Source of the DNA: an uncultured Streptococcus sp.
GTDB lineage: Bacteria > Bacillota > Bacilli > Lactobacillales > Streptococcaceae
Assembly (NCBI GenBank): GCA_963554405.1
Contig: CAUVRI010000002.1
Span: 27,319 to 91,318 of the forward strand
Direction of reading: 5' to 3'
Length of the DNA stretch: 64,000 nt
This document shows positions 1-64,000 of the stretch, piece by piece. The stretch's first letter is position 1; every line of letters begins with the position of its first letter. The notes below the pieces were generated by a model that ran no database searches, was not told the origin of the DNA, and was given only the letters and a program-made list of their open reading frames with translations. Position numbers and translations under genes: made by a program.

Positions 1-898
1 CCCAATCGAATCTAACAAATACAATGATCTTCGGGAAGCCTTGGAAAAATTGCAATTGAATGACGCCAGTCTTCAATTTGAACCGGAAACTTCTCAAGCC
101 CTCGGTTTTGGTTTCCGTTGTGGTTTCTTGGGTCTCCTTCATATGGACGTTATCCAAGAGCGTTTGGAGCGTGAGTTCAATATTGACTTGATCATGACAG
201 CGCCGTCTGTTATCTACAAGGTCAATTTGACAGATGGAGAAGCACTGGATGTCTCAAACCCGTCTGAGTTTCCAGATCCAACCAAGATCGCTTCGATCGA
301 AGAACCGTATGTCAAAGCCCAAATCATGGTGCCACAAGAGTTTGTTGGAGCAGTCATGGAGTTGGCCCAACGGAAACGCGGTGATTTTGTGACCATGGAC
401 TACATCGATGAAAATCGGGTGAATGTCATCTATCAAATCCCACTGGCGGAAATTGTCTTTGATTTCTTTGATAAATTGAAATCCTCTACTCGAGGCTATG
501 CGAGCTTTGACTATGAGTTGTCTGAATACCGTCCTTCTAAATTGGTCAAAATGGATATCCTTCTCAATGGCGATACTGTCGATGCCCTCAGCTTTATCGT
601 TCACAAGGATTTTGCCTATGAACGTGGTAAGTTGATCGTTGAGAAGCTCAAGAAGATTATTCCTCGTCAACAGTTTGAAGTGCCTATCCAAGCGGCGATC
701 GGTCATAAGATCGTGGCTCGTACAGATATCAAGGCCCTTCGTAAGAACGTCTTGGCCAAGTGTTATGGTGGGGACGTCTCACGGAAACGCAAGCTTCTTG
801 AAAAACAAAAAGCTGGTAAGAAACGGATGAAAGCGATTGGATCTGTAGAAGTACCACAGGAAGCCTTCTTATCTGTCTTGTCAATGGATGAAGAATAA
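1..898 (+). CDS. lepA: Translation elongation factor 4 (LepA), 3' part; truncated by the window start
   Basis: Motifs [24 protein letters not shown] and [25 protein letters not shown]; the frame is open back to position 2. Confidence 0.98.
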
Positions 899-904
899 CA
901 ATTA

Positions 905-1080
905 GAGAGTGGGACAGAAATTGGTAATTCGTTAGAATTCGATTTCGTCGTCCCACCTCCGCACAGTTGAGTAGGGCTGTAAAAACTGATGAAATCAGCG
1001 TAGTAGAGCCCACTCAACCACTGCGTCTTGCTCGACAATCCAAAAATAATTGAGAGGCTAGGACTTTTGTCCCAGCCTTT
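905..1080. repeat. Streptococcal intergenic palindromic repeat with three hairpins (STAR-like GTGGGAC...GTCGTCCCAC motif)
   Basis: Stems GTGGGAC/GTCCCAC, GTTGAGTAGGGCT/AGCCCACTCAAC and GAGGCTAGGAC/GTCCCAGCCTT; recognised from memory as a multicopy viridans-streptococcal repeat. Confidence 0.65.
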
Positions 1081-1163
1081 TGTTTTAGGTTCAAAAGAAA
1101 TAGACTGAATAAGAAAGGTTCCATCAGATGTGACACTTATCCTATTTTAAAATACCCACTTTC

Positions 1164-1170
1164 ATGGTAG
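1164..1170. other. attL core (ATGGTAG)
   Basis: The same 7-mer lies at 40086-40092; this copy is ~55 bp beyond the int stop, next to the arm repeats. Confidence 0.65.
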
Positions 1171-1208
1171 GAAAAATAAAAACCCTATGTATCAAGGGCT
1201 TTTGTGTA

Positions 1209-1229
1209 TTGACTACGTTATTGACTACG
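1209..1229. promoter_or_regulatory. Integrase arm-type binding sites, left (TTGACTACG x2)
   Basis: TTGACTACG at 1209-1217 and 1221-1229; the same tandem with 12-bp period occurs at 39971-39989. Confidence 0.75.
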
Positions 1230-2349
1230 CTTCTAAAAATTTTAATAAGCGATCTGCAACATCTGACCGCTGTTTGTCATTTAAGTGCGTGTACATATCG
1301 AGAGTGGTTTGTATGTTTGAGTGACCCAACCTGTCCGATATGGTTTTAGGCTCTACACCAGCTTCAAAAAGTAAACTTGCGTGTGTGTGCCTTAGACTAT
1401 GCACACTAAATTGTTTTAATTTGTGCTTACCTAAAAAGTATCGCAGTTCATCCCGAAAATACGCAAAGTCGAAGTAACCGCCTTTGGTATTCGTAATAAC
1501 AATATTTTGGGGCTTGACACCATTTTTAAAGAATAGTTTCTTTTGCTCTAGCTTCCAGTTTTTTAAAATCTGTACCGTGCTATCGTCTAGCGAGATCGTT
1601 CGTGTACTACGTTTGGTTTTAGGTGATTGAGTGGATAACTTGCCATTGATTGTGACAAGTGTCTTGCTGACTGATATGGTCTTATTTTTAAAATCAATAT
1701 CAGACCATTCGAGTCCAAGCAATTCCCCTCGCCTCAAACCAGTATAGGCAAGTGTATGCCATGCAGTATACAAGACAGGTTTGGCATCTTTCTTTGCCAG
1801 CGTGAGAAATTTGTTTAATTCTTTTTTAGTGAGTGCTATCTTTTCTTTTCGTGGTTTCTGCTGCTTAGGTCGTATAATTCTATCTACTGGATTAGTCTGG
1901 ATAATGTCCAGATGCACGGCATACTTAAATACCCGATTGATGATTGATAGATAATTTAAGTAAGTCACATACTTCTTACTTAACTCTATAACAATCTTCT
2001 GCATCTTGGCCACAGACACGCTCTCTATTCTGATTTCCTTAAAATGATTCTCTATGATAGCATTGAGGTAATTCTTTGTATTTTGGTATGTCGTAGGCTT
2101 TACAGTTGTTTCATAGCTCTCTAACCACAGATCAGCTACCTCTTTAAACGTAGGCTTGCTAGAGTGATCTGTAAATCCATTCTCTTCCACAGAGAGTAGT
2201 AGCTCCCGTTCTGCTTTCTTAGCTTCTTTCTGCGTTTTAAACCCTCTACGGGTCGTTCGTTTTTGCTTGCCAGTAAACGGATCAACACCTAAATATGCTT
2301 GGAGCATATAGCGTGTTTCTCCGTCCTTTGTTAAATATTTCTTAATCAT
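1225..2349 (-). CDS. int: Tyrosine recombinase phage integrase
   Basis: N-terminal arm-binding domain; catalytic motifs TGLRRGE, HSLRHTHA and LGHSNIQTTLDMYTH. Confidence 0.97.
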   Translation of the reverse strand: MIKKYLTKDGETRYMLQAYLGVDPFTGKQKRTTRRGFKTQKEAKKAERELLLSVEENGFTDHSSKPTFKEVADLWLESYETTVKPTTYQNTKNYLNAIIENHFKEIRIESVSVAKMQKIVIELSKKYVTYLNYLSIINRVFKYAVHLDIIQTNPVDRIIRPKQQKPRKEKIALTKKELNKFLTLAKKDAKPVLYTAWHTLAYTGLRRGELLGLEWSDIDFKNKTISVSKTLVTINGKLSTQSPKTKRSTRTISLDDSTVQILKNWKLEQKKLFFKNGVKPQNIVITNTKGGYFDFAYFRDELRYFLGKHKLKQFSVHSLRHTHASLLFEAGVEPKTISDRLGHSNIQTTLDMYTHLNDKQRSDVADRLLKFLEA

Positions 2350-2376
2350 GACAACATCTTGATATTATGCTATACT
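2348..2376 (+). promoter_or_regulatory. Rightward sigma-A promoter overlapping the int start (antisense to int)
   Basis: ATGACA (2348-2353), 17-bp spacer, TG-c-TATACT (2368-2376). Confidence 0.6.
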
Positions 2377-2405
2377 ATGTATAGATTTCAATATCTTTCC
2401 TATCT

Positions 2406-2441
2406 AGCCACCCTTTTGGTTTTACAAGGGTGGCTTTTTTT
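2406..2441 (+). terminator. Intrinsic terminator, plus strand
   Basis: Perfect 10-bp stem AGCCACCCTT/AAGGGTGGCT followed by a T-run on the + strand only. Confidence 0.75.
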
Positions 2442-3150
2442 ATTTGTTTTCTAAAATCTGGATCTTCTCAGTGAGATCATTTATCTTTGCGACATCACTA
2501 TTAAGGTTGTTGATGTAGTAATTTACCTCATCATTTATATCACTATAATTGCTGTAGCCACTGATATTCTGAAAGTAATTGATGATATTTCTACAAAATC
2601 GAGCATGCTCGTTATAGTAAGCAAGTTCTGATCTCAGGATTTTTAATTCAAATTCCTGCTTGTTCCAGTTAGGAAAATCAACATCAAGATTTACTGGAAA
2701 GTTCTTTATAGAGTGGATCTCCCATAAAGCATGATACTTATCAGCAATCTCTTTACCTTCTTTGCTCAGTTTTGTCCGTTCTCCATCATCCAATAACAAA
2801 CCTTTGTCTTTAAATTCCTTTGTTAGCTTTTCTGCATTTAGGTTGTAGTCAGAAAAGAAGTATTTAGGGATGGTTATAGATGATTTTCTGCCTGTTTTAG
2901 TATTCCCCCACCAGACAAGGAGAAGCAGCTCTCTTAACTTATAGCCTTCTGATGTCTGATAGCTATCGGTATAACGAGGGGAATCGAAAGAACGATCCCA
3001 GAAGTCTTGCATTGTTGGTCTAGTCAAAAGTAAATCTACATATTCTTTTGTATAGTAGTCTGGGCCAGCATAAATGGTTGTTGTGACATTTACTTTTTCT
3101 GGCAAGACTCTTTTTTCTTTCTTTTTAAAGAGAAAGTCAAAAAATCCCAT
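2440..3150 (-). CDS. Hypothetical phage protein in the lysogeny module
   Basis: 236-aa ORF (MGFFDFLFKKKEK...) directly downstream of cI, with an RBS-like GAGAG upstream. Confidence 0.75.
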   Translation of the reverse strand: MGFFDFLFKKKEKRVLPEKVNVTTTIYAGPDYYTKEYVDLLLTRPTMQDFWDRSFDSPRYTDSYQTSEGYKLRELLLLVWWGNTKTGRKSSITIPKYFFSDYNLNAEKLTKEFKDKGLLLDDGERTKLSKEGKEIADKYHALWEIHSIKNFPVNLDVDFPNWNKQEFELKILRSELAYYNEHARFCRNIINYFQNISGYSNYSDINDEVNYYINNLNSDVAKINDLTEKIQILENK

Positions 3151-3151
3151 A

Positions 3152-3931
3152 TTATTTCTCTCTTTCTTCCCTATACACATCCACGACTTTACCGATTATT
3201 CTGAAATCGCTGCCCGAATTGATCGGTATGTCTTTGTATTTCTTGTTAAAACTTCTCAAATAAGCCTTGTCTTTTTCTATAATAAGTTGTTTGATATAGG
3301 CTTCTCCCTCGTAGTCAAATACTCCGACCGTGCCACTTGGAAGCTCTACCGTCAATTTGACAAAGACATAATCCCCAGATTTATAATCTGGTTCCATCGA
3401 ATCTCCATAAATTGGGCAGACAAAGTCAGCATCAACCTTAACAGGCAACTGGATTGTCTCTATCTGTACTTCATTTAAATATTGTCCTGTTCCAGCAGAT
3501 ACAGGTTGGTCGTAGTAGTTATATGCTACATATTCCACAGCTACCTCGTGTACTTCCGAGGCTTTTTGTTCTACTAATTGACTTTTGGCAAAATTAAGAA
3601 CATTTTTCTGGTATGGATCTGGTTTCAGTTCTGAAACCACTTTGTCAATCTTTTTGGCAATCTCGCTTTTTGAAGCAGTAGCTGCAGTATTTAGCCTCGG
3701 ATCAATCTGCTCGACAGGAACTTTGAAAAAATCAGCCAATTTCTTACTATTATTTTCAGAAGGTAGTCTCTTACCAGAAAAATATTGACTTAAAGTGCTT
3801 TGAGATATTCCAGATCCTTTGACAATATCTTGTTGAGTCAATCCCTTTTTATCTTTCAGTCTATTTAATTCATCTGCTATTTTTAGGCGCATTTCTAACT
3901 CTAAAGGAGTTAATTTATCTCTTCCTACCAT
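3152..3931 (-). CDS. CI-like repressor (XRE HTH plus S24 peptidase)
   Basis: HTH (LTQQDIVKGSGISQSTLSQY), AG cleavage site VSAGTG, catalytic GDSMEP and YIKQL. Confidence 0.95.
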   Translation of the reverse strand: MVGRDKLTPLELEMRLKIADELNRLKDKKGLTQQDIVKGSGISQSTLSQYFSGKRLPSENNSKKLADFFKVPVEQIDPRLNTAATASKSEIAKKIDKVVSELKPDPYQKNVLNFAKSQLVEQKASEVHEVAVEYVAYNYYDQPVSAGTGQYLNEVQIETIQLPVKVDADFVCPIYGDSMEPDYKSGDYVFVKLTVELPSGTVGVFDYEGEAYIKQLIIEKDKAYLRSFNKKYKDIPINSGSDFRIIGKVVDVYREEREK

Positions 3932-4017
3932 AGTGTCTCTTCCTATATTCTTTTAATGAGATTGTATCACAATTTTATATAAAATAAAAATAATTTTAAA
4001 AAATTTAAAAAAAGTTA

Positions 4018-4046
4018 TTGACAATATCTCATTATTGAGATATAAT
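4018..4046 (+). promoter_or_regulatory. Lytic (cro) promoter with an overlapping operator palindrome
   Basis: Perfect TTGACA-17 bp-TATAAT; palindrome ATATCTCA-TTAT-TGAGATAT at 4024-4043. Confidence 0.88.
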
Positions 4047-4099
4047 AGAATCAAGGTCAGGGAATGATCCATAAAAATAAAAAAGAAAGGAACTGCAAT

Positions 4100-4291
4100 A
4101 TGGAAAAATTGACATTGAAGCAATGGATGGCAGTGCGAAATCTGACAGTGTTACAATTTGCTGATGCTATCGGGGTTAGTTACCCAACGGTATCAAATTG
4201 GCGACTTGGTCATACAAAGCCAAACGCAAAGTATATCCCGATCATAGAGCAAACGCTCGATATCGACTATAAAGATATCATCTGGACATAG
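4100..4291 (+). CDS. Cro-like HTH regulator
   Basis: 63-aa XRE HTH (FADAIGVSYPTVSNWRLG), divergent from cI; RBS AAGGA before ATG 4100. Confidence 0.9.
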   Translation: MEKLTLKQWMAVRNLTVLQFADAIGVSYPTVSNWRLGHTKPNAKYIPIIEQTLDIDYKDIIWT

Positions 4292-4313
4292 TGGTCTAAT
4301 TTTTTTAGAAAGG

Positions 4314-4333
4314 ATATCTCATTAATGAGAAAT
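4314..4333. promoter_or_regulatory. Second operator copy, downstream of cro
   Basis: ATATCTCATTAATGAGAAAT, near-identical to 4024-4043. Confidence 0.7.
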
Positions 4334-4340
4334 AACAAAA

Positions 4341-5249
4341 ATGAATGAATTGGTTTTATCAGACAATCTGAACCAAATTGAACTAGAGATCAATTATCAC
4401 AAAAAACTCGCTGGTGAATCAATTTGGGAAATTGGCAGACGGCTCAATCATGTCAAAGAGAACGATCTAGCGCATGGGCAATTTATGAAATGGCTTGAAA
4501 AAATCGAGTTCAGCCAAACGGTTGCTAATCAATTTATGAGGGTGGCAAAAGAGCTTCCAAATTCTGTGACGTCACAGAATTTAGGAATTAACGTACTTTA
4601 TCTCCTTGCATCTCTTCCAAAAGAAGCAAGAGAAGAACAAATTCAACGAATTGAAGACGGTGAAAGCCCTACTGTTCGACAATTGCGTGATGTTACAAAA
4701 AAACTAAAACTAAGCCAACAAGCGAATGAGCTTCTAAGGGGCGAGAATGAGGCTCTAAAGACTTCTAAAGTAGAAGTGAGGGAAATAATCAAAGAAGTCG
4801 TTCCAGACGATTATGGAGCTACACGGGAGCTAAATAAGCGATTGTTAGTGAAGAACCAAGAATTATCTGACAGCGTGAAGGCTATGGAGGAGCGTTCTGA
4901 GTTTATCAATAACAAACTAAACGAGATGATGGCCCAGCGTGCAGAGGCTGATAAAAAATCTGCTCAATATGACGAATTAACCAGAGCAATCGAAGAATCG
5001 CAAGGGCAACTCAATAGTGTACAAAAACAGATCTCAGCTTACAAGAATATCACAAGCCTGCTTCAAAAAGGAAACGACTTCTTGGCAAGCATGGGCGGTC
5101 TGATCTACGCTGATGAAAAGAATGTCTTGAAAGCTGATGGAATCGTCCGAGATGAATTTGATAGCTTCATCAGTCGTGGGTTGAGATTTTTTAACGATCT
5201 GAACGATATTCGCAAAGAAAGCAATATTTTGGAAGGAGAATTTGAATGA
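4341..5249 (+). CDS. DUF3102-type phage protein
   Basis: N-terminal EIGRRLNHVKENDLAHGQFMKWL motif; coiled-coil C-terminal half. Confidence 0.75.
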   Translation: MNELVLSDNLNQIELEINYHKKLAGESIWEIGRRLNHVKENDLAHGQFMKWLEKIEFSQTVANQFMRVAKELPNSVTSQNLGINVLYLLASLPKEAREEQIQRIEDGESPTVRQLRDVTKKLKLSQQANELLRGENEALKTSKVEVREIIKEVVPDDYGATRELNKRLLVKNQELSDSVKAMEERSEFINNKLNEMMAQRAEADKKSAQYDELTRAIEESQGQLNSVQKQISAYKNITSLLQKGNDFLASMGGLIYADEKNVLKADGIVRDEFDSFISRGLRFFNDLNDIRKESNILEGEFE

Positions 5250-5671
5250 CAAATGAAATTGCAAAAATCAACAATGATTTAACTACAGAAGATGTGATGA
5301 TCCACACATTGCAGGAACTAAAAAAGCTGAAAGAAGGTCAATCTGTTCTAACAGCTGATGTAGATTATTTAAAAAATGAGCAACCAGTGAATCCGTCAAT
5401 TTGTTTAGCACTAGAAAAAATGCGAAAACAAAAAGTTGTCGAATTACTTGGTGGTAAAGATAGCCAAGCTTACAAAGATCGAAAATTTGCACAGTCGGTA
5501 TTTTCGCAGGCAGCCAAAGACTTCAAGGAATACTTCCGAATCCCACGATATGACTTGCTGAAACGCAAAGACGAAGAACAAGCGTTTGACTATTGGGGAA
5601 GCTGGGAACCATCAGCCAACACTAAATTGGAAATCAAAAACCGCAATGGCCAAATGAGTTTGGTTGGTTGA
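5246..5671 (+). CDS. ORF6C-domain (antirepressor-associated) protein
   Basis: VVELLGGKDSQAY...FKEYFRIPRYDLL...W.P motif. Confidence 0.7.
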   Translation: MTNEIAKINNDLTTEDVMIHTLQELKKLKEGQSVLTADVDYLKNEQPVNPSICLALEKMRKQKVVELLGGKDSQAYKDRKFAQSVFSQAAKDFKEYFRIPRYDLLKRKDEEQAFDYWGSWEPSANTKLEIKNRNGQMSLVG

Positions 5672-5763
5672 AATGGCTAGAAAAAAATAAAAAAGCACTT
5701 TTCGGAAAAAGCGCTCACAAAAAATAACTAAATTAATTATAACACAGAATAGAGAGATAGACA

Positions 5764-6009
5764 ATGATTGAAGAATTGATAAAAGAACAAATCAGAGAAA
5801 TCTATCTTGAAGCGAAAGAACAAGCTAAAAAGGAATTGCTACCAGTCAGTCAAGCAGAACTACAAGACATGTTTGGATTTAGCAACGAATACTTAAAACG
5901 CTTGAAGCGCAAGGGATTGAAATTTCGCAAGCAAGGAAAATATACGATGTACGATTTAAACGATGTACATGAAATTTTGGAGTTAGAGAAGGAGATACAA
6001 CATGTATAA
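5764..6009 (+). CDS. Small DNA-binding protein, possibly excisionase-like
   Basis: 81 aa with a winged-HTH-like segment SQAELQDMFGFSNEYLKRLKRKGL; typical position. Confidence 0.55.
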   Translation: MIEELIKEQIREIYLEAKEQAKKELLPVSQAELQDMFGFSNEYLKRLKRKGLKFRKQGKYTMYDLNDVHEILELEKEIQHV

Positions 6010-6256
6010 CGATATTATTGCAGGTTTAACAATTGCAGGAACATTTTTCACGGCTGGGTTTATCGGAGCGGTTTGGGATTTTAAACGAGTACAAAGAAAA
6101 AAAGTCCGTCAAGCGAAACAAGATGCAATCATGCAGCAGTATGAAGAAGATCTACAAGAAAAATTCAACGAAGGCTATCAAGCATCATTTATCGATCTCG
6201 CAGAAGCTCGCAAACATTCTTACTCTGATAATGATTGGGGTATGCAGGAGGTATAA
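6002..6256 (+). CDS. Hypothetical phage protein with an N-terminal TM helix
   Basis: Hydrophobic residues ~5-25; RBS AAGGAG. Confidence 0.7.
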   Translation: MYNDIIAGLTIAGTFFTAGFIGAVWDFKRVQRKKVRQAKQDAIMQQYEEDLQEKFNEGYQASFIDLAEARKHSYSDNDWGMQEV

Positions 6257-7135
6257 ATGGCAGAAAGAAGAATGTTATCAAAAAAGATTTTTCAAAGTCG
6301 AAAATTCTTAATGATGCCGTTCGAAGCGCAAGCTCTATATACTCACTTGATCTTATCGAGTGACGATGATGGAGTGGTTGAGGCTTTCCCAATCGTCCGA
6401 ATGATCGGAGCTAAGGAAGACTCACTGGGGTTACTAGTTGTGAAAAAATTCATTCTACCCCTTAATGATGACATGGTTTACTTTATAACAGACTTTGAAG
6501 AACAAAACAAAATCAGAGCAGACCGAGTACAACCCTCACGCTATCGTGAACTTTTACTAGAAAAAACAGGCTTGGTAGTTGAAGGGAAACGGGTTACAAG
6601 TCAAAAAAAATACATTGACGGACAAGTGACGGACAAGTGTCTGACAGATGACGGACAAGTGACGGACAAGTGTCCGCATAGTATAGGTAAGGATAGTATA
6701 GGTAAGGATAGGATAGTAGAGTCAAGGTCAGCTAATGATGATGAAAATCTAATTTTTAAAAAATTAAAAGAGGCCTTCGGTGAAATGAGCGTGAATGGCA
6801 CTATGGTTGAAGAAGTTGAAAGACTACTTCAACAGTACGGGCAAGAACTTGTAGTTTTGGCTTTAGATAAAACAATCCTAAATGCAGGTAAGTCCCTCAG
6901 ATACACTATGTCAATTCTCCAACGCTGGGACGGCCAAGGTTTGAGAACGGCTGAACAGATTAGGGTAGCTGACGAAGAGTACGAACGGAAGAAATCTAAC
7001 AAAACTCAAGGTGATCCTTATGGGAATATTCCTTCTTGGTCCAATTTAAGACCAGAGAATCAGAAAGAGCCAGAGCCTGAAATGTCTGACGAAGAATATG
7101 AAAGACGGTTGAAGGAGTTTTTAGCAAGTGACTAA
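6257..7135 (+). CDS. Phage replication initiator (replisome-organizer N-terminus, DnaD-like C-terminus)
   Basis: MAERRMLSKKI...AQALY.HL...DDDG start; internal iterons; Y..SIL.RW motif. Confidence 0.88.
   Translation: MAERRMLSKKIFQSRKFLMMPFEAQALYTHLILSSDDDGVVEAFPIVRMIGAKEDSLGLLVVKKFILPLNDDMVYFITDFEEQNKIRADRVQPSRYRELLLEKTGLVVEGKRVTSQKKYIDGQVTDKCLTDDGQVTDKCPHSIGKDSIGKDRIVESRSANDDENLIFKKLKEAFGEMSVNGTMVEEVERLLQQYGQELVVLALDKTILNAGKSLRYTMSILQRWDGQGLRTAEQIRVADEEYERKKSNKTQGDPYGNIPSWSNLRPENQKEPEPEMSDEEYERRLKEFLASD
6616..6707. repeat. Putative phage origin iterons inside the initiator gene
   Basis: TGACGGACAAG x4 (6616, 6627, 6649, 6660) and ATAGTATAGGTAAGG x2 (6678, 6693), followed by an AT-rich stretch. 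Confidence 0.8.
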
Positions 7136-7364
7136 GATTGATTTTAAGAAAGTTAAGACTGACGGCAGCCTATTTCGTGAGTTTGAACGGTACATGAAAG
7201 GATATTTCAACACGCAGATCACAAAAGAACAGTTTTTGAACTTTGTGTGTCTATGTGAGAATAAAAAATTCTATCTTAATCCGTTCCAGATGTGCGCATG
7301 GCTACTCAACAAGCCTGTAGAGGTGATTGTAGACAGATGGTACGATGCGAAAAGGACAAAATAA
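7128..7364 (+). CDS. Hypothetical phage protein
   Basis: 78-aa ORF with GTG start after AAGGAG, overlapping the initiator stop. Confidence 0.7.
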   Translation: MTKIDFKKVKTDGSLFREFERYMKGYFNTQITKEQFLNFVCLCENKKFYLNPFQMCAWLLNKPVEVIVDRWYDAKRTK

Positions 7365-7490
7365 ATGTTTTTTAGAAAAGCAAGAAGAATCAAAGAGCTG
7401 GAAAGCCTCTTAGAAATCTACAAGAAAAGGGATATCGAACATACGAATGTTCTGAGGGTATTACTAAATGGACAAAAACGAAGAAACTAA
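7365..7490 (+). CDS. Small hypothetical protein (41 aa, MFFRKARRIKELE...)
   Basis: AAGGA RBS; abuts the previous stop; below the ORF-track cutoff. Confidence 0.55.
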   Translation: MFFRKARRIKELESLLEIYKKRDIEHTNVLRVLLNGQKRRN

Positions 7491-7575
7491 AGAAGAAATC
7501 GACTATAGAGATCCAGATCTATGGCATTGGTACGGATCAGGCTATCGCTATATAGGCGATGATGATGAAATTTGA
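7468..7575 (+). CDS. Small acidic hypothetical protein (35 aa, MDKNEETKEE...)
   Basis: GAGGG RBS; fills the gap before the recombinase. Confidence 0.45.
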   Translation: MDKNEETKEEIDYRDPDLWHWYGSGYRYIGDDDEI

Positions 7576-7598
7576 GATGAAAAACAGGAGATAAAACA

Positions 7599-8354
7599 AT
7601 GACAAACAACCAAGTGGCAGTTAAAACAACAGGAGACTTTCTTACAAATCCGCAACTATTAAATGCGAAGATCGTCAAGCAGTATCTTGACCCGTCTGGA
7701 AAAGCCAGCGATGAAGAACTAGCTTACTTTATCGCAACTTGTAAAGAGCGCAATTTAAACCCATTTACCAAAGAGGTTTACTTTATCAAGTACGGCACGA
7801 ACCCAGCACAAGTTGTTGTTTCAAAAGATGCCTTTATGAAGCGAGCAGAACAAAACCCTAACTTTGACGGGTTTGAAGCTGGTATCGTGGTAGAAACACC
7901 AGAAGGTGAGATCAAGCAGATAACAGGTACAATCCACAGCAAACATGACGAATTGCTAGGAGGCTGGGCCAAGGTCCATCGGAAAGATCGCAGTTTTCCT
8001 ATAGAGGTAGACGCAGACTTTAAGGCTTACAACACAGGAAAATCTATGTGGGCCAAAATGCCAGAATTGATGATCCGTAAAGTAGCTCTTGTGTCTGCAA
8101 TGCGTGAAGCATTTAGTGAAAATGTTGGAGGCTTGTACACAGCGGACGAAATGGAACAAGCGCAACCTATTGATGTGACACCAAAAGAAAGCCGTGAGGA
8201 AGTCATGAAGCGTAAACAAGCGCAGATTGAACAGATGAAGCAGGAGCAACCAAAGAAAGAGGTTGAACCAATCGCAAGCACGGAATACCCAGCAGAAGAA
8301 ATGCCTTTTGTAGCAGAAGAGCTACCAGAAGAGATTGAGCTGCCATTTACTTAA
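7599..8354 (+). CDS. Bet/RecT-family single-strand annealing recombinase
   Basis: LNPFTKEVYFIKY, W.KMP..MIRKVA and GLYTADEM motifs. Confidence 0.9.
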   Translation: MTNNQVAVKTTGDFLTNPQLLNAKIVKQYLDPSGKASDEELAYFIATCKERNLNPFTKEVYFIKYGTNPAQVVVSKDAFMKRAEQNPNFDGFEAGIVVETPEGEIKQITGTIHSKHDELLGGWAKVHRKDRSFPIEVDADFKAYNTGKSMWAKMPELMIRKVALVSAMREAFSENVGGLYTADEMEQAQPIDVTPKESREEVMKRKQAQIEQMKQEQPKKEVEPIASTEYPAEEMPFVAEELPEEIELPFT

Positions 8355-8370
8355 AAAGGAGACTCGGATA

Positions 8371-9336
8371 ATGAAAGAAGCAGAAACAGTAAGCCAGCTC
8401 GACAATATCCAGATCAATTTTGAACCTGCCAAGGTCGCATTTAGTGACTTTGGAGCGTTCGAGGCTGGGATTGAACAAGCTATTGCTAAATACGGGACAT
8501 TTGACCTTGAAGTCAACACGATCGAAGAAGTCAAACAAGCACGGACTGACTTGAACAAGTTAAGTCAGAGCCTAGAAGAACGTCGCAAGGAAATCAAGGG
8601 TAAAATCAATGAGCCTTATGCAGAATTTGAGAAAGCCTACAAAGCACCTTATAGCAAATTAAAAGGTTTGATCGATACCTTAAAACAGCAGATTGATGGC
8701 TACGAGGAAAACCAGAAAGCCTTACGAAAAGATGCGGTGCGTAACTGGTTTAAAGAGAAAGCTCTTGAGGGCAATCTAAACCCAGAAATCTTTGAGCAAT
8801 ATCTGGACGGTTATACTAAAGCTGGACAATTTAAAAAGGACAGCTTCCAAATCTTGAAGAAAACAGAAACAGAGTTAGAAGCTATTGTACTTGCCGAATT
8901 GCAAAAACAAAATCAGAAAGACCAAGACATTTCAATTATCAGCAGTCAGTGCGCCACTCACAACATCGGGCCAGCTACTTATATTCGGGCCTATGAAAGC
9001 GGTCAGACACTATCAGAGGTGCTCGACAGTATCAATGCAGATATCGAGAGCGCCAAGCTATTCAAGGAGCGCCAAGAAGCACAGAAGCGAGCAGAAGAAG
9101 AACGCAAGGCAGAAATTGAGCGTATGGCTAAAGAGCAAGCAGAAGCAAGTATCAAGGCTTACGATGCAGAAACTGGCGAAGTTATCGAAGATGAACCCAA
9201 ACCAGATCCAGCAAATAGTAAATACGTTACTACTATCAAGTTTTGGTTTGATCTTGAGCAAGCGAAACAATTTAAAGAGTGGTTAGACACTCATGATATC
9301 AAATTTGAAACAGTGGAAGGAATGAAGAAAGTATGA
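8371..9336 (+). CDS. DUF1351-type phage protein
   Basis: [10 protein letters not shown]...RKEIK...PY.EFE motif; ATG 8371 after AAGGAG. Confidence 0.75.
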
Positions 9337-9749
9337 TCAATAATGTGACACTTGTGGGTCGTATGACTCGGGAAGCAGAGCTCAGATACACCCCGCAAAA
9401 TCAAGCTGTTGCGACATTCTCACTCGCTGTGAACCGTGATTTTAAAAACCAAAACGGAGAGCGTGAAGCAGATTTTATTAACTGCGTGATCTGGCGACAG
9501 CAAGCAGAAAATTTGGCGAACTGGGCCAAGAAAGGGGCTTTGATTGGGATCACAGGGCGGATCCAGACACGAAACTATGAGAACCAACAAGGGCAACGGG
9601 TCTATGTGACCGAAGTTGTAGCCGAAAAATTCCAGCTATTGGAATTTAACAAGCAGAACGATCAAGGCCATTCGCAAGGAAACAGCCAGTCAGATTTTGC
9701 ACGACAGGCAGAACCTATAGACATCTCAAGCGAAGATCTTCCATTCTGA
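9333..9749 (+). CDS. ssb: Phage single-stranded DNA-binding protein
   Basis: [13 protein letters not shown]...[11 protein letters not shown]...DLPF tail. Confidence 0.96.
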
Positions 9750-9760
9750 GGTGTTGAAGA

Positions 9761-10198
9761 ATGATTAAATTAACAATACCTATCGAACCGAAAGCCCAAA
9801 CCCGCCCGAAATTCGGGCGAGGTGGGGCATACGAAGATCCAAAAATGAAAACGTGGCGCAATTCTGCAACATACCTGATTAAAAGTCTATATAAGGGTGA
9901 GAAGTTACAAGGCTATCTAAAGACAGAAGTCACGTTTTATCTGAAAGCGCCTCAAGTCGTATCAAAGAAACCCACACCAAAAGCTAAAGCGAAAACGTGG
10001 GAACGATACGAACGATTCTTAAATGAGAAAATCTATTGCGCCAAAAAGCCAGATCTTGACAATCTGGAAAAGGCAATATATGACAGCATCTCAGATGCCA
10101 ACTGCGTTTGGTGGGACGATAACCAAGTTGTAGAGCATACAACCAGAAAGGTGTACTCACCAAATCCACGAATTGAAATAAAAATCAAAAAATTTTAG
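9761..10198 (+). CDS. rusA: RusA-family Holliday junction resolvase
   Basis: KPDLDNLEKAIYD...W.DDNQVV motif. Confidence 0.9.
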   Translation: MIKLTIPIEPKAQTRPKFGRGGAYEDPKMKTWRNSATYLIKSLYKGEKLQGYLKTEVTFYLKAPQVVSKKPTPKAKAKTWERYERFLNEKIYCAKKPDLDNLEKAIYDSISDANCVWWDDNQVVEHTTRKVYSPNPRIEIKIKKF

Positions 10199-10210
10199 GA
10201 GATAACAACA

Positions 10211-11854
10211 ATGAACAAAAAATTAGTTTTAGCAACAGTAGCAACAATCGCAGCAATCGGAACAGCACAAGGAGTATGTGCAGATGAAGTACAAGGAATA
10301 ACTGGAACAGGAAATGAAACAAGCGCAGTTACAGCTCCAAACGCTGGAACAACTGGAACAGAAAAAAATGAAACAGCGCAGGCTGATAAACAATCAACTG
10401 CTGAAATTGCAAATGCAGAAGCAAGAAGCACAAGCAACAATTCAAACCAATCGGGAAATGCTACACAATTTACAAAAGATGGGACCGATATTCAAGTAAC
10501 TAATCCAGAAGTTGTAGTTGACCAGTCAAACGGAAACGGGAAATATCAAGGTTTTACAGTCGAATATAAAAACGTACATTTCCCAGATGAAATGGAGATT
10601 AACGAGGGCGATAAGGTTAAATTTACACTCCCCGAAGAAGTGAAATTCCAGACTAACTTTGACTTTGACGTATACAATCCCGAAAAACAAGTGGTTGGTA
10701 AAGCTACTACAGATACAGCAAGCAATACAGTTACTACTGTATTTAACAACTACTTCAAAGATCATCCACTTAATAAGCAGATGAGCCTCAAGCTGGATGC
10801 TACATGGACTGACAAAGTAGAATCGGGTAAACCAGTAACAGCTAACTTTAACGGTACGCTAGTTACTGCACAAATTGGGGCGGAGCAGGTTATTGGTAAA
10901 GACGAACTCATCTCGAAATGGGGAAGTCAAGACGAAAAAGACCCAACCATCATTAATTGGACTGCTCGTGTGAACTATGCTAAACGTGTGTTGAACTATG
11001 TAACTATCATCGATGAGATGAGCGAGAATCAAAAGTTGGTAGATGATTATTTTGAAATCAAGAACATTGAAAGTGTAGATCCGTGGATTGATAAAGGATC
11101 AGCTATGGATTTAGTAAAATCAATTAGCAAGTCTGAACATGGATTTACAATCAAGATGGATCGTCTTGATCGTATGATTTATGTTAACTACAAAACTAAA
11201 TTGACTAACACGGTTAAAGATAGCGTGAACCCAACCAATAAGATTGAGTTAAAAGCTGAATCTGACGGTGCTGTTTCATATAGTTATGTACAGTTGGTCG
11301 GAGGTCGTGGTGATGCCAGCGGTGAGAATAAACCAGTATGGGAAATTCCAAATGACGCTCCGAAATACGAGAAACCATCTATCGACTTAAACGATATTCC
11401 TCTTATGCCTCCTGCGCCTATCGTAGAAATTCCAGAGTGGAAAGGTGGGGTGACACCTCCAGATGCACCAAGTATTGATAAACCAGAGTGGAATGGTGGT
11501 ACAGTTCCATTTGACGCTCCTATTTTGGAAAAACCAGAGATCAATATTGAGGATATTCCATTGTTACCACCAGCACCTATTTTGGATAAGCCAGAACTTA
11601 TCATTGACTTACCACAACCTAAACCAAACACACCTACAGTTACGACAGATAAACTTACTACAATCAATTCTAAGCCATCTAAAACGACCGTAGAGCCTCA
11701 GAAAGAGCAAGTGAATGTTATTTATCAACCTACTGAAACAAACGCTCATACGCTCCCTAATACAGGTACAGAAAGCAGTCTTGTATTATCATTCGCTGGT
11801 ATGTTCATCTTGGGTGGCATGGCACGAATCGCCCTTAAACGTGAGGGTGAATAA
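10211..11854 (+). CDS. Phage-encoded sortase-anchored surface protein (Ig-like/MSCRAMM-type domains, Pro-rich stalk, LPNTG)
   Basis: Signal peptide; GDKVKFTLP and INWTARVN Ig-like motifs; PxxP repeats; LPNTG followed by TM helix and basic tail. Confidence 0.88.
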   Translation: MNKKLVLATVATIAAIGTAQGVCADEVQGITGTGNETSAVTAPNAGTTGTEKNETAQADKQSTAEIANAEARSTSNNSNQSGNATQFTKDGTDIQVTNPEVVVDQSNGNGKYQGFTVEYKNVHFPDEMEINEGDKVKFTLPEEVKFQTNFDFDVYNPEKQVVGKATTDTASNTVTTVFNNYFKDHPLNKQMSLKLDATWTDKVESGKPVTANFNGTLVTAQIGAEQVIGKDELISKWGSQDEKDPTIINWTARVNYAKRVLNYVTIIDEMSENQKLVDDYFEIKNIESVDPWIDKGSAMDLVKSISKSEHGFTIKMDRLDRMIYVNYKTKLTNTVKDSVNPTNKIELKAESDGAVSYSYVQLVGGRGDASGENKPVWEIPNDAPKYEKPSIDLNDIPLMPPAPIVEIPEWKGGVTPPDAPSIDKPEWNGGTVPFDAPILEKPEINIEDIPLLPPAPILDKPELIIDLPQPKPNTPTVTTDKLTTINSKPSKTTVEPQKEQVNVIYQPTETNAHTLPNTGTESSLVLSFAGMFILGGMARIALKREGE

Positions 11855-12213
11855 TGTCACTGATAGATCAATTCTTTGAGGAATACGACAACCTCATGGT
11901 GAAATACGGTGGTGTTAGTAATTTCTTTACTATCCTTGGTGATAAACGTGTGAGTGGATATATCAACCGCTCACGAAGAGACGACACGATGCCACCACCT
12001 ACGCAATTAAAACACTTTGAGAATTATATGGATAATCAATTTCTGTTGGAGTGTATGCAATACTATGGTGATAACTATCCAGAGAAGATGACCATTAAGA
12101 TGGACATGGCATTAGATGACTTCATTATTAGACATCGCCTGAAAGGCCGAAGAAAGAAACGTGAATTATCCGTACAACTAACGCTAGAACGTGCATGGTC
12201 GCTAGGTGCTTAA
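11854..12213 (+). CDS. Hypothetical phage protein
   Basis: 119-aa ORF translationally coupled to the previous gene (TAATG). Confidence 0.75.
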   Translation: MSLIDQFFEEYDNLMVKYGGVSNFFTILGDKRVSGYINRSRRDDTMPPPTQLKHFENYMDNQFLLECMQYYGDNYPEKMTIKMDMALDDFIIRHRLKGRRKKRELSVQLTLERAWSLGA

Positions 12214-12755
12214 TGTAAGACTGGCAGATTTTAAACGGTCTGCTAGTCATAACCTCACAAACTAAAATATTATACACTGATGCCGAAGCAAGTGAGGCGC
12301 TTCGAACCGAATCGTGATAAAACTACTGGTTTTATGCCTTAACACACGATTCAAAAATGTATATCAACCTATAAATAAATAAAGGAGAGTCCTTTCTTAA
12401 TGTGTTTACATACAAGTAAGTCTGATATACGCTTACGACCAGATCAACAAAATAATGATAATTCATAGCAGTGCTGTTGATCCACTGCGGGTTATGTCGG
12501 TTCGAGGGGTGGAAGCCTCGGAAGGTTCGACTCCTTCCATAATCTTTAGGGCGGGTTTAGGACTCCTTATGATACATTCTTTTATTTCATGCTATCGACC
12601 CGTCCCGATAGCTGGCCAGTTGTAGTAAATAGGGTGGCGCAACTCCACCCGCTGGCCATTGCTCACTATAAATTTAGAAAGGCCCTCTTATCTAGTTTTT
12701 CTAAGAAGGGGAGCAGAGCAACTCCCCTATTTTAGTAAAGTAGATAGAGATTATT
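12214..12755 (+). ncRNA. Candidate structured non-coding RNA array with tRNA-like mini-elements
   Basis: At least 9 consecutive stems in a 540-bp ORF-free gap; T-arm GAAGG-TTCGACT-CCTTC at 12521-12537. Confidence 0.5.
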
Positions 12756-13412
12756 ATGGATATTGATTTAATCAAGCGATCAATTCGACTGGATCGACAG
12801 CGTTTGCAAGATACGAGTAGCGACTTACTCATACAAAAAAACATTGGTAAAACCGCAGTGATTGGAAGATTACGGGCAATCAAAGAAAGGATTAATAAAA
12901 ATATTATGGCATTAGAAAAAGAATTAGTAACGCTAACGAAGAAATGGTTTGTGGATCGTGATTTAGAACACGGTGGGCGATTAGACAAACAGGCTCTCAA
13001 ATTAAGTGAGGAGTTTGGCGAGCTATGCGCTGGATATCTAAAGCAAAATGAAAAGCTAACAAAAGACAGCATCGGTGATTGTGCGGTCGTGATCGTAGGG
13101 CTTGCTCTTTTGATTGATGTAGACGTACATAGTATCTTTAAGAGTGCAGATGGTGTTAGACCAAAAGAAACAATGGAAAGTTTTAAATTGCTGAATGCAA
13201 ACATTTCAGAGTTCCAGTTGTCACAGGATTTGGCAAGCAAAGAAATGTGCCGTCATAATCTAGTACGTGCGGTAGCTTATCTAAAATCTATTAGTAAGGC
13301 ACTTAACTACGACTTTGCAGATTGCTTTGAGATCGCATATAACGAAATTAAAGATCGAAAAGGTCGCTGGATCAATGGGGCGTTTGTTAAAGAGGAGGAT
13401 CTTCCGAAATGA
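12756..13412 (+). CDS. MazG-like NTP pyrophosphohydrolase
   Basis: W..DR.L...Q.LKL.EE.GEL...DSIGD and AYNEIKDRKGR..NG.FVKEEDL motifs. Confidence 0.82.
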   Translation: MDIDLIKRSIRLDRQRLQDTSSDLLIQKNIGKTAVIGRLRAIKERINKNIMALEKELVTLTKKWFVDRDLEHGGRLDKQALKLSEEFGELCAGYLKQNEKLTKDSIGDCAVVIVGLALLIDVDVHSIFKSADGVRPKETMESFKLLNANISEFQLSQDLASKEMCRHNLVRAVAYLKSISKALNYDFADCFEIAYNEIKDRKGRWINGAFVKEEDLPK

Positions 13413-13939
13413 ATATACAAGAATTGATTGAAAAAATAAATGAAATTGCTACTGAAACACCTTTCCCAAATGCTAAAATCGTGGATCACTCGGAAGTGAT
13501 TGAACTGATTAAACAACTAGACAAACCGCAGAAAGTCCAAGTCCCGCTGATTGTAGCTGATTGGATTGAGGCTTGTAAAGAACATCTACCAATTGGTCTA
13601 CATACTGCTATGAATCCAAACTTTATGAAGCAAAACAACCAAAGTTCTGATCTGATGTTATGGATTAAAAAGAGTAGTAATCAAGAAATCTTTGCTCAAG
13701 CGTGGATTTTCGGCTACACAGTCGAGAAAGAAAAGCGGTATTATGTAAGTTTTAAAGGGATGGAAAGTGGTGATTTTAATTACTTAAACTTTATCAAATT
13801 TCAACACGCTTGGGTGTTATCGTCTTTAAAAATCGATAAGAAATTTCGTACAGAACACACAAAAAAACAGCTCGAAGAGGCCGGTTTTGGCTGGGTGTTC
13901 GATTGTGAGGGGATCAAAATTGAGGAGGTGGAAGAATGA
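13409..13939 (+). CDS. DUF1642-type phage protein
   Basis: VQVP..VADWIE...FAQAWIFGYTVEKEKRY motif. Confidence 0.8.
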   Translation: MNIQELIEKINEIATETPFPNAKIVDHSEVIELIKQLDKPQKVQVPLIVADWIEACKEHLPIGLHTAMNPNFMKQNNQSSDLMLWIKKSSNQEIFAQAWIFGYTVEKEKRYYVSFKGMESGDFNYLNFIKFQHAWVLSSLKIDKKFRTEHTKKQLEEAGFGWVFDCEGIKIEEVEE

Positions 13940-14214
13940 TTATTAAAGATTATAAATACGAAAATTCAACAGATGGAATTCATTACATAATAGATGTAGA
14001 TGGTTACGAATTTGAAATGAATCACACAAGAACAGAGTACGGCAGCGTTCAACATGACGACATAGAATATTTTTTAGATGAAATTGCTGAATACGATATG
14101 CAAGAAGCGGAATTGATTGAAGATTTTGTAAGATTTCAAAGTTACTTGTTGATGTATGGAGTTGGATTTGTTTTTAAAAATGCTGAGGAGGTGCAAGATG
14201 ATTCCGAAATTTAG
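13936..14214 (+). CDS. Hypothetical acidic phage protein
   Basis: 92-aa ORF with GGAGG RBS and coupled start. Confidence 0.7.
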   Translation: MIIKDYKYENSTDGIHYIIDVDGYEFEMNHTRTEYGSVQHDDIEYFLDEIAEYDMQEAELIEDFVRFQSYLLMYGVGFVFKNAEEVQDDSEI

Positions 14215-14611
14215 AGGGTTATCCATTGACGAAAGCAGCAAAGGAGAATGGCAATATGGTTATCTGATTGAAGACAATGGACAATCCTTTATTATCAACG
14301 AAGTGCTAGAAGCTAACGAGCAATACATTACTATTGGCTCTTGGTGTCCTATTGATCAAAAAACAGTTGGGCAATCAACAGGCTTGCATGATAAGAACGG
14401 TAAGGAGATTTTTGAAAAGGATATCCTTGATTATAATGGCAGAAAAGTTATTGTAAAACGGCATGGCTCTTATGCTGGTTTTATCTATGAGTTTGTAGAC
14501 GAATTGAAAAATAGAACAACAGAATGGCAACCGCTATTTCTCTCTTATTATCACTTTGAAATCATCGGCAACGTCTACGAAAATCCAGAATTGCTGGAGG
14601 TAACAGAATGA
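14198..14611 (+). CDS. YopX-family protein
   Basis: MIPKFR start, GQSTGLHDKNGKEIFE.DI and EIIGNVYENPELL. Confidence 0.88.
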   Translation: MIPKFRGLSIDESSKGEWQYGYLIEDNGQSFIINEVLEANEQYITIGSWCPIDQKTVGQSTGLHDKNGKEIFEKDILDYNGRKVIVKRHGSYAGFIYEFVDELKNRTTEWQPLFLSYYHFEIIGNVYENPELLEVTE

Positions 14612-14706
14612 CATTAGAACAGTTCCTTAAATCTTTATCAATGTTAATGTGGGCTTCATACTGGTCAGTGATTTTTTTCAAGACCTTTATGAATAACAAA
14701 GATTAG
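14608..14706 (+). CDS. Small membrane peptide (32 aa)
   Basis: GGAGG RBS; ATGA overlap; hydrophobic core. Confidence 0.5.
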   Translation: MTLEQFLKSLSMLMWASYWSVIFFKTFMNNKD

Positions 14707-14717
14707 GAGGTATAAAA

Positions 14718-14876
14718 ATGAATCAAGTAGTATGTCCAAATTGCTACTCAACATCAACAAAACATCATCATACTGATTGGCGACATATTGATAATTCAAC
14801 AGGCGAGACAAAACCAGTAAGTATTATGCTTTGCTTAGACTGTAAAACACTATTTATTGATGATCGACCTTGGTAA
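14718..14876 (+). CDS. Small zinc-ribbon protein (52 aa)
   Basis: AGGAGG RBS; CPNC...CLDC. Confidence 0.7.
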   Translation: MNQVVCPNCYSTSTKHHHTDWRHIDNSTGETKPVSIMLCLDCKTLFIDDRPW

Positions 14877-14902
14877 AACAAAATATATAAAGGAGTAACA
14901 AA

Positions 14903-15034
14903 ATGAGACCAAACAGATACCCATACACTAAAAATCAATGGGAAGAAGAAACAACGCTGGTATGTTTTGGGGATGATACCAGCGTTAAACTGAGAGTAGA
15001 AAGAAATAGAATAACGGGGGAAACGAAACAATGA
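14903..15034 (+). CDS. Small hypothetical protein (43 aa, MRPNRYPY...)
   Basis: AAGGAG RBS. Confidence 0.6.
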   Translation: MRPNRYPYTKNQWEEETTLVCFGDDTSVKLRVERNRITGETKQ

Positions 15035-15210
15035 AGATTGTGTTCCGATTAAAAAACGGTGATAGAATTGAAAGAATTGGATGTGATGAAAATGATATGG
15101 AAAGACTGGCAAGCCAATTTAATAATGGGGAACTGCTGTATGTTAGTAATCTCTGTGTCAACCCTAAAGAAGTAGTCTGTTTTATTGGATACGGAAGTGG
15201 GGAAAACTAA
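15031..15210 (+). CDS. Small hypothetical protein (59 aa, MKIVFRLKNG...)
   Basis: ATGA overlap with the previous ORF; GGGGG RBS. Confidence 0.6.
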   Translation: MKIVFRLKNGDRIERIGCDENDMERLASQFNNGELLYVSNLCVNPKEVVCFIGYGSGEN

Positions 15211-15317
15211 TGGACTTACAAAACTTAATCTATTTATTACTCGCACTGGTCTGGCTCACTGGTTTGATCTGGGCTGGTGTGATTGCGTTTAAAAATAGAA
15301 AGGATAAGCATGACTAA
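15210..15317 (+). CDS. Small membrane peptide (35 aa)
   Basis: TAATG coupling; single TM helix with basic tail. Confidence 0.55.
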   Translation: MDLQNLIYLLLALVWLTGLIWAGVIAFKNRKDKHD

Positions 15318-15585
15318 AATATTTTATACGATCCTCGCATCAGTATCGCTGGTATTTATGATCGTGTGTATTAACTTAAACTCACGGATTGAAAGTCTTA
15401 ATAAACGTGTGAGCGATCTGGAATGGACGGTACAAGAACATGAGTTATCTATCCAGCGGTTGGCAGAAAAGAATAATGCGCAGGATGTGATTTTGAATAA
15501 ACTGAACAGCGAGTATCAGATGCGTGAGAGACAACGTGCGGAAGAAGTTAAGGAGGCTGCTGAGAGAAACGGAGTGGGTGGTTAA
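15310..15585 (+). CDS. Hypothetical protein with N-terminal TM helix and coiled coil
   Basis: AAGGA RBS before ATG 15310. Confidence 0.7.
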   Translation: MTKIFYTILASVSLVFMIVCINLNSRIESLNKRVSDLEWTVQEHELSIQRLAEKNNAQDVILNKLNSEYQMRERQRAEEVKEAAERNGVGG

Positions 15586-15587
15586 AA

Positions 15588-15785
15588 ATGATTAGAGCAA
15601 AGTTATTTAAAGGATGCGAGTACGCAACTGCTGCGGAGCAACTGGAAAGTTTTATCAACAATAGTTCGATTAATGAAATCATCAGTATTGTTAAAACTAA
15701 AAGCCATCAATGGGAAGAAGGATTTGATTTAACACAAACCTATGTTACCGAACTACTACTTATCTATCGTGAGGGTGACGAATGA
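15588..15785 (+). CDS. Hypothetical phage protein
   Basis: 65-aa ORF within the operon. Confidence 0.65.
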   Translation: MIRAKLFKGCEYATAAEQLESFINNSSINEIISIVKTKSHQWEEGFDLTQTYVTELLLIYREGDE

Positions 15786-16201
15786 ACATAGCAAGTAGAT
15801 TGAATAGATTAAAATACATTGATCTGAAGATTAAATCCAAACAACAGGAAATAGTCGCAATTAGATCATCAGTATTGAAAGCGCAAGTTTACTCTGATGA
15901 ACCAAAAGGAGGCAATATAGGGAATAGCACGGAAGACAAGGCTGTTAAAATTATCGACAAAACAGATGACATCAAGCACGAAATCAACTTGCTAATGAAT
16001 GAAAAATTAGAAATGGCTCAATTGATAGATAGTCTTGAAGATCCACTAGAAAGCATTGTACTAAGGCTATTCTTCATTAACGGTTATAGCTGGAATGAGG
16101 TCATACGTGAGTTGCATTATTCACGAGGGACAATCCAAAAAGCGAGAAAGTCGGGAATTAAAAATTTAAGCCAAAAAAGTGTACGGATTGAACAACATTG
16201 A
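15782..16201 (+). CDS. Late transcriptional activator (ArpU/RinA-like)
   Basis: Sigma4-like C-terminal HTH (SWNEVIRELHYSRGT); last gene before terS. Confidence 0.8.
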   Translation: MNIASRLNRLKYIDLKIKSKQQEIVAIRSSVLKAQVYSDEPKGGNIGNSTEDKAVKIIDKTDDIKHEINLLMNEKLEMAQLIDSLEDPLESIVLRLFFINGYSWNEVIRELHYSRGTIQKARKSGIKNLSQKSVRIEQH

Positions 16202-16220
16202 ACTTTTAAAGTGGTATTAT
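16187..16220 (+). promoter_or_regulatory. Putative late promoter with activator-binding direct repeats
   Basis: ATTGAAC x2 at a 10-bp period (16187, 16197); extended -10 TG-g-TATTAT at 16212-16220. Confidence 0.55.
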
Positions 16221-16407
16221 GGTAGTACGGACAAGTGGAGCAAGACATCTACTCTAAGCAGTTTGAGCGTTTTTTAAAAGTTTTATCTCCAATGAACATT
16301 TTGATGGTTTTTCACGTCACTTGCCCCTTGTCTTTCTTATTTGATACCAACGGGATCGGATTTAAACCGATCTTTTTTTATTTTTTTAACGAAAGGGGTG
16401 ATGGAAA

Positions 16408-16845
16408 ATCAATAAATTGTCACTAAAACAGCAACGTTTTGCAGATGAGTACATCATCAGCGGAAACATTGAGAAATCAGCATTAAAGGCTGGTTACTCT
16501 AAAACTTATTCTCGTAGTCAGTCGCACAAACTCTTGGCCAATGTTGGCATTAAAGCATATATAGACGAACGTTTGAAACTCCTCGAATCCGAGAAGATTG
16601 CAACGCAAGATGAAGTTTTGCAATACCTAACCGCTATCATGCGAGGAGAGGAACAAGAAAAAACACTCATCAGCATTGGTGAACTCGGTCAAGAGATTGT
16701 CGATATTGATGTATGTGCCAAAGATAGAATCAAGGCTGCAGAACTTCTTGGCAAACGATTCAGGATGTGGACAGAGAAAGTAGAAACTGACATCACACAA
16801 GCAGTTGTGATTGATGTGGGTGAATGGGATGACGATCAAACTTAA
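16408..16845 (+). CDS. terS: Terminase small subunit (start at ATC 16408 or TTG 16417)
   Basis: KQQRFADEYI...A.KAGYS and KDRIKAAELLGK motifs. Confidence 0.9.
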   Translation: MNKLSLKQQRFADEYIISGNIEKSALKAGYSKTYSRSQSHKLLANVGIKAYIDERLKLLESEKIATQDEVLQYLTAIMRGEEQEKTLISIGELGQEIVDIDVCAKDRIKAAELLGKRFRMWTEKVETDITQAVVIDVGEWDDDQT

Positions 16846-18067
16846 CATCAACCCATCGAAAGTGTTCAACAGGCACATCTATGACCATCTGTTCGACTAT
16901 GACACATTCACAGAGGTGCATTATGGTGGCGCTTCGTCAGGTAAAAGCCACGGAGTCTTTCAAAAGATTGTCATTAAGGCGCTGAAAGACTGGAAGAAGC
17001 CACGCAAGATCCTTGTGCTTCGTAAAGTCGGTGCTACCGTCCGTGATTCAGTCTTTGCAGATGTGCAAGCTACATTGTCGTATTTCGGTATTCTGAATAT
17101 GTGCAAAATCAACATGTCTGCGTTTCGTATAGAGCTGCCGAATGGCGCAGAGTTCATCTTTAAAGGAATGGATAACCCAGAGAAAATAAAATCCATCAAG
17201 GGCATCTCTGATGTGGTCATGGAAGAAGCGTCTGAGTTTACTCTTGACGACTACACACAGCTCACGCTTCGTTTGCGTGATAAAGCGCATAAACAAAAGC
17301 AAATATACTTGATGTTCAACCCAGTTTCCAAAGCGAACTGGGTTTATAATGCTTTTTTTGTTAAAAAGCCTAAAAACACAGTCGTGTATCAGACGACATA
17401 CAAGGATAATCGCTTTTTAGACGCTCTCACAAGAGAAAATATCGAGGAATTGGCCAATCGTAACGAAGCGTATTACAAAATCTACGCTTTGGGAGAATTT
17501 GCGACTCTTGACAAGCTAGTTTTCCCGAAATATACAAAAGCGTTGCTAAACAAGGACGATTTGAGACAAATCACATCCTATTTTGGCCTTGACTACGGGT
17601 TTATTAACGACCCAAGCGCATTTATGCATGTGAAAATCGATGATGACCGTAAAAAGTTGTACATTGTCGAGGAATATGTAAAAAAAGGATTGACAAATGA
17701 CAAGATCGCAGAGAGTATTACCGCCCTTGGGTATGCGAAGGAGCAAATTCGAGCCGATTCGGCTGAGAAGAAATCGAACCAAGAGCTTCGGAATCTTGGT
17801 ATCGGGCGAGTTATCGATGTCAAGAAGGGTGCTGGTTCAGTCATGCAAGGAATCCAGTATCTTTTACAGTATGAGTGGATTGTAGACGAAAGATGTGTGA
17901 AAACCATCGAAGAGCTGGAAAATTACACATGGAAGAAAGACAAGGCCACGAATGAATACATCAACGAGCCTGTAGATTCCTACAACCACTGTCTGGATGC
18001 GATAAGATATGCGATCCAAGACAAGATCACTAAATCAAAAATTAAAACTTTCAAAGGAGGCTTTTAA
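16829..18067 (+). CDS. terL: PBSX-family terminase large subunit
   Basis: Walker A YGGASSGKS, MEEASE, GLDYGF.NDP and NHCLDAIRYA. Confidence 0.95.
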   Translation: MTIKLNINPSKVFNRHIYDHLFDYDTFTEVHYGGASSGKSHGVFQKIVIKALKDWKKPRKILVLRKVGATVRDSVFADVQATLSYFGILNMCKINMSAFRIELPNGAEFIFKGMDNPEKIKSIKGISDVVMEEASEFTLDDYTQLTLRLRDKAHKQKQIYLMFNPVSKANWVYNAFFVKKPKNTVVYQTTYKDNRFLDALTRENIEELANRNEAYYKIYALGEFATLDKLVFPKYTKALLNKDDLRQITSYFGLDYGFINDPSAFMHVKIDDDRKKLYIVEEYVKKGLTNDKIAESITALGYAKEQIRADSAEKKSNQELRNLGIGRVIDVKKGAGSVMQGIQYLLQYEWIVDERCVKTIEELENYTWKKDKATNEYINEPVDSYNHCLDAIRYAIQDKITKSKIKTFKGGF

Positions 18068-19492
18068 TTGACTAAAGTCAGAATAAACAACAAGCGACTG
18101 CTCACTGTACCAGTAGACACAGAAGTGACTGCGCAGATCGTGACAGAGGCGATTCGCTTGCATTTGAGCAAACTCGTACCGACCTATCGAGAGAACGAAA
18201 ATCTATATCTATCAGATCACAAGATTCTGCATACTAGAGCTAAAGACGCATGGAAGCCTGACAATCGTCTAGTTGTCAACTATGCAAAATATATCGTGGA
18301 CATGTTTAATGGTTATTTTATCGGTATTCCAGCCACTGTATCACATGACGATCAAGTTATTAGTGATTATGTCAACGATTTTAGAAAATTCAACGACATG
18401 GAAGATAGCGAGAGCGAACTTTCTAAGCTGGTTGATATCTTTGGTCATGCTTTTTGGTATGTGTACCAAGACGAAGACGCAAACACACGGGTGACATACA
18501 ACAGCCCGATGAATATGCTGATTGTGCATGATAACTCTGTTGCAGAGCGTCCTAAATTCGCTGTACGGTACATGATCGATGAAGAGACAGGCGCTGGCAC
18601 TGGCGAGGTTGTGACTGATAAAGAAACAATCTACTTCACACTGGATAACGCTGGTGATGTGCATTTCGGTGAGCGAGTCAACCACATCTACTCACATCTT
18701 CCGATCATTGAAGTGATTGAGAATGAAGAGCGTCGAGGCATCTTTGAAAGCGTGAAGACATTGCTTGACGCACTCAACAAAGCGGTCAGCGAGAAAGCAA
18801 ATGATGTTGATTATTTCGCAGATGCTTACTTGAAGATCATTGGCATGGAGCTAGATGATGAAGTAAGTTCTAGCATCCGTGATAATCGTGTATTTAATTT
18901 GTGGGGCGAAAGTGGCAGTCAGTTAGATGTTGACTTCCTGCAGAAGCCAAACGCAGACCAGACACAAGAGAATCTTATCGTGTTGTTGCGTGATGCAATC
19001 TTTAACATCTCAATGGTTGCCAACCTATCAGACAAAGATTTTGGCAATAGCTCTGGAACTGCTCTTGCTTATAAGTTGCAAGCGATGGACAATCTTGCTA
19101 AATCAAAAGACCGCAAGATGCAGTCTGGATTTAATCGCTTGTATGAGGTTGTTTTATCTGTACCAACTACGCAAGTACCAGCAGATGCATGGTCTGAATT
19201 GAATTACAAGTTTACTCGTAACGTGCCTAAGAACACGCTTGAAGAAGCACAGATCGTAAGCCAACTTAATGGCCAAGTATCAGACGAAACTAAACTCTCT
19301 GTCTTGTCTATCGTCCAAGATCCGAAAGAAGAGCTTGAACGCATGGAAGAAGAAAGCAAGAAAGACAGTGAACTGTATCAGCAAATGGCTTTAAATGAGC
19401 GCATGAGCGATTTTGCGATCAACAAGGATGCAGAAGAAGGCAACAAAGAAAAGGACGGTGTAGAGGATGACAGAGACCGTCAGACAGAATAG
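18068..19492 (+). CDS. SPP1 gp6-like portal protein
   Basis: NRLVVNYAKYIVD...GYF.G.P and F.GN.SG.AL.YKL motifs. Confidence 0.93.
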   Translation: MTKVRINNKRLLTVPVDTEVTAQIVTEAIRLHLSKLVPTYRENENLYLSDHKILHTRAKDAWKPDNRLVVNYAKYIVDMFNGYFIGIPATVSHDDQVISDYVNDFRKFNDMEDSESELSKLVDIFGHAFWYVYQDEDANTRVTYNSPMNMLIVHDNSVAERPKFAVRYMIDEETGAGTGEVVTDKETIYFTLDNAGDVHFGERVNHIYSHLPIIEVIENEERRGIFESVKTLLDALNKAVSEKANDVDYFADAYLKIIGMELDDEVSSSIRDNRVFNLWGESGSQLDVDFLQKPNADQTQENLIVLLRDAIFNISMVANLSDKDFGNSSGTALAYKLQAMDNLAKSKDRKMQSGFNRLYEVVLSVPTTQVPADAWSELNYKFTRNVPKNTLEEAQIVSQLNGQVSDETKLSVLSIVQDPKEELERMEEESKKDSELYQQMALNERMSDFAINKDAEEGNKEKDGVEDDRDRQTE

Positions 19493-21233
19493 TTACTGGC
19501 GCAACCGTGTTGAACTAGAGCAGAAAGCAGCGATCAAGCGTGATGAAGATTATGCAACTGAATTGAAGAAGATGCATGATTACTACTTCAACGAGATCGA
19601 TAAGGAAATTAGAACGTTTATCAATCGATATGCCGAAAAGAACGGGAACATTCCTTATTCTGAGGTTGTAGCACGACTTGATGCAATGGATGTTGCTGCA
19701 TTTGCTGAAAAAGCCAAACGCTATGTTGAAGAGAAAGATTTTGGTGCGATAGCTAACAGAGAATTGGCTATCTACAACCTTAAAATGCGAGTATCAAGGC
19801 TTGAAGCGTTGCAACAAGAGCTGGACTTGCAGATGATTGCTCTTGCAAACGAGGAAGAAAGGAAGACAGGCAACTTTTTGAAAGAGGAATACTTGCAAGG
19901 CTTGAAAAGCCAAGCTGGTATTTTGGGAGTATCAGAAGGAGCTACGGTCTCTACTGCGATGAAGCAAGCGATAGATCGTAATTTTAACGGTGCTACTTGG
20001 TCTAGTCGCATTTGGGATCGGCAAAATGCTCTGCGTGACATCGTAAAGAAAGCAACATCTGACTTGCTGATTCTTGGTAAGAATCCAACACAGATTATAT
20101 CAAAGCTACGCAAAGAATTTGGTGTATCTGCGCATCAAGCAAAACGCTTGGCGGTTACAGAAGGTTCACGGGTCGCAATGGCAGCGCAGAAAGATAGTCT
20201 GGAATCGCAAGGCTATGATGAATATGAGTACATAGCAGAGCCGAGCGCTTGCAAGATATGCGCCCCGCTCGATGGCAAGATCTTCAAAGTGTCAGAAATG
20301 GAATCTGGGCGCAACTGCGCTCCTATGCATCCATTTTGCCGATGCAGTGTTGCTGCTCATTATTCTAAAGTTGTTAAACCAGTTGAAAAAGAGGTTGAAA
20401 AACCTAAAGAAATTGAAGAAGTTCCATCTGTTGGTACAGCTTTTTCTTATGGTTTAGATTTAGCCCATAAAACTTTACAAAACTTTGTTGACAACGCTAA
20501 AAAGTGGTATAATAGTCATATAGAAAGCCAGCTATCTGCTGATGATATTAATGCATCGAGTGAAGCTTTAAAAAAAGTAATAGACAACAGTGCTTATTCT
20601 ATGCGTTTTAGGTCTGCGAACATTGACAAACTGATAGAATCCGGAAGGTTTATGAATCAGTTTGAAACTGGAACGAGTGGCGGGACTCTCAATGCAAAAT
20701 ACAGAAGACAAGCCACAAACCAATTGTTTGGTTTGTCTGGCAAACGCTTGAAGAAATCCGAGTTTGAAAAGTATGGCTACTTCGGAAACAAGGACGCTTA
20801 CAAAGATTTTGCCTACAACTTGACAAGAGGGAACGGTGTTTTTCAATACGGTGATGTTATCATCCATTTTAAAAAAGACAAAGTGGCGAACAAGACAACA
20901 TTCACAGTAAACAACAGCCTTGGCCCTGCAGTCCATCAAGAACTTGTTGCAGATAATCCAAACAGACCGAATTTGGTTAGTATCAATAAAAGGTCTCTGA
21001 AAGAAACGGTAGATTTGCTCAAAACTGGCAAAATTGAAACACCAGAAGAAGCGAGCAAGGCTCTTGGTGTCCGTTATTTAGAGACTCAATATCATGGTGA
21101 AATAGGAGTATCTGATATTTCTAGTATGTACTTCACAAATGACAAACCAAGTGAGAAGCAAATCCAGTCGTTGAAGGAATTCGGTATTAACTTGTATGTG
21201 AAAGAAGGTGATCAATTTGTTAAAATTGAATAA
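19467..21233 (+). CDS. MuF/SPP1 gp7 minor head protein with a long C-terminal toxin-like extension
   Basis: WSSRIW and C..C..LDG...PMHPFCRC motifs end at ~aa 295, followed by a Lys/Glu/Pro linker and a ~270-aa extra domain. Confidence 0.85.
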   Translation: MTETVRQNSYWRNRVELEQKAAIKRDEDYATELKKMHDYYFNEIDKEIRTFINRYAEKNGNIPYSEVVARLDAMDVAAFAEKAKRYVEEKDFGAIANRELAIYNLKMRVSRLEALQQELDLQMIALANEEERKTGNFLKEEYLQGLKSQAGILGVSEGATVSTAMKQAIDRNFNGATWSSRIWDRQNALRDIVKKATSDLLILGKNPTQIISKLRKEFGVSAHQAKRLAVTEGSRVAMAAQKDSLESQGYDEYEYIAEPSACKICAPLDGKIFKVSEMESGRNCAPMHPFCRCSVAAHYSKVVKPVEKEVEKPKEIEEVPSVGTAFSYGLDLAHKTLQNFVDNAKKWYNSHIESQLSADDINASSEALKKVIDNSAYSMRFRSANIDKLIESGRFMNQFETGTSGGTLNAKYRRQATNQLFGLSGKRLKKSEFEKYGYFGNKDAYKDFAYNLTRGNGVFQYGDVIIHFKKDKVANKTTFTVNNSLGPAVHQELVADNPNRPNLVSINKRSLKETVDLLKTGKIETPEEASKALGVRYLETQYHGEIGVSDISSMYFTNDKPSEKQIQSLKEFGINLYVKEGDQFVKIE

Positions 21234-21528
21234 AATCATCGGTGTCGATGAATCGAAAAAAAATATATTGGTCACTCTCGAAGATGGCCGTTGCGCTCTA
21301 GTCGATAAAGAGAGAAAAGGTTTTGTTGTTGAAATCCTTTTAGATTCTTTTTATAAGTGGATGCCTTTCCCGAATGAACCAACTGCAGAAGATCAAGCGG
21401 AAGTTATTGAGATCTTAACAAACCCAAAATTATTTGGATTTGGCCCTTTGGCAGAAGAATATCTCACAGATGAAACGCTAAAGCATGAATTTGATGCCAT
21501 GAAGAAAGATGCAGGATACGCATATTGA
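21208..21528 (+). CDS. Small acidic protein, candidate immunity protein for the MuF C-terminal domain
   Basis: Overlaps the muF 3' end (start may be TTG 21217); followed by a terminator. Confidence 0.6.
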   Translation: MINLLKLNKIIGVDESKKNILVTLEDGRCALVDKERKGFVVEILLDSFYKWMPFPNEPTAEDQAEVIEILTNPKLFGFGPLAEEYLTDETLKHEFDAMKKDAGYAY

Positions 21529-21537
21529 ATATATAGA

Positions 21538-21562
21538 AAGTCGTAGCAATACGACTTTTTTT
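21538..21562 (+). terminator. Intrinsic terminator
   Basis: AAGTCGTA-GCAA-TACGACTT plus T-run. Confidence 0.75.
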
Positions 21563-21593
21563 GTTGTCAAAAAACAGAAAGAGAGGAGTCGCC

Positions 21594-21725
21594 TTGAATA
21601 TTTGGAACATAGTATCAGTCACTGGAGGGGTTGTCTGTTTATTACTTATCCTCTTGTTTGGATATGCGATGACAATCGGCCTACTGTCAGGGATTGATGA
21701 AGTTAAACGCAAAAACAGAGATTGA
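21594..21725 (+). CDS. Small membrane protein (43 aa, MNIWNIVSV...)
   Basis: GAGGAG RBS, TTG start, one TM helix and a basic tail. Confidence 0.55.
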   Translation: MNIWNIVSVTGGVVCLLLILLFGYAMTIGLLSGIDEVKRKNRD

Positions 21726-21883
21726 GAGGTGATCTAGCATCTTGACAAGCAGGAATAGACTGCTATTTTATCGCATAATCTAACCAGTCGAAAGGCTGGT
21801 TTTTATTTTGTCCAAGCATTGATGACGCTAAAAGCTATGGAATACAAGATAGTCGGGGACGACTTTAAAAATAGGAGGTTCGC

Positions 21884-22468
21884 ATGAACAAAGAAACAGA
21901 AGTAGTCGAAACGGTTGAAGATGTTGAAAAGGTAACGGCCGAACCAGAAGAACATCAAGAAGAACCGAAAGACGAAAAGAAGTACACGGACGCAGATGTT
22001 GATAAGATCATCAACAAGAAATTTGCAAAGTGGAAAGAAGAAGCAGAAAAAGCTGAGAAAGAAGCTGAGAAGTTGCGCAAGATGAACGCTGAACAAAAAG
22101 CAGAGTATGAAGCTCAAAAACAAGCTGAACGCATTGCCGAGCTAGAAGCACAACTCAATCGCAACGGACTTGAAAAAGAAGCTTCTAAAATGCTATTTGA
22201 AGCTGGAATTACAGCCGATGAAACGGTGCTTGACTTTGTTGTACGCAATAATGCAGAAGACACACAACAGTCAGTACAGTCACTCATTGGTCTTGTAAAT
22301 ACTCTTGCAGACGCAAAAGTACAAACCATGCTAGTTGGTAAGACACCAACCAAGCAAGAAGAAACTGGTCAAGGGATCACCAAGGAACAATTCCGCAAGA
22401 TGGGCTATCAAAGCCGCAATGAACTGTTCCAAACGAACCCAGAACTATATAACCAATTGAAAGGATAA
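21884..22468 (+). CDS. Capsid scaffolding protein (DUF4355-type)
   Basis: Acidic N-terminus, KKYTDADVDKII, coiled coil, ITKEQF..M.Y..R..L...NPELY C-terminus. Confidence 0.88.
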   Translation: MNKETEVVETVEDVEKVTAEPEEHQEEPKDEKKYTDADVDKIINKKFAKWKEEAEKAEKEAEKLRKMNAEQKAEYEAQKQAERIAELEAQLNRNGLEKEASKMLFEAGITADETVLDFVVRNNAEDTQQSVQSLIGLVNTLADAKVQTMLVGKTPTKQEETGQGITKEQFRKMGYQSRNELFQTNPELYNQLKG

Positions 22469-22475
22469 TTAATTT

Positions 22476-23321
22476 ATGCCACAAGGAATTACTCAAAAAG
22501 CTACTATGGTAGTGCCAGAAGTCATGGCTGACATGGTATCAGCTAAATTGCCTAAACTAATCAAATTCACCCCGCTTGCTTACGTTGACAACACACTTGT
22601 TGGACAACCCGGTGACAAGATCACTGTACCGAAATGGGAATACGCTGGAGATGCAGCGGAAGTTGCAGAAGGTGTAGCCATCACTTTGGACCAATTGACT
22701 ACTAAAAAGTCTGAAATGACAATCAAAAAGGCTGCTAAAGGGTATGAAATCACAGACGAAGCCCTTCTTTCAGGTCTTGGAGATCCAATCGGACAAGCAG
22801 TATATCAAGCATCACTTGCTCTTGCTAACAAGATCGACAACGACCTTGTGGAAGCTGCGAAAGGCGCAGTCCAAAAAGTAGCCGAAACAGCTACTACTGT
22901 TGACAACTTGCAAAAAGCCCTTGACATCTTTGCGGATGAAGACGATGCATCTTATGTTGCCTTACTTAACCCAGCGGACGCTGCTGCTCTTCGTAAAGAT
23001 GCAGCTCAAAACTGGACTAAAGGTTCAGAGCTTGGTGCTGAAACAATCGTAAACGGAACATTCGGTGAAGTGCTTGGTGTTCAAATCGTTCGTACAAACA
23101 AAGTTGAAAAAGGTAAAGGCTTCCTCGTTAAAGTCTCTGCTGATGCTACTGACACAGACGATGTGAACAAGTATGGTGCATTCGTCATTGCATTGAAACG
23201 TGATGTAATGGTTGAAACTGACCGTGACATCTTGAAGAAAGCCACTGTCATTACCGCAGACAAACATTATGGAACATATCTCTATGATCCATCACGAGTT
23301 GTCAAATTCGGTGAATCGTAA
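22476..23321 (+). CDS. Major capsid protein (N4-gp56-like family)
   Basis: PEVMADMV, L.GQPGD.ITVP.W.Y.GDA and VETDRDIL motifs. Confidence 0.92.
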   Translation: MPQGITQKATMVVPEVMADMVSAKLPKLIKFTPLAYVDNTLVGQPGDKITVPKWEYAGDAAEVAEGVAITLDQLTTKKSEMTIKKAAKGYEITDEALLSGLGDPIGQAVYQASLALANKIDNDLVEAAKGAVQKVAETATTVDNLQKALDIFADEDDASYVALLNPADAAALRKDAAQNWTKGSELGAETIVNGTFGEVLGVQIVRTNKVEKGKGFLVKVSADATDTDDVNKYGAFVIALKRDVMVETDRDILKKATVITADKHYGTYLYDPSRVVKFGES

Positions 23322-23342
23322 TTTCAAAAAGGGGGTGACAAC

Positions 23343-23522
23343 GTGAGCATGCTACTACGTTATCACTATCAACAGAGCGAACCAGTCGAACCAGAAAAGG
23401 TTGAAGATGTCGCTTTGGATGATATGACGCTAAAAGATTTGAAATCTTTAGCTAAAGAAACTGGTGTCGAAGGTTATTCCACGCTTGCAAAAGCTGAATT
23501 AGTCGAGGCATTGAAAGGATGA
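23343..23522 (+). CDS. Small Rho-N/HeH-domain protein (59 aa)
   Basis: GGGGGTG RBS, GTG start; MTLKDLKSLAKETGVEGYSTLAKAELVEAL. Confidence 0.8.
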   Translation: MSMLLRYHYQQSEPVEPEKVEDVALDDMTLKDLKSLAKETGVEGYSTLAKAELVEALKG

Positions 23523-23529
23523 TTTGATT

Positions 23530-23850
23530 ATGTCGTACATCGATAAAGTAAAGGTGCTGTTGAATATCGAGGACGACTTGCAGGACAAAATGCTTGGTTT
23601 AATCGAGGAGATGACAACCCAGCATTTCACTGCCTATACTGGGGATTTTGGAGTGCCAGACAAGTTTGATTACATGATTGTAGAAATCATGATCGAACGA
23701 TTCAACCGCATTGGATCGGAAGGTTACTCTAAGAAAACACTCGAAGGCTTGACTCTTGAATTTAATCAAGATGATTTTGCTCGATTTAACAAGATCTTGA
23801 AACGTGAGTACCCATCTATCCTTGAAAATCGAGGATTTAAGATGCTATGA
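23530..23850 (+). CDS. Head-tail connector protein
   Basis: RFNRIGSEG motif; position. Confidence 0.85.
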   Translation: MSYIDKVKVLLNIEDDLQDKMLGLIEEMTTQHFTAYTGDFGVPDKFDYMIVEIMIERFNRIGSEGYSKKTLEGLTLEFNQDDFARFNKILKREYPSILENRGFKML

Positions 23851-24158
23851 GAGAAAGCGAACGTGTTGAACTCGTATTTCAGGCTGGAAAACCTAAATAT
23901 GACCCAGAATTAGGACGAATGAGCAACGCAGAACCTACTAAGAAGGTGTTTCCTTGCTTTATTTCCGAATTAGGACTGGAATTGAAAGTCAAACTGCTTG
24001 ATAAAGTCGATGTAGATGCCAAAGTCCTACGTTTTAATCACGTTATAAATGGCTCTATATCGTCCATTGTCATTGCTGGTAAACGCTATAAGGTTATCAG
24101 TCGGAAGAATCCAGAGCGACGCTCTACGGTCTTGTATGTAGCTGAGGTGATGGGTTAA
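23847..24158 (+). CDS. Head closure protein (putative)
   Basis: Position and size; YDPELG motif. Confidence 0.7.
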   Translation: MRESERVELVFQAGKPKYDPELGRMSNAEPTKKVFPCFISELGLELKVKLLDKVDVDAKVLRFNHVINGSISSIVIAGKRYKVISRKNPERRSTVLYVAEVMG

Positions 24159-24499
24159 TGTTTGATATCGATATTAACGATGGAGGGGCAACCCTCTTTT
24201 TTGAACAAGCGGTTAAATTTGACGCACACGAGATCTTGAAAGATCACGGCTCACGCTTGCACAGACGAGCAGTAAGAAATGCTGTCTTCACTCGTGGATA
24301 TTCCACGGGTGCTACAAGGCGGTCTATTTTCTTAACTGTAGGTCGTGACGAGGCAAGAGTCAAAGCAAATACGGACTATTCAGGATATCCAGAAGTAGGG
24401 ACACGCAAGATGGAAGCTCAACCATACATGGGGCCAGCTCTGGAAGAAACCATTCCAGATTTTGTAGCAGATTTAGAGAAAGGAATGACAGGTAAATGA
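24158..24499 (+). CDS. HK97 gp10-like tail completion protein
   Basis: TGATRRSI...YSGY.EVGTRKM.AQPYM.PA. Confidence 0.85.
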   Translation: MFDIDINDGGATLFFEQAVKFDAHEILKDHGSRLHRRAVRNAVFTRGYSTGATRRSIFLTVGRDEARVKANTDYSGYPEVGTRKMEAQPYMGPALEETIPDFVADLEKGMTGK

Positions 24500-24879
24500 A
24501 ACAGCCAGATCAACAATTATTTGACGAAATTTACAAGCGCATTTCTTCGCTTGGCTATGATATTTATCTAGCTTTGCCTGATATGTCTGCTAAATATCCA
24601 TTTTGTGTGATGGGTGATACGCATTTAATGCCTAGCCCTACCAAATCGGGGTTGATTGGTCTAGTTAGTACAAGAGTACACATCTGGGACGATATCAACA
24701 ACCGCAGACGCTTGTCAGACATGATCTACAAGATTCAAAACGAATTGAGCAAGATCAATCGCATCGAGAATAGAAGCTGGTCTATGGGCCTCTCTAGTAA
24801 TAGTCAAATCATTAAAGACAACAGCACAGAAGAAACACTCTTCCATGCAGTGATTGACATGGAATTTAAATTTGTTTAA
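24496..24879 (+). CDS. Tail terminator protein (putative)
   Basis: P...YPF.VMG motif; immediately before the major tail gene. Confidence 0.75.
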   Translation: MKQPDQQLFDEIYKRISSLGYDIYLALPDMSAKYPFCVMGDTHLMPSPTKSGLIGLVSTRVHIWDDINNRRRLSDMIYKIQNELSKINRIENRSWSMGLSSNSQIIKDNSTEETLFHAVIDMEFKFV

Positions 24880-24896
24880 ACGAAAGGAAAAACTAA

Positions 24897-25388
24897 ATGG
24901 TATTAGAACCACAAAAAGGTAAAGATCGGATTTTGATGTTCCGTAAAAAAGGCGACAAAACTGCTGCAGCAAAACTTGCTTTGCAAACAGAACACAAATG
25001 GGAATATGAACGTAAGACAGATAGCACTAAAACCAAAGATGGCGCTATTTCTGCTGCTGGTGGATTGGAAGTTACACTCTCAATCGAAGCGGTTGCGTCT
25101 CGTGACGAATTGAATAACATGCTTAAAAACTCTGTAATCGAAGGTTACGAGTTGGAAGTATGGGACATCGACTTGAAGGGCGAAAAACAAGGAGCTAAAT
25201 ACCCAGCATTGTACGCTATTGGTAAATTGAGCAAGTGGGAAGTACCTGCAAACGTTGAAGATCTCATCACTTTGCAAACTGAAATGGCAATCGATGGTAA
25301 ACCAGTACCGGGATATGCAACACTTACTGCGGATCAAGAGGCAGAGGTGCTTTATGCATTTGCTGACACAACTGCAATCACTGGATAA
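24897..25388 (+). CDS. Major tail protein (TP901-1 family)
   Basis: GKDRILMFR...KLALQTEH...TKDG motif. Confidence 0.9.
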   Translation: MVLEPQKGKDRILMFRKKGDKTAAAKLALQTEHKWEYERKTDSTKTKDGAISAAGGLEVTLSIEAVASRDELNNMLKNSVIEGYELEVWDIDLKGEKQGAKYPALYAIGKLSKWEVPANVEDLITLQTEMAIDGKPVPGYATLTADQEAEVLYAFADTTAITG

Positions 25389-25401
25389 GCAGTAACAATC
25401 A

Positions 25402-25428
25402 CGAGGGCGAAAGCCCTCTTTTATTTTT
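25402..25428 (+). terminator. Intrinsic terminator after the major tail gene
   Basis: GAGGGC-GAAA-GCCCTC plus T-run. Confidence 0.75.
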
Positions 25429-25460
25429 ACTAAAAAACACAAAGAAAAGGAAAAATCATA

Positions 25461-25811
25461 ATGAAAACATTGACAATTAACGAACGTGAACACGAACTAT
25501 CTTTTGGTATTGCATTTATCCGTGAACTTGATAAGAAGTTCTGCTCTAACGTGAATGGAATGAATTTCGGGGCTGGTGTCCGTTCTGCGGTTGTGTATCT
25601 CTTGGATGGAAACCCTGTTATCTTGGTTGACATCATTCAGGCCGCAACTATCACAAATCGGAGCAAACTATCTGAAAAGGATATTGAGAAATGGCTTGAA
25701 GAGCAAGATGATCTCGATGTTGTCTTCGATGATTTTTTAACATGTTTGAAGACCTCAAAACTGACCAAGAAGACAACGATGGCGATCGTGGAAGCGGTGG
25801 AACAAGCCTAA
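25461..25811 (+). CDS. Tail assembly chaperone
   Basis: L.FG..FIRELDK motif; between the major tail and tape measure genes. Confidence 0.85.
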   Translation: MKTLTINEREHELSFGIAFIRELDKKFCSNVNGMNFGAGVRSAVVYLLDGNPVILVDIIQAATITNRSKLSEKDIEKWLEEQDDLDVVFDDFLTCLKTSKLTKKTTMAIVEAVEQA

Positions 25812-26191
25812 AGAAAACCACGGTCGAACTCACTTCTGAACAGACTTATGAAGATCTTATGGCAACTATCTTCGCATTCTTTGGTATTACAGACTATGTG
25901 ACTGCTCAACGCATGACGCTGAAAGAATTTAATATCAGACAGCGTGCAAGAGATATGCAGATGCTAGACGAGGAAAAGAGAGTGTATTTGCTCGCTTTTC
26001 AGATTCGACAAGCACAAGCTAGTAAGAAAGATGGAAGATATATCTTTGAGAAGTTCGAAGACTTTTACAATGAAGAGGAAAGACGCAGAACAGTCTTGAA
26101 TAGATCGCAAGGCCCTGCAGTCAATCAAGAACTGATCGAGATTGCCAAAAGACTTCAAAGGAGGCGAAAGGAAGGAGGTATAGATGGCTGA
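25733..26191 (+). CDS. Tail chaperone C-terminal extension, reached by a -1 frameshift
   Basis: Slippery T TTT TTA at 25733-25739; -1 frame open to 26191. Confidence 0.75.
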   Translation, partial: FFNMFEDLKTDQEDNDGDRGSGGTSLKKTTVELTSEQTYEDLMATIFAFFGITDYVTAQRMTLKEFNIRQRARDMQMLDEEKRVYLLAFQIRQAQASKKDGRYIFEKFEDFYNEEERRRTVLNRSQGPAVNQELIEIAKRLQRRRKEGGIDG

Positions 26192-29100
26192 TAAGTCCTT
26201 TAAAGTAGAAGCCGTGCTGAAAGCCACTGATGCAGGTTATTTTGCAACCATGCAAAAGGCAGGCTCTGCAGTCGAAGGTCTCACGCAAAAGGCTGGAAAA
26301 GCTGGTTCCAATATCTTTGGATCGCTTGAAAAAGTCGGCAAGGGAATGACAATTGCAGGGGCAGCAACAACTGCGATGGGCGTGAAAGCAGTTAAAGGCT
26401 TCGGAGACTTTGAAGCATCACTCAACAAGGCTGCAATCGTAGCTGGCGGTACATCTAAGGACATTGAAGGTTTAGCAGATGTAGCCAACAGAATGGGTAA
26501 AGACTTGCCACTGTCTGCACAGGATGCAGCAGATGCAATGATTGTCATGGCTCAAAACGGTGCTAGCCTAGAAACTATTAAGAAAATTTTCCCAGCAATC
26601 GCACAAGCAGCAACCGCTTCTGGTGCTGATTTGGTCACAACTGCTGGGGTTGTACAGCAAGCGATGAACGTTTGGGGCGATAGTATTGGCTCTGCTGAAC
26701 AGGCTGCAGCCGTATTGACTCAAACAGCAAACGTATCTAATGCATCTGTCGAGAGTATGGAGCAAGCCTTATCTAACGTGGCAAGCTCCTCTCGTCTAAT
26801 GGGTGTGGATATGAAAGACGCATCCACTGCAATCGGTCTGATTACCAACACAGGTATGTCTGCAGCGCAAGCATCACAAGACTTAAACCATGCTATGTTG
26901 AAGATGGCAGCACCATCTAAAAAAGCAACCAAGCTGATGGACAGCCTTGGTATAAGCTACACGGACGCTGCAGGAAACATGAAACCATTCAAGCAGATCT
27001 TGACTGAGGTGAATGAGGCGATCAAGGATATGCCACAAGCTGAGAAGGCTGCGACATTGAAGACCTTGTTTGATACCTCAGGGATGCAAGCTATCAGCCC
27101 GTTGCTTGATAGTATTTCAAACAAAACCAAAGATGCTACCAAATCATGGGACGCTGCCAGAGGATCGCTCGAAGAGGTGTCTCGTTCACAAGGTGATGCT
27201 GCCGCTTGGCTTGCAAGACAAGCAGAGGATATGCAGAATAACGTTGGTTCTAAACTTGAGCAAGTCGGTGGATCGTGGGAAGCCTTGCGTAATAAGGTTA
27301 TGGCATCGAACAAAGGGATGCTCACAGGCTTATTGTCTGGAACATCTAAAACCATTGAATGGGCTACAGAGAGCAATAACGCAGTAGCCAAGGTAATTCG
27401 TGGATTCGTTGGCTTGTCACCAGTCGTAGGTCCTGCAATGACTACGATTGGCACAACAATGATTCAGACTAAAAATATTATGTCTGGTCTCGGCTCTACA
27501 TTCAATGTCATAAAGGGGTCTATGACCTCTGGCTGGGGCTTGATTATCGTTGGTGCTGCGCTACTGATTAAATACTTCGTTGACCTGTATAATCGTAGCG
27601 AATCATTCCGTAAAACTGTAAATAACATTGCTACTGCAGCAAAGACGGCATTTATGGACTTGTACGCAAAGATGAAGCCAGCCATAGACGGGATTGCTAA
27701 ATTCTTTGGCAAGATTCCAAATGGTAGCGGTTTGATGACTGCTATTGCAGGGGTTGGATTATCTCTGACAGGTATCTTTAGAGTCCTTGGTAAAAATCCA
27801 TTCGGTTTATTTGCTAGAAAAGGTCAACAATCAATGGGATTGCTTTCTAAACTCAACCCGTTCAAGGGATTGAGAGGAAAAGCCGCAGCAGAATCTAAAG
27901 GGATGGAAAGCTCCTTTAAACAATCCGATGGCATTATCAAACAGATCTTCACTGGACTCGGCCAAGGGATTAAATCAGCTCTCGAAGGTATAGGAAACGC
28001 TGCTAAAGGTATTGGGGCAGGCTTATCTGCTACGTTCCAAGGACTTGGTACAGGTATTTCCAGTGCTTTGCGTGGTTTAGGTGCTGCAACAGCAACCGCT
28101 GCAAAAGGAATCGGAACTGGTTTGGCAATTGCTTTCCAAGGTTTAGGCCGTGCGCTTGCTATGGTTAACCCTGCAACGTTACTAGCTCTAGCGGCTGCTA
28201 TCCTTGCGATTGGTGCTGCAATGGCTCTTGCTGGTAGTCAAGGCGCAGGAATTGCTCAAATTCTGCAAGGTGTAGGCTCTGTTATTGTATCAGTAGGTAC
28301 TGCAATTGGAAATGTAGCGCAAGCTATTTTGGTTGGACTTGCACAAGCCATTGTAACAGTAGCACCAGTCATTTCAGCATTCGCTCCTATCGTGGAAGCG
28401 ATCGGAAAGGCTATCGGTAGCGTCATTACTGCAATCGGTGGAGTTGCACCTCAATTGGCCGTATTGGTCAATGCGTTTGGCACAGCATTCAGTGCTATCA
28501 TTCAAGCAGTAGGGTCTGCAGTTCAACAGATCGCATCTGGTATCTCTCAAATCGTGACTGCGCTTGCTCCGATTGTAGAAACTATCGGAAATGTGATTAT
28601 TAAAGTCGCTGAAATCATCATGACGAACTTGCCACCAGTTTTGCAAGCGGTAACTCCACTTGTGGAAGTTCTTGGTAAGGTCTTCACGACCACAGCGCAA
28701 ATCATCGCAGACGCAGTCGTGCGAATAATTCAGGTACTGCAACCAGTTATGCCTTCTGTCGCACAGGTTGCGCAAGCAGTCAGCCAAGCAGTAACTTCCA
28801 TTGTTCAGGCATTTTCTAGCATTGTAGGGCAGATTGCACCAATTATCAACAGTATTGCGAACTTATTTACAAGCGTAGGTAACGCAATTAAGACTGCGTT
28901 GAGTCCAATCACTCCAATTCTGCGAGAATTTGGCAACGTGGTTAATTCCGTGTTTAAAGGCGCATCTAATGTCATTAGATCATTTGGTCAAGCGGTAAGA
29001 AGTATCTTGGATGGCGTTTCTGGTGTCATCAAGTCAATTGGTGGTGCTATCAAGGACGCTGGTGAAGGATTTAAACGATTCGGACAAGGTATAAAACTCG

Positions 29101-30698
29101 CAGGAGACAACGGACTACAAGCGGCCGCTGGTATCGGTGCAGTTGCTACTGCGGTTCTTGGCCTTGGGGCTGCATCCGCTGGTGGTAACTTGAATGGATT
29201 CCGTGCTGATTTGGACAAATTAGACACGGTAATGTACAAGATTGGTAGTCGTAATGTAGGATCTATCTTTACACAGATGGCATCTGGCATGCGTACTGCA
29301 GCCTCTGCGGTCAATCCACTTGCAAATGGTCTTCCGAAAGTTGCGACAGCAATGACGACAATTGGCCCTGCCGCAACAGCATCATCTAGTGGCATCCGTT
29401 CGTTTGGTACAGGATTCCAACAAATGGCATCCGCAGTCACTCGCTCTGCATTGATGTTTACAATGCTAAACAGTCAGTTTGCATCATTTGGATCTGCTAT
29501 CGTAAATGCCACATCGTCATTGAGTGGATTTAACACGATGATTACCAGTGTACAATCTGGATTCACGTTTATCATCCAATCGATCACATCATTCATCTCG
29601 GCATTAACGAGTCTCGGAAGTAGTATTCGTACAGTCCAAACAACTATTGCACAGCTTGGTACGTCTATGGTGCAATCTGCGTCTGGATTCTCACAACTCG
29701 GTAATGCTATGCGTACAGCGATGTCGCAAGTTGTTGCTGCGGTTAACACTGGAATCCAGCAAGCTAGATCTGCCCTTACTGCAGGTTTTGCAAGTATGGG
29801 TACGGTTGCGTCTACCTCTATGAACAATATTGCAACTAGCGTCAGAATGTCTATGACAACCATGAACATCTCTGTCACGCAAGCAATGACGCAAATGGGG
29901 GCATCAATCAGAACGTCCATGACTTCTGTCAGCACTATGATGCAAGCAATGTTGAACAACATCGTAGCAACCATCTCAGCATCATTCCAACGTATGACCA
30001 TGACGATCACAATGGCAATGATGCAAGCAAGCATGGCTATCCAGTCAGGAATGATGCGCATGGTATTAACGATGACCACAAGTGGTATGCAAATGGCTCA
30101 AATTGCACAGCGGACTGGCCAACAGATTTCACAAAATATCACGAACGGTATTAGAAATGGTGTCGGTAGCGCAAGAAGTGCGATGCACTCAATGATGCAC
30201 GCTATCCAAGCAGTTGGAATGGCTGCGGTCGGGACAATGCGTTCAGTCGGTAGCATGATTGGTCATGGTTTGGCTCAAGGTATGTATTCCGCTCTTGGTG
30301 CAGTAACTGCTGCGGCAAATGCACTCGTTGCACAAGCAGAACGTGCTGCGCAAGCAAAAGCCAAGATCCACAGTCCATCACGGCTGTTCCGTGATAATGT
30401 CGGTAAATTCTTGGCTCTTGGTGTGGCCGATGGTATTGATCGCAACGCATCGGAAGTATCGAAGTCAATGGAGAATTTGATTGACGATGCATCGCAGTAC
30501 ACTGCAAGCAATCCTCTTGGCTCTGGATTTGATTACAACGGAGTAATCAACCATGAAATCAAAGAAGCTGACAGCCAAAATAAACCAATGCAATTAACTC
30601 TTGAATTGGGTGGTCGTGCATTCTCTGCATTTGTAGAGGATATTACAACCGCACAAGGCAAGAAAGAGCGTATCAGATTAAAGACAAGTCCTCTGTAA
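26184..30698 (+). CDS. Tape measure protein (TP901 family core)
   Basis: 1504 aa, Ala/Gly-rich amphipathic repeats, C-terminal IHSPSR motif. Confidence 0.95.
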   Translation: MADKSFKVEAVLKATDAGYFATMQKAGSAVEGLTQKAGKAGSNIFGSLEKVGKGMTIAGAATTAMGVKAVKGFGDFEASLNKAAIVAGGTSKDIEGLADVANRMGKDLPLSAQDAADAMIVMAQNGASLETIKKIFPAIAQAATASGADLVTTAGVVQQAMNVWGDSIGSAEQAAAVLTQTANVSNASVESMEQALSNVASSSRLMGVDMKDASTAIGLITNTGMSAAQASQDLNHAMLKMAAPSKKATKLMDSLGISYTDAAGNMKPFKQILTEVNEAIKDMPQAEKAATLKTLFDTSGMQAISPLLDSISNKTKDATKSWDAARGSLEEVSRSQGDAAAWLARQAEDMQNNVGSKLEQVGGSWEALRNKVMASNKGMLTGLLSGTSKTIEWATESNNAVAKVIRGFVGLSPVVGPAMTTIGTTMIQTKNIMSGLGSTFNVIKGSMTSGWGLIIVGAALLIKYFVDLYNRSESFRKTVNNIATAAKTAFMDLYAKMKPAIDGIAKFFGKIPNGSGLMTAIAGVGLSLTGIFRVLGKNPFGLFARKGQQSMGLLSKLNPFKGLRGKAAAESKGMESSFKQSDGIIKQIFTGLGQGIKSALEGIGNAAKGIGAGLSATFQGLGTGISSALRGLGAATATAAKGIGTGLAIAFQGLGRALAMVNPATLLALAAAILAIGAAMALAGSQGAGIAQILQGVGSVIVSVGTAIGNVAQAILVGLAQAIVTVAPVISAFAPIVEAIGKAIGSVITAIGGVAPQLAVLVNAFGTAFSAIIQAVGSAVQQIASGISQIVTALAPIVETIGNVIIKVAEIIMTNLPPVLQAVTPLVEVLGKVFTTTAQIIADAVVRIIQVLQPVMPSVAQVAQAVSQAVTSIVQAFSSIVGQIAPIINSIANLFTSVGNAIKTALSPITPILREFGNVVNSVFKGASNVIRSFGQAVRSILDGVSGVIKSIGGAIKDAGEGFKRFGQGIKLAGDNGLQAAAGIGAVATAVLGLGAASAGGNLNGFRADLDKLDTVMYKIGSRNVGSIFTQMASGMRTAASAVNPLANGLPKVATAMTTIGPAATASSSGIRSFGTGFQQMASAVTRSALMFTMLNSQFASFGSAIVNATSSLSGFNTMITSVQSGFTFIIQSITSFISALTSLGSSIRTVQTTIAQLGTSMVQSASGFSQLGNAMRTAMSQVVAAVNTGIQQARSALTAGFASMGTVASTSMNNIATSVRMSMTTMNISVTQAMTQMGASIRTSMTSVSTMMQAMLNNIVATISASFQRMTMTITMAMMQASMAIQSGMMRMVLTMTTSGMQMAQIAQRTGQQISQNITNGIRNGVGSARSAMHSMMHAIQAVGMAAVGTMRSVGSMIGHGLAQGMYSALGAVTAAANALVAQAERAAQAKAKIHSPSRLFRDNVGKFLALGVADGIDRNASEVSKSMENLIDDASQYTASNPLGSGFDYNGVINHEIKEADSQNKPMQLTLELGGRAFSAFVEDITTAQGKKERIRLKTSPL

Positions 30699-30745
30699 AA
30701 ATGAGGGCTTTGCCTTTTTTATAAAAAACGAAGAAAGGGGGAAAA

Positions 30746-31531
30746 ATGTATAATTTCACAGATACAAACGAGATTTTAAAAAGCTATGAAATGGGTATCC
30801 AGACGACATTCAACGGCAAGACACTGGAACGTGAGCTTACGAACGCAAATGGAGCATTTCAGACTGTCATGATTTCTGGTCGTGGTGTCGTAGACCAAGA
30901 ACATCAAACTGTTGATGTGACTGGTCGTGATGGCAAGGTTTTTAGGCGCAAGTCTTACAAAGAGCGTGAAATTGAGATCACTGCTTTAATTTCTGGGGTT
31001 AACAACTCTGCTTTTCGCTTGCAATTTGAAAAACTGAACGAGTTACTAGACACAAACGAGCCGAGTGATTTGATCTTTGGTGATGAACCAGATCGGATCT
31101 ATAAGGCACAGTTTGAATCTGCGGACATTCCAGACGAAGAAAGCAACCAACAGATCATTAAGTTGAAAATGATTTGCTACGATCCAAAGAAAATCACAAA
31201 CAAGAAGACTGTTACTGGCAATCAGGTCAATTATGCAGGAAGCAAAGAAACATTTCCTAAGATTTCCTTTATGGTCGGTGTAAATGTCAATGAAATCAAT
31301 CTTCTACATGTCGAACAACAGAAGTATATCCGCTTAAAAGGTACATATACTCAGGGAAATCGCATTGAAATTGACATGAAAGAACGCACGATCAAGTTGA
31401 ATGGCAGAAATGAGCTTAAAAATTTCGATATGGTGAACAGCAGATTTTTCTCTTTGAAGAAAGGGGCTAATACATTAAGATTAACCCCATCGAGTCAGTT
31501 AACGATTGAATTTAGTGAGGTGTATCAATGA
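30746..31531 (+). CDS. Distal tail protein (Dit)
   Basis: MYNF.DT start; ISGRG, G.DG and L.F.DEPDR.Y.A motifs. Confidence 0.85.
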   Translation: MYNFTDTNEILKSYEMGIQTTFNGKTLERELTNANGAFQTVMISGRGVVDQEHQTVDVTGRDGKVFRRKSYKEREIEITALISGVNNSAFRLQFEKLNELLDTNEPSDLIFGDEPDRIYKAQFESADIPDEESNQQIIKLKMICYDPKKITNKKTVTGNQVNYAGSKETFPKISFMVGVNVNEINLLHVEQQKYIRLKGTYTQGNRIEIDMKERTIKLNGRNELKNFDMVNSRFFSLKKGANTLRLTPSSQLTIEFSEVYQ

Positions 31532-34500
31532 TTTATTTATTTAATAATAAAGAAGAATTGATCCACATCATCAAAGAACAAGATCTAATCGAATTTACTC
31601 ATAAAATCGAGATTAACACGTTCGATGCTGCAGAATTTGAATTGCCTATTGAGGCGATTGATAAAGAAATCGTCGAACAGATGCGATTCTTTGGCTTCTT
31701 CGTCCGTGGCAGTCAGTTCGGGGTATTCAAAGCCTACGAAGTGACTATGAGCGACAACTATGTTGTAAAAGGTCTTGACCGTGCAGAGAGTGACCTGCGG
31801 ACGGTCCGAATCATCAAAGACAAGCGACTGCAAAGCGTTACTGCTGACCAAGCCCTAAACGTGGCATTAGAAGGCACAGGCTATCAGTTAGGTGAAAGAG
31901 AAGGTCTTACCAAAGTAAATAAGACCAACTTCTACTATATCAGCCCTCGTGAAGCTCTTGTAAAGATCATCAAGGCCTTTAACTGCGAATTTCGTGTACG
32001 TTATGAGTTTGTAGAGAATAAGATCATCAACCGCTACATCGATTTGTATCATCGGCAAGGTTCGTACTCTGGTGTGCAATTCGAGTACGGAAACAATGCC
32101 CTCGAAGTCACGATGGAAGAAGACTCTGACAATGTTGTCACTGCTCTGATCGGTCGTGGTAAGGGTGAAGAATCAACCGATTCAGAAGGCAATGCCACTG
32201 GTGGATATGGTCGAAGAATCGAATTTACTGATATTGTCTGGACAAAGGCAAGCGGTAAACCTATTGATAAGCCTGCTGGACAAAATTACATCGTTTTAAA
32301 TGATGATATTGAAAACAAGGGTCTTTATCAGAATGGAGAGCTAAAACATCGCTGGGGTGTGTTTGTTGATGAAGAAATCGAGGACAAAGAAGTCCTGCTT
32401 CAAGCTACATATCAAGAGCTTTTAAGACTTAACAACCCAATCCGTAAGTACAAGGCTAGTATCTTGGATCTACGAGATGATATTTGGCTTGGCGACCGTG
32501 TCGCAATCGTCAAGGATTCTGCAAAGTTGTCTTTTGAAGCCCGTATCTTTTCAATTACGATTGACAAACTCAATTTTGACCAGTCAGAAGTAGAACTCGG
32601 TGATTACGAGACTCTAAAGAGTCAGTCGCAAAGTAGCTCGCTAAATGCTATCAAGGAAGCTGTCAGAGAGTTATCAGAAGAACAAGAGGCATACAATCGA
32701 AAAGTCCAAGAGATGATTGATAGCAAGAACGCAGAAATTGCTGAAAAAATGCGTGTGATGCGTCTCGATATGGACAATGGCGTTGAAGATGCCAAAAATA
32801 AGGCTGAAAAAGTAAAGCAAGAAGTTGCTGCCAAAGTTGATGAAACGGTTAAGGCTGCAAGTCGAAAAGCAAAGAACGAAATTACACAAGAGTTCAATGC
32901 AACATATGGCGACATCACTGTCAAAATGGAAGGCTTGAAGACTACAACTGATCAATTAAAAACCAGTGATGCAGATATCAAGAAAATAATCAATGACTTC
33001 AAAGCTCAAACACAAAGCCAATTTTCTGGCATTCAAGGTGCACAATCTAGGTTTGAACAAACCACAGAAAAAGCTATCTCTGACCTGACCAATGTCACAA
33101 ATGGCAAAGCAGATCGCTCTTATGTCGAACAGACAGTGAATGGCATCAAAGAAGAGTTTACAAGTTTGAAAGTAGGCTCAAGGAACTACGCTGAAGACTA
33201 TGATTTCACTCGTGGTCTTTGGTTTTTTGCTCATGGCGATTCAAGTGATTCAACCGGTACATCAGAGAATGGTGTTTATACCATCACAGGGAACACGAAC
33301 ACTTGGAAGCAAGCGCAGCTATTCTCTAGCACTGCACCAAGTTGGGCAACTTCCAAAACAATTGCTCTAGACTATCTAGAAAAAGGCGAGCCTTACACTA
33401 TTTCCTTCTACGCTAAAAGAAACAGTGGATCTGGTACAATGTGGGCTTTATTGCGTGAGAATAGAAAATCTGGAGGCAATCGAGAAAGAATTGATGCTCA
33501 ATTTCAATTAACAGATGACTGGCAGTTGTACAAGGTTTCTGTCCCTGCACTAGAAAAAAGCGATGAGTTTGATTTTTGGCGCATTATTATTGGATATAGT
33601 GAAGCTGGTTCAATTTCATTTAAAAAGGTGGAATTAACACAAAGCACTACCAGAACAGATGCAGGGCCTGCACCAGAAGATCAAAATTTTCTAATTAAAC
33701 AAGCGCAAGCAACATTTGAGCGGACTGTTCAAGGCCTCACTACTCAATTAACTAAATTAGAGACTAAAACAGGCCCAAACGGTGAACTTGAACAGCGCAT
33801 GCAGACCTACTCTGAGAAGGCTGCTGTGGACGCTGTAAAAGCAACCAGACAGATTTTAGGGCAAGGCTATATAGCGAAATCTAAGTATGATGAAGATGTA
33901 GCCGGAATCACAAGAAGACTTGAAGATTTAAGGCAAAATAATGACCAAGTAATATCTTCCAAGATTGCTGAGTACAAACAGACAGTGGATGGACAATTTA
34001 CAACAATCACTAATCAAATGGGTGACATGTTGAGAAAAACAGACATCAACATCACAGATGGCCAAATCTCTTTCGGTACAGGTAAGACTATCAACGGGCG
34101 TACCATCAGCTCACTACTTGTGCAAGAGCCAGAAGCTATCGCTTTGATCGCTCAACTGATCAAGGTTAAAGGTGACATGGTAGTTGATGGCTCAATCACA
34201 AGCCGTCATCTAGCTTCTCAGAGCGTTCGGACAGGCCACATGGAATCTGGCTCTGTCACGACTCAGATTCTCGCCTCCAACGCAGTCACTGCTGACAAAT
34301 TGCTTGTGGATTCGGCTATGATCAACAAATTTGTATCAAATCAAGCTTTTATTAGAGAACTGATTTCACAACAGGCTTTTATTACTGAGTTGAATTCCAT
34401 CAAGATTGCTGCTGAAAGAATTCAAGGTGGACGATTGAGTGCCAACAACGGGGCTACAGATTTCAACTTGGAAAATGGGACCATTAATTTTTACTCAAAC

Positions 34501-35043
34501 AAAGGATCCATAAAACGAATAGATGATACAACTTCGTCTCAATTTATTAGGTTGGAGCAAGGCGACTACAGAGGCGAACGTGTCATTGATAAAAAAGCCG
34601 CACGAATTGTCATTGGAACAAACCACGACAAGAAAGAAAGTGTAGAAAACGCTACATTTTCTGGCACTCGATTGTGGTCAGGAAGTGGAAATGGGGAAAA
34701 AGAATCATTTTATGAAGTAGTCGCAGACCGTATTGCATTTTATGCAAACGGACAGTATCGCAGTCCTTGGTTGTTACACAACAACACAAGGGACCGAAAT
34801 ACATACCTAATCCCGCTCAATGAAAACAATGTTAAACACATTATTGGACGTGGTGACAAGCATTTTCACGCTGCTTATATAGATAATGTATATGTTGGAA
34901 AAGAAGCAAGAAACGTAGCTGGCTATCTTTGGGATATATTGACATGTTTCGGAATACTTGCACGATACGGCTGGGATACAAAGAATCCAAGCTTCCAGAA
35001 CCACACAAGAGACAACTTAATTAACAAATACGGATTCAGATAG
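31528..35043 (+). CDS. Tail-associated host-specificity/spike protein (Tal, PblB-like)
   Basis: MIYLFN start, VTALIGRGKG, coiled coil, internal carbohydrate-binding-like module, C-terminal repeat region. Confidence 0.88.
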   Translation: MIYLFNNKEELIHIIKEQDLIEFTHKIEINTFDAAEFELPIEAIDKEIVEQMRFFGFFVRGSQFGVFKAYEVTMSDNYVVKGLDRAESDLRTVRIIKDKRLQSVTADQALNVALEGTGYQLGEREGLTKVNKTNFYYISPREALVKIIKAFNCEFRVRYEFVENKIINRYIDLYHRQGSYSGVQFEYGNNALEVTMEEDSDNVVTALIGRGKGEESTDSEGNATGGYGRRIEFTDIVWTKASGKPIDKPAGQNYIVLNDDIENKGLYQNGELKHRWGVFVDEEIEDKEVLLQATYQELLRLNNPIRKYKASILDLRDDIWLGDRVAIVKDSAKLSFEARIFSITIDKLNFDQSEVELGDYETLKSQSQSSSLNAIKEAVRELSEEQEAYNRKVQEMIDSKNAEIAEKMRVMRLDMDNGVEDAKNKAEKVKQEVAAKVDETVKAASRKAKNEITQEFNATYGDITVKMEGLKTTTDQLKTSDADIKKIINDFKAQTQSQFSGIQGAQSRFEQTTEKAISDLTNVTNGKADRSYVEQTVNGIKEEFTSLKVGSRNYAEDYDFTRGLWFFAHGDSSDSTGTSENGVYTITGNTNTWKQAQLFSSTAPSWATSKTIALDYLEKGEPYTISFYAKRNSGSGTMWALLRENRKSGGNRERIDAQFQLTDDWQLYKVSVPALEKSDEFDFWRIIIGYSEAGSISFKKVELTQSTTRTDAGPAPEDQNFLIKQAQATFERTVQGLTTQLTKLETKTGPNGELEQRMQTYSEKAAVDAVKATRQILGQGYIAKSKYDEDVAGITRRLEDLRQNNDQVISSKIAEYKQTVDGQFTTITNQMGDMLRKTDINITDGQISFGTGKTINGRTISSLLVQEPEAIALIAQLIKVKGDMVVDGSITSRHLASQSVRTGHMESGSVTTQILASNAVTADKLLVDSAMINKFVSNQAFIRELISQQAFITELNSIKIAAERIQGGRLSANNGATDFNLENGTINFYSNKGSIKRIDDTTSSQFIRLEQGDYRGERVIDKKAARIVIGTNHDKKESVENATFSGTRLWSGSGNGEKESFYEVVADRIAFYANGQYRSPWLLHNNTRDRNTYLIPLNENNVKHIIGRGDKHFHAAYIDNVYVGKEARNVAGYLWDILTCFGILARYGWDTKNPSFQNHTRDNLINKYGFR

Positions 35044-35054
35044 AAAGGAATTCA

Positions 35055-35276
35055 ATGAACGAAAATAATTATGTAGGAATCATCGCAGAACTAGCAAATC
35101 AACTAGCTAGTAAGTCGATCACTGAGGCTGAATTCAAGGTTCGTCTCACTGAGTCACAGCAACTAGTAGCACAACTTGCTCAGGAAGTTGAAAGCTATCG
35201 CTCTGTCCTAGAGTCTGACAAAGATTTGAAGGATCTTTTTGAAGAAATTAAAAATAAAAACGAGGTAACTAAATAA
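35055..35276 (+). CDS. Hypothetical phage protein
   Basis: 73-aa coiled coil after the tail spike. Confidence 0.75.
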   Translation: MNENNYVGIIAELANQLASKSITEAEFKVRLTESQQLVAQLAQEVESYRSVLESDKDLKDLFEEIKNKNEVTK

Positions 35277-35959
35277 TGGATTACAAAGTACAATTTAAAT
35301 CATACGATGCAGTAGCTAACACCACCAAGGTAGCAATCAAGCAAGATTTTCCTTATCGAGTATTTGAGGAAATCTTGCCAACAAACCGCATGGCAGAAGA
35401 TGATGTGACACTGGTTGAAGCAGTATTGAACATCGTGCGCATGGAGCTTGACACATCTGGCGCAGTCGTAGCAATCAAGAAAGAGTTAGATAAGTCTGTC
35501 GAAGCTAACAATGACGCTATTGCTAAAATCCAAGAGTTGACCAAAGATAACGAAGCCATGACACAGCAAATCCAAAGCGTCAAATCTGTGGCAGATTGGG
35601 CAGTCCTCGCTCGTGTAACAGATACAGACAATCCAATTGATCCAACTTTGTATGCTCGTGGATTGGAATTGGTAGAAACTGGCCAAACTGGCAAAGAATA
35701 CAAGGCACACGACATCTTTGTTGTCAACAATCCAAACTATACTGCTAAATATGGCGAAGGCACTCGTGTGTTGGTACAAGTGAACTCAGACTTTACTTAC
35801 AATGGCGAAAGCGTAGAAGAACTCGAAGGTAAATTGTCGCAAGATGGCAAGTTGGCAGTATGGAAATGGGAACTTCCAAAGGAAAACAAGCCAGCACAAC
35901 CAAGCGGAGATCTTGAAACACAACCAGTGGCTGCAGCTACACCACAACCAGTACTTTAA
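35276..35959 (+). CDS. Hypothetical phage tail-associated protein
   Basis: 227-aa ORF with coupled start. Confidence 0.75.
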   Translation: MDYKVQFKSYDAVANTTKVAIKQDFPYRVFEEILPTNRMAEDDVTLVEAVLNIVRMELDTSGAVVAIKKELDKSVEANNDAIAKIQELTKDNEAMTQQIQSVKSVADWAVLARVTDTDNPIDPTLYARGLELVETGQTGKEYKAHDIFVVNNPNYTAKYGEGTRVLVQVNSDFTYNGESVEELEGKLSQDGKLAVWKWELPKENKPAQPSGDLETQPVAAATPQPVL

Positions 35960-35978
35960 TTAGAGAGGGGCGTGATCT

Positions 35979-36263
35979 ATGATCCACTTTACACCAGAGG
36001 ATATCAGTATGATGGTAGGTTTTGTTGGTATTCTCCTTGGAATTTATGGCAATTTTAAAGGAAGTGTCGTGGCGCAAGAAAAGCGCATGGTAGTCTTGGA
36101 AAAAGATATCGAAACTATGCGTGACTTTCGCCTAACAGCAGTTAGACGACTTGATAACCACGATGAACAGAATAAGTCTCTATTGATCCTCGCAGAGCAG
36201 GTCAAAGCCTTGAGCGAGGATATGAAGGAACTTAAAGCATTAATTCAAAACAAAAATAATTAA
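35979..36263 (+). CDS. Lysis-module membrane protein (one TM helix plus coiled coil)
   Basis: N-terminal TM helix; directly before the holin. Confidence 0.7.
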   Translation: MIHFTPEDISMMVGFVGILLGIYGNFKGSVVAQEKRMVVLEKDIETMRDFRLTAVRRLDNHDEQNKSLLILAEQVKALSEDMKELKALIQNKNN

Positions 36264-36274
36264 GAGGTAACACT

Positions 36275-36535
36275 ATGAAAATCAACTGGAATGTACGTTT
36301 GAAAAATAAAAACTTTTGGCTTGCTCTTGTGCCAGCCTTGGCCTTGCTATTCCAAGCTTTTGCTGACATTTTTGGCATCAAATTGGAGTTTGGCCAAACG
36401 ATTGATAAAGTCCTTGTATTTATCAATGTACTATTTGCCTTTCTTGTTCTTGTAGGGATTGTTAACGACCCTACAACATCAGGATTGAGTGATAGCACAC
36501 GAGCGCTTGACTACGATGAGCCAAACGCTGATTAA
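36275..36535 (+). CDS. Holin, phiLC3 family
   Basis: MKINWNVRLKNK.FW...GIV.DPTT.GL.DS. Confidence 0.93.
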   Translation: MKINWNVRLKNKNFWLALVPALALLFQAFADIFGIKLEFGQTIDKVLVFINVLFAFLVLVGIVNDPTTSGLSDSTRALDYDEPNAD

Positions 36536-36620
36536 GAAGCTAATTCTTAAAGCAACAATCTTTTTACTAGCCACTGCCTTTTTCTGGGTGGTGGCTTTTG
36601 ACTTTAGAAAGGAGCAATAA

Positions 36621-37376
36621 ATGGCTACTTTAAATGACATTTTAGGATATGCAGAAAGCCTGGCTAACCAAGGTATCGGAGCTGATGCGGATGGAGCATA
36701 TGGAACGCAGTGTGTCGATCTTCCAAACTCTATCTCTATCAACTTCTTTGGTAAGGCTCTTTGGGGCAATGCTATTGATCTACTCAATTCTGCCCGTGAT
36801 TTAGGTTATGAGGTGGAATACAACCAAGAGGGCAACGTAAACAGCAGACCACGAGCTGGGGCGGTATTTGTCCAAGAGACGATCTATCTATATGGTCACC
36901 CATACGGCCACACAGGCCTAGTGATTTTAGATAGTGATGGATATACCATGCGTACTATCGAGCAAAATATTGACGGTAACGCTGATTGCCTCTATGTTGG
37001 AGGCCCTGCACGATATAACACCCGTGATTTCACGGGCATTGTAGGCTGGTTCTACTTCCCTGTAGATGACCAACCAGCGCAAGTGAGTGCTATCGAGCCG
37101 TCAGAACCTCTTACAGTCGATTCTAGCGAATTTAACGAGGAAACTGGCACATTTACAGTCGAAGTATCGGCTCTTAATGTACGGTCTTCTGCTGGGCTTG
37201 CTGGTGAGATTGTGGCAGTTTATACCGCTGACCAAGAAATCAATTACGATGGTTGGTTAGATAACGATGGATATATCTGGATCACGTACATTGGAGCTTC
37301 TGGAAATCGTCGCTATGTGGCAGTAGGTCAATCGCAGAATGGTAAACGCATCACAGACTTTGGCTCATTCGCTTAA
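36621..37376 (+). CDS. Endolysin (CHAP plus SH3_5)
   Basis: DGAYGTQCVD, YGHTGLV and IEQN motifs; C-terminal LNVR...YDGW...GYIWITY...G.RRYVA. Confidence 0.93.
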   Translation: MATLNDILGYAESLANQGIGADADGAYGTQCVDLPNSISINFFGKALWGNAIDLLNSARDLGYEVEYNQEGNVNSRPRAGAVFVQETIYLYGHPYGHTGLVILDSDGYTMRTIEQNIDGNADCLYVGGPARYNTRDFTGIVGWFYFPVDDQPAQVSAIEPSEPLTVDSSEFNEETGTFTVEVSALNVRSSAGLAGEIVAVYTADQEINYDGWLDNDGYIWITYIGASGNRRYVAVGQSQNGKRITDFGSFA

Positions 37377-37391
37377 AATAAGGAGGATTTA

Positions 37392-37859
37392 ATGGCACTA
37401 TTAAATTCTACGAATCTAAAGCAATTTGAAGGAGGGGCAATCGTCAAGCAAGGCGACTCTGCCTCTCTTTTTGGGTATGAGTTGTTGGATGAAAATATGC
37501 ATCCAATCAGTGATTTAAATGGCAAAAATGCTACAATCAGGATCTTTAATCAAAAAGGAAAGGCTACATTTGAGAGTACAGTAGAGAAATCAAAAGTTAC
37601 TTTTAAAATCGAAAAGGCATTGCCGATTGGATCATATCTCGTTGAAGTCGTTTGTGATGGGTATATTTTTCCAAGCGATCGCTCAACACGTTTGGATATC
37701 ACTCGTTCAGCGGACGATTTCACAAGCGAAGAAGTCCTATCACTTGTTAAAAATGATGTTAAAACTGAAATTGACAAGTATATCGCTGAACATCCAAACG
37801 GATCACAAACGGAAGAGCTGCCAGACCTAACAGTACTATACAATCTTGCAAAAATTTAG
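37392..37859 (+). CDS. Post-lysin protein A (BppU-N-like anchor; C-terminal DLxxLYNxAK motif)
   Basis: KQGD...F.YELLD and G.Y.VEV...GYIFPS motifs. Confidence 0.65.
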   Translation: MALLNSTNLKQFEGGAIVKQGDSASLFGYELLDENMHPISDLNGKNATIRIFNQKGKATFESTVEKSKVTFKIEKALPIGSYLVEVVCDGYIFPSDRSTRLDITRSADDFTSEEVLSLVKNDVKTEIDKYIAEHPNGSQTEELPDLTVLYNLAKI

Positions 37860-37871
37860 AGAGGAAAAATT

Positions 37872-38219
37872 ATGACTTTAAATACTGAAAAATTAACATC
37901 ATTTGCTCAAGCTGTCGGTAGCGACATCAAGGAAATTAAAACCACACTTGCAAGCAAAGCCGACAAGTCAGAACTTGGACAAGCTGGAATCACACAACAA
38001 CAATTAGACACAGCTATTCAAGGGGTCAAAACAGCTATTTTAGGCGAGGGTGTCCCAGAAGAGCTGGACACACTCAAAGAAATCGCAGAAAAAATCCAAG
38101 CTGGCGGAAGCTCAGACAGTGCGATCGTGTCAAAAATGACGGAACTTGGCCAAAAAATCACGGATCTCGAAACTACTGATTTTGTACAAATCTACAATAG
38201 CGCCAAAAATAGTCTCTAA
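37872..38219 (+). CDS. Post-lysin protein B (fibre-segment-like)
   Basis: PEELDTLKEIA fibre motif; N-terminal KL..FAQAVG.DI and C-terminal DFVQIYNSAK. Confidence 0.65.
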   Translation: MTLNTEKLTSFAQAVGSDIKEIKTTLASKADKSELGQAGITQQQLDTAIQGVKTAILGEGVPEELDTLKEIAEKIQAGGSSDSAIVSKMTELGQKITDLETTDFVQIYNSAKNSL

Positions 38220-38232
38220 AAGGAGGCGCTAG

Positions 38233-39114
38233 ATGAACAAATTAAAAGAAGCGATCCAACAGATCGGTCGTGATATTGGAAACATCGAAGGCCAACAAGC
38301 GTCCTTATTGTCACAATCTAAGGCTTATGAACTCTTTCCAACTTATGCCACGTTGCAAAGCCAAATGACAAGCAACATCAAAGACAAGCATTTGGAACTT
38401 GGCTTGGATGCTTTGATTGATACCAAACTCCAAAACGGCGGTGATCCGTTTGTCACACGCTCGAAATTGCCAACGATTGACACAAGCCAACTTGCAAGCA
38501 AAAATGATCTGGAAGAGTTAAAGCGCTCAGTCGGATCTGGAAGTAGCAGCAACTCAGAGCTAAAAGGACAAGGCTTTCCATACAATCTAAACGCTGACAT
38601 CGGTACAATATATACCGATACGACAGCAAAAAACGGAGCGGTGAAGTGGATCAAAAAGACCGCTGGAACTGGCTCTAACGCTTGGTCTGTCTTGTTTGGT
38701 GATGTCAAACACAAGCCAAGAATTTCATCGAGTCAAAACAACGCTTACGTAGAATTTAGACGTATAAACTCCACGGTAGAGGTCGGCTTCGGTGGTCTAT
38801 CGTGGGGTTGGTTTGGGATCGTAAGACGAGGTGCGCCCAGCTACGTTCCTCAAGGTTCAGACCGTGAGCGTAACGTGGTGATTTTAAATGTTGGCGGTAT
38901 ACCCGTCGGTTTTCGTGCGACCAGCTCAAAACTGGGTATTATGACGAACGACAAGGGCAAGCGCCTTGGTACTTTTTATTTAGGCGGACCGGGTGACGGT
39001 AACCAGCTACGCTTACAATTTGACGATCCAGTCCCTACTGATCGAGATATCGGAGACTTGCGGTTTACAAATATGTCGTATACCACAGACGATCCTTGGC
39101 CAGAGACTATATAA
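38233..39114 (+). CDS. Post-lysin protein C (fibre tip / receptor-binding-like)
   Basis: N-terminal KL...IQQIG.DI; G.GFP...A..G..Y.D...NGA..WIK; beta-rich C-terminal domain. Confidence 0.65.
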   Translation: MNKLKEAIQQIGRDIGNIEGQQASLLSQSKAYELFPTYATLQSQMTSNIKDKHLELGLDALIDTKLQNGGDPFVTRSKLPTIDTSQLASKNDLEELKRSVGSGSSSNSELKGQGFPYNLNADIGTIYTDTTAKNGAVKWIKKTAGTGSNAWSVLFGDVKHKPRISSSQNNAYVEFRRINSTVEVGFGGLSWGWFGIVRRGAPSYVPQGSDRERNVVILNVGGIPVGFRATSSKLGIMTNDKGKRLGTFYLGGPGDGNQLRLQFDDPVPTDRDIGDLRFTNMSYTTDDPWPETI

Positions 39115-39124
39115 GATAACAACA

Positions 39125-39151
39125 GCGGTAGCATTATGCTACCGTTTTTTT
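39125..39151 (+). terminator. Terminator of the late operon
   Basis: GCGGTAGCA-TTA-TGCTACCGT plus T-run. Confidence 0.8.
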
Positions 39152-39320
39152 ATTTGTCTGAAACGTTAAAAGATAGCAGTATATTTTAAAATGTGATATA
39201 ATATAAGTGATAATCGAATACCATCACTAGAAAACCACCAACGGCAATTGGTGGTTTTTTGTGTTTATAACGGCAATTTCAAAGATTGTCTATTATAACG
39301 GCAATTATGCTGTTATTTAC

Positions 39321-39349
39321 TTGAAAAAAACGACCAACAGTGCTATAAT
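39321..39349 (+). promoter_or_regulatory. Sigma-A promoter of the large ncRNA
   Basis: TTGAAA, 17-bp spacer, TG-c-TATAAT. Confidence 0.85.
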
Positions 39350-39355
39350 AATTGT

Positions 39356-39937
39356 ACACGGATTTTAAACAATCTACTGAATAACCAAGTGTAGATAGGG
39401 CGACACCTTGCTTGGATTGTATACATAATTCCCGTTACGCTCTCCGTGAGATATTGCGGAGGGATAAGTAATTCTCTTTTGAGTAATTGAAAGAGATCAT
39501 GAAGTGTAAGAATATTGAGGGTGTATGCAGTATAGAGGTTGTGCGTAATTAGACCATTATCAGACGGTGGCGGTGACAATAGACGCTTTCAGTGAAAGAA
39601 TAATCTGGGTAGGCCTTTCGTAGCAGTAAGAACCGAACCAGAAATGCTAAATTAAACCGTTTTGCACTTGAGGTCGAGGGATCGACCAATAACACCAAAG
39701 ATAAGTACAAGTAGCCCAAAATGTGCAGATAAAACATTTGGATATGTTTATGCTAAAAATATATTTCTGAATGTCGGGTGAAAGTTGGACGTAACCAGTC
39801 GTGCCTAGTCATTTAATCGCTACGGAAGTTATAGGGTCGCTCCTTATGGCTCAGACCGTGGTAGGCTATCGGTCAATAAATTGCGTACAATCGAAGTAGA
39901 GCGAAGGCTCATTTAGTTGATTGTTTAAAGTTCGTGT
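39356..39937 (+). ncRNA. Large ornate ncRNA, ~582 nt (ROOL-like)
   Basis: 19-bp terminal helix 39356-39374/39919-39937; several long-range helices with G-U pairs; GNRA-capped hairpin; promoter immediately 5' and terminator immediately 3'; no credible ORF. Confidence 0.8.
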
Positions 39938-39966
39938 CCTTGCATTTAGCAAGGTTTTTTATTTTT
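39938..39966 (+). terminator. Terminator of the large ncRNA
   Basis: CCTTGC-ATTTA-GCAAGG plus TTTTTT. Confidence 0.8.
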
Positions 39967-39970
39967 GTCC

Positions 39971-39989
39971 GACTACGTAATTGACTACG
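39971..39989. promoter_or_regulatory. Integrase arm-type binding sites, right
   Basis: GACTACGtaaTTGACTACG, matching 1211-1229. Confidence 0.75.
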
Positions 39990-40085
39990 TTTTTATTTAT
40001 TTGAGCAATATATGACCGTACCTAAAATATAGTGAAATCAACTAACCACATCTAATGAATATCTAATAGAAAGTATTTTTTAATT

Positions 40086-40092
40086 ATGGTAG
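40086..40092. other. attR core (ATGGTAG)
   Basis: Matches 1164-1170; overlaps the extended -10 TGgTAGACT of the next host gene. Confidence 0.65.
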
Positions 40093-40128
40093 ACTAGAGG
40101 AAAGAAAACGTTCTCAAGGAGGTTGAAC

Positions 40129-40773
40129 ATGAAACGTAAATTATTGGTCACATCATTGACGATTCTTTCTGCCTGCACATTAATGGCTTGTAGTCACACT
40201 ACTAAAAAGGACACAGCAGCTTCTTCTACAAAAGAGAGTAGCAGCAAAGTCGAAAAGCAAACAAGCAGCTCTTCGTCAAAGGATACTTCCTCTACAAAGA
40301 AAAACACTTCCAGTCAAGAAACCAAGCGGATTGGAAATGCAGATTATGGATACATCGATATTCCAAGTAAATGGTTCAAGTTCACGGATATCGATGGGAC
40401 AGAAGCTGTCCAGTATACGGATGGGAGTGGCTATAATATCGTCACCTTGAACAGCTATACTAAAGAAAAGGCCAAAGTTCCTGCAGATATCGAGTTTAAT
40501 GCTGAATTTCTAGCTAAGAAACTGGCCGTAATGTGGCAAGATAACCAGGATGTTGGGAAGATGACGGGAGCGCGGACTAAAGTCTCAGGTCTGGATGCCT
40601 ACCAGCTTCAAATTGTCATGAAATCTGGTCAATACCTGATTACTTGGATCTTCCAGAAGGGTGAAAAAGTTTATACCATTTCTTTTGAAGGGGATGCAGA
40701 AACCTTGAAAACCTTTATCCCATACATTGAAAATACTTGGAGCCTAGATGGAACAGGCGCTGTAACGGATTAA
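40129..40773 (+). CDS. Lipoprotein of unknown function
   Basis: Lipobox LMAC, Ser/Thr/Lys-rich linker; AGGAGG RBS. Confidence 0.85.
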   Translation: MKRKLLVTSLTILSACTLMACSHTTKKDTAASSTKESSSKVEKQTSSSSSKDTSSTKKNTSSQETKRIGNADYGYIDIPSKWFKFTDIDGTEAVQYTDGSGYNIVTLNSYTKEKAKVPADIEFNAEFLAKKLAVMWQDNQDVGKMTGARTKVSGLDAYQLQIVMKSGQYLITWIFQKGEKVYTISFEGDAETLKTFIPYIENTWSLDGTGAVTD

Positions 40774-40857
40774 TTAAGTGAGATAGATCGCAAGATCTAT
40801 CTTTTTTCACAGTCTTTGTGGTATAATGCTTCTATTGTTTAGAAGAGGAAATAGAGG

Positions 40858-41352
40858 ATGACACAGGAAATTGATATTGAAAAATACCATCAGTTAGCTC
40901 TCCAAAAGCAAAAGGAGCACCGCAAGGTATTGGCGAATCTCAAGAAGAAACCACCTAAGAATTTAGATAAAATAGCGCAAGAAATCCACGATGAAGTTTT
41001 CCAAGAAATCGATTGTACGGCTTGTGCCAATTGCTGCAAAACCTTAGGCCCCGACTTTAAGGAAGCTGATATCACGCGGATTGCCAAATATTTCAAGATG
41101 AAACTTCCTGCCTTTGAGGCTGAATTTCTTCAAGTTGACGAAGATGGGGACAAGGTTTTTAAATCCATGCCTTGCCCCTTTCTTGGTGGGGACAATCTCT
41201 GTTCCATCTATGATGTTCGTCCAAAAGCTTGTCGGGAATTCCCTCACACAGATCGCAAGAAGATTTATCAGATCAACCATCTGACCATCAAGAATAACCT
41301 CACTTGCCCAGCAGCTTATTTATTTGTAGAAAAATTGAAGGATCGTTTGTAA
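40858..41352 (+). CDS. YkgJ-family cysteine-cluster protein
   Basis: CTACANCC...CPFL...CSIYDVRPKACREFP. Confidence 0.9.
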   Translation: MTQEIDIEKYHQLALQKQKEHRKVLANLKKKPPKNLDKIAQEIHDEVFQEIDCTACANCCKTLGPDFKEADITRIAKYFKMKLPAFEAEFLQVDEDGDKVFKSMPCPFLGGDNLCSIYDVRPKACREFPHTDRKKIYQINHLTIKNNLTCPAAYLFVEKLKDRL

Positions 41353-42041
41353 TGGCATATAGATTTTTACTTTTTGATTTGGACCATACTTTGTTGGACT
41401 TTGAATCTGCTGAAGAAACAGCCTTGACGCAGATGTTAGAAGACATGAATTTTCCAGATGTACAGGCCTTTAAGGATTACTACAAACCCATGAACCAAGG
41501 ACTCTGGAAGGATTTGGAGCAAAAGAAATTAACCAAGCAAGAGCTCGTGGATAGTCGGTTTGCGATTGGGTTTGCCCACTTTGGGATCACGGTTGATGGG
41601 GCTGAGATGGCTCTTCGCTACCAAGATTACATCAGTCTTCAAGGGCAGTCTTTCCCAGGTGCGGAGGACTTACTGGCCCGACTTGAAAAAGCGGGTTACC
41701 AGCTCTATGGTGCAACGAATGGAGTGACCGCCATTCAAGAAGGACGCTTGGCTCATTCTACAATCGCTTCTTATTTCAAAGAGGTTTTTATCTCTGAGCA
41801 GCTTCATACTCAGAAACCAGAACCTGCATTTTTTGACAAAGTTGGTCAACTGATTCCAGGTTTTAGCAAGGAAAAGACCCTCATGATCGGTGATTCCTTG
41901 ACGGCGGATATCGCAGGGGGAAATGCTGCGGGGATTGATACCGTCTGGTATAATCCTGATCATAAGGAAAATACCAGCCAAGCAGTGCCGACTTATACCG
42001 TTAGCAACTATCAAGAAATCGCTGATTTACTGATAAAATAA
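41352..42041 (+). CDS. YjjG-family HAD nucleotidase
   Basis: FDLDHTLLDF, TNG, KP and MIGDSLTADI.G motifs. Confidence 0.9.
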   Translation: MAYRFLLFDLDHTLLDFESAEETALTQMLEDMNFPDVQAFKDYYKPMNQGLWKDLEQKKLTKQELVDSRFAIGFAHFGITVDGAEMALRYQDYISLQGQSFPGAEDLLARLEKAGYQLYGATNGVTAIQEGRLAHSTIASYFKEVFISEQLHTQKPEPAFFDKVGQLIPGFSKEKTLMIGDSLTADIAGGNAAGIDTVWYNPDHKENTSQAVPTYTVSNYQEIADLLIK

Positions 42042-42070
42042 AAAATTTTAAACACTGTCAAGTTTTTTTC

Positions 42071-42098
42071 TTGACAGGTCTATAAAATGTGTTATAAT
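42071..42098 (+). promoter_or_regulatory. rpsP promoter
   Basis: TTGACA, 16-bp spacer, TG-t-TATAAT. Confidence 0.75.
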
Positions 42099-42164
42099 AG
42101 ATCATGTGCTAAATAGCTTGTCTATTTCACCGAAAATTAAAATATAGAAAAGAGACTTATAAAA

Positions 42165-42437
42165 ATGGCAGTTAAAATTCGTTTGACTCGTATGGGTTCT
42201 AAGAAAAAACCTTACTACCGTATCAACGTAGCAGATTCACGTTCACCACGTGATGGACGTTTCATCGAAACAGTTGGAACTTACAATCCACTTGTTGAAG
42301 AAAACCAAGTAACTTTGAAAGAAGACCGCGTTCTTGCATGGTTGGCTGATGGAGCTCAACCTTCAGATACAGTTCGCAACATCCTTTCAAAAGCTGGTGT
42401 GATGAAGAAATTCCACGATTCTAAATTCTCAAAATAA
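42165..42437 (+). CDS. rpsP: 30S ribosomal protein S16
   Basis: [20 protein letters not shown]. Confidence 0.99.
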
Positions 42438-42457
42438 TTTTTTAAGTAGGTTGATGT

Positions 42458-42697
42458 ATGGATACGATTGAAAATCTCATTATTGCAATTGTGAAACCCT
42501 TGATTTCACAACCGGATGCTTTAACCATCAAGATCGAAGATACTCCTGAATTCTTGGAGTACCACCTTGACCTTGATCCTAGCGATGTTGGTCGTGTAAT
42601 CGGTCGAAAAGGTCGCACCATTTCTGCGATAAGAACGATTGTCTACTCTGTCCCAACTGAAGATAAAAAAGTAAGAATCGTTATTGACGAAAAATAA
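42458..42697 (+). CDS. khpA: KH-domain RNA-binding protein KhpA
   Basis: [13 protein letters not shown] motif; follows rpsP. Confidence 0.93.
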
Positions 42698-42738
42698 AAA
42701 GGCGGGACTTGGTCCCGTTTTTTTTGCAAGGAGAAGGA

Positions 42739-43071
42739 ATGAAAGAAGTGACTATTCGGCAGTTACAAGCCTATTTACAAGAACATTACCAGAATACCCG
42801 GACGGAAGAAGGTTTGTTTATCAAGCTGGTTGAAGAGGTTGGCGAAGTAGCCGAGGTGTTAAATGGACGTTCTGGACGGAAAGCGGGTGTCCAAGATTCA
42901 AATGAGGAATTGGCTAAAGAACTAGCTGATATCATTCACTACACGGTCGCTATCGCGGCCATTAATGAAATCGACCTTACTAAAACTATCTTTGAAAAAG
43001 ATAAAACAGCAGCCGTAAAATACCAGCACGAGCGGGATTTGGAGCAGTTTCTAGCAGATAAGTCCATTTGA
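42739..43071 (+). CDS. MazG-like nucleotide pyrophosphohydrolase
   Basis: KLVEEVGEVAE...ELADI. Confidence 0.85.
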   Translation: MKEVTIRQLQAYLQEHYQNTRTEEGLFIKLVEEVGEVAEVLNGRSGRKAGVQDSNEELAKELADIIHYTVAIAAINEIDLTKTIFEKDKTAAVKYQHERDLEQFLADKSI

Positions 43072-43124
43072 GAAAATCTCTTGAACGTGATAAAATAGAG
43101 TGAATAAACTACACTGGAGAAATC

Positions 43125-43643
43125 ATGAATTACTTTAATGTTGGGAAAATTGTCAATACCCAAGGCTTACAAGGAGAAATGCGGGTCTTGTCTGTGACAG
43201 ACTTTGCGGAAGAGCGTTTTAAAAAAGGAGCTGAGTTGGCGCTCTTTGATGAGAAGGATCGTTTTGTCCAAACGGTGACCATTGCTAGCCACCGCAAGCA
43301 CAAGAACTTCGACATCATCAAGTTTAAGGATATGTACCATATCAATGCCATTGAGAAATTCAAAGGCTTTAGCCTCAAGGTTGCAGAAGAAGACTTGACG
43401 GATTTGGAGGATGGCGAGTTTTATTACCATGAGATCATCGGCCTTGATGTTTACGAGAATGACCAACTAATCGGTCAGATCAAGGAAATCCTGCAACCAG
43501 GTGCCAATGATGTCTGGGTCGTAAAACGCAAAGGAAAACGTGACCTTCTCCTCCCTTATATCCCACCAGTGGTCCTCAATATTGATATCCCAGGAAATCG
43601 GGTGGATGTAGACATCTTAGAAGGGTTAGACGATGAAGATTGA
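43125..43643 (+). CDS. rimM: Ribosome maturation factor RimM
   Basis: [13 protein letters not shown]...GANDVWVV. Confidence 0.97.
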
Positions 43644-44349
43644 TATTTTAACTCTCTTTCCAGAGATGTTTTCACCTTTGGAGCATTCGATTGTCGGAAA
43701 GGCGCGTGAAAAGGGACTCCTTGAGATCAACTACCATAATTTCCGTGAAAATGCTGAGAAGGCGCGGCATGTGGACGATGAACCCTATGGTGGGGGGCAA
43801 GGTATGCTCTTACGTGCTCAGCCAATCTTCGATACCTTTGATGCCATCGAAAAAAAGAATCCGCGAGTGATCTTGCTAGATCCAGCTGGTCGGACTTTTG
43901 ACCAATCTTATGCTGAAGAATTAGCTCAAGAAGATGAATTGATCTTTATCTGCGGTCACTATGAGGGCTACGATGAGCGGATCAAGACCTTGGTAACGGA
44001 TGAGATTTCACTGGGGGATTATGTGCTGACAGGTGGGGAACTTGCTGCCATGACCATGATTGATGCGACAGTCCGCTTGATTCCAGAGGTGATCGGCAAA
44101 GAGTCCAGTCACCAGGATGATAGTTTCTCATCTGGACTTCTAGAATACCCTCAATACACACGGCCTTATGAATACAGAGGAATGACAGTTCCCGATGTTC
44201 TCATGAGTGGTCATCATGAAAATATCCGTCAGTGGCGCCTCTATCAGAGTTTGAAAAAGACCTTAGAACGTCGGCCAGACTTGCTAGAAAACTATGAGTT
44301 GACAGCAGAAGAAGTGAAGGTGTTGGAACAAATTAAACAAGAAGACTAA
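43633..44349 (+). CDS. trmD: tRNA (guanine37-N1)-methyltransferase
   Basis: [21 protein letters not shown] and [11 protein letters not shown]. Confidence 0.98.
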
Positions 44350-44487
44350 CAGCGTCAGCTGTTTTTCTTTTGCTCCAAAATTTTATGAAAAAAACTTTTT
44401 AAACCTACTAGTTATTGGTAACAAAATGTGGTATGCTAAGGGGTAGAGAAACTTCAAGAAAATGATTAAGTTTTGGGGGTGAGTTTA

Positions 44488-46809
44488 ATGGGAAAGAAAT
44501 TAGGAAAATCGGTTTTCACGACTGGGATTGCTGCAACAACGGTCCTATCTGGTATGTTTAATCACAAGGCTAGTGCCGAAGAGGTGAAGCAAAATGAAAA
44601 TGCAGAAACCAACAGCACGGAAGTAGTCGAAAAACCAATTACGGTTGATGAGTTGAAGCAAATTACAGCTCAAAAAGGCCAAGTGGTGAAAGATGTCCAC
44701 TACCAAGAGCAAAAAGTGATCGATGCTCAAACGGAAGTCAAGGCTGCTGGACAAGAACTGGAAGAAAAGAAAGCAGAAGTGACGGATGCGGAAAACCTCA
44801 TCGCAACGACATCGGATGCCCAAGTTCAGAATGCAGAAAATGACGTCAAGGTGGCTCAAGCCTATGTGACTATCGAAGAAAATAAGGTTCGAGAAGCAGA
44901 AGCTGCCCATGACCAAGTTGTAGAGGCTGTTCGTCAACAGGAAAATCAAGTCACAGCTCAGGAATCTTTGGTCGATGTAGCACAAAATGAATTGAACCAA
45001 GCCAAAGCACCGATTTCAAATGATGAGAATGTGCTCAACCAGGCTTTGTTGGAGCAAAGTCAAGTCGAGCAAAGTATTCGAGAATCTCAGAATTACCTTG
45101 CAACCTTGCAAACAAGTCAGCAAACCGGTTCAGATACAGTGGCTCAAATTGAGAACGATATTCAACTGGCTCAAACGCGTCTGACAGATTTGAAAGCGGT
45201 CATCGCTACCAAGGAAGCAGAATTGGCAGCCTTAGAACAAGCAGCGGCCAATAGCCCAGTTCAGTTGAGTCAAGCGAATTATGAAGGTTATTTGCAACAC
45301 TTAGCAGACAATGGCAATGAAGCTGCAGCGAGCGCTTTAGCCCTCTACAAACGTGGTCGGGAAGAAGATGGCTTGACAGTTGGAGAGTCTGGCTCTTTGC
45401 AAGCCAACCTTCGAGCTCTTGAAATTGCCGATGCCATCAATAGCTATCGTCGCAATGCCGGCTTGTCTGAATTGGAACTGGATCCTTATTCTCTTCCTGC
45501 CAGTCAAGTACAGTTGGAATACTTCAAGAAAGCCAACTGGCATATGTTTAAGTATTTGCCAAACGAGAACATTGCTTATGGCTTCTCACCTGCTGGTGCG
45601 GTTGACTTTTGGTACAATGAAAAAGCGGCTTATCAAGAAGTAGCGGCTCAATATGGTCTACCAACAGACGAAACTCAAATCGATGCCAACGATATTTATA
45701 TGAAGATTGGTGCTGAGGCCTTTGCTAAGGTTGGTCACTACCTCCAAATGGTAGACAACAAAGCGACAGCTTTATCAGTTGCTTATGACCCTAGCAATGC
45801 CATGTCAGAAGCAGCTTTCTTACACAGCCCGGTCAATTCAGCAGTGTCAACCAGTGCACTCGCTTACCAATTGCGTCAGGGAGCTGGCGCAACGACGACA
45901 AGATCAGATGTGAAAGCAAAATCTGATGAAGTCGCTAATCTCAAGCTGGACAAGGCCAATCAAGAGTCTCAAATCATTATCTTGCAAGGGAAACTAGAAG
46001 ATGCCCGCCATGCTAATTCAAATGTGGCAGTAGAGATGGCCAATGTCCAAAAGACCATCCAAAATTACAAGATTCTTCTCGTTAGCAAGGACCATGCGGT
46101 TGAAAAGGCGAAGGCGACTCTTGATGTATCTCGAGGTCGGATTGAAGCAGCCATCCAACCAAAAGAAGCAGCACTTCAAAAAGCGAAAGATTTGTTAGCA
46201 GCTGCGCGTGAGAAATTAGATCGTTTAAAAGCAGAAGAAGCAGAAAAAGCCCAAGTCGTTCAAGAAGCGCATGAGGGCTTGAAGGCGGCGCAAGAGCGAC
46301 TAGTTGCAGCTGAAAAACGTCTTTCTGACTTTAAAAATGCTCCAGAATTATTGGTCAAAGCCCAATCCGTTTTATCAGCTGCGGTGGCTAATTTAGAGAA
46401 TAAAAAAGAAAAATTGGAAGCAGAATTCACAACCCTTCAATCTTATCAAAGTGTCGTGGAACTGTTGAATTCCCAATATGAAGATCTAGCGTCACGAATG
46501 GATCCAGCTATTTTAGAAGCAGCAGATATGCCAATGGATATCCGCTCAAGCAATCCAACAACTTTCTCGGATAGACCAACGGTTCTTCCAACAACTACCA
46601 ATAGTCCACAAGTGCAAGCACCAACAGCTACTCCAGCTCCAAAACAAGAAGCCAAAGTAGAAGAGATCAAACCTAAAAAAGAAAACAGCCAAGCTGTGGC
46701 TGGATCTGATTCCTCCAAATATGCAGTAGCAACAACAGGTGTTGCCGTTGGGTTACTTGCTGGATTGTTTGGTTTCAAGAAAAAGAAACAATCTTCAAAA
46801 AATGATTAA
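44488..46809 (+). CDS. Coiled-coil surface protein with a central CAP/SCP-like domain (surface-exclusion/PrgA-like)
   Basis: Signal peptide; long heptad regions; IN.YRR.AGL, ENIA and W.NE...GHY motifs; C-terminal TM helix plus KKKK. Confidence 0.7.
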   Translation: MGKKLGKSVFTTGIAATTVLSGMFNHKASAEEVKQNENAETNSTEVVEKPITVDELKQITAQKGQVVKDVHYQEQKVIDAQTEVKAAGQELEEKKAEVTDAENLIATTSDAQVQNAENDVKVAQAYVTIEENKVREAEAAHDQVVEAVRQQENQVTAQESLVDVAQNELNQAKAPISNDENVLNQALLEQSQVEQSIRESQNYLATLQTSQQTGSDTVAQIENDIQLAQTRLTDLKAVIATKEAELAALEQAAANSPVQLSQANYEGYLQHLADNGNEAAASALALYKRGREEDGLTVGESGSLQANLRALEIADAINSYRRNAGLSELELDPYSLPASQVQLEYFKKANWHMFKYLPNENIAYGFSPAGAVDFWYNEKAAYQEVAAQYGLPTDETQIDANDIYMKIGAEAFAKVGHYLQMVDNKATALSVAYDPSNAMSEAAFLHSPVNSAVSTSALAYQLRQGAGATTTRSDVKAKSDEVANLKLDKANQESQIIILQGKLEDARHANSNVAVEMANVQKTIQNYKILLVSKDHAVEKAKATLDVSRGRIEAAIQPKEAALQKAKDLLAAAREKLDRLKAEEAEKAQVVQEAHEGLKAAQERLVAAEKRLSDFKNAPELLVKAQSVLSAAVANLENKKEKLEAEFTTLQSYQSVVELLNSQYEDLASRMDPAILEAADMPMDIRSSNPTTFSDRPTVLPTTTNSPQVQAPTATPAPKQEAKVEEIKPKKENSQAVAGSDSSKYAVATTGVAVGLLAGLFGFKKKKQSSKND

Positions 46810-46946
46810 GACATACCGAAGATAGAATAGATGCTTAGACACTTTATTGCTTAAAATCTTCAAAGAAGATATATGAGGGTGGGAAAAGAACTCTTTTAAC
46901 AAAATGAGTTCTTTCCTGCTCTTTTTTTGTACACTTTTAGAATTTT

Positions 46947-47026
46947 TGAAAGAAAATGATAGAAATTGATAAAAAGTGTTGACATTTTTTGGAGATGGAG
47001 TATAATAGTCCTTGTAATCGATTGCA
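46947..47026 (+). promoter_or_regulatory. fru operon promoter with FruR-type 10-bp repeats and a cre site
   Basis: TGAAAGAAAA/TGATAGAAAT/TGATAAAAAG (46947-46976); TTGACA 46979; TATAAT 47001; cre-like TGTAATCGATTGCA 47013-47026. Confidence 0.75.
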
Positions 47027-47038
47027 AAAGGAGGAGAA

Positions 47039-47782
47039 ATGCTTAAGTCTGAACGAAAACAATTCATCCTCGAGAAGGTACTGAAGGAAAAATTTGTTTC
47101 CTTAGAAACCCTTGTACAAGAGCTAGGGACGTCTGAATCAACGGTTAGACGTGACTTGGATGAATTAGAAGCTGAAAGTAAACTTCGCCGGGTTCACGGC
47201 GGTGCGGAAAGCCTGCATTTTCTTCAAGAGGAAGAAAGCAATAAAGAAAAATCTATCAAAAACATTCAAGTTAAGTCAAAGATCGCTGTAAAAGCGGCGG
47301 AATTGATCAAAGATCATGATGTGATCTTTATCGATGCCGGGACGACCAATGAACTTTTAGTACAAGAAATTGTCAATCCAACAGTAACCGTGGTGACCAA
47401 CTCGATTCACCATGCGACCAAGTTGGTCGAGCGAAATGTTCCAACGGTCATCATCGGTGGGAAGGTAAAATCTTCTACAGATGCTAGTATCGGAGGGATC
47501 GCCCTCAATCAGATCGGTCAGTTGAATTTTGACAAGGCCTTTCTTGGAATGAATGGAATCGATGATGAATTTTACAGCACTCCAGACCTGGAAGAAGGAT
47601 CTGTCAAGCGTGCGATTATCGAAAATGCGAAAAAAACCTACATCCTAGCGGATGATTCGAAAATTGGGGTGACATCCTTTGTCAAAGTGGCTCCTATTAA
47701 GCGAGCCATGATTATCACCAATCAAAGTGAACCGCAACGATTAAAGGTTTTAAAAGAAAAAACGGAGGTTATAGAGGTTTGA
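47039..47782 (+). CDS. fruR: DeoR-family fructose operon repressor
   Basis: SESTVRRDL HTH; IFIDAGTT. Confidence 0.93.
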   Translation: MLKSERKQFILEKVLKEKFVSLETLVQELGTSESTVRRDLDELEAESKLRRVHGGAESLHFLQEEESNKEKSIKNIQVKSKIAVKAAELIKDHDVIFIDAGTTNELLVQEIVNPTVTVVTNSIHHATKLVERNVPTVIIGGKVKSSTDASIGGIALNQIGQLNFDKAFLGMNGIDDEFYSTPDLEEGSVKRAIIENAKKTYILADDSKIGVTSFVKVAPIKRAMIITNQSEPQRLKVLKEKTEVIEV

Positions 47783-48690
47783 TTTATACAGTTACACTGA
47801 ATCCAGCAATTGACTATATTGTCCGTCTCGATCATGTAGAGACCGGAGCGGTCAATCGGATGGCTTCGGAAGATAAATTCGCCGGTGGTAAAGGGATCAA
47901 TGTCAGTCGTGTGTTGAAGCGTCTCGATATCGAGAACACAGCGACTGGATTTATCGGTGGTTTCACCGGACGCTTCATTGAAGACGTACTGACCAGCGAA
48001 GACATTTCCACCAACTTTGTGACAGTGGACCAAGATACACGGATCAATGTCAAGATCAAGGCTGATGAGGAAACAGAAATCAATGGGAATGGTCCAGAAG
48101 TAACGGAAGCTCAGTTGCAAGAATTGCTCAACATCTTATCGAGCTTAACAGCAGATGATGTGGTAGTCTTTGCAGGATCTGCCCCATCTTCACTTGGAAA
48201 TGCCATTTACAAACAATTGATCGCAGCAACACGTGCGACAGGTGCGCAAGTGGTTTGTGACTTTGAAGGACAAACCTTGATTGATTCCTTGGAGTTCAAT
48301 CCCCAATTGGTCAAACCAAACAACCATGAATTGGGAGATATCTTTGGCGTTACCTTGACGGAATTGCCAGAAATTGAACGTTATGCTAAAGAAATCTTGG
48401 CCAAGGGTGCACAAAATGTCATTATTTCCATGGCGGGTGATGGTGCTCTCCTCGTCAGTCCAAGCGGAACTTACTTCGCAAAACCAATCAAGGGTCAAGT
48501 GAAGAACTCTGTCGGGGCTGGAGATTCCATGGTTGCTGGCTTCACTGGGAAGCTCGCAACGACGGGAGACGTCATCGAAGCCTTCAAATGGGGCGTGGCT
48601 TGTGGAACAGCAACCACCTTCTCAGATGATTTGGCGACAGCTGACTATATAAAAGAAACTTATGAAAAAGTAGAGGTAGAAAAACTATGA
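47779..48690 (+). CDS. fruK: 1-phosphofructokinase
   Basis: TVTLNPAID, GGKGINVS and VGAGDSMVAGF. Confidence 0.95.
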   Translation: MIYTVTLNPAIDYIVRLDHVETGAVNRMASEDKFAGGKGINVSRVLKRLDIENTATGFIGGFTGRFIEDVLTSEDISTNFVTVDQDTRINVKIKADEETEINGNGPEVTEAQLQELLNILSSLTADDVVVFAGSAPSSLGNAIYKQLIAATRATGAQVVCDFEGQTLIDSLEFNPQLVKPNNHELGDIFGVTLTELPEIERYAKEILAKGAQNVIISMAGDGALLVSPSGTYFAKPIKGQVKNSVGAGDSMVAGFTGKLATTGDVIEAFKWGVACGTATTFSDDLATADYIKETYEKVEVEKL

Positions 48691-50654
48691 AAATTCAAGA
48701 CGTTTTAAATAAAAACGTGATGTTGTTTGACCTTCAGGCAACAGATAAAGAGGGCGTGATCAATGAGATGGTCCAATCGCTCGTTGACAATGGTGTGGTG
48801 ACAGATTTTGACACCTTCAAGGCTGGAATCATGAACCGTGAAGCACAAACTTCAACTGGTTTGGGTGATGGAATTGCTATGCCCCACAGCAAAAATGAAG
48901 CAGTCAAAGAAGCAACAGTCTTGTTTGCAAAATCAAACAAGGGTGTGGACTACGCATCACTTGATGGTCAACCAACAGACTTGTTCTTCATGATCGCAGC
49001 TCCAGAAGGAGCAAACGACACTCACTTGGCTGCTCTTGCTGAATTGTCTAAGTACTTGATGAAACCAGGATTTGCGGACAAACTTCGCCAAGCAAGCACT
49101 CCTGATCAAGTGATCGCTGCCTTTGATGCAGAAGAGCAAGAAGCTGCAGCTGAAGAAGCAAAAAAAGCGGAAGCAGTCAAAGAAGCAGCTTCATCTGACA
49201 AACCGCTTATCGTTGCCGTTACAGCATGTACAACAGGGATCGCCCACACTTACATGGCAGAAGAAGCCCTCATCAAAAAAGGGGAAGAAATGGGTGTTAC
49301 GGTCCGCGTTGAAACCAACGGTGCATCAGGTGTCGGCAACCGCTTGACAGCTGAAGAAATCGCCAAAGCTGAAGGGGTCATCATTGCAGCAGATAAAGCA
49401 GTTGAAACCGCTCGTTTCGATGGCAAAAAATTGATCTCTAAACCAGTCGCAGCCGGTATCCGTCAGACAGAAGACTTGATCCAAACCATCTTGGACGGCA
49501 AAGCAGATGTCTTCCACGCTGAAAATGCAGCACAAGCTAGCGCTAGCCAAGAGAAATTGAGCTTGGGTGGAGCCTTCTACAAACACCTGATGAGTGGGGT
49601 TTCTCAAATGCTTCCATTCGTTATCGGTGGTGGGATCTTGATCGCCCTTGCCTTCTTGATTGACCAAGTTATGGGTGTACCTCAAGATCAATTGTCTAGT
49701 CTTGGTTCTTATCATGTATTAGCAGCACAATTTAAAACAATTGGTGGAGTAGCCTTTGGCTTCATGCTTCCTGTACTTGCAGGTTACATTGGATTCTCAA
49801 TCGCTGAAAAACCTGGTTTTGTAGCAGGGTTTATCGCTGGATCTATTGCTAGCTCAGGGTCAGCATTTGGAAATATCGCCTACGGTGCTGCTAAAGGTGA
49901 ATTACCAGCAGCCGTATCATCAGGTTTCCTTGGAGCTTTGGTAGGTGGTTTCCTTGCAGGTGGAATTGTTCTCTTACTTCGCAAAGCCCTTGCAGGTCTT
50001 CCACGTTCACTCGATGGTATCCGCTCTATCCTTCTCTTGCCATTACTTGGTGTTGGTTTGACAGGATTCTTGATGTTCCTCATCAATATTCCAATGGCTG
50101 CTATCAATACTGGTCTTAACAACTTCCTTTCAAGCTTGTCAGGTAGCTCAGCTGTCCTTCTTGGACTTCTCGTCGGCGGTATGATGGCTGTCGATATGGG
50201 TGGACCAGTGAACAAAGCCGCTTATGTCTTCGCTACAGGTACACTTGCTGAATCTGTTGCTTCAGGTGGTTCTATTGTTATGGCAGCTGTTATGGCGGCT
50301 GGTATGGTTCCTCCATTGGCAGTATTCGTAGCAACTGTCTTGTTCAAAGATAAATTCACACAAGAAGAACGCGATTCTGGTTTAACAAACATCGTTATGG
50401 GTCTTTCCTTCATCACAGAAGGTGCCATTCCTTTCGGTGCAGCTGATCCAGCTCGTGCCATCCCTAGCTTCATTGCAGGTTCAGCATTGACAGGTGCCCT
50501 TGTTGGTCTTGCAGGCTTGAAACTTATGGCTCCTCACGGAGGAATCTTCGTTATCGCCCTCACTTCAAACCCACTTCTTTACATTTTGTTCGTATTGATC
50601 GGTGCAGTCGTAAGTGGTATCTTGTTCGGATTGCTTCGCAAACCTAAAAACTAA
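48687..50654 (+). CDS. fruA: PTS fructose-specific EIIABC
   Basis: IAMPH (IIA), ACTTGIAHTYMA (IIB), DMGGPVNKAA and FITEGAIPF (IIC). Confidence 0.96.
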   Translation: MKIQDVLNKNVMLFDLQATDKEGVINEMVQSLVDNGVVTDFDTFKAGIMNREAQTSTGLGDGIAMPHSKNEAVKEATVLFAKSNKGVDYASLDGQPTDLFFMIAAPEGANDTHLAALAELSKYLMKPGFADKLRQASTPDQVIAAFDAEEQEAAAEEAKKAEAVKEAASSDKPLIVAVTACTTGIAHTYMAEEALIKKGEEMGVTVRVETNGASGVGNRLTAEEIAKAEGVIIAADKAVETARFDGKKLISKPVAAGIRQTEDLIQTILDGKADVFHAENAAQASASQEKLSLGGAFYKHLMSGVSQMLPFVIGGGILIALAFLIDQVMGVPQDQLSSLGSYHVLAAQFKTIGGVAFGFMLPVLAGYIGFSIAEKPGFVAGFIAGSIASSGSAFGNIAYGAAKGELPAAVSSGFLGALVGGFLAGGIVLLLRKALAGLPRSLDGIRSILLLPLLGVGLTGFLMFLINIPMAAINTGLNNFLSSLSGSSAVLLGLLVGGMMAVDMGGPVNKAAYVFATGTLAESVASGGSIVMAAVMAAGMVPPLAVFVATVLFKDKFTQEERDSGLTNIVMGLSFITEGAIPFGAADPARAIPSFIAGSALTGALVGLAGLKLMAPHGGIFVIALTSNPLLYILFVLIGAVVSGILFGLLRKPKN

Positions 50655-50784
50655 ATATGATTAAAAGGTTGGGAAATTTCCAACCTTTTTTATTGCGCAA
50701 AAACACCAACTAGTGATGAAGTTGCTTATCTCTATAGATTTCGATACAATTATTATAACTTTTCCTTATCAAGGAGGATGAAGC

Positions 50785-51222
50785 ATGAAAAAAGGTAAAC
50801 TGGCAATTCTTTTAGCTATCGCTTCTGTATTAGCAGGAGGTGTGATTATCGCTAGTCAAAAACAAAGCATCTTTTCAAATGACACTCAATCAAGTAAGCA
50901 ACTTAGCGCTAGAGAGAAGCAACTGGCTTATTTAAGGGAACATGAAAAAGATATGGCTGATTTTGTAAAATCTTTGAGTCCTAAGGTTAAAAGTGTTCAG
51001 TTTGATTGGGAGAGTATGGAAGTTGGACAGGTAGGCAATGGAACACCTCAAGGTGGTAGCTATATGTTAACTCTTAGAGGAAAGGTGAATCAGAATGAAC
51101 AAACAAAATTCATGGTTGGCTTTTCTATAGATAATGCTACCAGCACACCAAAGGAATTTGGAATTTATGAGATGCAACCCATAAGAATTTATAGGGATGG
51201 CGGTTGGTATTATTATGACTAA
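50785..51222 (+). CDS. Membrane-anchored hypothetical protein
   Basis: N-terminal TM helix; REKQLAYL..HE..M..FVK...KV.SVQ.DW motif. Confidence 0.7.
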   Translation: MKKGKLAILLAIASVLAGGVIIASQKQSIFSNDTQSSKQLSAREKQLAYLREHEKDMADFVKSLSPKVKSVQFDWESMEVGQVGNGTPQGGSYMLTLRGKVNQNEQTKFMVGFSIDNATSTPKEFGIYEMQPIRIYRDGGWYYYD

Positions 51223-51423
51223 TCGTCATTCAAAAGTCTTTATCTTGTTTTTTCGATCCTTACAAAAGAGTTAGCGAAGAATTGGGCAAAACAAGTTAAA
51301 GACTGGCCAAACTTTTCTGATCTTTTCTTCTTGTACTAGCGAAAAAATCACCTCATTCTACGTTGGTATCTTGAGCTGAATTATGATATAATAAGCCTAT
51401 CGCATATTTTTAGGAGAATAAAA

Positions 51424-51798
51424 ATGGATATTCAACGTGAAAAAGAATTTGTCAGCCAATACCACTATGATGCTCGTAATTTTGAGTGGGAAAAAGAAAA
51501 TGGCATCCCTGAAACAAAAGTAGATGTAAACTTTCAATTAATCAATCGTGATCAAGAACAAAACACAACTTCTTTGATTGTCATCTTGAGCTATATGATC
51601 GTTTTTGACGGTTTTGTGATCAGCGGAACCATCACTCAAATCAACCACTTGTTTGGTCGTTATGTCAATGAACCAAGTGAATTCAGCAAAGACGAAGTGG
51701 AAGAATTGGCTCGCCCTTGCTTGAATATGCTCAACCGTTTGACTTACGAAGTCACAGAAATTGCCCTTGATTTACCGGGTATTAATTTGGAGTTTTAA
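51424..51798 (+). CDS. DUF1149-family protein
   Basis: EFVSQYHYDARN...RLTYEVTEIALD.PG; upstream of degV. Confidence 0.85.
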   Translation: MDIQREKEFVSQYHYDARNFEWEKENGIPETKVDVNFQLINRDQEQNTTSLIVILSYMIVFDGFVISGTITQINHLFGRYVNEPSEFSKDEVEELARPCLNMLNRLTYEVTEIALDLPGINLEF

Positions 51799-51801
51799 TC
51801 A

Positions 51802-52650
51802 ATGAAATTAGCAGTGATCACGGATTCGTCTGCCTATTTACCGCAAGACGTGCTCCATCACGACGACTTATTTATTTTAGAGATCCCGATCTATATCGAT
51901 GGGGAGTCTTATGTTGAAGGGAAGAACCTGACACATGATGAGTTCTACCAAAAGATGGCGGCGTCTAAGGAATTGCCAAAGACTAGCCAGCCGAGTGTTG
52001 CAGAGTTAGAAGAAGTCTTATCTGGCTTGACAGCTAAGGGCTATACGCATGCTATCGGTCTTTTCTTATCATCTGGTATTTCTGGTTTCTACCAAAATAT
52101 CCAATATTTGAAGGATGAGTTTGAAGGTCTGACCGTTGAATTTCCGGACTCAAAAATCACTAGTGCTCCTCTAGGAATGATGGCAGAAGACTGCTTGAAA
52201 TGGGCTGGTGAAGGCCGTTCCTTCGATGAGATTGTTGCCAATGTCCAACACCAGATTGATGGAACCTCTGCCTATATCATGGTGGATGATTTGAACCACT
52301 TGGTTAAAGGTGGCCGTCTGTCAAATGGGGCTGCTATTCTTGGGAACCTCTTGAGCATCAAGCCTATTCTTCATTTTAATGATGAAGGTGTGATTGAGGT
52401 CTTTGAGAAAGTCCGGACGGAAAAGAAAGCCATGAAACGCTTGGTAGAGATTGTTGTATCAGATATCGCAGATGGTCATTACCAAGTCTTTGTCATCCAT
52501 GCTAATGTCCCTGAAAAAGCAGAAGCACTTCGCCAACTACTCATCGAAGAAGGAGTGGAAGGAGACATTCCTTTTGCTACTTTTGGAGGGGTTATTGGGA
52601 CGCACTTAGGTGACCATAGCTTAGCTGTTGGGTATATCCCTATTGTTTAA
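51802..52650 (+). CDS. DegV/FakB fatty-acid-binding protein
   Basis: ITDSS, PKTSQP, LSSGISG, GGRL and IGTHLG motifs. Confidence 0.93.
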
Positions 52651-52660
52651 GGAGAATTCT

Positions 52661-53428
52661 ATGTCAATTAAAGTCATTATCGCAGGTTTCAAGGGTAGAA
52701 TGGGACAAGCAGCCTACAAGATGGTTTCTGAAGATCCTGAGCTAGAATTAGCTGGCTTGATCGATCCATTTACTGATGAGACAGAGGTTGCAGGAGTCCC
52801 TGTCTTTAACCGCAAAGAAGATGTTGTGGGTCTAGAGGCAGATGTTTGGGTAGATTTTACCATGCCCAAGGTCGCTTACGAGAATACTCGCTTTGCAATT
52901 GAGAATGGCTTTGCGCCTGTTGTGGGAACGACTGGATTCACTCCCGAGCAGATCCAAGAATTGACAGACCTTTCACGTGAACAGGGCTTGGGTGGCTTGA
53001 TCGCGCCGAACTTTGCCATCGGAGCCGTGCTCTTGATGCAATTTGCAGCGCAAGCGGCCAAGTATTTCCCGAATGTGGAAATCATCGAATTGCACCACGA
53101 TAAGAAAAAAGATGCACCGAGTGGAACAGCGATTAAGACCGCTGAGTTGATCTCTGAGAAGCGCGAGAAGATCCAGCAAGGTGCAGCAGATGAAGAAGAG
53201 TTGATGCCTGGAGCAAGAGGGGCAGAGTTTGAAGGGATGCGCATCCATTCAGTTCGATTGCCTGGCATAGTCGCTCACCAAGAAGTGATTTTTGGTAGCC
53301 AAGGCGAAGGGCTGACTCTCCGTCATGATTCCTATGATCGTGTTTCCTTCATGACAGGAGTAAATCTCGGAATTAAAGAAGTTGTCAAGCGTCATGAGCT
53401 TGTCTATGGTTTGGAACACTTACTATGA
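52661..53428 (+). CDS. dapB: 4-hydroxy-tetrahydrodipicolinate reductase
   Basis: G.KGRMG, VVGTTG and [15 protein letters not shown]. Confidence 0.97.
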
Positions 53429-54636
53429 GATTAGAAAAGATGCCTTCTGAGTTTCAGGAGGCTTTACCAATATTAGAGAAGATTAAAGCAGCTGGTTTTG
53501 AGGCCTATTTTGTAGGGGGATCTGTCCGAGATGCCCTCTTGGATCGTCCAATTCACGATGTCGATATCGCGTCCTCCTCTTACCCAGAAGAGACCAAGGC
53601 GATTTTTGATCGAACAGTAGATGTCGGTATCGAACACGGGACTGTCTTGGTCCTTGAAAATGGGCAAGAATATGAAATTACGACCTTCCGAACGGAGGAT
53701 GTCTATGTCGATTATCGGCGTCCAAGCTCCGTGTCTTTTGTACGCTCGCTAGAAGAAGACCTCAAGCGTCGTGATTTTACGGTTAATGCCTTTGCCTTAA
53801 ATGAAAAAGGAGAAATTGTTGACCTCTTTCATGGACTAGAAGATTTAGAAAACAAGGTCCTCCGGGCGGTTGGGCTTCCCCATGAACGGTTTAACGAAGA
53901 TGCACTCCGGATCATGCGAGGCTTTCGTTTTCAGGCCAGTCTCGGTTTTGAATTAGAAGAGGCGACCTTTGATGCCATGAAGGAGTGTGCTCCCTTACTA
54001 GAGAAGATTTCCGTAGAGCGCACTTTTATCGAGTTTGATAAACTCTTGCTTTCCCCATACTGGAGACAAGGCCTGGCGGCTATGCTAGCAAGTGGAGCCT
54101 ATCACTATCTGCCAGAGATGAAGGATCGCAAAGCAGCGATCGAGCGTTTGTTTGACATAGAGCTAGAATATACCTTTTCAACCTCTGAGCAAGCCTGGGC
54201 TGCTTTGGTCTTAGCATTAGAGATTCAAGATATTCCAAAATTCTTTAAGAAATGGAAGACCTCTAGAGAATTCGCCAAGACGGTGGAGCAGATCGTGGAG
54301 ATTCTAAAGCTCCGAGAAAAAGGCAGTCTAGACAAGCGTGCCTGCTACAAGTATGAGAAACGTTTGTTACTGGTTGCTGAAGAGCTCCGGGAAGCCTATG
54401 CCTTGAGTGTGGATTATTTGGCCATTGAGCGCGTTTATGATAGCTTGACCATTCATGATAAACACGAGGTTGTGGTCAATGGCGGTATGTTGATCAAAGA
54501 ATATGGTTTTCAACCAGGTCCAGCCTTAGGAGAGATTTTGACAAAAATTGAATATGCTATTGTCGATGGGGAACTGGCCAATGAAAAAGAGGCCATCATC
54601 GCCTATATCCAGCAAGCAAAAGAGGAGGAAAAATGA
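53425..54636 (+). CDS. cca: CCA-adding tRNA nucleotidyltransferase
   Basis: [19 protein letters not shown] and EDALRIMR. Confidence 0.96.
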
Positions 54637-56501
54637 GCGATTTTATTGTCGATAAATTAACCAAATCTGTCGGAGATAAGACCGTCTTTCGTGAGATTTC
54701 CTTTATCATTCACGACTTGGATCGGATCGGATTGATCGGGGTCAATGGGACTGGAAAGACCACGCTGTTAGATGTGTTGTCAGGTCGCTCTGGCTTTGAT
54801 GGAGATGTGTGTCCTTTTTCTGCAAAGAGTGATTATACGATTGGTTATTTGACTCAGGAACCAGACTTTGATGATCAAAAGACAGTTCTGGATACGGTGC
54901 TATCTAGTGATTTGCGCGAAATGCAGCTGATTCGCGATTATGAATACTTGATGGCGGATTACCGAGAAGAGAACCAAGCCCGTCTTGAAAAGGTCATGGC
55001 GGAGATGGATTCGCTTAATGCTTGGGAAATCGAGAGTCAGGTCAAGACAGTCCTTTCCAAACTTGGAATTGAAGACTTGAACGCCAAAGTTGGGGACCTA
55101 TCTGGGGGCTTGCGTCGTCGGGTGCAACTGGCCCAAGTTTTGCTGTCTCACCATGACCTGCTCTTACTAGATGAGCCGACCAACCACCTGGACATTGATA
55201 CTATCGAGTGGTTGACTAATTTCTTGAAGAACTCTAAGAAAACCGTGCTCTTCATTACCCACGATCGCTATTTCTTGGATAATATCTCGACGCGGATCTT
55301 TGAGTTGGATCGAGCTAGCTTGATCGAGTATCAGGGCAACTACCAGGATTATGTCCGCTTAAAGGCTGAGCAAGACGAGCGTGATGCAGCCCTTCTTCAT
55401 AAGAAGCAGCAACTCTATAAGCAGGAGTTGACCTGGATGCGGCGTCAACCTCAGGCGCGTGCGACCAAGCAACAGGCACGCATCAATCGGTTCCATGATC
55501 TCAAGCAAGACTTGTCTGGTCAAAGCAGCCAGACAGATTTGGAGATGAACTTTGAGACCAGCCGAATCGGAAAGAAAGTTATCGAGTTTAAAGATGTGAG
55601 TTTTGCTTTTGAAAACAAGCCGATTTTACAGGACTTTAACCTCTTGGTGCAAAATAAGGACCGCATCGGGATTGTCGGGGATAATGGCGTCGGAAAATCG
55701 ACTCTACTCAATCTGATCGCCGAGCGACTCCAGCCTCAGTCAGGGCAAGTCATTATCGGGGAAACCGTGCGGGTGGCTTATTTCTCACAACAAATCGATG
55801 GTTTGGATGAGAGCAAGCGCGTGATTAATTTCCTCAAGGAAGTTGCTGAGGAAGTGAAGACGACCGTTGGGACGACTTCGATTGCAGATCTCTTGGAGCA
55901 ATTCCTCTTCCCACGTTCCATGCATGGAACCTTGATTGAAAAACTCTCCGGTGGTGAGAAGAAGCGGCTCTTTCTCTTAAAACTCTTGATTGAAAAACCC
56001 AATGTGCTTCTCCTCGATGAGCCAACCAATGACTTGGATATCGCTACCCTGACAGTTTTGGAAAACTTCCTTCAAAACTTTGGAGGTCCCGTTATTACCG
56101 TTAGCCACGACCGCTATTTCCTAGACAAGGTTGCAAGTAAGATCCTGGCTTTTGAAAACGGGGGCATTCGAGAGTTCTTTGGCAATTATACGGATTACCT
56201 GGATGAAAAAGCCTTTGAAGCAGCTCAAGTAACGGCCAGTCACAAGGTTGAAAAAGAGAAACCTGTCAAGCCAAAAGAAGAGAAGAAACGCATGAGCTAC
56301 ATGGAAAAGCAAGAGTGGGCAAGCATTGAAGCAGATATCGAAGCCATTGAAAATCGGATTGCAGAGATTGAAGTGGAGATGAATGAAAACGGCTCTGACT
56401 TTGGCAAATTGTCAGCCCTTCAAAAGGAATTGGATCAGGAAAATGAGCGATTGCTTGAGAAGTACGATCGCTATGAATACCTGAGCGAATTAGATGAATA
56501 A
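54633..56501 (+). CDS. ABC-F family ATPase (Uup/YfmR-like)
   Basis: Two ABC domains ([25 protein letters not shown]), no TM segments, C-terminal coiled coil. Confidence 0.92.
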
Positions 56502-56510
56502 GGAGGCCCT

Positions 56511-57029
56511 ATGAATCAATTGAACCGGATATCCCTTGGGATTTCAGCTACTATTTTTACCATTATCGGTATTGTCTTGTTTATCAATCCAATTGAGCAC
56601 ATCGGCTCGTTTAGCTGGTTGATATCTTGTGGCTTCTTTTTAATCTCCCTTTCGCGTTTTTCACGCTATTACCGATTGCGCCAAGCTGGTATCATTCAGC
56701 AACAACAGCTCTTTCACAGTATGGTCGCCTTGGTTTTTGCGGTCTACTTACTGCTCTATGGCTACAAAACCTTGCCGATTGTCTTTCCAGTTACCTTAGG
56801 AATTTGGCTCATTTACCGTTCGATTTTAAACTTCCGAAAAGCTAATTTCTACTCGAGAAAGGTTGAGGAACTATCCAAGCGTTATATTTTCTTTGCCTTG
56901 CTACAGCTCTTTATCGGATTGTTCTTAATCGTTAGTCCACTCTCGATAAGTGTCTTTCTATTAAATATTATTGGTTTGATTTTCCTCATTTTAGGATTTC
57001 AATCCTTTAGTCTCTTGTTAAAAAGTTAA
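56511..57029 (+). CDS. DUF308/HdeD-like membrane protein
   Basis: Six predicted TM segments. Confidence 0.7.
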   Translation: MNQLNRISLGISATIFTIIGIVLFINPIEHIGSFSWLISCGFFLISLSRFSRYYRLRQAGIIQQQQLFHSMVALVFAVYLLLYGYKTLPIVFPVTLGIWLIYRSILNFRKANFYSRKVEELSKRYIFFALLQLFIGLFLIVSPLSISVFLLNIIGLIFLILGFQSFSLLLKS

Positions 57030-57082
57030 GAAAAGTTACGTGCAAACCTTTGCGTTTGATAAAAAGTCTGATATAATAGATC

Positions 57083-57096
57083 TGTAAGTGTTTACA
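57083..57096. promoter_or_regulatory. cre-like site upstream of glcK
   Basis: TGTAAGTGTTTACA just downstream of a TG-a-TATAAT -10. Confidence 0.5.
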
Positions 57097-57115
57097 AGTT
57101 TGAAAGGAGTTACAG

Positions 57116-58075
57116 ATGTCTAAAAAAATTATTGGGATTGACCTTGGAGGAACTTCAATTAAGTTTGCCATTCTTACTTTGGATGGGGAAGTTCAAGAAA
57201 AATGGTCTATTAAAACAAATATCTTGGATGAAGGTAGCCATATCGTAGATGATATGATCGAATCCATCGCGCATCGTTTGAAAATGCTTGGGCTAGATGC
57301 TTCTGAGTTCCAAGGAATTGGAATGGGTTCACCTGGTGTGGTCGATCGTGAGAAGGGAACCGTTATCGGTGCCTACAACTTGAACTGGAAGACCCTTCAA
57401 CCAGTCAAAGAAAAGATCGAAAGTGCCCTTCATATTCCATTCTTTATCGATAATGATGCCAACGTTGCTGCTTTGGGTGAACGTTGGAAAGGAGCTGGTG
57501 AAAACCAACCAGATGTCGTCTTCATGACACTTGGTACAGGTGTCGGCGGTGGGATCGTCGCTGAGGGTCGTCTCTTGCATGGTGTACGTGGAGCTGCTGG
57601 GGAGCTTGGTCACATCACTGTTGACTTTGATGATCCAATCCAATGTACCTGTGGTAAAAAAGGCTGTCTTGAAACGGTTGCCTCAGCAACTGGTATCGTC
57701 AACTTGACTCGTCGTTACGCCGATGAGTACGAAGGGGACTCTCAATTGAAAGTCTTGATCGACAATGGAGAAGAAGTGACGGCTAAAACGGTCTTTGACC
57801 TGGCAAAAGAAGGTGATGCTCTTGCTTTGATCGTCTACAAGAACTTCTCACGTTACCTTGGACTTGCTGCAGCCAATATTGGTTCAACCTTGAACCCGTC
57901 TAAGATTGTTATCGGTGGTGGGGTTTCCGCTGCTGGAGACTTCCTCTTGGATGGTGTGCGCAAGGTCTTTGAAGAAAACTCATTCCCACAAGTGCGTGAA
58001 TCTACTCAATTGGCACTTGCTACTTTGGGAAATGACGCCGGTGTGATTGGTGCTGCATCCCTTGTATTACAATAA
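57116..58075 (+). CDS. glcK: ROK-family glucokinase
   Basis: GIDLGGT, NDANVAALGE, GELGH and CTCGKKGCLE. Confidence 0.95.
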   Translation: MSKKIIGIDLGGTSIKFAILTLDGEVQEKWSIKTNILDEGSHIVDDMIESIAHRLKMLGLDASEFQGIGMGSPGVVDREKGTVIGAYNLNWKTLQPVKEKIESALHIPFFIDNDANVAALGERWKGAGENQPDVVFMTLGTGVGGGIVAEGRLLHGVRGAAGELGHITVDFDDPIQCTCGKKGCLETVASATGIVNLTRRYADEYEGDSQLKVLIDNGEEVTAKTVFDLAKEGDALALIVYKNFSRYLGLAAANIGSTLNPSKIVIGGGVSAAGDFLLDGVRKVFEENSFPQVRESTQLALATLGNDAGVIGAASLVLQ

Positions 58076-58165
58076 GATGAAATGGAGATCTGGCTCGTGC
58101 TGGGATCTCCTTTTTTTCTGTCTCCTGTGATATAATGAAGACAAAACTGGATTCAAGGAGAGTAT

Positions 58166-59005
58166 ATGACAAAAGCAGATACAATTTTTAAAGAAAACAT
58201 TCGAAAAATCATGGAAGAAGGAGTCTGGTCAGAGCAGGCGCGTCCTAAATACAAGGATGGTAGAACGGCCAACTCTAAGTACATCACGGGAGCCTTTATG
58301 GAATTCGACCTCGCAAAAGGCGAGTTTCCTATCACCACCCTTCGTCCCATCGCGATTAAATCCGCCATCAAAGAGATGCTCTGGATCTACCAGGATCAGT
58401 CGAATAGCTTGGACCTTTTAGAAGACAAGTACAATGTCCACTACTGGAATGACTGGGAAGTGGGAGATAGCCGGACAATCGGTCAGCGCTATGGAGCTGT
58501 CGTCAAAAAGCATGACATTACGAATAAAATCCTCAACCAATTAGAAGCCAATCCTTGGAATCGCCGCAATATCATCTCGCTCTGGGATTATGATGCCTTT
58601 GAGGAGACCGACGGACTCTTGCCCTGTGCTTTTCAGACTATGTTTGACGTGCGGCGCGTGGATGGGGAGATTTACCTAGATGCAACCTTGACGCAGCGTT
58701 CGAATGATATGTTGGTGGCCCACCATATCAATGCCATGCAATATGTAGCTCTTCAGATGATGATTGCCAAGCACTTTGGCTGGAAGGTTGGGAAGTTCTT
58801 TTACTTCATTAATAACCTTCATATCTATGACAACCAATTTGAACAAGCAGAAGAATTGCTTCGTCGCGAGCCCTCTGATTGCCAACCGCACTTGGTCTTG
58901 AACGTGCCAGACGGAACCAATTTCTTTGATATCAAACCAGAAGATTTTGAACTGGTCGATTATGACCCAGTGAAGCCACAGTTGAAGTTTGATCTTGCGA
59001 TTTAG
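58166..59005 (+). CDS. thyA: Thymidylate synthase
   Basis: RRNI, LLPCA, QRSND and NLHIYDN. Confidence 0.97.
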
Positions 59006-59208
59006 TGATAAACCAAGGTTTTTTGATGCCCTGATCTATGAGTGAAATCCTTTTAGATTTAAAATAATTCTAGCTAAAAATTTTTACTCATTTTTGAGTC
59101 AAAACATTTTGAAAATCGTTCGGGTTTTGTTAAAATAGATAAGGTTTGGAAAAACTAAACAATTTTAAAAAGAATGTTAATTTATAGATAAATATGGAGG
59201 TCCATTAG

Positions 59209-62200
59209 ATGGGGAAAGACTTATTTAATGATCGTATTAGCAGATTCTCAATTCGTAAATTGAATGTGGGTGTTTGCTCAGTACTTTTGGGGACACTTGT
59301 CATGGTTGGTACAGCCGCAAGTGCAGCCGCAGAAGAAAAGACAGATACGACAAGTGAAAATGTAGCAACAGTTGCAACAGCGTCAGAAGCGTCCGCAACT
59401 TCAACAGCTACAGCAACTTCAGCAACATCAACAGCTGCAACGACATCTACTTATGATGCAAACGCAGCAATCACTGCACCAGAGACTTCAACTGCTGCAG
59501 TAACATCAACAGCACCTGCTTCAACTAGTGAAGCAAGTAGCACAAGCACAGCAGCTTCAGCAACATCAACTGCTGCAGCTACTTCTGAAACACCAAGCTT
59601 GGAAGCTACTACAACAGTAAACAAGGCAGGAGAAGCAGCTTCAACAACTGCAGATAAAAAAGAAGCAACAACTCTTTCAGCTGGACAAGGTGTAACAACT
59701 AACAATACAGTAGCAACAGAAGAGACAGCCCAAACTTCTGGTAAAAAACGTAGTCGTCGTGCTGTCGGTGACGCAAATGATCCAAACTTGATTGGGGATG
59801 ATGTTGTCGATGCAACTTCAACTCCAAAGGTAGAAAAACCAGGCTTTACAACAAATATCAAAGCTGCAGACTTGGCCAGCCAAATTTCTTGGTTAGACTT
59901 TGGCGATACAGCCAACTGGTCAGGGGCTACGACAACGTCAGATGGCAAACTTGCACTTCAAGTTGGTGCTACATATACTAAAGAAATTATGCCGGGCTAT
60001 GTGGTAACCATCAAGGTTAAGTCTTTGAAACCCTTCCAAGCGACAGAAATCTACAAAAAGCGGTTAGAAGAACGAGGAGCTACAGAAGCTGAAAAAGCTA
60101 CCTATGACCCCAATGCTAGAAATGGTTATGTGAATGGGAGTTCTGATAGGACTACCAAAGCTGCATTTGCTGCTGGTGAGGAAGCCAAAGTTATTGCTGA
60201 AGCTCAAAATCGCTGGACAGAAGTACGAACAGAAGGCATCAATACTGGTACTAAAAAAACAACCATCAGTTCCGACTTGAACGGCGGTAATATTGGGGTT
60301 CAGTTTGAAGTCTCCGCTACTTTCCGCGGGAAAGTAGTCAGACCAGCCGTTGTCATGGCAGATGGCGAGTCCGCTAACCCAGGTGAATTGGTACTGTTCA
60401 CCACCAACGGAGAAGGATGGCAACACATTGGTGAATGGTATAAGAATGGTGATAAGTCAACTAGAACTTATGCCCCACAAGATCTTACTTATTATTTTGA
60501 CCCAGCGAATAATTTTAGTTATCATAAACCAGTTCCGGTTGAAGGAATTGAAATTCGAAATTGGAATACACAACAACTTCGTGATTCCACGCAAGCGGGA
60601 CCAGACAAAAAAGCAGTTGCCTGGAAGTATTTCCAAAGTGCTGATCAAACAACTAGTGGACTTGGAACTGGTGTCTTTGGACCAAACGTATCGGCTAGTA
60701 AATTTGCTGTTCCTCTTGTTATGACAAAGGGGGCTTCTGAGATTGGTCTTTACATTGCTTCAGGTGGTAAACAGTCAGCTATGTTGGGCTTCTTCCCGCT
60801 TGATGAAGGGGATGCACCAGCTTCTTATGGGAAGGCTACCCACTCTATCGCAACGGTTGATGGGATAACAGGTAAAAAAGTCAACCAACCATATCTTGGT
60901 CACTTGAGTCCCGATATGGATGAAAACAATACCCTTGATTGGACGGGTGATGACAAGGCGACCACTGCGGATGAAGGCATCGACCAATTGCTTCCAGATG
61001 ATCTTAAAGGAAAAACCAATGAGTTGATCAAGATGGATCGTACAAGACCAGGAAATTATACGATTACTGTTGAAGCTCATACAGACGGGGCGCCTCAAGC
61101 CAATATTTATGGTTGGGTTGACTTTAACCAAAACGGTACCTTTGATGAAGACGAACGCTCTGATTTAGCAACCATTACCCAAGATGGAACGGCTACGTTA
61201 AGATTTACAAAGAGTAAAACCTATATTGATCCTAGCGTCAATGAATTAGGTGTTCGTGTCCGGATTGCTAAGGATGCTGATCAAATTGAAAGCCCGACAG
61301 GAATGGCCTTCTCAGGGGAAGTGGAGGACTTTAAGACTCAAATCACCCACCCACCAAAAGGGGAATTTAAAGAAACAACTGGCCTTCAAGGTGCGAAGCA
61401 AACTGCAACTGTAGCCTTTACCGCTCGTGGTTTGCAAGGCTATAGCCTAACTGAGCCAGCAAAAATTGATGAAACAGTAGCTCCACAAATGATAGATAAC
61501 CGTACAGGGCAAGTCGTTACACCTGGCGCAGATGGCTACTATGCTGTAGCTGGTCAAGGGAAGTACAAGATCACTCCAAACGGAACTTCTGTGGATGTTG
61601 AGTTCATTCCTGAAGATCACTTCTTAGGAACAGCGGATGGAATCTCTATCCGTCGTACAGACAGCAATGGCTATGATACAGGTTGGTCAACGAAATTCCC
61701 AGACGAAGAAGCCAATGTCGATACTGTCTTGAATACTATGGATGGTCTTTATATCCCAACTGTTACACCAACGGATATTGAAGGGGTAGATAAGACTTCG
61801 ACAGATGTCCAAGGTGCGACTCAAACTGGTACACCTACCTTTAACACAACTACAACGAATGCTAATGGCGAAAAGATTTCTGTCACTCCAAGCTTGGAAT
61901 ACCCTGCTAAATTGGTGGATCCAGCGACTGGTCAAGTAACCAATGCAACCTCTGTAACAGTAGCAGGTGAAGGAACATACAGCATTGATGATGCTACTGG
62001 TAAACTAACCTTTGTTCCAGAACCAGGATTCACAGGTACAGCTCAAGGTGTTACCGTATCCGTAACAGCACCTGTCGGAAGAGATAAAGACGGTACCGTC
62101 CGTGATGAATACCTTAAGACAGCAACCGCTAAGTACACACCAACTGTAACACCTATCACAGTGACTCCTACAGACAAGGTTTCTGAGGATGTTCAAAATG

Positions 62201-64000
62201 TTCCTCAAACTCAAACACCAACCTTTGATTTGAGTAACGATAAGACTGCTGAAATCACAAGCAAGAAATTGGTGGATCCAGCAACTGGTCAACCGACTGA
62301 TGAAACAACAGTAACAGTAGCAGGTGAAGGTACATATACAATCGATCCTACTACAGGAGCAGTGACCTTCACACCTGAAAAAGACTTTGTCGGAACTGCA
62401 ACTGGTGTGACCGTTCAAGCGACTGCAACGATTACCAATGCGAACGGTAAGACAGCAACCATCACATCTGATGCAACTTACACACCAACTGTTGTAGCGG
62501 CTGTTCCAACAGCAAGTCCTGCAACTTCAAAAGATATCCAAGGTGCGATTCAAACCGGTACACCAACCTTTGCAGGAAAAACTGTTCAAGTAAATGGTGA
62601 AGATAAAGAGATCACCATTAAAGAAAATAGCTATAAACTTTTGGATAAAGATGGCAACGAAGTAGCAACTACTCCAGCTTATGCTGCCGATGGTACTACT
62701 GAAATCGGTACCTACTCAATTGATCCAGCAACTGGTCAAGTGACCTTCACACCGACTGATAAATCTTACACTGGTGCAGTGACACCAGCCAAGGTTCAAG
62801 CGGAAAGTTCTAACGGCATCAAGGTGGATACAACTTACACACCTGAAATCGTTCCTGTCACACCGACAGCAACACCAGCTGAAACAGAAGATATCCAAGG
62901 TGCTACACAAACTGGTAAACCTGAATTCAAGGGTGGAACAGTGACTGTTGATGGTGTTGAGAAGACAGTTGCCATCAATGAAAATGTTCCAGCAACCTTC
63001 GATGATGGTTCAACTACGAAGACTGTAGATGGTGTAGGTACTTACACTGTAGCTGCAGATGGTACCGTAACCTTTGTTCCTGAAAAAACATTCATCGGTA
63101 CAGCACCAGCTGTAACTGTTGTTCGTGAAGACATGAACGGAACTAAGGCTTCAGCGACTTACACACCAACCGTAACACCAGTAACACCAACAGCAACACC
63201 AGCTGAAACAACAGGTGTTCAAGGTGCTACACAAACTGGTAAACCTGTATTCACTGAAGGCGACAGCCGTGTACCAATGAACGATGATGTTGCAGCAACC
63301 TTCGATGATGGATCTACTTCTAAGACAGTCGATGGCGTTGGTACTTATACAGTAGCTCCAGACGGAACTGTTACATTTGTTCCAGAACCAAGCTTTACTG
63401 GTACTGCACCAGCCGTAACCGTTGTTCGTGAAGACAAGAATGGAACCAAAGCATCTGCGACTTACACACCAACGGTTAACCCAGTCACTCTTACTCCAAC
63501 AAATAAAGTTTCTGAGGATATTCAAAATGTTCCTCAAACAGAGACTCCTACATTTGCATTGAGTGATGATGAAACTGCTCAAATTACAAGTAAGAAATTG
63601 ATTGACCCTGCAACAGGTCAACCAACCGATGAAACAACTGTAACAGTAGCAGGTGAAGGAACTTACACAATCGATCCTACTTCAGGAGCAGTAACCTTTA
63701 CTCCTGAAAAAGACTTTGTCGGAACTGCAACTGGCGTGAAAGTCCAAGCGACTGCAACAATTACCAATGCAGACGGTAAGACTTCAACTATCACTTCAGA
63801 TGCAAGTTATACACCAACAGTTGTAGCAGCTGTTCCAACAGCTAATCCAGCTACATCTAAAGATATCCAAGGTGCGACACAAACAGGAACACCAACCTTT
63901 GAAGGTGCAACTGTTCAAGTTAATGGTCAAGATAAAGCGATTACGATTAAAGATAATAGCTACACGCTTTTGGATAAGGATGGTAATGAAGTATCAAGCA
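59209..64000 (+). CDS. YSIRK-signal CshA-like fibrillar adhesin; runs off the window end
   Basis: MGKDLFNDRISRFSIRKLNVGVCSVLLG; Ser/Thr/Ala-rich region; GEVED motif (~61315); ~100-aa repeats (G.GTYTID..TG.VTFTP...F.G...YTPTV); absent from the ORF track because no stop lies in the window. Confidence 0.9.
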   Translation, partial: MGKDLFNDRISRFSIRKLNVGVCSVLLGTLVMVGTAASAAAEEKTDTTSENVATVATASEASATSTATATSATSTAATTSTYDANAAITAPETSTAAVTSTAPASTSEASSTSTAASATSTAAATSETPSLEATTTVNKAGEAASTTADKKEATTLSAGQGVTTNNTVATEETAQTSGKKRSRRAVGDANDPNLIGDDVVDATSTPKVEKPGFTTNIKAADLASQISWLDFGDTANWSGATTTSDGKLALQVGATYTKEIMPGYVVTIKVKSLKPFQATEIYKKRLEERGATEAEKATYDPNARNGYVNGSSDRTTKAAFAAGEEAKVIAEAQNRWTEVRTEGINTGTKKTTISSDLNGGNIGVQFEVSATFRGKVVRPAVVMADGESANPGELVLFTTNGEGWQHIGEWYKNGDKSTRTYAPQDLTYYFDPANNFSYHKPVPVEGIEIRNWNTQQLRDSTQAGPDKKAVAWKYFQSADQTTSGLGTGVFGPNVSASKFAVPLVMTKGASEIGLYIASGGKQSAMLGFFPLDEGDAPASYGKATHSIATVDGITGKKVNQPYLGHLSPDMDENNTLDWTGDDKATTADEGIDQLLPDDLKGKTNELIKMDRTRPGNYTITVEAHTDGAPQANIYGWVDFNQNGTFDEDERSDLATITQDGTATLRFTKSKTYIDPSVNELGVRVRIAKDADQIESPTGMAFSGEVEDFKTQITHPPKGEFKETTGLQGAKQTATVAFTARGLQGYSLTEPAKIDETVAPQMIDNRTGQVVTPGADGYYAVAGQGKYKITPNGTSVDVEFIPEDHFLGTADGISIRRTDSNGYDTGWSTKFPDEEANVDTVLNTMDGLYIPTVTPTDIEGVDKTSTDVQGATQTGTPTFNTTTTNANGEKISVTPSLEYPAKLVDPATGQVTNATSVTVAGEGTYSIDDATGKLTFVPEPGFTGTAQGVTVSVTAPVGRDKDGTVRDEYLKTATAKYTPTVTPITVTPTDKVSEDVQNVPQTQTPTFDLSNDKTAEITSKKLVDPATGQPTDETTVTVAGEGTYTIDPTTGAVTFTPEKDFVGTATGVTVQATATITNANGKTATITSDATYTPTVVAAVPTASPATSKDIQGAIQTGTPTFAGKTVQVNGEDKEITIKENSYKLLDKDGNEVATTPAYAADGTTEIGTYSIDPATGQVTFTPTDKSYTGAVTPAKVQAESSNGIKVDTTYTPEIVPVTPTATPAETEDIQGATQTGKPEFKGGTVTVDGVEKTVAINENVPATFDDGSTTKTVDGVGTYTVAADGTVTFVPEKTFIGTAPAVTVVREDMNGTKASATYTPTVTPVTPTATPAETTGVQGATQTGKPVFTEGDSRVPMNDDVAATFDDGSTSKTVDGVGTYTVAPDGTVTFVPEPSFTGTAPAVTVVREDKNGTKASATYTPTVNPVTLTPTNKVSEDIQNVPQTETPTFALSDDETAQITSKKLIDPATGQPTDETTVTVAGEGTYTIDPTSGAVTFTPEKDFVGTATGVKVQATATITNADGKTSTITSDASYTPTVVAAVPTANPATSKDIQGATQTGTPTFEGATVQVNGQDKAITIKDNSYTLLDKDGNEVSS

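Follow-up and report, generated by a model that had tools for sequence, protein, structure and literature searches.

A ROOL RNA gene, very probably organised as a self-contained cassette, at the right end of a Streptococcus siphovirus prophage

In this study, we report that positions 39356-39937 of the plus strand of a 64-kb stretch of Streptococcus DNA (64,000 nt, referred to here as the window) hold a ROOL gene, which very probably forms a cassette of its own at the right end of a Streptococcus prophage of siphovirus type. The RNA belongs to an already described family, and the present copy is nothing new in kind. With the other members of the ROOL family (RF03087) it shares the length of ~580 nt, the conserved blocks, a multi-junction fold, a pseudoknot, a variable linker and the location in a prophage, but the streptococcal copy has no tRNA neighbours and forms a stand-alone promoter-terminator cassette beside attR. 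To our knowledge, ROOL is among the very few natural RNAs that build protein-free cages larger than the ribosome.

In published reports, ROOL is described from prophages and phages, often near tRNAs (Weinberg 2017, PMC5737381; Kretsch 2025, PMC12286853), and as assembling into RNA-only octamers or hexamers (PMC12286853; review PMC12990946). The env-120 ROOL was solved as an octamer (Kretsch 2025, PMC12286853), the E. faecalis RNA was reported as a tetramer and an octamer and the L. salivarius RNA as a hexamer, and the stoichiometry is described as varying with small structural changes (review PMC12990946). In the E. faecalis octamer, an L2-L13' bridge connects the protomers (review PMC12990946). 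A conserved kissing loop, earlier read from covariation as a tertiary contact, was found to be quaternary, and the disordered linker was placed inside the cage (Kretsch, PMC12286853). Three ROOL pseudoknots were reported in 2017. The L. salivarius RNA has been described as very abundant, constitutively so, stable and dispensable, its deletion having no clear phenotype (Cousin 2017, PMC5643018). Encapsulation has been proposed as the function of ROOL (PMC12286853). GOLLD also forms an RNA-only cage, its expression rises during phage lysis and its context is similar to that of ROOL (PMC12286853). Both are large ornate RNAs of phages or prophages, but GOLLD is unrelated to ROOL in sequence and fold. 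Both mentions of Streptococcus in the available text of Weinberg 2017 (PMC5737381) concern another motif and not ROOL. No published description of streptococcal phage ROOLs was found; supplements or the Rfam full alignment may list some.

An Rfam scan of the whole 64-kb window returned ROOL as the sole family above the gathering thresholds. The covariance match to RF03087 covered 39361-39930 of the plus strand (570 nt), spanned positions 1-574 of the 574 positions of the model, and, at 361 bits (E 8e-83), lay well above the gathering score of 99.1. GOLLD and group I/II introns gave no match at gathering scores in the same scan of the 64-kb window. The ends of the terminal helix lie 582 nt apart, in agreement with the ~580 nt of ROOL. 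The original prediction had offered two possibilities, a ROOL member or a new class of RNA, and had named the Rfam search as the means to decide; as the full model was matched far above the cut-off, the RNA is a ROOL member, and the new class is rejected. The host genome assembly (1.33 Mb in 63 contigs, 67.6% complete) contains one ROOL copy, which is this same match.

The RNA gene lies inside a complete 38.9-kb prophage of siphovirus type and is its last gene. The prophage carries genes for an integrase, an S24 repressor, terminase, portal, capsid, tape measure, Dit, Tal, holins and endolysin, and has host genes on both sides, lepA to the left and rpsP, rimM and trmD to the right. The integration site was located with the help of a related, prophage-free strain, the raw RNA reads of which (run X21) cover the host gene on the right and in 22 cases join window positions 1134-1163 directly to 40086 and onward; the 7-mer ATGGTAG found at both ends (Table 1) therefore delimits a prophage of ~38.9 kb. 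The same run, coming from a strain that lacks the prophage, is uninformative on ROOL expression. No att repeat emerged when repeats were sought from 12-nt seeds. The GACTACG repeats were also considered as the att core and were ruled out, since the empty site in X21 puts the core at ATGGTAG; the GACTACG pairs (1211-1229 and 39971-39989) are probably the arm-type integrase sites of attP. The 3' end of ROOL is located ~125 nt before the attR core and downstream of the lysis genes, and ARAGORN found no tRNA gene (0 in the 64-kb window). The phage gene set and the empty site with its 7-bp core thus confirm that the RNA is prophage-encoded, as had been proposed, and its position after the lysis module and beside attR, with no tRNA genes as neighbours, likewise agrees with the original prediction. 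Among the three phage ORFs that separate endolysin and ROOL, weak neck-like and tail-fibre-like matches were observed; the same trio precedes ROOL in six other loci (L013, L019, L024, L028, L038 and L039). At the opposite end of the prophage, the stretch between the lepA stop codon and attL (900-1100) was seen by eye to contain long inverted repeats and a terminator-like hairpin. It resembles a repeated extragenic element and has no Rfam family match.

Table 1. Features of the ROOL cassette and of the prophage that carries it (window coordinates)
Feature	Position	Strand	Remarks
attL core ATGGTAG	1164-1170	.	Empty site in prophage-free relative
Tyrosine integrase	1225-2349	-	PF00589, 1.8e-27; phrog_1, 3.2e-86
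Lysis module: two holins and CHAP/SH3_5 endolysin (36621-37376)	35979-37376	+
Three phage ORFs (phrog_6487, phrog_4757, phrog_21909)	37392-39114	+	Between endolysin and ROOL
Predicted terminator of upstream phage ORF (38233-39114)	39124-39156	+	10-bp stem 39124-39146, then T-run
Small promoter-like and terminator module	39158-39262	+	Promoter-like sites 39158-39214; 14-bp terminator-like hairpin 39228-39261
Two exact 13-nt direct repeats TATAACGGCAATT	39266-39278, 39294-39306	+	Upstream of -35; candidate regulator sites
Predicted sigma-70-type promoter TTGAAA-17-TGcTATAAT	39321-39349	+	11/12 consensus positions, TG extension
ROOL RNA	39356-39937	+	582 nt between terminal-helix ends; Rfam match, covariation, z = -5.58
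Pseudoknot helix	39661-39667 with 39723-39729	+	Junction with 5' flank of variable linker
Hypervariable linker loop	39720-39773	+	Long loop of model; most variable stretch among near-identical homologues
Predicted intrinsic terminator	39938-39966	+	Stem 39938-39954, 6 bp, 4 G-C, then T-run
Paired GACTACG repeats, 12 nt apart	39971, 39983 (39971-39989)	+	Mirrored at 1211/1223 beside integrase gene
attR core ATGGTAG	40086-40092	.	Empty site in prophage-free relative

The RNA had been described as a self-contained gene, and a consensus scan found both the promoter and the terminator at the places proposed for them. The predicted start, 7 nt past the -10 hexamer, falls on A39356, where the terminal helix begins; the 3' strand of this helix ends at 39937, one base ahead of the terminator stem. 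With a start near 39356, the first base of the transcript would pair with the last base before the terminator, and from these positions a primary transcript of ~600 nt with paired ends is expected. Among the relatives, a TATAAT hexamer was present at a fixed distance from ROOL in 31 of 31 rows of the near clade and the second clade, and the TGn extension of the -10 in 30 of these 31. A hairpin followed by a T-run was read by eye at the corresponding site downstream of the homologues, with differing stem sequences.

The stretch from the upstream ORF to the promoter contains two further terminator-like hairpins, at 39124-39146 and 39228-39261. The first belongs to the predicted upstream terminator, which insulates ROOL from the late and accessory genes. 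The second is part of the small module that follows it, possibly a short RNA or a remnant; a sequence resembling this module was also seen upstream of ROOL in L009, L018 and L040. Between this module and the -35, the TATAACGGCAATT boxes are, at up to 2 mismatches, the only two copies in the 64-kb window. Their core is kept at -63 and -91 in the window-like subclade, the PH15 subclade carries variant boxes, and a third, partial copy is found at -120, near 39240-39248, inside a hairpin. The boxes may be a regulator binding site. A role as repressor operators was considered and rejected: no additional copy was seen anywhere in the window, the repressor/cro region included. In the second streptococcal clade, an inverted copy of TATAACGGCAATT was observed downstream of ROOL (L004, L006, L032 and L041).

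The fold of the plus strand was calculated at -180.5 kcal/mol (z = -5.58), and none of 100 shuffles was as good, compared with -125.3 kcal/mol (z = -1.68) for the minus strand, where 6 of 100 shuffles were as good. This strand-specific stability agrees with the argument, made earlier from G-U pairs, for a structured RNA on the plus strand. Each helix and hairpin of the original prediction, as well as its 7-bp 'kissing' pair, is complementary at the coordinates given for it. The terminal helix (39356-39382/39911-39937) is made up of 19 bp (17 Watson-Crick and two G-U pairs) plus 7 bp, and its 19-bp part is longer than in all 200 shuffles (longest 17, mean 12.3).

Homologues for the comparative analysis comprised PH15, Javan246, two genomes of the genus and 38 IMG/VR loci found via a 21-nt ROOL motif; full-length ROOL matches of 216-363 bits were obtained in 40 of 40 loci (the two genomes and the 38 IMG/VR loci). 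Support for helices was judged by RNAalifold together with explicit pair counts. On the 41-sequence alignment RNAalifold gave 102 pairs, and compensatory double changes were present at 84 of these. The structure proposed from the single sequence had 86.7% of its alignment cells paired, a value that none of 500 shuffles reached (75.9%); in a control with slid partners it was 36.5-47.7%. These figures overstate independence, ~28 of the 41 aligned sequences being close kin. The terminal helix had 91% of cells paired and double changes at 15 of 21 pairs, including the 5-6 bp that lie beyond the ends of the Rfam model. Covariation across the 41 homologues also supported, as proposed, the helix 39418-39426/39521-39529 (89% paired), the hairpin 39440-39463 (92%), the 12-bp helix 39539-39550/39879-39890 (91%) and the hairpin 39672-39687 (86%).

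The 10-bp helix 39615-39624/39819-39828, which had been listed alongside these, did not hold up. Its two parts were paired in 64% and 81% of cells, its U-G pair was kept in only 5 of 40 sequences, and both strands are used in the RNAalifold structure of the 41 homologues by covarying local hairpins, for example at columns 574-576/608-610 (CG:26, AU:14) and columns 320-324/331-335. This helix is probably spurious; at best, it represents an alternative fold.

The 7-bp helix of the original prediction (Table 1, pseudoknot helix) gained in standing. A 2-column gap made it look weak in the fixed alignment, and a register-free test raised it to a covarying pseudoknot. Every clade examined has a complement of 5-11 bp here in differing sequences, with at least eight distinct complementary pairs, such as UUUGCAC/GUGCAGA, AUGCGC/GCGCAU, GUGCUCG/CGAGCAU, CUUGGCAG/CUGCCAAG and GAGUUGAGCCU/AGGCUCAGUUU. 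The mean best helix was 7.15, compared with 5.53 in shuffles (maximum of 200, 5.90). Since the helix crosses the helix 39557-39569/39693-39704, it is a pseudoknot of the family. For the pair between 39398-39404 and 39836-39842, proposed as a kissing contact, 7 bp are present in the near clade, where C/U changes opposite G leave the pairing intact; the other clades showed no register in common, and only about four of the bases lie in loops. By analogy with the solved cages, this pair, if real, is probably a bridge between subunits rather than an intrachain pseudoknot. Within the linker, at 39730-39760, close relatives were seen by eye to carry different short hairpins, the arms of which change together.

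Compared with the Rfam model, the window RNA lacks one small hairpin (model positions ~445-459, a deletion of 10 columns after 39819), and its terminal helix is 5-6 bp longer than the model ends. The same hairpin is deleted in all sequences of the near clade and of the second clade, which are of streptococcal type, and is present in the ROOLs of tRNA islands. Being absent throughout the streptococcal clade, it is a lineage trait.

Unannotated ROOLs, 86% identical over 97% of the query, are carried by Streptococcus phages PH15 (FM163528/NC_010945) and Javan246 (MK448884). As in the window, they come after the lysis genes and close to the right genome end; they differ from it in a variant -35 (TTGATT), variant leader boxes, another terminator stem and one additional small ORF past ROOL, before the genome ends. 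The stand-alone cassette was found in these two phages and in 24 viral contigs. The end of ROOL lies within 1.7 kb of the contig end in 19 of the 24 near-clade viral loci, and the endolysin is among the three nearest upstream ORFs on the same strand in 16 of 27 loci, being the nearest in 11. Just past the T-run the right flank diverges, with at least four flank types among the relatives, and in a foreign contig (X2) homology spans 39172 to 39972 and is broken at both points. These flank types and breakpoints indicate that the cassette moves between phages with different integration modules. X2 itself resembles DNA, or a longer molecule, from a different phage context.

Within the genus ROOL is rare, being present in 3 of 151 genomes with that of the window counted, and in named genomes 10 of 14 motif loci were ROOL. 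In five loci from Streptococcus genomes (including S. gingivalis, S. parasanguinis and S. equinus) no tRNA was found within 700 nt, whereas all five ROOL loci of Clostridia MAGs lie among tRNAs. Of the viral ROOL loci, 8 of 38 are in tRNA arrays and 1 of 38 has a single tRNA. The tRNA-free arrangement is typical of the streptococcal clade. In a PH15-like contig (L027, 285-355), a single tRNA was observed ~470 nt past the ROOL 3' end; this may be the host attachment tRNA of that phage.

Traces of expression were sought in public sequencing data, in which no run contained half of the words sampled from the stretch. Four runs were compared with window positions 38600-40600. A metatranscriptome (X1) contained one 328-nt contig, at 39398-39725, and a wastewater 'RNA-Seq' run (X4) contained four contigs, all within 39390-39886; no contig of either run fell on the 1.5 kb of ROOL flanks. 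These contigs come from two studies of low depth and from relatives of the prophage, and show neither ends nor strand. The pattern hints at a stable ROOL transcript that outlasts its neighbours, and would also be produced by DNA carry-over, which is possible.

Phage morons are autonomous promoter-gene-terminator units in temperate phages. They have their own promoter and terminator and are inserted between functional modules; the ROOL cassette has a predicted promoter and terminator of its own, conserved in relatives, is likewise insulated between the lysis module and att, and is exchanged among phages with different integration modules. It differs from them in its product, which is a large structured RNA and not a protein. 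Read in order, the cassette would open with an insulator terminator and a conserved leader that bears both TATAACGGCAATT boxes; the extended -10 promoter, the RNA itself and its intrinsic terminator would follow. A primary transcript of the expected length would start near 39356, as suggested by the solved relatives. Since this RNA is of the same family as the solved ROOLs, the same monomer architecture and self-assembly are expected, and by this analogy the transcript likely folds into a flat ROOL monomer that self-assembles, free of protein, into a hollow hexameric or octameric cage. On balance, we favour transcription that is independent of the late operon and probably also occurs from the resident prophage, as with a moron; this reading comes from the promoter and the insulation. 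As to function, our best guess, a tentative one, is that the cage sequesters or encloses a host or phage macromolecule in the conflict between phage and host. On this view, the gene would be a moron, and its product a cage RNA that is transcribed independently and assembles by itself.

The main competing account, which we hold possible but do not favour, is that ROOL serves the lytic cycle, is made mainly after induction or infection, and aids phage gene expression or counters a host response. It draws on GOLLD, an RNA of similar context for which increased expression during phage lysis has been reported (PMC12286853), and on other ROOLs that lie within tRNA arrays on large phage contigs, a location suggestive of a part in phage translation. 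Moreover, the RNA lies on the same strand as the late genes and just downstream of them, and the conserved boxes upstream of its promoter could confer inducibility. Against this stand the two terminators that separate ROOL from the late genes, a near-consensus promoter of its own, the slot beside attR, and the constitutive abundance reported for the L. salivarius RNA (PMC5643018).

That the sequence is a decaying, non-functional relic of a ROOL gene is very improbable. The missing model hairpin and the rarity of ROOL in the genus (3 of 151 genomes, including that of the window) could be taken in its favour, but the whole model is matched at 361 bits, loss of the hairpin is common to the whole streptococcal clade, promoter and terminator are conserved among relatives, compensatory changes are seen within the clade, and RNA-type libraries contain contigs of ROOL only. 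The view that this is an intron, a ribozyme or an ornate RNA of a new class, merely resembling ROOL, has only size and complexity in its favour and is practically dismissed by the end-to-end match to ROOL and by the lack of any other Rfam family at gathering score in the window. Equally negligible is the view that small proteins are encoded here: two ORFs on the minus strand (78 and 62 aa) overlap ROOL, and a 'hypothetical protein' is annotated in some phage records, but no ORF in ROOL is conserved among the 41 homologues, in which the longest ORFs (23-88 aa) differ in strand, place and length, the 62-aa minus-strand ORF of the window is lost in close relatives, conservation tracks base pairing, and the PH15 and Javan246 records have no annotation here. 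The records with such an annotation are seven S. equinus phage records within PQ621708-PQ621717, where the 3' part of ROOL is matched over 240 nt and the 'hypothetical protein' coincides with this match. The annotation probably reflects an ORF called on top of a ROOL gene, and these records are accordingly flagged here.

The identification of the window RNA as a ROOL gene in a cassette of its own also raises a wider suggestion, which we regard as speculative and rather unlikely: that the temperate phages of streptococci carry a distinct stand-alone ROOL subclass that is a regulated moron, with operator-like boxes, free of tRNAs, with one peripheral hairpin fewer, swapped among integrases and expressed from the prophage, and whose cage is advantageous. 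If this were true, the cage of the subclass would benefit either lysogen or phage, for instance through sequestration of a factor of the host or of a rival phage, and PH15, a cultured phage whose host is S. gordonii, would offer a clean system for the study of ROOL cage function. In small temperate Streptococcus phages, ROOL is thus available as a compact gene at a fixed end position, with a predicted promoter and terminator of its own and without a tRNA array, and, as this compact cassette occurs in a clade that includes a cultured phage, deletion, induction and superinfection tests would be simpler there than in tRNA islands.
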